This document shows, piece after piece, positions 1 to 24,000 of a DNA stretch of 24,000 nucleotides. The notes below the pieces were generated by a model. The model was not told the origin of the DNA, did no database searches, and worked only from the letters and a program-made list of their open reading frames with translations. This stretch comes from Gammaproteobacteria bacterium BRH_c0. Its GTDB lineage: Bacteria; Pseudomonadota; Gammaproteobacteria; Pseudomonadales; Porticoccaceae. The position numbers and the translations under genes were made by a program. The stretch is taken from positions 9,945 to 33,944 of the forward strand of contig LADM01000128.1 in assembly GCA_000961645.1 (NCBI GenBank), written 5' to 3'. Within the stretch, counting starts at the first letter, position 1, and every line of letters starts with the position of its first letter.

Positions 1-442
1 CAGCGATGCCGTAACTGTTCCTGAGCTTTGTGGCGGCGACCAGCAGGTTATCACGGCGCGCGTCGAGCAATGCTTCATCGCTAACTGTGCCGGGCGTCAC
101 GATACGCATCACCTTGCGCTCTACCGGCCCCTTGCTGGTGGCCGGGTCGCCAACCTGTTCGCAGATGGCGACGGAAACACCCTGTTTCACCAGCCGCGCC
201 AGATAACCCTCAACCGCATGGTAGGGTACACCGGCCATCGGGATCGGTTCGCCTGCGGATTTGCCCCGTGCGGTGAGGGTCACATCCAGCAAACGGGCGG
301 CTTTGCGCGCATCGTCAAAGAACAGCTCGTAGAAATCGCCCATGCGGTAGAACACCATCTCATCCGGGTGATCAGCCTTAATGCGAAGGTATTGCTGCAT
401 CATGGGGGTATGGGCGTCGGCAGCTTGTGCTGGTGAGGACAT
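1..442 (-). CDS. mutS: DNA mismatch repair protein MutS, N-terminal 147 codons; the rest runs off the left edge
   Basis: Absent from the supplied ORF track because there is no stop in the window. Reverse-strand translation from the ATG at 442 gives [100 protein letters not shown]... This is canonical MutS domain I, including the GDFYELF mismatch-binding motif. Confidence 0.95.
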
Positions 443-508
443 GGAGAACCTGTAGCGATTATTAAGCGGGTGATTCTACGTGATTGACAGTGGGTAGCGG
501 AACTACCG
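396..508. repeat. Direct repeat copy A: mutS start codon, first ~15 codons and ~65 bp upstream. Duplicated at 3082..3194.
   Basis: Hand alignment at a constant offset of 2686 bp. The core 405..486 matches 3091..3172 with 81/82 identical (single t/c difference at 411/3097). Flanks 396..404 and 487..508 match with scattered mismatches. Confidence 0.9.
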
Positions 509-520
509 GTGCCGGCTGGT

Positions 521-800
521 TTACGTTATGTTGTACTTTTGCGCCAGATGCAGATCGACGCAATGGTGGACACCAAAACCGAAGGCGTTGTGGCGTGGTT
601 TGCGATTGAAGCGAATGTTCTCTGGATCACCATATTCTTTTGAATCCCGTCCTGCCAGGGTGGTGCACATAAGAATCTTGTCACCTGGCATAACTTCAGC
701 GCCATTGATCTCGATTGATTGATGCAAGTTCTAAACGTGCTGACAGGTGGATAGGCGCGCATTAATCCGAGAAAAACCTTGATAGGAAATTTGTGGTCTT
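521..800 (-). pseudogene. Cytochrome P450 C-terminal remnant, frameshifted and 3-prime truncated
   Basis: Two minus-strand frames together read ...KVFLGLMRAYPPVSTFRT (K-helix ExxR / PPV region), then, after a frame change, IEINGAEVMPGDKILMCTTLAGRDSKEYGDPENIRFNRKPRHNAFGFGVHHCVDLHLAQ (heme-binding FGxGxHxCxG loop). The frame changes near the tcaatcaatc run at about 715-727. The reading frame stops 5 codons after LAQ, where a P450 normally continues for about 40 aa. No N-terminal ~300 aa is present. Confidence 0.7.
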
Positions 801-805
801 TGATC

Positions 806-1069
806 CTGATTGCCGCAGCTACCAGCTTCACAGTGCTGATGCTGGGGCCGACGCTGCTGGGGATTTGCCGGGGCTCTGGGAGCCGCAATCATTATGTGCT
901 TGGTGCCCAAGGGGCTCGTGCCCTTCGGACTTGCGGTCGTGTACACCAGGCAGGCGGTCGCCGCTGCTTTTGGGTAATCTATCGGCAGCTGTTGGGTGGG
1001 ATGATTGGCTGGCGTGGCGTCTTCTGGGTGCTAGTCCCGATTATTGTTGGTTGGCTTAACTTGGCTTAA
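806..1069 (+). pseudogene. Possible MFS-type transporter fragment with multiple frameshifts
   Basis: Hydrophobic segments are spread over two plus-strand frames: ...GFAGALGAAIIMCLVPKGLVPFGLAV... and ...IYRQLLGGMIGWRGVFWVLVPIIVGWL. The latter resembles the MFS GP-LGG-x-GWR-x-F-x-(I/V)-N-x-P region. There is no intact ORF and no start. Assignment is by eye only. Confidence 0.35.
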
Positions 1070-1086
1070 ACCAAATAAAGTAACTT

Positions 1087-2349
1087 TTATTCGATCCGAA
1101 AGTCAGTGCTCAAAGCCCGCCAATGCGCTTCTAACTGCTCTTTATGGTTATGCTGCATGGGCAGGTCTGTGAGTGCTGATGTCCATAGTGTCCTGGCTTT
1201 GTCGAGGGTGTCGTTCAGGTGAGGCTTGATTGCGCGCCAAGGTATGTCTGCTTTTTCTGACCAGGTCTTGAAATCTCCAAGGTTTGCCTTGTACCAGTCT
1301 TTGTTATTCCCCAAATTCAGCGCCAACAGCCGTTCTCCAGCGATGTACGTTTTAGTGGTGAGTATGTCGTAGGCCGGGGACAGTTCCGGTGTGCTCTTGT
1401 CGGGGTAGATCACGCTCCAGTTTTTCAGATGAGCATCGCCATTGGCTAGCAATATGTTCACCAGTAGTCGGCGGGCGAATTGCTGTACATTGGCCAAGGG
1501 GTCACCGGTGTACTGATAGAGGACTTTGCCAATCTGTTCTGCGTTGGCGCTGTCGTATTTTTCATGGGGATACTTGACCAGAATTTGCGCGAAATCCTCC
1601 ATGTGTATTCGCTGGCTGTTGTGTCTGTCGAAGCGGCGTATGGCAAAGGCAAATTGCTCGTTGGGGAGGTTGATGGGAGGTAGTGCTCCCAGCTTCTCAA
1701 TCTCTACCAAGCGAATATCGGGGATGTCGATGCCAGCCAATTCTGCCAGCCGCATTGCTGTGTATTCGTTCAACGGCACATTAGCGTGTTTGGTGGATGG
1801 GGTTTTGACGATCCAGTCTCCGAGATCTCCCGATTTGGCTATCTGATAGCGCCCTTCCTTTTCCCGCATGGAGAACTTCATCTGGATGCCTGCCAGAGAG
1901 AAGCGATTGGTCTGGTCTTGTACTGCGGGTTTGATCGCCCTGGCGTTGCCTATGGCGTTGAGAACGTAGCTGGGTATTTCGCCTGGATCTAGCGGCGTCG
2001 CGATCACCGCACCAGGCAGATCCTGCCCCAAGTATGTGAATAACTTAAATTCGTTATCGATATGAATCTTCAGCATTTGCGCTAGCAGCTCGCGCAATGC
2101 GCCTTCAGGTAGAAGATTCGACAGAACCGGGTGTAATCGTTGCCGCCTTGCCCATGGTGTTCGCAGTACTTTATTGACGTGGGGGAAAGTAGGGTGGGTA
2201 ATAAGAGTGAATGTAGGCCGCGAGTTGTCGGCGATAAACTCTGGTGCAAAGTGAAGAACATTGCGCCCATCCTGGAATCCTGTCAGGTATCCGACAGTGG
2301 CATTGTGGAGACTGAGTTTGAGCACGCTTGCGTCCAGCACGGTCGTCAT
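1087..2349 (-). CDS. hipA: HipA-like serine/threonine kinase toxin (type II TA)
   Basis: 420-aa ORF. The N-terminal HipA coupling region reads LHNATVGYLT...HFAPEFI. The loop FSLAGIQMKFSM is the counterpart of HipA SLAGAQxK. The catalytic motif reads NGDAHLKNWSVIY. The start overlaps the upstream HTH gene by 4 bp (ATGA). Confidence 0.9.
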   Translation of the reverse strand: MTTVLDASVLKLSLHNATVGYLTGFQDGRNVLHFAPEFIADNSRPTFTLITHPTFPHVNKVLRTPWARRQRLHPVLSNLLPEGALRELLAQMLKIHIDNEFKLFTYLGQDLPGAVIATPLDPGEIPSYVLNAIGNARAIKPAVQDQTNRFSLAGIQMKFSMREKEGRYQIAKSGDLGDWIVKTPSTKHANVPLNEYTAMRLAELAGIDIPDIRLVEIEKLGALPPINLPNEQFAFAIRRFDRHNSQRIHMEDFAQILVKYPHEKYDSANAEQIGKVLYQYTGDPLANVQQFARRLLVNILLANGDAHLKNWSVIYPDKSTPELSPAYDILTTKTYIAGERLLALNLGNNKDWYKANLGDFKTWSEKADIPWRAIKPHLNDTLDKARTLWTSALTDLPMQHNHKEQLEAHWRALSTDFRIE

Positions 2350-2666
2350 GCCTCGTCCTCAAGTAGTCCCTTCCAGGGGTTTTCTGCCCCAGAGGACGAA
2401 GGAGTTTGTTCCGTTTCAGTGCTGCTTGGCTTATTCGCTGTGTTGCTCAGCAGCTCGCGCACGGCCTGTAGCTTTTCTTGAGGAATAAGCATGAGTTCCA
2501 ATTTCAGCCCTTTTGCCACCAGTTCCAGTGTGTCCAGGCGCGGGTTACCTTCAGCCTCCAGCCGCTGGTATTGCTGGCGAGCCATGCCGACTTTTAGCGT
2601 CATGTCTTCTTGTTTAAGACGTAACGCTTTACGGCGGGCTCTCAGTTGTTCGTGAATGCTGCTCAT
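2346..2666 (-). CDS. hipB: XRE-family HTH antitoxin (HipB-like) with an acidic, Trp-containing C-terminal tail
   Basis: 106-aa ORF. The HTH region reads LRARRKALRLKQEDMTLKVGMARQQYQRLEAEGNPRLDTLELVAKGLKLEL. It is translationally coupled to the hipA-like gene. The tail reads ...SSGAENPWKGLLEDEA. Confidence 0.85.
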   Translation of the reverse strand: MSSIHEQLRARRKALRLKQEDMTLKVGMARQQYQRLEAEGNPRLDTLELVAKGLKLELMLIPQEKLQAVRELLSNTANKPSSTETEQTPSSSGAENPWKGLLEDEA

Positions 2667-2674
2667 GGCTTAGG

Positions 2675-2789
2675 GTGATCGGCTACGGGAGTGATACTTG
2701 GCGTGTGTGATACATATTAGTTGCTTTTTTTAACATTGCAATTAATGTGTTGCTATTTTATAAAAAAGAAGCAAAAGAGTTGCTATTTT
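2675..2789. promoter_or_regulatory. hipB-hipA upstream region with two sets of phased direct repeats (candidate operators)
   Basis: GTGAT(A/C) occurs at 2675, 2691 and 2707, with 16-bp spacing. GTTGCT(A/T)TTTT occurs at 2720..2730, 2749..2759 and 2779..2789, with 29-30 bp spacing. All lie 10-125 bp upstream of the hipB ATG (2666, minus strand) in an AT-rich tract. Confidence 0.4.
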
Positions 2790-3056
2790 GGTGGGGTGTC
2801 AGAGTATGGCTGGATTGGCGTGGTATACAAATGCTGTGCTGTGCCATGTTTCCGCCTGAAGAAATGCAGTGATGATGGCCGATCCTTAAGCTGGAAGCGC
2901 CATAGTAGGCCTCTTGGGGATGGCATCGTATCTGCCTCAAGTAGTCGGGAGGTTCTCTAAATACTGGGTGTGTGTGGATCAAGAATTGACCGATTTGATG
3001 CCCAGAATTAGTGTAGATTTTAGTATAGGTTGCCCTGTAAATATTTATAAAAAATA

Positions 3057-3128
3057 TTATAAATCAATGGTAAAGCACCAATGCATGATTGGGGTACGGG
3101 CGTCGGCAGCTTGTGCTGGTGAGGACAT
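3057..3128 (-). pseudogene. mutS 5-prime remnant: 13 mutS codons fused to 10 unrelated codons
   Basis: Reverse translation from the ATG at 3128 gives [13 protein letters not shown], then IMHWCFTIDL and a stop. The first 13 aa match the true MutS N-terminus at 442 except for H11R. The remnant sits in repeat copy B and has the same upstream sequence as the real gene. Confidence 0.8.
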
Positions 3129-3194
3129 GGAGAACCTGTAGCGATTATTAAGCGGGTGATTCTACGTGATTGGTCAGGGATTGCGGAACCACTG
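3082..3194. repeat. Direct repeat copy B of the mutS start and upstream region
   Basis: See copy A (396..508). The core 3091..3172 is 81/82 identical to 405..486. Confidence 0.9.
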
Positions 3195-3284
3195 TCAACC
3201 GATAATCATCGCGTCTGCATAGGTAGCGTGAATATGCCCAGGGGTTGCCGACCAAACCTGACGCCTTCGAAGCCATTGGACGCA

Positions 3285-3338
3285 ATAGACAGTCTTCTGA
3301 CAATTGACAGTCTTCTGACAATAGATCGCCTTCTAACA
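3285..3338. repeat. 18-bp tandem repeat x3
   Basis: The units are atagacagtcttctgaca (3285..3302), attgacagtcttctgaca (3303..3320) and atagatcgccttctaaca (3321..3338). Units 1 and 2 differ at 1 position; unit 3 is more diverged. Confidence 0.85.
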
Positions 3339-3398
3339 GTACCAATGTAAGTGCTAGCGTTGAGGATTCACTATTACCTGTTTTTTAAAGCGCCAGGG

Positions 3399-4361
3399 CT
3401 AGTCGTTATCCGGTTGAGAGCGGCGCCACTGCCCGGGTGTGGAATGGAATGTGTTGCGAAAAGCCCGGCTAAATGATGCCTCTGACTCGTAGCCAACCTC
3501 ATGGGCAATATTGACAATGCTGAGAGGTGATTCACGCAGCCTGACTGCCGCAAGCTGGAGGCGCCATTGGCTGAGATAGCGCATGGGCGGAAGCCCGACC
3601 AGTTGGGTGAAGCGTTCAGCAAAGGCGGAGCGCGACAGGTTGGCTGATTTCGCCAATTCGTCCGTGGTCCATTGATGTGCCGGTTGGCGATGTAGCTGGG
3701 CCAGGGCTTTGCCAACTTTGGGGTCGCGTAAACCTGCGAGCCAGCCTGTGTTGCTGGCCGGGAGTGTGAGCAGGTATCGGCGCAGCGCTTCCACAAACAG
3801 CAGTTCCGCCAGTTTGCCAAGAATGGTGGCGGACCCTACGCCACCGCGGGAAAACTCCTGCGCCGCATGCTGAAAGGTACTTGCCATCCAGTTGTCTGAA
3901 TCAGCCTGGCCAACATTGAGCTGGAGCAACGATGGCAGCGAATTGATCAGTGGATTGTCTGGGATATCGCAGCCGAGAAAGCCGCAGATGATATGGCAGG
4001 GTTCTCCACCACCGCCGAAATGTAACAGTGCCGGGCCAGAGGCGTTATCTGTGTTGATAAGGTGATCAATGCTGGCCGGACGCAGCCCTTTTTTGCTGGC
4101 CAGTATATGCCTGCCGTTTTGCGGCAAAAGAACGATATCACCGCTTTGCAGTTTATGGGGAAGTTCAGCGCCACTGCCCAGATACAGCTCGCCGCTAACG
4201 ATGTAGTGGTAGGCGATGATGGCTGTCGGCACAGCACCATAGGGCTTGCAATCATCGGGTGTTATTTGCGCTTCAATACACCAGGGTGCGGTGAAACGGG
4301 CATCGAGAAAGACGCTGCTGGAAAATCGTATGGTGGCAATAATATCGGATAACACGTCCAT
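3399..4361 (-). CDS. AraC-family transcriptional regulator with N-terminal cupin-type sensor domain
   Basis: 320-aa ORF. The N-terminus MDVLSDIIATIRFSSSVFLDARFTAPWCIE is typical of the cupin/AraC_binding_2 class. The C-terminal double HTH reads WTTDELAKSANLSRSAFAERFTQLVGLPPMRYLSQWRLQLAAVRLRESPLSIVNIAHEVGYESEASFSRAFRNTF. Confidence 0.9.
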   Translation of the reverse strand: MDVLSDIIATIRFSSSVFLDARFTAPWCIEAQITPDDCKPYGAVPTAIIAYHYIVSGELYLGSGAELPHKLQSGDIVLLPQNGRHILASKKGLRPASIDHLINTDNASGPALLHFGGGGEPCHIICGFLGCDIPDNPLINSLPSLLQLNVGQADSDNWMASTFQHAAQEFSRGGVGSATILGKLAELLFVEALRRYLLTLPASNTGWLAGLRDPKVGKALAQLHRQPAHQWTTDELAKSANLSRSAFAERFTQLVGLPPMRYLSQWRLQLAAVRLRESPLSIVNIAHEVGYESEASFSRAFRNTFHSTPGQWRRSQPDND

Positions 4362-4606
4362 CAGTTTGCATCCTGTAAACAGGCCATTGTTGTTGCTGAA
4401 TGCGCTGCAATGACTGTCTGATTGCTGTTCAGACCAGACGGGCCAACATCCCTTCTGATCATGATTCCCATACCGGCGTTGAGGACAATAACTCCGGTGT
4501 TCTGGCCATAGCGGGTGAATGGCCCAGGGACTATCCTCACTCCACAGTCACCCTGATGATTTACCGGGGCCGACCATGGTATTTCAACAGTGATGGAGGT
4601 GTTTCC

Positions 4607-5965
4607 ATGTCCAGCTTTGCGGAATTGGATTTGCGCTGTACAGGTGCAAATGATGACAGTCTGGCTATTTATCACCAGGCCTTGCAGGAATTCAATTGCT
4701 ATATCGATGATCCGCTGCTGACGACCGACCGGGCGCTAGCGAATTCGCCGGATTTTGTCATGGCCCATGTGCTGCACGCTTACCTCCACCTGTTGGGCAC
4801 TGAGCCGGCAACCCTGGCCATCGCCAACAGCAGTAGAGAACGCGCACAGCGCATCGCTGGCAATGAGCGGGAAAGAGCTCACACTGCCGCTGTAGCGTAC
4901 TTGGTGGAAGGGCGCTGGCGACAGGCGGGGCGGGTACTGGAAGATATCTCGGCGGCATACCCTGTGGATATCCTCGCCCTGCAGGCAGGTCATCTGGTGG
5001 ATTTTTATACCGGTAACAGCCGCATGTTGCGCGACCGCATAGCCCGCGCTTTACCAGCATGGTCTGCAGCTATGCCGGGTTATCACAGCGTTTTGAGTAT
5101 GTACGCATTCGGCCTGGAAGAAACCGGAGATTACACCAAGGCCGAGACGCTGGGCCGGGAAGCGGTTGCACGCAATGCGCGGGATGGCTGGGGCCAGCAT
5201 GCGGTGGCCCATGTGCTGGAAATGCAGGGCCGTGCTGGCGAGGGCGTGCAGTGGATGCGGGAAAATGTGGCAGGCTGGGCAACAGGCAGTTTCTTCCAGG
5301 TCCACAATTGGTGGCACCTGGCGCTGTTCTATCTCGATCAGGAAGCTATCGCCGAGGTGCTCAAGCTGTTTGATCAGCCCATTTACGGCCAGCCATCCAA
5401 CCTGATACTCGATATGGTCGATGCTTCTGCGCTATTGTGGCGGTTGAATCTGCTGCAGATCGATGTGGGCACGCGCTGGCAATCGGTTGCCGACAACTGG
5501 CAGCCGGTTTCGACAGCGGGAAACTACGCCTTCAACGATGTACATGCAGCCATGGCATTGGCTTGCAGCAACAGGATGGATGCTATTGGCGGGATTATTG
5601 ATACCCAGAAAGAGGTGATGGCCAGCGCCAGCGACAATGCTATTTTTGTCCGCGATGTGGGACAGCCGTTGACATTGGCTATTGTGGCCTTTGCCGAGGG
5701 CGACTATGCGAGGGTGATTGAGCTTGTCAGGCCGGTCAGGGAGATTGCCCAGCGTTTTGGCGGCAGTCACGCACAGCGGGATGTCATAGATCTAACCCTT
5801 GTTGAAGCTGCGATCAGGGGTGGTGAGCAATCCCTGGCCCGGGCACTGGTCAACGAACGCCTGGCCATCAAACCGCACAGTGCTGCCAATCAAACGTTGA
5901 TGGGGCGTGTCAATGGAATGGGGCGAATGGCGGTAGCGGGCAGAATGGTTGGGGGCAATTCATGA
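4607..5965 (+). CDS. Tetratricopeptide repeat protein, TTC38-like family
   Basis: The track ORF begins at 4400, but GGAGG at 4594..4598 precedes the ATG at 4607 (MSSFAELD...). Conserved-looking helical repeats include [57 protein letters not shown] and [15 protein letters not shown]. Family assignment is from memory of TTC38 homologues. Confidence 0.7.
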
Positions 5966-6381
5966 TGAAAAAACTGGCAATCATCATACGCGACGATGGC
6001 TACGATAAATTGTTGACACCCCTCACCTTTGCCTATGCGATGGCCGCTGAGGGCGTTGAAGTGGATGTGCTTTTTGTCCTCTGGGCGGTGCGGGTATTGA
6101 CCCCTGAAGGGGCTGCCAGCGTGGCCATTGAGGGCCGCCATGCCGAGGATATGGACTGGTTGCGCAAACGACTGGCCGAGGAGGGCGATCCGGTGGAGAT
6201 AGCGGATTTCCTCCAGCTCCTCAAGGCGAGCGGAAAAGTCAGCCTTTATGGCTGCAAATATGCGGCGTCAACCTTCGCTGTTGCAGCTGAGAACCTGCTC
6301 GACAGCGCAACCGCTATTGTTGATCCTGGCTGGTTTCTCAGGGAAAAGGCAAGCAAGGCAGATCACTGCCAGTATTTTTAG
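5962..6381 (+). CDS. DsrE/DsrF-like (DrsE_2 / peroxiredoxin-like) small protein
   Basis: 139-aa ORF whose ATGA overlaps the upstream stop. [43 protein letters not shown] is the typical DsrE-fold N-terminus. A Cys lies in LYGCKYA. Confidence 0.65.
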
Positions 6382-6452
6382 CAAGGGCCAACTCAGGTCA
6401 GATTTCTGCGTCCCTAGGCGAGTTTGTTTCGGTGGCGCTGGTAAGGCGGGTG

Positions 6453-7151
6453 TCAGGGTTCGAGCTGAATCATGCCCTCGGGGATCATGTAGCCGATATG
6501 ACGCACGGTGACGATGTACTTCGGATTGCTGGGCTTATCCTCAAGCTTCTGCCGGAGGCGGGCAACAAAGTTGTCAATGGCCCGGTCCACCGGGTTCCAC
6601 TCCTTGTCGAACACCTCAAGGGACAGAGTCTCCCGCGACACTGAACGGTTTCCGGCATCGACAAGTAGCTTGATGAAAGCGTATTCCCGCGAGCTGAGGA
6701 AAATTCTGTCCCTGCCGCTTTTCAAACATCGCTCTTTGGTATCCAGAAGCAGCAACCCCGTCCGGGAATCCTCCTGAGGTCTGTCACCCCAGCGCCTGAG
6801 AACTGCGTTTACCCGGGCAAGGAGAAGCCTGGGGTCAAACGGTTTGGCTATATAGTCATCGGCGCCAATCTCCAGGCCGACCACGGCATCGATGTTGTCG
6901 TCCAGGGAGGTCAGCATGATGACAGGGGTATTGTATGTGCCCTTGATCCACTTGGTGAGTTCTATGCCGCTCTCGCCAGGCATGATGACGTCGATGGTGG
7001 CGAGATCGAACCTGTCCTGTTGCAGCAACGCCCTCGCTTCTCTGGCATTTCCGGCGTGGCGGCAGGCAAAGCCGTACTTCTCGAACAGGGCGCTCAACTG
7101 TTGTCGCATCAGCAGCTCGTCGTCGACGACCAGAATTTTTTTTGGCTTCAT
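6453..7151 (-). CDS. OmpR/PhoB-family response regulator (REC plus winged-helix)
   Basis: 232 aa. REC motifs are KILVVDDE, the phospho-acceptor context DLATIDVIMPG, and ADDYIAKPF. The C-terminal Trans_reg_C region reads LSSREYAFIKLLVDAGNRSVSRETL...AIDNFVARLRQKLE...IVTVRHIGYM. Confidence 0.92.
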   Translation of the reverse strand: MKPKKILVVDDELLMRQQLSALFEKYGFACRHAGNAREARALLQQDRFDLATIDVIMPGESGIELTKWIKGTYNTPVIMLTSLDDNIDAVVGLEIGADDYIAKPFDPRLLLARVNAVLRRWGDRPQEDSRTGLLLLDTKERCLKSGRDRIFLSSREYAFIKLLVDAGNRSVSRETLSLEVFDKEWNPVDRAIDNFVARLRQKLEDKPSNPKYIVTVRHIGYMIPEGMIQLEP

Positions 7152-7182
7152 AGCTCTCGCCGTATTCGGTTAAGACACTGTT

Positions 7183-15089: not shown

Positions 15090-15213
15090 TCCGGGCGTAG
15101 CAAAAGCGGTGGGTTGCTCTGGCTGAAGAAGTCATACATTGTTGACACATTTGACAGGTGTTAAATCAAGAAAGAAGGCTGGCAGTCTCCTACCTTGAGA
15201 AAAGAATATAAAT

Positions 15214-15298
15214 CGTAGGTTGGGCTGACGGAGGATGCCCAACACTACTTCAGAAGCGGAGAGAAAATGTTGGGCTTCCTCCGTCAGCCCAACCTACG
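15214..15298. repeat. 31-bp inverted repeat (1 mismatch) with 23-nt loop; possible bidirectional terminator or repetitive extragenic element
   Basis: The left arm cgtaggttgggctgacggaggatgcccaaca (15214..15244) is the reverse complement of the right arm tgttgggcttcctccgtcagcccaacctacg (15268..15298) except at one position. It lies between two convergent genes, ending at 15089 (+) and 15372 (-). A T-rich tract follows the hairpin on the minus strand. Confidence 0.8.
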
Positions 15299-15371
15299 TG
15301 CTAAATTTGCCAAACGAGACGGACGGCACATTGCCAATCCACACGACACATGCGCGTGGTTGCTGCTTCTG

Positions 15372-17582
15372 CTAACGCCGAGACTGCTCGATTGCCAATT
15401 GAAGATCAGCAACTCGGTCAGCGAATTCACCATCTTGCATGCTTGCCAAGCGCGCGGTCACATGGTCCCAATCGAGAAACCGAGTAACGGTCTCTTTGGC
15501 GAGAGGGTAATAGACTTTGTCACTTATCAACCAGCTCCTAAGCTGGTTCAGGATAGCAAGAAAGCCCTCGTTGGATTCGCTATATTCTCTAACCCACTCC
15601 ACAGCTTGATTGTCTTCAGTTAAGTCTAACCAACCATATAGATAGGCTGAAATATTCGGCAGATTTGGGATCAGCTCTTTTGTATCTTGTCGGCTTAGGC
15701 GCTCTTTCAAGATATCAATAGCTTCATCCAGAACCTCATCCGAAATTTCCCATTGCTCTGAACTCTCTGCTTCGTCTCCAATTCTTCCATGGCGAGAAAG
15801 TTGACTTCTGAAGAACACTCCAACCAACCAATTGATGGCCTTTCCCTCGCGTGCTATCTGTCGGAAAACCGCTGCCTGCCTCTCGGGATTCAATTCCCCT
15901 AATCGCTCAAGGCAGCTTTTCGCAACATCGTTGGCAATCCTGTCAGGCGAGAAAATGAATGCATTAAGCCCGTGATTCTTTTTCATCGCAAAATCCATCA
16001 TTCCGGCTAGCGCTAGGACTATTCCAGCCAGCTGATCTTCATCAAGATCTGATATGTACTTATCGTCTAGCCTATCAAGCACATGCTCAAACCATGTTCT
16101 ACCTGAATTGCGACGCTTCATCGCTTCTTCGGTAAGGCGAGTCGTTAATTGCGCGACATCTTCGCGAGCCATTTCCAATAGAGTATTGAACTCTTGATCT
16201 GGCATGACGGTCTTTGGTCCTGTAAGCGCAAAATAAAATCGATAGTGTAATGGGCTGCCAAGCCGTTTAAGACCGATTGTTTCAGAAACTGCCGACGGAC
16301 TAATCGGGTTAAAAACACGCGCAACGGCTTCTTCTTCAACAGCTACGCCGGGAATGAAACGTTGCAAACACCAAATTGAACCAGTTGACTCCCGGTCTTC
16401 TGAAGGTAAGAGCATCTTTAGCTCTTCACCCATTTTTGCTTTTTCATCTTTTGAAACGGTCGCGTCTCTCGTAATCAATACGGAACGAACCGATAGGTAA
16501 ACCTCAAGCCACTTATATAGTTTATAGTGTGTAGTTTTGATCAGTTGCAGACGGCAAAAATCCGGGAAGTACACATCGTCTTTAACCTGTGGGAACACAA
16601 AACGAATACTGTTCAAAGAAAGTTTGACTTCACGCGGCGTGGATAATCCCTCGCCTTCCCGGTCGACGGCCGACATTAAATCTTCCAATAATGCACCCTC
16701 TAAATTTTTGCCCATTACTTCGCGATAGATGGCTTTCGCCTCTTCTAAGAACTGAGTTCGAAGATCGAATGGCTCTGGAAGTGGAATATTGAAGGTGAGT
16801 TGCACAATTTTCTGAAGAAAAAGATCTCCATCCGCAACTTTAAGGCCTGTCGTCAGCGCATGGGCTAAGACCTCTCTGTCATAACACATCAGGTAAGCGA
16901 CTCTTGGAAAGTCAGCGACCGAACGAACCAACCGAATGACCTCGACCGCTTGTTCAGGTTCGAGGCGGTCAAGATCGTCGAGTATGATAACAAAGCCAAT
17001 ATCTAATTCTTGAAACTTGTGCGCTAATTCTTGCTTAATCTCAGATGGGGTTGGCTCCAAAGGTAACACTTGATCTGCCGCATTTGCCCCTGCTTCCAGA
17101 ACACCACCCAAAGCCTGTGCGCCAGGAATAACGTACCCAGCAACGTTTGCAACCGAAGCGATCCTGCGGGCCGTCTTTGGTCCATAGGCACGGAGTAGTC
17201 GGCCGACATTGGCCATCCTTTCTTTCATTAGGTTCGCTTGCTCTCCACTAGCTAACGCGATTTGTTCTTCTCTCTTCTTCAATATTGCCGTCATTGGCTC
17301 CAGCAAGGACGAGACCAAAGACGAAGTATCCCCATTCAGCCATGGCGCGATTGTAATGGTATGAATTCCATCATCCTGTGCGACCTCTAGTTCGGCTCGA
17401 AGGAAGTTCAAGAGTGATGTCTTGCCTGAGCCCCACCGACCCTCAAGTCCAATGACCATGCCATCACCTTTCGATGCATCAATGATTGATGGCGCGAGTC
17501 GTTTGGCTATGCCTGCGAACCCGAACTGATCCTTTGCCTCGTCTTCGAGTGCGCGGTCTGAATCCAGAGCTGTCGTCATCAC
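15372..17582 (-). CDS. KAP-family P-loop NTPase
   Basis: 736 aa. Walker A is GLEGRWGSGKTSLLNF. Walker B and its context read GFVIILDDLDRLEPEQAVEVIRLVRSVADFPRVAYLMCYDREVL, characteristic of KAP NTPases. A long helical C-terminal region follows. GGAGAAG precedes the ATG. Spot GC counts are about 37-50%, versus 60-65% in neighbouring genes. Confidence 0.9.
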   Translation of the reverse strand: MMTTALDSDRALEDEAKDQFGFAGIAKRLAPSIIDASKGDGMVIGLEGRWGSGKTSLLNFLRAELEVAQDDGIHTITIAPWLNGDTSSLVSSLLEPMTAILKKREEQIALASGEQANLMKERMANVGRLLRAYGPKTARRIASVANVAGYVIPGAQALGGVLEAGANAADQVLPLEPTPSEIKQELAHKFQELDIGFVIILDDLDRLEPEQAVEVIRLVRSVADFPRVAYLMCYDREVLAHALTTGLKVADGDLFLQKIVQLTFNIPLPEPFDLRTQFLEEAKAIYREVMGKNLEGALLEDLMSAVDREGEGLSTPREVKLSLNSIRFVFPQVKDDVYFPDFCRLQLIKTTHYKLYKWLEVYLSVRSVLITRDATVSKDEKAKMGEELKMLLPSEDRESTGSIWCLQRFIPGVAVEEEAVARVFNPISPSAVSETIGLKRLGSPLHYRFYFALTGPKTVMPDQEFNTLLEMAREDVAQLTTRLTEEAMKRRNSGRTWFEHVLDRLDDKYISDLDEDQLAGIVLALAGMMDFAMKKNHGLNAFIFSPDRIANDVAKSCLERLGELNPERQAAVFRQIAREGKAINWLVGVFFRSQLSRHGRIGDEAESSEQWEISDEVLDEAIDILKERLSRQDTKELIPNLPNISAYLYGWLDLTEDNQAVEWVREYSESNEGFLAILNQLRSWLISDKVYYPLAKETVTRFLDWDHVTARLASMQDGEFADRVADLQLAIEQSRR

Positions 17583-17820
17583 TTCTCCATTTTAAATTTC
17601 TTGTATCCTAGAGTACTTGCAGATGACTCACCCCAAGTTATGGAGTGTCTGCATGGTGCTTAGCAAAGTCTTTCAGTCCGGAAGCTGCGGTAGCTATCTT
17701 CCTCGCGATTCACGAAACACAAAAGGTCTGCTGTGGGTCGAATAAAGACAATATTTCACCATGAGCCACTTCGATTAATGCTGCTTAAACCAAGTAGCTA
17801 TGAATGATCTGAATTGAATA

Positions 17821-17846
17821 GCGCCCCGAAATATCTCCAGGGCGCC
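17821..17846 (-). terminator. Weak candidate rho-independent terminator downstream of the beta-propeller gene
   Basis: gcgccc (17821..17826) pairs with gggcgc (17840..17845) around a 13-nt loop. It lies 14 nt after the stop at 17860 and is followed on the minus strand by tattcaattcagatcattc. Confidence 0.35.
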
Positions 17847-17859
17847 ACAATCGACATGC

Positions 17860-18933
17860 TTACTTTTCAGTGTCTGAACTGAGATCAACCCGCAACAGCT
17901 GATTACCCACAAATGAACCCGCATAAAGATAATCCCCCACCACAACACCCACGGTGCCAGCGCCCATGGGCGGGCCAACCTGTTCGTGCAGCACGGTCAG
18001 TTTCATAGTGTCTGGGTCGATGGACTGCACCTTGAAGGGTGCGAGGCAGGGGCCGGTGGTGAAGCAGGTTTCGGGCAGGGGGCCACTGATGCCGGTGACC
18101 AGCAGTTTGCCATCCGGTGCCCAAGAGAAGTTGTCGGGGAAGGCCTTGACCTTGCCCAGTTCCTCGCCGGTGGCGTAGTCAATTTTGGTGACAAAGCCTT
18201 CGCCGCCTTCGGCGATAAATACATGGCGACCATCCTTGCTTACCGCTACGCCGTTGGTGAGGTTGGTGTCGCTGCCGGGCAGTTTGTCGACACCCTTGCC
18301 GGGCAGCCAGCGCCACAGGTTGCCGGTGTCGCCGGTGCGGGTCATGGCGGTCATCATGTCCTGGCCGTTGAGTTCAACCATATGCGATACCAGCAGGCCG
18401 CCGCCGGGGAGGGCAGCCACATCGTTGAGCTGGCTCTGTGGCGGCATCACCACGCAGCCGCGCCAGGCGAGGGCGGGTTTGCCCTGTTGCTCGACAATTT
18501 CAAACATTTCGACGGATTCGCGCGTGTGATTGACCGCGAGCAATTGCCAGGGGCCATCCTGACGCTGTGAAATATCGATGCCGTGGGCGGCGAATACATC
18601 GCCGGGGTTGGATTCGCAGCCGTTGTCGTCCCAGCGCTTTGGTGCGTTTTCCTTCACGTAGGCGATGGTTTCGGCCTTCAGGGTCTCTGTATCGAACAGG
18701 TAGAGGGGCAGGGGGTGCTCGCCTTCGAGGCCGCCAAAGGGGCTGAGCAGCAGGTGCTTGCCGTCGGGCATGACGTCGATGTCTTCCGGGGCGGGAAAGC
18801 CGCAGATGGCCTGGGCGTTGCCAACGGTTGCGCAATTGGGTTGCTCTACTGGTTTGGCGGCTTCGGCCATCAGGCCGACGCTGCTAAGGGTGAGGATGGC
18901 TGTCGCCAAAAGCTTGAGTTTATGGTTTTTCAT
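17860..18933 (-). CDS. Secreted six-bladed beta-propeller protein (SMP-30/gluconolactonase/LRE or arylesterase-like)
   Basis: The start is moved to the ATG at 18933, where MKNHKLKLLATAILTLSSVGLMAEA is a Sec signal peptide. Propeller-type motifs include PEDIDVMPDGKHLLLS, TNLTNGVAVSKDGRHVFIAE, PDNFSWAPDGKLLVTG and DYLYAGSFVGNQLLRVDL. The subfamily is uncertain. Confidence 0.8.
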   Translation of the reverse strand: MKNHKLKLLATAILTLSSVGLMAEAAKPVEQPNCATVGNAQAICGFPAPEDIDVMPDGKHLLLSPFGGLEGEHPLPLYLFDTETLKAETIAYVKENAPKRWDDNGCESNPGDVFAAHGIDISQRQDGPWQLLAVNHTRESVEMFEIVEQQGKPALAWRGCVVMPPQSQLNDVAALPGGGLLVSHMVELNGQDMMTAMTRTGDTGNLWRWLPGKGVDKLPGSDTNLTNGVAVSKDGRHVFIAEGGEGFVTKIDYATGEELGKVKAFPDNFSWAPDGKLLVTGISGPLPETCFTTGPCLAPFKVQSIDPDTMKLTVLHEQVGPPMGAGTVGVVVGDYLYAGSFVGNQLLRVDLSSDTEK

Positions 18934-19209
18934 TGTTATTCCCTGTGGTTTTTGAAGTTGTGATGCCAGCAATAAACCCATGTTCTCTGGATGGGCGCAT
19001 TATTGGGCAGGCGTTGCCCTGCTGGTGGTCAAAAAGGGTGCGGGCGGGGGATTGCCTTGACCCCGGCTCTTAAATGGGTTCAGCTGGTGGTATTAACCCT
19101 GCTCAGGCCGTCTATAGTAAACGGGTATCCCTGTGAATTTAAAGGGCAGCGGGTGTCGGCTGTAAAAAGCATGGGCTTGCCCGCTAATCAGGCACAGAAC
19201 TTGCTGAAC

Positions 19210-19239
19210 TGGAATGTAGAGGATTGGAATGTAAGGGAA
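19210..19239. repeat. 15-bp tandem repeat x2, plus a partial third unit, upstream of the ATP-grasp operon
   Basis: The units are tggaatgtagaggat (19210..19224) and tggaatgtaagggaa (19225..19239), followed by tgggag... The repeat lies 70-100 bp upstream of the ATG at 19310. Confidence 0.75.
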
Positions 19240-19309
19240 TGGGAGCCGCCGGTTGCTACTGCGGGCCGCGCGACTGGCAATAACCAGAAACACTACTGAC
19301 AGGTTGATA

Positions 19310-20764
19310 ATGGCTATCGATTGGAAGGCCTATAACCCCGAGGGGTTGTATGACGAGATCATCAGTTCACCCGGTAACCCACGCGTACCCGCTAAAAGCC
19401 TGGTTTCTTATCTGAGATCCCTCAGCGATGAGCAGCTGCAGGCGCGGCGCGCCAGTGCCGATGCCGTGATCAAGCAGATGGGCATTACCTTCACGGTTTA
19501 TTCCGAAGAGGGCAATATCGATCGATCCTGGCCCTTTGACATTATTCCCCGCGTTATCGCCCTCAAGCAGTGGCAAAAAACGGCCGCCGGGCTGGAGCAG
19601 CGCCTGCGCGCTTTGAATCTGTTTATTGACGATCTCTATCACGATCAGAAAATCGTCAAGGACAAGGTATTCCCCGAGTACATATTGCAGGAGTCGAAAA
19701 ACTTCCGCCCCGAGTGTGTGGGCATATCGCCTCCTTTTGGGGTGTGGGCGCATATTTGCGGCACCGATCTGGTGCGCGACAAGGATGGCCGGTTTTATGT
19801 GCTGGAGGATAACCTGCGGGTGCCTTCCGGCGTTTCCTACATGCTCGAAAACCGTGCAATTACCAAAAGGGTGCTGCCGGATCTGTTTGATACCGAAAAA
19901 ATCCTGCCGGTAAATGACTACACCTCGAACCTGCTCGAAGCCCTGACGTCGCTGTCGCCACGCAAGATCAGTCGCCCTTCCATCGTGGTGCTGACACCGG
20001 GCATCTACAACTCCGCCTATTTTGAACATGCCTTCCTCGCCCAGCAGATGGGCGCCGAGCTGGTGGAGGGCAGCGATCTGATGGTGGCGGATGACGAGTG
20101 TGTGTACATGAAAACCGTCGATGGCCTGGAGCGGGTGGATGTCATCTACCGTCGCATCGATGACCTGTTTATCGACCCCGAGGTGTTCAACGCGGAGTCG
20201 GTGCTGGGTGTGCCGGGACTGATGCGGGCCTGGAAAAAGGGCAATGTGGCCCTCGCCAATGCGCCGGGCGCCGGCGTGGCGGACGACAAGGTGGTGTATG
20301 CCTTTGTGCCGCAAATCATCAAGTACTACCTGGATGAAGACCCGCTTATTCCCAATGTCGAAACCTATCTGTGCGTCAACGACAAGGAGCGGGAATACGT
20401 GCTGGCCAACCTCGACAAACTGGTGGTCAAGCCCGCCAATGAATCGGGCGGGGCGGGCATGTTGATTGGGCCGCATTCCACCAAAAAAGAGCGCACCCTG
20501 TTTGCCGAGCTGATTCGCAAGAATCCCCGCAATTATATCGGTCAGCCTACCCTGAGCCTCTCCACGGTTCCCACGTTGGTGGACGGCAACGACCTTGAGC
20601 CGCGCCATGTGGATTTGCGTCCCTTTATTATCCAGGCGGAAAAAACCTCGGTCACCACTGGCGGGCTGACCCGCGTGGCGATGAAGCGCGGCTCCCTGGT
20701 GGTGAATTCTTCCCAGGGCGGTGGTAGCAAGGACACCTGGATTGTCGATACGGGGGCTAAATAA
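19310..20764 (+). CDS. Circularly permuted type-2 ATP-grasp protein (COG2308-like)
   Basis: The start is moved to the ATG at 19310 (MAIDWKAYNPEGLYDEI...). Family-typical segments include ITFTVYSEEGNIDRSWPFDIIPRVI, LFIDDLYHDQKI, GTDLVRDKDGRFYVLEDNLRVPSGVSYMLENR, VVKPANESGGAGMLIGP and LVVNSSQGGGSKDTWIV. Confidence 0.9.
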   Translation: MAIDWKAYNPEGLYDEIISSPGNPRVPAKSLVSYLRSLSDEQLQARRASADAVIKQMGITFTVYSEEGNIDRSWPFDIIPRVIALKQWQKTAAGLEQRLRALNLFIDDLYHDQKIVKDKVFPEYILQESKNFRPECVGISPPFGVWAHICGTDLVRDKDGRFYVLEDNLRVPSGVSYMLENRAITKRVLPDLFDTEKILPVNDYTSNLLEALTSLSPRKISRPSIVVLTPGIYNSAYFEHAFLAQQMGAELVEGSDLMVADDECVYMKTVDGLERVDVIYRRIDDLFIDPEVFNAESVLGVPGLMRAWKKGNVALANAPGAGVADDKVVYAFVPQIIKYYLDEDPLIPNVETYLCVNDKEREYVLANLDKLVVKPANESGGAGMLIGPHSTKKERTLFAELIRKNPRNYIGQPTLSLSTVPTLVDGNDLEPRHVDLRPFIIQAEKTSVTTGGLTRVAMKRGSLVVNSSQGGGSKDTWIVDTGAK

Positions 20765-21699
20765 TGCTGTCGCGAGTTGCAGAACGCATTTACTGGATGA
20801 GCCGCTATCTGGAGCGGGTGGAAAATACTGCCCGGCTGATGGGGGTTTATACCAATCTGCTGATGGATATGCCTGCCGGAGTCAATATCGGCTGGTACAA
20901 CCTGGTCAGTCTCAATGACGCGGAGGAGTGGTTTGATGCTCACTATCGCGTGCGGGACGAGCGCAATGTCATGAAGTTTTTACTGGCTGACCGCGATTAT
21001 CCCGGCTCCATTGTCAACTCCCTGCAGGGCGTGCGCGAGAATATCCGCACCAGCCGCGATGTGGTGCCAGCGGAATCCTGGGAATACATCAACGAGCTTG
21101 CGCTGTACGTGCAGGATAACCAGAGCGCCGGAATCAATCGCGGGCAGCGCCACGAATTTATTGCCCAGGTGATTAAATCTTGCCAGCAACTGCAGGGGCT
21201 TTTTGTGAGCTCGATGATTGACGGGCAGGCGAAGAATTTTTTGCGCCTGGGGCGCAATATCGAGCGCGCTGATATGACCACCCGTATCCTCGATGCGGGT
21301 ATAGGCGTTGTGCTTGAAAATAACGGTAATGTATTGCCGACCACGGAATCCATTATCTGGGCCAATGTGCTGTATTCCCTCAGTGCTTATCTGCCCTATA
21401 CCAAGCGCCAGCGCAAATCCGTGAAGGGGGCGAGGGTGGCCAGGTACCTGCTCGAAGATGCCACCTTGCCGCGCACCATCCGCTTCTGCGGTGAAAGCAT
21501 GGCCACTGTCTGCAAGACGCTGCCGCGCAACAAAAAGGTGCTGAAAAAAATTGACCAGATTCGCAAAAGTCACTACCCGCCACTGGATGATGACAATGCG
21601 GTACTGGACGTTGGATTTAGCGACTACCTCAATGAGCTGCAATTGTTGATCGGCAGCGCCCACGAACTGTTTGCCGAAACCTGGTTTACCCTCGACTAG
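20764..21699 (+). CDS. Alpha-E domain protein (COG2307-like)
   Basis: The N-terminus MLSRVAERIYWMSRYLERVENTARL is the hallmark of alpha-E proteins. A second hallmark, FLRLGRNIERADMTTRILD, is also present. The gene overlaps the ATP-grasp stop by 1 nt (TAATG). Confidence 0.9.
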   Translation: MLSRVAERIYWMSRYLERVENTARLMGVYTNLLMDMPAGVNIGWYNLVSLNDAEEWFDAHYRVRDERNVMKFLLADRDYPGSIVNSLQGVRENIRTSRDVVPAESWEYINELALYVQDNQSAGINRGQRHEFIAQVIKSCQQLQGLFVSSMIDGQAKNFLRLGRNIERADMTTRILDAGIGVVLENNGNVLPTTESIIWANVLYSLSAYLPYTKRQRKSVKGARVARYLLEDATLPRTIRFCGESMATVCKTLPRNKKVLKKIDQIRKSHYPPLDDDNAVLDVGFSDYLNELQLLIGSAHELFAETWFTLD

Positions 21700-21735
21700 T
21701 GCTCTACATCTAGTCCAAACAGAAGAGCTGATTCC

Positions 21736-24000
21736 ATGACGATACGTGTAGCCATACACCACAAAACCCGCTACGACTATGATCGTCTGGTGGCCCTTGC
21801 GCCGCATATTTTGCGGCTGCGCCCTGCGCCCCATTCGCGTTCGCCGATTCACAGCTACAGCCTGAAAATCGAGCCGCAGGATCACTTTATCAACTGGCAA
21901 CAGGACCCCTTTGGCAATTACCAGGCGCGCCTGGTGTTTCCGGAAAAGGCCCGCAGTCTGTCCTTTGAAGTGGAAGTGATCGCCGACATGACGGTCTACA
22001 ACCCCTTTGATTTTTTTGTTGAAAGCTATGCCGACAAATTTCCATTCACCTACGACGATCAGTTGAAAAGGGAGCTGGGGCCTTATCTGGAAAAGGAAAA
22101 GGGCGGCCCGCTGTTTGATGCCTGGGTAAAATCCATCCAGGGCAAAAACATGCCGATCATTGATTTTCTGGTGATGATCAACCAGCGCCTGGAAAAGGAA
22201 ATCGATTACAGCCTGCGTTTTGAGCCGGGGGTGCAAAACCCGGAAGATACGCTCAAATTGCACAACGGTTCATGCCGCGACAGCGGCTGGCTGATGGTGC
22301 AACTGATGCGCCATCTGGGGCTTGCTGCCCGCTTTGCCTCTGGCTACCTGGTGCAGCTGACTTCCGATGTGAAATCCCTCGATGGCCCTTCCGGCCCGGA
22401 AGCGGACTTTACCGACCTGCACGCCTGGTGCGAGGTGTACCTTCCTGGCGCGGGCTGGGTCGGCCTCGACCCAACCTCCGGGCTGTTTGCCGGAGAGGGC
22501 CATATTCCCCTCGCCTGTACGCCGGACCCGATTTCCGCCGCGCCCATTACCGGCGCCACCGACGAATGCGAAGTCACTTTTAGCTACAGCAATGAAGTGA
22601 TTCGCATCCATGAAGACCCGCGGGTCACCAAACCCTACAGCGAAGACCAGTGGCAGTGCATCGACGCCCTCGGCAATTTCATAGATGCTGAATTCAAGAC
22701 TAACGATGTGCGGCTTACCATGGGTGGTGAGCCGACCTTCGTGTCGATCGATGATATGGATTCGGCCCAGTGGAATACCGAGGCGCTGGGTGAGGACAAA
22801 CTCTCCCTCGCCAAGGATCTGCTGTTGCGGCTGCGCGACCGTTTTGCCCCCAACGGCCTGCTCCATTACGGCCAGGGCAAGTGGTACCCCGGCGAGGAAG
22901 TGCCGCGCTGGGCGCTGGGCTGCTTCTGGCGCACCGACGGCCTGCCCCTGTGGCACGACCCAAAACTGCTGGCGCGTGTGGATAAATCCTATGGGCTGGG
23001 CCAGAAGGATGCCGAGTTGTTTGCCAAAACCCTCAGCACCATGGCCGGGATCAGCCCGGACTTTGTCAATCCCGCCTACGAGGACACCCTTTATTACCTG
23101 TGGAAGGAGCAAAGCCTGCCGCCGGGCATTGATTCCCACAAGGCCAATCTCAAGGATGGCCTCGACCGCATGCGCCTGGCGCGGGTGCTCAGTCAGGGCC
23201 TTGATAATCCGAGCGGCTATGTGTTGCCGGTGGGCTGGGATGAAGGGCTGGGCGGCTGGTACAGCACTCCCTGGGAAATGAAAGCGGGCAAGGTGATCTT
23301 GATTCCGGGGGATTCCCCAATGGGATTGCGCCTGCCACTCAACTCTCTGCCGGTGATCAGGCCCGAAGACGTAGAGCCGCCCCGCGATCCGTTCGAAGAG
23401 CGCGCCCCGTTGGTGGAAAGCATCGTTCCCGACAAGGATTATTCCCCCGCCTGGGGCAAAGTGGTACTGCAGAAGCCGGGCGATGTGAAACGCGCTGCAT
23501 CGGCAGCCAAAACCCCGCCACCAGCAGCCGCCAAAAAACCGGCTGCCCCCAAGCCGGTGTTGCGCACCGCGCTGTGTGTGGAAGTTCGCCAGGGCAAACT
23601 GTATGTGTTTCTGCCGCCCCTGGAGCAGCTTGAGCATTTTGTCAGCCTGATCAATCTGGTGGAGCGTACCGCCCAGGTTCTCGATACGCCGGTGGTGATC
23701 GAGGGCTATGAACCGCCCCGCGACAGCCGTATCCAGAAACTGCTGGTAACCCCCGATCCGGGTGTGATCGAGGTGAATATCCACCCCGCCAGCAACTGGC
23801 AGGATCTGGTGGCCAACACCACGGCGCTGTATGAAGAGGCCTTTCTGTCGCGCCTTGGCACCGAAAAGTTCATGCTCGATGGCCGTCATACCGGCACCGG
23901 CGGCGGCAACCATGTCACCCTCGGCGGCTCCACTCCGGCGGACAGCCCGCTGCTGCGCAGGCCCGACCTGTTGCGCAGCCTGATCACCTACTGGCAGCAC
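21736..24000 (+). CDS. Large transglutaminase-family protein with DUF2126-type C-terminal region; partial, 755 codons, runs off the right edge
   Basis: Absent from the ORF track because there is no stop in the window. Translation from the ATG at 21736 gives MTIRVAIHHKTRYDYDRLVALAPHILRLRPAPHSR... The catalytic core is NGSCRDSGWLMVQLMRHLGLAARFASGY...DLHAWCEVYLPGAGWVGLDPTSG (Cys-His-Asp). The end reads GGGNHVTLGGSTPADSPLLRRPDLLRSLITYWQH. I found no stop at any point I checked in this frame, and the last 755 codons fit the window exactly. Confidence 0.93.
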   Translation, partial: MTIRVAIHHKTRYDYDRLVALAPHILRLRPAPHSRSPIHSYSLKIEPQDHFINWQQDPFGNYQARLVFPEKARSLSFEVEVIADMTVYNPFDFFVESYADKFPFTYDDQLKRELGPYLEKEKGGPLFDAWVKSIQGKNMPIIDFLVMINQRLEKEIDYSLRFEPGVQNPEDTLKLHNGSCRDSGWLMVQLMRHLGLAARFASGYLVQLTSDVKSLDGPSGPEADFTDLHAWCEVYLPGAGWVGLDPTSGLFAGEGHIPLACTPDPISAAPITGATDECEVTFSYSNEVIRIHEDPRVTKPYSEDQWQCIDALGNFIDAEFKTNDVRLTMGGEPTFVSIDDMDSAQWNTEALGEDKLSLAKDLLLRLRDRFAPNGLLHYGQGKWYPGEEVPRWALGCFWRTDGLPLWHDPKLLARVDKSYGLGQKDAELFAKTLSTMAGISPDFVNPAYEDTLYYLWKEQSLPPGIDSHKANLKDGLDRMRLARVLSQGLDNPSGYVLPVGWDEGLGGWYSTPWEMKAGKVILIPGDSPMGLRLPLNSLPVIRPEDVEPPRDPFEERAPLVESIVPDKDYSPAWGKVVLQKPGDVKRAASAAKTPPPAAAKKPAAPKPVLRTALCVEVRQGKLYVFLPPLEQLEHFVSLINLVERTAQVLDTPVVIEGYEPPRDSRIQKLLVTPDPGVIEVNIHPASNWQDLVANTTALYEEAFLSRLGTEKFMLDGRHTGTGGGNHVTLGGSTPADSPLLRRPDLLRSLITYWQH

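Follow-up and report, generated by a model that had tools for sequence, protein, structure and literature searches.

Mobile elements that insert into the HTPMMQQ motif of mutS, a known integration point, leave an orphaned host start of the gene upstream (Chu et al., 2017, mBio; PMC5296598). Such elements were identified through an integrase gene ≤300 bp from mutS and were found in hundreds of Beta- and Gammaproteobacteria, including Vibrio splendidus 12B01, E. coli 536, P. putida F1 and B. multivorans CF2; they range from 4 kb to >150 kb and give mutS a new promoter and start (PMC5296598). The Tn6872-related IMEs of Morganellaceae, which are 20-70 kb long and carry int and oriT, also adjoin the mutS start, and their att was placed 102 bp upstream of mutS (PMC9058013). 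The original prediction for the DNA analyzed here had not recognized the use of a duplicated mutS start as an attachment site as described, which the elements of these two papers contradict.

We analyzed a 24-kb stretch of DNA, referred to in its entirety as the window, in which a block of foreign DNA marks a past site-specific integration into the 5′ end of mutS. The block and the elements of Chu et al. (2017) have in common the insertion point, an orphaned host start with foreign DNA between it and mutS, a gammaproteobacterial host, variable cargo and decay. Host homology breaks within the HTPMMQQ-coding motif, and an orphaned host-derived mutS start (ORF 3057-3128, promoter copy 3098-3172) is located upstream of the insert. 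Unlike those elements, the block is only 2.7 kb long, below the reported range, there is no tyrosine integrase gene ≤300 bp from mutS in the window, and the live mutS start is of the host type, identical to the orphaned start at 75 of 75 positions. As in the Tn6872-related IMEs, the block lies beside a mutS start and its arm matches their att consensus, AACCTAcAaTTtAACCTACACTTA, at 18 of 24 positions; unlike in those IMEs, int is missing from the window and the att-like motif adjoins the orphaned start, with live mutS 2.6 kb away. Insertion at the mutS motif with an orphaned host start is therefore already published, and what is unusual here is the second, host-type copy of the mutS promoter and start, together with the missing integrase and a cargo of only intact hipBA plus fragments of MFS transporter (MFS′) and cytochrome P450 (P450′) genes.

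Results

The features of the locus, in window coordinates, are:
1-442, minus strand: the 147 codons at the 5′ end of mutS, which extends beyond the window (translation; full-length on identical contigs)
396-412, minus: intact HTPMMQ-coding core, CAT ACC CCC ATG ATG CA, in live mutS (alignment, translation)
412-486, minus: left copy of the perfect 75-bp repeat (alignment, translation)
487-520, no strand: upstream flank of the left copy, ~58% like its counterpart 3173-3206
521-727, minus: dead piece from within a cytochrome P450 gene, truncated on either side (matches Pfam p450 at positions 347-417 of 462 with E=3e-4, which does not reach the curated cut-off)
~779-1060 (approximate), plus: dead, twice-frameshifted piece from within an MFS transporter gene (MFS_1 positions 67-164 of 347, E=6e-4, from a frameshift-corrected translation and below the cut-off)
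1051-1069, no strand: tandem 10-bp repeat TTGGCTTAAC, x1.9, just downstream of hipA (tandem-repeat search)
1087-2349, minus: hipA, full-length HipA-family kinase toxin, 420 aa (HipA_C 1-213 of 213, 7.9e-50; Couple_hipA, 1.4e-14; TIGR03071)
2346-2666, minus: hipB, HTH antitoxin/repressor, 106 aa (HTH_3, 8.9e-8)
2700-2790, minus: hipBA promoter/operator region with palindromic AGCAA...TTGCT repeats (palindrome 2732-2789)
2987-3081, minus: AT-rich candidate element-side (P′-type) arm of a fossil left attachment site (alignments to relatives)
3008-3031, minus: tandem site AACCTATACTA/AAATCTACACTAA in this arm, 51 nt from the core (motif match)
3057-3128, minus: orphaned mutS start, 23-codon ORF (translation)
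3082-3097, minus: degenerate core copy at the junction, GT ACC CCA ATC ATG CA (alignment, translation)
3098-3172, minus: right copy of the perfect 75-bp repeat, with orphaned promoter, leader and codons 1-10 (alignment)
3173-3398, no strand: host flank from the AraC-family gene to the orphaned start (sequence, repeat search), with an 18-bp tandem repeat at 3283-3325
3399-4361, minus: AraC-family regulator (Cupin_6 and HTH_18 domain matches), the right-hand chromosomal neighbor

A repeat search of the window found direct repeats of 111 nt at 396-506 and 3082-3192, with a spacing of 2686 and 90% identity. Within them, 405-486 and 3091-3172 are identical at 81 of 82 positions, the sole mismatch being 411/3097, and 412-486 matches 3098-3172 in a perfect run of 75 bp. 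By our own arithmetic (~3e8 position pairs in 24 kb x 4^-75), a perfect 75-mer is far beyond chance. The repeat spans ~15.7 mutS codons and 44-64 bp upstream. Contigs that hold both copies and are 100% identical to the window were found in ENA and JGI assemblies of several samples (L001-L003, L005, L006, L011-L014). Two Logan contigs, L004 and L007, end within the right copy, and contigs that end within the repeat terminate at 3143 or 412, where we infer that the assembly graph would branch for a repeat of this length. These results confirm that the duplication is real, being spanned in many independent assemblies, and dispel the earlier concern that the second copy was an assembly artefact. 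They likewise agree with the original prediction on the 2686-bp offset, on the 81/82 identity of the core, and on the coverage of the mutS ATG, first codons and upstream DNA. The two copies have the core in common, but the outer sequence differs on either side. Over the ~30 bp upstream of the perfect core, the copies have diverged but remain related: 487-520 and 3173-3206 both contain GTTCCGC in register, as well as a 10-mer that is inverted in one relative to the other. No model accounts cleanly for this pattern.

In the left copy, mutS has its functional promoter and start, both of the host type. The ATG is at 442-440 on the minus strand, and the full-length MutS encoded on the identical contigs L001 and L011 has 863 aa with domains I-V and C, in line with the earlier assignment of the left copy to an intact gene. 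The left 75-bp copy holds the 5′ leader, mutS codons 1-10 plus the first base of codon 11, and a -10-like TAGAAT, which is -10 in our reading and was not flagged by a promoter scan. Each of the window's two mutS starts is GC-rich and host-like; by contrast, the starts supplied by elements are AT-rich. A host-differing, element-supplied promoter and start for mutS was not found in the window, given the full identity of the live and orphaned starts, and a search beside the left copy and live mutS found no element-side arm or arm-type motif.

In the right copy, mutS homology stops at the HTPMMQQ codons (CGT ACC CCA ATC ATG CAT) and AT-rich foreign DNA follows. The orphaned start is GC-rich and Ser/Ala-rich, resembling the starts in other Porticoccaceae. 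Within the repeat, the ~14-17 bp that encode (H)TPMMQ form the recombination core. They make up the repeat's mutS-proximal end and, with 4 mismatches in 16 between 3082-3097 and 396-411, are also its most mismatched part. An element-type arm follows the core in the right copy only, beginning with TTGGTGCTTT and continuing with tandem AACCTAYAC-like sites. The foreign DNA is similar to the attachment arm found on the element side in elements and phages that bear the mutS core. Its identity to the arm of Proteus faecis L069 is 63% over 95 nt (z=5.2, reached by 0 of 2000 shuffles) and its similarity to that of L118 is modest (z=2.6); the L069 and L118 arms are not significantly similar to each other. 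The segment 3031-3008 is the window's best match to the Tn6872 att consensus (18/24, a score reached by 2 of 200 shuffles; the next best is 15), and there is no second such copy near live mutS. The same tandem motif occurs at the same distance from the core in L069, L118 and the phage contigs L191, L208, L201 and L225, and a seven-way alignment showed the arm layout to be common to L118 and these four IMG/VR contigs. In L191 and L208, the gene for a 336-aa tyrosine integrase stops 10 bp short of the same core, which is the arrangement expected of an attP. By resemblance of sequence, the tandem sites are putative integrase arm-type sites.

The only intact genes of the block are hipB and hipA, which overlap by 4 bp and read toward mutS. 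HipA has the N-terminal coupling and C-terminal domains, and the HTH antitoxin gene precedes it in one operon; hipBA is thus predicted from its domains to be an intact type II toxin-antitoxin pair. Its operator region has 15-22-nt matches to the DNA upstream of hipB in ~20 other hipBA loci. Between hipBA and the live start are ~645 bp of debris, comprising the element tail and the MFS′ and P450′ internal fragments, the latter with an in-frame stop just upstream. The TTGGCTTAAC repeat on the element tail resembles TTACGCCAAATTTACGCCAAG in phage Turba and may be a pair of integrase arm-type sites. The expected cargo of a hipBA-like pair and two dead gene fragments was thereby recovered as domain matches. 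The block is also mildly GC-poor, as predicted, with values of 0.49-0.54 over 400-2400 and 0.45-0.48 over 2400-3400 against ~0.55-0.60 nearby, rather than 42-43% throughout.

In a tblastn search of the window with six integrases of the mutS-targeting family, nothing exceeded noise at E<=10, and an integrase of the L191/L208 type, looked for in the window, was absent, as the original prediction had it. Canonical Int/Xis excision is unlikely because neither an integrase gene nor an integrase-side arm is detectable, and the assemblies show the integrated form alone.

We compared the locus with its relatives. The integrase gene ends 4-53 bp before the new mutS start in L019 (MutS 82%), L105 (81%), L072 (Mixta), L099 and L102, and lies immediately 5′ of mutS in three relatives; where the relatives are intact, mutS has a different, AT-rich start that comes from the element. 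In the closest relative, L104 (MutS 93% at the amino acid level), DNA homology to the window begins exactly at 412 and is preceded by a different AT-rich start; downstream synteny is 83% identical at the nucleotide level and upstream synteny is absent. In L118, hipBA lies between an orphaned start (..TPMMH*) and mutS, with both arms present and no integrase, and in L135 hipBA is 72 bp upstream of mutS. The Proteus locus L069 has a Fic-toxin block bracketed by AACCTAYAC-type repeats ~102 bp upstream of mutS, with both the Tn6872 att sequence and a copy of the mutS core. The HipA of the window and those of L118 and L135 are not, as a group, mutual closest relatives; since their close relatives occur in other contexts, hipBA appears to be shuffled cargo and not the mark of a single element lineage. 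No P450 or MFS homologue adjoined mutS among 80 genome loci and the further loci compared. All contigs of the window's population are identical, and the 23 contigs in each of two exact-protein look-ups (AraC and HipA; overlapping sets) are clonal. The comparison of related genomes that had been proposed thus yielded other cargo at the same point, which favors a hotspot; no conspecific empty site, circle junction or intact parent element was found among the clonal contigs of this population, so the order of events was not observed.

Discussion

Read from the AraC side, the locus consists of an orphaned promoter and start, the TPMM junction, an element-type arm, hipBA, debris, a host-type promoter and start, and intact mutS. 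Taken as a whole, it is probably an integrase-less remnant of an HTPMMQQ-targeting integrative element with a history of capture and recombination. An element would have integrated at the core by means of its tyrosine integrase; this step probably took place in an ancestor or a former host. A defective derivative would then have kept the attL side (host flank, core, arm and hipBA) and lost the integrase side, in the manner of lambda-dgal. RecA-type recombination within the shared promoter and start (Campbell-type) may have brought this derivative into the present chromosome, producing one 2686-bp unit bracketed by hybrid direct repeats; the hybrid flanks of the two copies agree with this prediction of a Campbell-type insertion. 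Alternatively or in addition, two diverged promoter copies may have undergone gene conversion that made the perfect 75-bp tract. As in lambda-dgal-type derivatives and heterogenotes, a defective element would retain one att side with adjacent host DNA and lack the integrase side, and homology-driven insertion would duplicate the host flank as direct repeats, unstable through recombination between them. The likeness is no more than an analogy, and the host segment captured here would be very short, at ~100 bp plus fragments. Against this explanation, P450′ and MFS′ are internal fragments and not a tidily captured upstream gene; extra rearrangements must be assumed.

As an alternative to capture and homologous recombination, we infer that the locus could have been patched in an equivalent way. 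Here the element would have integrated in this very lineage, in the order AraC, host start, attL, hipBA ... integrase, mutS, and DNA taken up from an element-free relative would later have replaced the integrase end and the element-supplied start. Homology-facilitated illegitimate recombination, with a homologous crossover in mutS and an illegitimate join downstream of hipA, would have brought in P450′ and the host-type promoter and start. We consider this in-situ decay and repair unlikely, while regarding it as the most serious competitor. It yields the same final structure from the same attL evidence, P450′ is cut at the junction as the end of incoming DNA would be, and mutS genes are exchanged between strains; type IV minor pilins are also encoded in the window, among them a ComP_DUS-type DNA-uptake receptor, so that natural transformation is plausible. 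However, the donor would need dead MFS′ and P450′ fragments already upstream of its own mutS, and no donor-like genome appeared among the 80 genome loci and further loci, where such homologues were not seen by mutS. Patching alone also leaves the perfect 75-bp identity beside the low identity immediately upstream without an account.

In one form, the original prediction takes the 113-bp repeats as attL and attR of a site-specific island still mobilizable by a cognate integrase encoded elsewhere. Foreign DNA is indeed bracketed by direct repeats of a gene terminus, and integrase-less att-flanked elements mobilized in trans (CIMEs and some IMEs) are a known class, which L118 resembles. The footprint of site-specific integration at the mutS 5′ end stands, as does the reading as a decayed island. 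The role of the 113-bp repeat as attachment site does not: recombination at this locus uses the short TPMMQ sequence as its core, whose right copy is degenerate, and intact elements do not duplicate the host promoter, nor do such integrases leave a perfect 75-bp duplication. Like CIMEs and other integrase-less att-flanked remnants, the block lacks integrase and transfer genes, is probably deletion-derived and keeps an attachment-site arm. L118 fits the CIME description well; unlike CIMEs, which keep both attL and attR, the block has an attL-type arm, and no attR-type arm or motif was found by the left copy, so that a canonical attL x attR reaction has no attR. With only one recognizable att arm and a host-type promoter and start at the other end, trans-mobilization by an integrase is doubtful, and the model in its full form is highly improbable. 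Still less credible is a Tn6872-type IME remnant recombined at the tandem AACCTAYAC site with the mutS-like core incidental, a reading suggested by the 18/24 match at 3031-3008 and the bracketed Fic-toxin block of L069 but better seen as the same element family viewed from a different landmark, since host homology does not extend past the core, which is 51 nt away from the tandem site, with neither mutS nor left-copy flank between, live mutS has no second motif copy nearby, and for tyrosine integrases tandem direct repeats typify arm-type rather than crossover sites.

In the SXT/R391 (Tn6512-type) ICEs in prfC, as here, the 5′ end of a conserved housekeeping gene is targeted and the gene stays functional, and Tn6512 also has hipBA as a stabilizing module. 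These ICEs differ in target gene and integrase, and the 5′ end that they bring is new, whereas here that of the host is duplicated. In the integrase-less remnant that we favor, mutS would now be expressed from its own host-type promoter and start, not one supplied by the element, so that mismatch repair would be uncoupled from it. The 75-bp repeats could still delete the block precisely by homologous recombination. The toxicity of the predicted toxin HipA after loss of labile HipB would select against deletants, which may be why hipBA survives in the block.

Reality and contents of the duplicated mutS start

A repeat search of the window returned a direct repeat, 396-506 versus 3082-3192, at a spacing of 2686 bp, which runs from ~64 bp 5' of the mutS ATG through the first 15-16 codons.

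442-440, minus strand: ATG start codon of mutS

By alignment, 405-486 and 3091-3172 are identical at 81 of 82 positions and include a perfect 75-mer (412-486 = 3098-3172); the translated second copy differs from the live mutS N-terminus. Between the copies lie hipA and hipB as a full-length pair, an internal fragment of a cytochrome P450 gene and a frameshifted internal fragment of an MFS transporter gene, and the AT-rich stretch adjoining the right copy has a GC content of 0.45-0.48. Contigs identical to the window and spanning both copies were found in many samples and in two independent assembly sources (ENA and JGI), so the duplication described in the original prediction is real, and an assembly artefact of the second copy is ruled out. 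Seeming variants in L012 and L013, JGI contigs of the window's own population, proved to be runs of N. In the gene calls of these two contigs mutS appears split or truncated, and L013 has runs of N elsewhere in the scaffold; we suspect that the state of mutS reflects scaffold gaps as well.

The samples are Mont Terri rock-porewater and subsurface metagenomes, and the source organism, judged by MutS similarity, is a Porticoccaceae-like gammaproteobacterium. Exact look-ups of the AraC and HipA proteins, made for an empty site or an alternative strain, returned the clonal Mont Terri population only. A scan of genome contigs gave no close relative, the best being L019 (MutS 82% identical) with only 302 bp of upstream sequence. 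Metagenome contigs, a collection from which even the home contigs are evidently absent, gave no hit to an exact 40-mer. Elsewhere in the window, a 736-aa KAP-family P-loop NTPase gene (15372-17582) occupies the most GC-poor stretch (GC 0.43-0.50) and could be a further insertion, of horizontal origin or related to defence. At 19253-21699, a circularly permuted ATP-grasp protein (CP_ATPgrasp_1/2) and, after it, an Alpha-E domain protein form a conserved pair.

The junction at the TPMMQ codons

On the mutS-body side of the repeat, the copies differ at 4 of 16 positions over the TPMMQ codons (CAT ACC CCC ATG ATG CAG in the left copy versus CGT ACC CCA ATC ATG CAT in the right), and beyond these codons the right copy continues into unrelated AT-rich DNA. 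Chu et al. (2017, PMC5296598) describe mobile elements residing in the HTPMMQQ motif of mutS, with hundreds of hosts among Beta- and Gammaproteobacteria; contrary to the earlier view, integration at the mutS start is thus already described. In these elements, which range from 4 kb to >150 kb and some of which appear degraded, the host start is left orphaned upstream, and mutS receives a new promoter and start from the element (PMC5296598). The right copy in the window is an orphaned host mutS start of this type. In the window, in contrast to the published elements, the start of mutS is of host type and matches the orphaned start exactly.

The same motif marks the junction in relatives. The closest relative found is L104 (93% identity in MutS). 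Its nucleotide homology with the window sets in exactly at window position 412, the His codon of HTPMMQQ, with a different, AT-rich mutS start (MNTKESLDT) before it; synteny downstream is at 83% identity, and upstream synteny is absent. No integrase or orphaned start was found within 10 kb in L104. Its positions 9066-10030 hold 935 bp of non-coding, partly AT-rich DNA with AACAACCTACACTAGAAT ~95 bp before the mutS start, and this region is likely to be a further remnant, one of integrase-side type. In the relatives L019 and L105 (MutS 82% and 81% identical to that of the window), in L072 (Mixta), and in L099 and L102, which come from other bacteria and were reached via integrase homologues, mutS has a new AT-rich start, joined to the gene at the same HTPMMQQ motif, and a tyrosine integrase gene ends 4-53 bp before that start. 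These integrases have Arm-DNA-bind_2 and Phage_integrase domains. A DNA search with the Mixta integrase for an E. coli example gave no match.

The cargo of the integrase-bearing mutS elements includes restriction-modification and Gabija-like genes. L099 (1-10000) presents an intact mutS-resident element with defence cargo (DNA methylase, Mrr-like nuclease, helicases and an MZB-domain protein), and another in L102 (860-10000) encodes an OLD-TOPRIM ATPase with a UvrD helicase (Gabija-like). Upstream of the integrase gene there is an excisionase-like gene (DUF1233), which adjoins it in L105; in L099 and L102 a small HTH ORF stands between the two.

Element-type DNA beside the orphaned start

The AT-rich arm beyond the right copy aligns, in register from the core in the mutS direction, with the arm beside a second mutS-core copy in Proteus faecis (L069). 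In a global test the identity was 63% over 95 nt (z=5.2; 0 of 2000 shuffles reached the score), and the match to L118, a metagenome locus with hipBA before mutS, was weaker (z=2.6). Strict-scoring local alignment of the arms was weak (p ~0.016 for L069, not significant for L118), and significance was taken from the in-register global test, which replaced it. The DNA adjoining the orphaned start thus belongs to a recognisable kind of element, and the predicted integration footprint at mutS is borne out by the end of homology at the TPMMQ codons and the element-type arm beyond the right copy. In L069 (8255-10032), an exact 14-bp mutS-core copy (ACACCAATGATGCA) stands 1.7 kb 5' of the real core and is followed by the arm with a full Tn6872-type att, then by a gene for a Fic-domain toxin, with a small ORF on the opposite strand, and then by a half att site ~102 bp 5' of mutS. 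The whole resembles an attP-like fossil combined with an IME remnant.

Scanning IMG/VR for the junction motif yielded four phage contigs with the layout of the window, namely the core, TGGGTG(C/T)nTTC, a stretch of ~35 nt and a tandem pair of (A)CCTACGCC-like sites, in this order. L191 (1-1140) and L208 (1-1550), two of the four, encode a 336-aa tyrosine integrase whose gene stops 10 bp short of the core (ACCCCCATGATGCA), which is the arrangement expected of attP. This integrase carries the Pfam Phage_integrase domain only and shares ~31% identity, over a short stretch, with the 415-aa type; its position before the core suggests a second integrase family aimed at the same mutS motif. The known phages Turba, KL4 and TRS1 (integrases 44-49% identical) lack the mutS core and have other attP sites.

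An att consensus near mutS has been published for Tn6872-related IMEs (PMC9058013), and the window's tandem site at 3031-3008 is the best match to it in the whole window (18 of 24 positions; next best 15; 2 of 200 shuffles reached 18). An AACCTAYA motif also occurs 125-146 bp 5' of the mutS core in contigs L027, L069, L104 and L118. The tandem AACCTAYA-type motifs are putative integrase arm-type sites, since they are in tandem, direct arrangement and the same motif type is present in phage Turba, the integrase of which is 47% identical to that of L191. Directly after hipA, window positions 1051-1069 form a 10-bp tandem repeat (TTGGCTTAAC x1.9); read on the other strand, as TTAAGCCAA x2, it is similar to the arm-site pairs (TTACGCC) of phage integrases of the Turba type. 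The window contains no element-side arm beside the live mutS, no integrase, as had been predicted, and no integrase remnant.

hipBA at the mutS start

Among 80 metagenome loci with HipA relatives, hipBA stands directly before mutS in two, L118 and L135; no HipA relatives were found in viral contigs. L118 (1543-4007) has a 2.45-kb integrase-less unit between an orphaned mutS start and mutS, in the order orphaned start (MDANLSKTKPYTPMMH*) with arm, hipBA, and mutS with an element-type start (MKNKTEQHTPMMQQ). The junction at its orphaned start reads ..TACACCCCGATGATGCAT|TGATAT, and a AACCTACAC motif lies 146 bp before the core. The unit looks like a complete non-autonomous (CIME-like) element. 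L135 (182-1866) is an AT-rich gammaproteobacterial contig in which 72 bp separate the end of hipB-hipA from a mutS starting MKNTTVQHTPMMQQ; because the contig is short, the far junction is not clearly visible. The HipA proteins of L118, L135 and the window do not form a single exclusive lineage, so hipBA is recurrent cargo rather than the signature of one element. SXT-type ICEs carry hipBA as a stabiliser (PMC9058013).

Origin of the block

The 113-bp repeat had been proposed as an attachment site, which is incorrect: the copies diverge at the TPMMQ core, and the 75-bp duplication of the host promoter is not an integrase product. Each copy has its own outer flanks, the AraC flank and the element arm for the right copy, the P450 fragment flank and mutS for the left. 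Separate outer flanks are the pattern that results when a 2686-bp unit is inserted in Campbell fashion via the shared segment. On our best account, a defective element would have arisen much as lambda-dgal does, losing the integrase side but keeping the attL side and a short piece of host flank, and homologous recombination would then have inserted it. The intergenic region that separates the orphaned mutS start from the AraC-family gene carries an 18-bp tandem repeat (3283-3325; CAATAGACAGTCTTCTGA x2.4), which may be a regulator binding array.

The main rival is decay in place, the integrase end having been replaced by DNA of an element-free relative via homology-facilitated illegitimate recombination. 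It yields the same structure as the best account, and DNA uptake is plausible, as the window encodes a ComP_DUS-type minor pilin. This gene, with a DNA-uptake-sequence receptor domain, is one of two type IV minor pilin genes at 10948-11885, and it hints at natural competence. A P450 gene as the native upstream neighbour of a donor mutS is not supported, the window fragment being internal; no P450 or MFS homologues were found near mutS in any fetched locus, and the 67-aa P450 fragment, used as a query, returned only itself. A simple illegitimate join, with the right copy as the recipient's own mutS, is rejected because it needs four substitutions in 16 nt of the most conserved motif beside 75 unchanged bases.

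The flanks directly 5' of the perfect repeat (487-520 and 3173-3206) are ~58% alike; GTTCCGC is common to both, 18 nt before a TAGAAT hexamer, and a 10-mer occurs in both in opposite orientation (CCACTGTCAA versus TTGACAGTGG). These ~30 bp, related and strongly diverged, are explained neither by homologous insertion of a defective element nor by decay in place; one possible cause is gene conversion between two promoter copies that had diverged.

Discussion

At present, mutS would be under its own promoter and the orphaned promoter would point into hipBA. The block could not excise canonically; its loss by recombination between the repeats would be feasible, and HipA would be expected to penalise it. 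At least two integrase types appear to act at the mutS site: one of 415-423 aa with Arm-DNA-bind_2, and probably the 336-aa phage type, as we infer only from the attP-like core adjoining its gene. What is new here is limited to the variant architecture and to the integrase-less remnants (the window, L118, L104 and L069) that integrase-based surveys miss. For annotation, a second 'mutS start' 5' of mutS should be read as a scar, not a gene.

An element residing in the mutS start can turn its host from the normal into the mutator state and back (PMC5296598). It is conceivable, if rather improbable, that the hipBA blocks of the window, L118 and L135 form a miniature integrase-less class, which would ride on integrases that target mutS or, in the case of the window, would have exchanged the integrase-side arm for a captured host mutS promoter and start, so as to insert and persist by host homologous recombination, leave mismatch repair native and enforce retention via HipA. 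If true, this would be a host route to 'domesticate' a mutS-resident element and to escape element-controlled switching of the mutation rate. The locus is a possible end-state of the mutS-element association in an uncultured subsurface gammaproteobacterium, in which no integrase is left, the last remaining cargo is a toxin-antitoxin pair, and mutS is back on the host promoter and start.

What the first reader, a model, noticed from the sequence alone, without database searches (positions are those of the whole stretch)
15100..17860. Solitary KAP-family NTPase on a ~2.7-kb low-GC islet: candidate PifA-like phage-exclusion gene
- **Composition:** Spot GC counts within 15121..17760 are 37-50%, versus 60-65% in the pilin and ATP-grasp genes on either side. 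This argues for horizontal acquisition.
- **Content:** The only gene is a 736-aa KAP P-loop NTPase.
- **Family link:** The KAP family is named partly after PifA, the F-plasmid protein that aborts phage T7 infection. A stand-alone KAP NTPase in an islet is therefore a reasonable abortive-infection or defence candidate.
- **Difference from many KAP proteins:** I see no convincing transmembrane hairpin inserted between Walker A and Walker B. There is only one mildly hydrophobic stretch, VANVAGYVIPGAQALGGVLEAGANAA. This protein may therefore be a soluble variant with a different effector mechanism.
- **Partners:** No partner gene is evident on the islet.
Basis: partly seen in the sequence, partly recalled or inferred. 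Interest (0 to 1): 0.6.

Follow-up and report, generated by a model that had tools for sequence, protein, structure and literature searches.

The report
Horizontally acquired PifA-type phage-exclusion gene
The low-GC islet carries one intact gene that is a full-length relative of PifA, the F-plasmid protein that aborts phage T7 infection; it is a good but ordinary example of a known single-gene defence cassette that moves among marine bacteria.

Summary
A strain-specific 2.77-kb stretch (15090-17859) has 47.5% GC, against 57.4% for the genome. It holds a single intact gene on the minus strand, 15372-17579, 735 aa from the ATG.

The gene is a full-length PifA-family member, not merely a KAP NTPase:
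- It scores 884 bits end to end on the PADLOC PifA model, where F-plasmid PifA itself scores 963.
- It aligns with F PifA at 31% identity over 720 residues (E 2e-127).
- Walker A and Walker B motifs are intact.

The missing transmembrane hairpin is real, but F PifA lacks one too, so it does not mark a new variant.

None of 40 relatives, and none of 399 other class-level genomes sampled, has an orthologue. Copies 70-80% identical occur in both Gamma- and Alphaproteobacteria, always as a lone gene of 44-50% GC. They lie in an ICE, beside type I R-M, SIR2/Dsr1 and HNH genes, or between IS elements. dN/dS is about 0.1-0.17.

There is no pifC repressor and no partner gene. My best reading is a single-gene abortive-infection sensor and effector of the PifA type. 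Function is inferred from homology and context only. It is a new member of a known kind and of modest interest.

The parts
15372..17579 (-). pifA-family gene, 735 aa from ATG 17579 (an alternative GTG at 17582 gives 736 aa), stop codon at 15372-15374
   Evidence: ORF; KAP_NTPase, 1.6e-40; PADLOC PifA, 884 bits, model positions 2-719 of 720; 31% identity to F PifA over 720 aa; homologues share the MTT..LDSDRALE start; dN/dS 0.05-0.17
17418..17441 (-). Walker A codons G48-R-W-G-S-G-K54-T55
   Evidence: Invariant in 24 homologues; aligned with GAWGSGKTS of F PifA
16965..16994 (-). Walker B codons F197-VIIL-D202-D203-L-D205-R206
   Evidence: D202, D203, L204, D205 and R206 are invariant; aligned with VVMDDLDRLEP of F PifA
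17067..17240 (-). Helical hairpin (residues about 115-172) inserted between the Walker A and Walker B strands. It occupies the position where other KAP NTPases, as I recall the family description, carry transmembrane helices. Here it is Ala/Gly-rich and not hydrophobic enough to span a membrane.
   Evidence: AF2 model helices H115-148 and H155-172, with low pLDDT at 139-175; maximum KD19 of 1.29
17583..17859 (-). 277-bp strain-specific upstream spacer. GGAGAA ribosome-binding site at 17583-17588. A promoter is presumed, but none was found by consensus scan.
   Evidence: unique in the genome; about 100 nt are loosely shared with other cassettes
15300..15371 (-). 3' flank that still travels with the cassette, alignable with the Parahaliea copy
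   Evidence: blastn alignment at 81% identity spans window 17605..15300 only
15205..15300 (.). REP-like inverted repeat native to this genome. It marks the point where cassette homology ends and is not part of the transferred gene.
   Evidence: sequence; arms recur on at least 10 other contigs of the genome
15181..15194 (-). Terminator-like hairpin with a T tail downstream of pifA
   Evidence: This is a consensus match only, and the count is within shuffle expectation.

Best explanation
The islet is a horizontally acquired single-gene defence cassette encoding a PifA-family KAP P-loop NTPase.

By homology with F-plasmid PifA, I infer this sequence of events:
1. The protein idles in the cell, probably attached peripherally to the inner membrane.
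2. One or more proteins made by an infecting phage switch it on. For F PifA and T7 these are gp1.2 and the capsid protein gp10.
3. In a nucleotide-dependent step it makes the membrane leaky and shuts down macromolecular synthesis, so the infected cell dies or stalls before phage are released (abortive infection).

What is shown here: family membership, intact catalytic motifs, purifying selection, foreign origin, solitary organisation, and association of close homologues with mobile elements and defence genes.

What is inferred: the anti-phage phenotype, the trigger, the membrane effect and the abortive outcome.
For: - Family membership. PADLOC PifA model: E 2.2e-266, 884 bits, model positions 2-719 of 720; F PifA scores 963 bits on the same model. 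BLASTP against F PifA: 31% identity and 53% positives over 720 aa, E 2e-127. About 35-36% identity over the full length to plasmid genes, two of them (both Serratia marcescens) annotated 'pifA: phage T7 exclusion protein'.
- Intact gene. Walker A and Walker B are invariant. dN/dS against seven homologues is 0.05-0.17.
- Foreign origin. GC is 47.6% against 57.4%, and GC3 is 45% against 68%. No orthologue in 40 relatives. None in 399 other sampled genomes of the class at E<=1e-100. PifA is 80% identical to a Parahaliea copy, while a neighbouring housekeeping-type ATP-grasp protein is only 67% identical to that genome's version.
- Context of close homologues. ICE cargo beside a RES-Xre pair and a DEDDh exonuclease. 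Directly after type I R-M and before a SIR2-STAND gene. Between a Dsr1-like SIR2 gene and an HNH gene. IS- or TniQ-flanked copies.
- Organisation. It is always a lone gene with different neighbours. PADLOC lists a PifA model; as I recall, PifA is treated there as a single-gene system.
- Literature. PifA senses T7 products and acts by membrane depolarisation or leakage (PMC8594841, PMC8125068, PMC11990801). KAP NTPase domains drive defence in other single proteins, and this depends on Walker B (PMC13552941).
Against: - No experiment exists on this protein or on any member of its marine clade.
- Identity to the only characterised member is 31%.
- F PifA has a very narrow known target range, and the BASEL authors question whether defence is its primary role (PMC8594841).
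- This copy and the Halomonas copy sit among housekeeping genes, not in a defence island.
- There is no pifC regulator, and no promoter was found by consensus scan, so expression is unproven.
- The structure search gave no significant match that would show an effector mechanism.
Confidence: 0.75

Rival explanations
1. The gene is a true PifA-family gene, but its selected role is not phage defence. It might act in competition between mobile elements, or in their maintenance or exclusion, with phage exclusion being incidental, as has been suggested for F PifA.
For: F PifA affected only two or three phages of the BASEL panel, and the authors suggest another primary function (PMC8594841). Many homologues are cargo of plasmids, an ICE, or IS-flanked segments.
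Against: Several close homologues are wedged directly between recognised defence genes: type I R-M, SIR2-STAND, Dsr1-like and HNH. This copy and the Halomonas copy persist on chromosomes without any mobile-element backbone. That is hard to reconcile with a role serving a plasmid or ICE.
Confidence: 0.15
2. The gene is a silent or decaying passenger left by a past transfer or rearrangement, and has no current function in this genome.
For: It lies at a synteny breakpoint. In congeners the pilus cluster and the SGL/ATP-grasp cluster are unlinked. No consensus promoter was detected, and there is no regulator.
Against: The frame is intact at 735 aa and all catalytic residues are present. dN/dS is 0.1-0.17 even against the nearest copy. 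There is a good Shine-Dalgarno sequence. The coding sequence is identical in a metagenome scaffold.
Confidence: 0.06
3. It is a generic KAP NTPase of another defence type, such as QatA or PDC-S20, or a membrane-signalling KAP protein rather than PifA.
For: Weak hits to QatA and PDC-S20 models over the NTPase domain.
Against: Those hits score 21-57 bits and cover the N-terminal part only, mostly the P-loop NTPase domain, against 884 bits full-length for PifA. NCBIfam QatA scores 34 bits against a cut-off of 600. There are no QatBCD-like neighbours and no transmembrane segments.
Confidence: 0.02

Closest known systems
PifA of the E. coli F plasmid (NC_002483 42445-44670), the phage T7 exclusion protein; the PADLOC system 'PifA'
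   Same: - Same length class (735 vs 741 aa).
- Collinear alignment over 720 residues.
- Same KAP P-loop domain, with the Walker A GxWGSGKTS and Walker B hhhhDDLDRLEP motifs.
- Same long helical C-terminal region.
- Same absence of hydrophobic transmembrane segments.
- Near-equal score on the PifA model.
   Different: - Only 31% identical.
- Chromosomal rather than plasmid-borne.
- No pifC repressor gene upstream, and none elsewhere in the genome.
- Marine host, so the triggering phage and its proteins must differ from T7 gp1.2 and gp10.
- Phenotype untested.
Marine PifA-like cassettes (Parahaliea mediterranea, Marinobacter nauticus VT8, Sulfitobacter, Halomonas/Vreelandella, Chromohalobacter, Celeribacter), annotated only as 'KAP family P-loop NTPase fold protein'
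   Same: - 67-80% identical over the full length.
- Same single-gene organisation.
- Same low GC of 44-50% whatever the host.
- Same start and length.
   Different: Each copy has different neighbours: ICE, R-M/SIR2 island, IS-flanked, or housekeeping. Here the gene lies between a type IV minor-pilin operon and a beta-propeller (SGL) gene, next to a native REP-like repeat.
KAP-NTPase single-protein defences (EF_KAP and relatives, PMC13552941) and QatA of the Qat system
   Same: [quoted passage not shown] In EF_KAP, defence requires Walker B and the C-terminal region.
   Different: - EF_KAP has two transmembrane helices and is reported as not abortive.
- QatA works with QatBCD.
- Similarity to this protein is limited to the NTPase domain (43-57 bits).

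Membership tests
PifA family (PADLOC PDLC02361) | Full-length match to the PifA profile at a score comparable to the founding member | tested here: met
   884 bits, E 2.2e-266, model positions 2-719 of 720. F PifA scores 963 bits.
PifA family (PADLOC PDLC02361) | Collinear homology with F-plasmid PifA across both the NTPase and the C-terminal regions | tested here: met
   BLASTP residues 9-718 against 14-723, 31% identity, E 2e-127.
PifA family (PADLOC PDLC02361) | Intact Walker A and Walker B motifs of the KAP P-loop domain | tested here: met
   G48..K54-T55 and D202-D203-L-D205-R206 are invariant in 24 homologues and aligned with F PifA.
PifA family (PADLOC PDLC02361) | Acts alone as a single-gene system | tested here: met
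   No conserved neighbour in 8 distinct homologue contexts or in this window. That it suffices alone functionally was not tested.
PifA family (PADLOC PDLC02361) | Excludes a phage by abortive infection with membrane leakage, triggered by phage proteins | not testable with these tools
   Needs phage challenge. Known only for F PifA (PMC8594841, PMC8125068).
F-plasmid pif operon (pifC-pifA) | PifC/RepC-type repressor gene immediately upstream of pifA | tested here: not met
   The 277-bp upstream spacer holds no gene. No PifC homologue was found in the 93.7%-complete genome. pifC-like genes are present in F and in a Serratia plasmid.
KAP P-loop NTPases (Pfam PF07693; Aravind et al. 2004, from my own knowledge because the paper is not held) | KAP-type P-loop domain | tested here: met
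   PF07693, E 1.6e-40, 139.6 bits against a cut-off of 20.
KAP P-loop NTPases (Pfam PF07693; Aravind et al. 2004, from my own knowledge because the paper is not held) | Two or four transmembrane helices inserted within the NTPase domain (typical of the family, not universal) | tested here: not met
   A helical hairpin insert is present at residues 115-172, but the maximum KD19 is 1.29. F PifA gives 1.27.
Qat system (QatA) | QatA equivalog score and QatBCD neighbours | tested here: not met
   NCBIfam QatA scores 34 bits against a cut-off of 600. Neighbours are pilin and SGL genes.

The most novel reading that the evidence does not exclude
The marine PifA clade may be a self-sufficient, regulator-free cassette that hops between Alpha- and Gammaproteobacteria without mobility genes of its own and keeps about 47% GC in every host. 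It may sense proteins of marine T7-like podoviruses. Its Ala/Gly-rich helical hairpin, which replaces the transmembrane insert of other KAP NTPases, might be the part that engages or perforates the membrane on activation. If so, it would offer a simple and tractable model for the still unknown effector mechanism of PifA.
Probability: 0.2. Interest if true: 0.5.

Novelty: new member of a known kind. Interest (0 to 1): 0.27.

Why it matters
PifA is one of the oldest known abortive-infection proteins, yet its mechanism and structure remain unsolved. No PDB relative was found by sequence or by fold.

This work shows that the family is large: 530 clusters at 50% identity reach E<=1e-30, and nearly all of the best 150 listed are about 700-770 aa and align end to end. 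It includes a well-conserved marine clade that travels as a bare single gene without the PifC repressor.

For annotation, such genes, now labelled only 'KAP family P-loop NTPase', can be called PifA-family defence candidates. For this genome the result is an ordinary accessory defence gene and does not change what is known.

Tried and rejected
- **Integron-cassette idea.** I aligned 130 nt downstream and upstream of eight cassettes. No conserved attC-like site or terminal repeat appeared. Flanks are alignable for about 70 nt and only with the nearest copy. Rejected.
- **The 31-bp inverted repeat at 15205-15300 as an islet end or att site.** It is a dispersed repeat native to this genome, with arms on at least 10 contigs. 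It is not part of the cassette.
- **Simple insertion into a conserved empty site.** In congeners the two flanks are on different contigs with other neighbours: POR genes next to SGL, and AraC/RecQ or TauE/purU/folD after the pilus operon. In this genome the POR genes are on C129. The gene therefore lies at a rearrangement junction, and no empty site could be shown.
- **Rfam scan of 14900-18100.** Nothing found.
- **Promoter and terminator scan.** No promoter on the gene's strand, and terminator hits were within chance.
- **PDB by sequence.** Only P-loop noise, E>=0.05.
- **Foldseek of the AF2 model (pLDDT 74.7, pTM 0.48) against the PDB.** No hit at E<=0.001. The weak top hits were RdrA, Apaf-1/CED-4, ORC/Cdc6 and STAND ATPases. 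These fit a STAND/AAA-like NTPase but are not evidence.
- **E. coli genomes by DNA.** No match.
- **Papers not held.** Aravind et al. 2004 and Schmitt et al. 1991 could not be read, so statements about them rest on my own knowledge or on citing papers.
Full report
**What is there**

The minus-strand ORF 15372..17582 is open for 736 codons from a GTG. The codon after that GTG is an ATG at 17579. GGAGAA lies at 17583-17588, with its GGAG core 5 nt upstream of that ATG, and all seven homologues compared begin with the same M[TA][TS].LD.DRALE N-terminus. The gene is therefore 15372-17579, 735 aa.

Only ORFs of 42 aa or less lie wholly within the 277-bp upstream spacer; a 67-aa frame (17775-17978) overlaps its edge. 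The 118-aa plus-strand ORF at 15267-15623 starts inside a repeat, overlaps the gene antisense, and has no Pfam hit. The islet therefore holds one gene.

**Composition and edges**

- The genome (3.53 Mb, 140 contigs, 93.7% complete) is 57.4% GC.
- The gene is 47.6% GC and the 15090-17859 stretch 47.5%. That is the 2nd percentile of all 2.2-kb windows.
- GC3 is 45% against a mean of 68% (sd 7) for long ORFs.
- In 400-bp windows the islet runs 44-50% and the flanks 55-62%.
- Homology to congeners ends at 15085, the stop of the last pilus-operon gene, and resumes at 17881, the 3' end of the SGL beta-propeller gene.

**Identity**

- Pfam gives KAP_NTPase for residues 23-327 at E 1.6e-40.
- The PADLOC PifA model matches from position 2 to 719 of 720 at 884 bits, E 2.2e-266. 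The next-best models, PDC-S20 and QatA, reach only 57 and 43 bits, over the N-terminal NTPase region.
- NCBIfam QatA scores 34 bits against a cut-off of 600.
- F-plasmid PifA (NC_002483 42445-44670) scores 963 bits on the same PifA model. It aligns with this protein over 720 residues at 31% identity and 53% positives, E 2e-127.
- Walker A (G48-RWGSG-K54-T55) and Walker B (D202-D203-L-D205-R206) are invariant among 24 homologues and match F PifA.
- A whole-library HMMER search finds 530 clusters (50% identity level) at E<=1e-30. Nearly all of the best 150 are about 700-770 aa and align end to end.
- The nearest listed relatives of F PifA rank 20th to 28th in that list.

This is a bona fide PifA-family protein well inside the family, not at its edge.

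**Transmembrane question**

The maximum 19-residue Kyte-Doolittle mean is 1.29, at VANVAGYVIPGAQALGGVL, which is below what a membrane-spanning helix needs. F PifA reaches only 1.27.

The AF2 model (24-sequence alignment, mean pLDDT 74.7) has a confident C-terminal helical region, mostly above 90. It places a helical hairpin (H115-148, H155-172, low confidence at 139-175) between the Walker A and Walker B strands. That is the site where, to my recollection of the family description, other KAP NTPases carry transmembrane helices. The PifA family as a whole therefore has a non-hydrophobic hairpin there.

**Foreign origin**

- None of 40 relatives (5 same genus, 19 more same family, 16 same order) has an orthologue. 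They have only weak P-loop hits.
- None of 399 other sampled genomes of the class reaches E<=1e-100 on the PifA model. Only two candidates per genome were scored in that search.
- Proteins 67-80% identical occur in Gammaproteobacteria (Parahaliea, Marinobacter, Halomonas/Vreelandella, Chromohalobacter, Oceanisphaera, Marinospirillum) and in Alphaproteobacteria (Sulfitobacter, other Roseobacteraceae, Celeribacter).
- The Parahaliea copy is 80% identical. The neighbouring ATP-grasp protein is only 67% identical to that genome's orthologue, but 72-87% to congeners that lack PifA.
- In every host examined the gene keeps 44-50% GC against flanks of 51-65%.
- dN/dS is 0.05-0.17, so the gene is under purifying selection.

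**How it sits here**

DNA similarity to the nearest copy (81%) covers only window 17605..15300. That is the gene plus about 25 nt upstream and about 70 nt downstream. It stops at an inverted repeat (15205-15300) whose arms recur on at least 10 other contigs, so this is a native REP-like element.

In congeners the two flanks are not neighbours. The SGL gene lies next to 2-oxoacid:ferredoxin oxidoreductase genes, which are on contig C129 in this genome. The pilus operon is followed by AraC/RecQ genes or by TauE/purU/folD genes. The gene therefore sits at a rearrangement junction, and no empty site could be reconstructed.

A metagenome scaffold 98.9-100% identical shows the same order across both junctions.

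**Context of homologues**

| Host or source | Neighbourhood |
|---|---|
| Parahaliea | Cargo inside an ICE conjugation module, beside a RES-Xre pair and a DEDDh exonuclease |
| Marinobacter nauticus VT8 | Directly after hsdM-S-R, before a SIR2-STAND gene and GmrSD |
| Second Marinobacter context | Resolvase, type I R-M and a PDC-S02/YhcG nuclease |
| Sulfitobacter | Between a Dsr1-like SIR2 gene (269 bits) and an HNH gene, with HigBA and an IS nearby |
| Chromohalobacter and an ENA contig | Flanked by IS elements |
| Celeribacter | Next to TniQ |
| Halomonas | Solitary among housekeeping genes, as here |

No neighbour is shared between contexts, so the gene moves and presumably acts alone.

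Enterobacterial plasmids pair pifA with a pifC-type regulator. No PifC homologue is found in this genome. An unlinked FxsA homologue exists. FxsA is reported to sequester F PifA at the membrane (PMC8125068).

**Mechanism**

For F PifA, the literature held here says that T7 gp1.2 and the capsid protein gp10 trigger it, and that cell death follows through membrane depolarisation or leakage (PMC8594841, PMC8125068, PMC11990801). It also reports a narrow target range and doubts about its primary role (PMC8594841). Other KAP-NTPase fusion proteins protect against phage in a manner that depends on Walker B and on the C-terminal region (PMC13552941).

I infer the same logic here:
1. An NTPase switch sits in the N-terminal half.
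2. A large helical C-terminal region serves as the sensor or interaction surface.
3. The outcome is abortive and directed at the membrane.

No step of this was tested. Sequence and fold searches of the PDB gave nothing significant. The weak top hits (RdrA, Apaf-1/CED-4, ORC/Cdc6) only fit a STAND/AAA-like ATPase.

**Verdict**

This is a new member of a known single-gene defence family, in a marine clade that lacks the PifC regulator. Interest is modest. The useful points are the annotation upgrade and the availability of a compact, regulator-free PifA relative for mechanistic work.

Noticed in passing
window 15205-15300: Near-perfect inverted repeat whose arms recur on at least 10 other contigs of the same genome. 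It is a REP/MITE-like dispersed element, and its plus-strand reading gives the spurious peptide MLGFLRQPNLR. Cassette homology to the Parahaliea copy ends exactly at its edge.
   Followed up: partly
window 9763-15089 versus 17860-24000: The type IV minor-pilin operon and the SGL/ATP-grasp/Alpha-E/transglutaminase cluster are adjacent only in this genome. In congeners they lie on different contigs with other neighbours, and the POR genes that flank SGL there are on contig C129 here. The pifA gene marks a rearrangement junction.
   Followed up: partly
window 13047-15089 (+): The 680-aa last gene of the minor-pilin operon sits in the PilY1-like position. It has no Pfam or PADLOC hit, although it is 67-78% identical in congeners.
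   Followed up: no
control genomes: The PifA model reaches E<=1e-100 in the Thermotoga maritima control genome, so full-length PifA-family genes extend well beyond Proteobacteria.
   Followed up: no
L035 5405-10222 (Sinorhizobium meliloti pSmeSM11a): The rhizobial PifA-like gene (about 45% identical) is bracketed by two co-directional hypothetical genes, with gaps of 70 and 28 bp. This may be a three-gene arrangement, unlike the solitary marine cassettes.
   Followed up: no
L034 (JGI metagenome 3300030426 scaffold): A scaffold 98.9-100% identical to window 9405-20451 exists in a public metagenome. The flanks carry a few mismatches and the aligned part of pifA none. This suggests the genome is a MAG or close strain from that or a similar sample.
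   Followed up: partly
window 1087-2349 (-): A 420-aa protein gives weak PADLOC hits to the candidate system PDC-M03A (26 bits).
   Followed up: no
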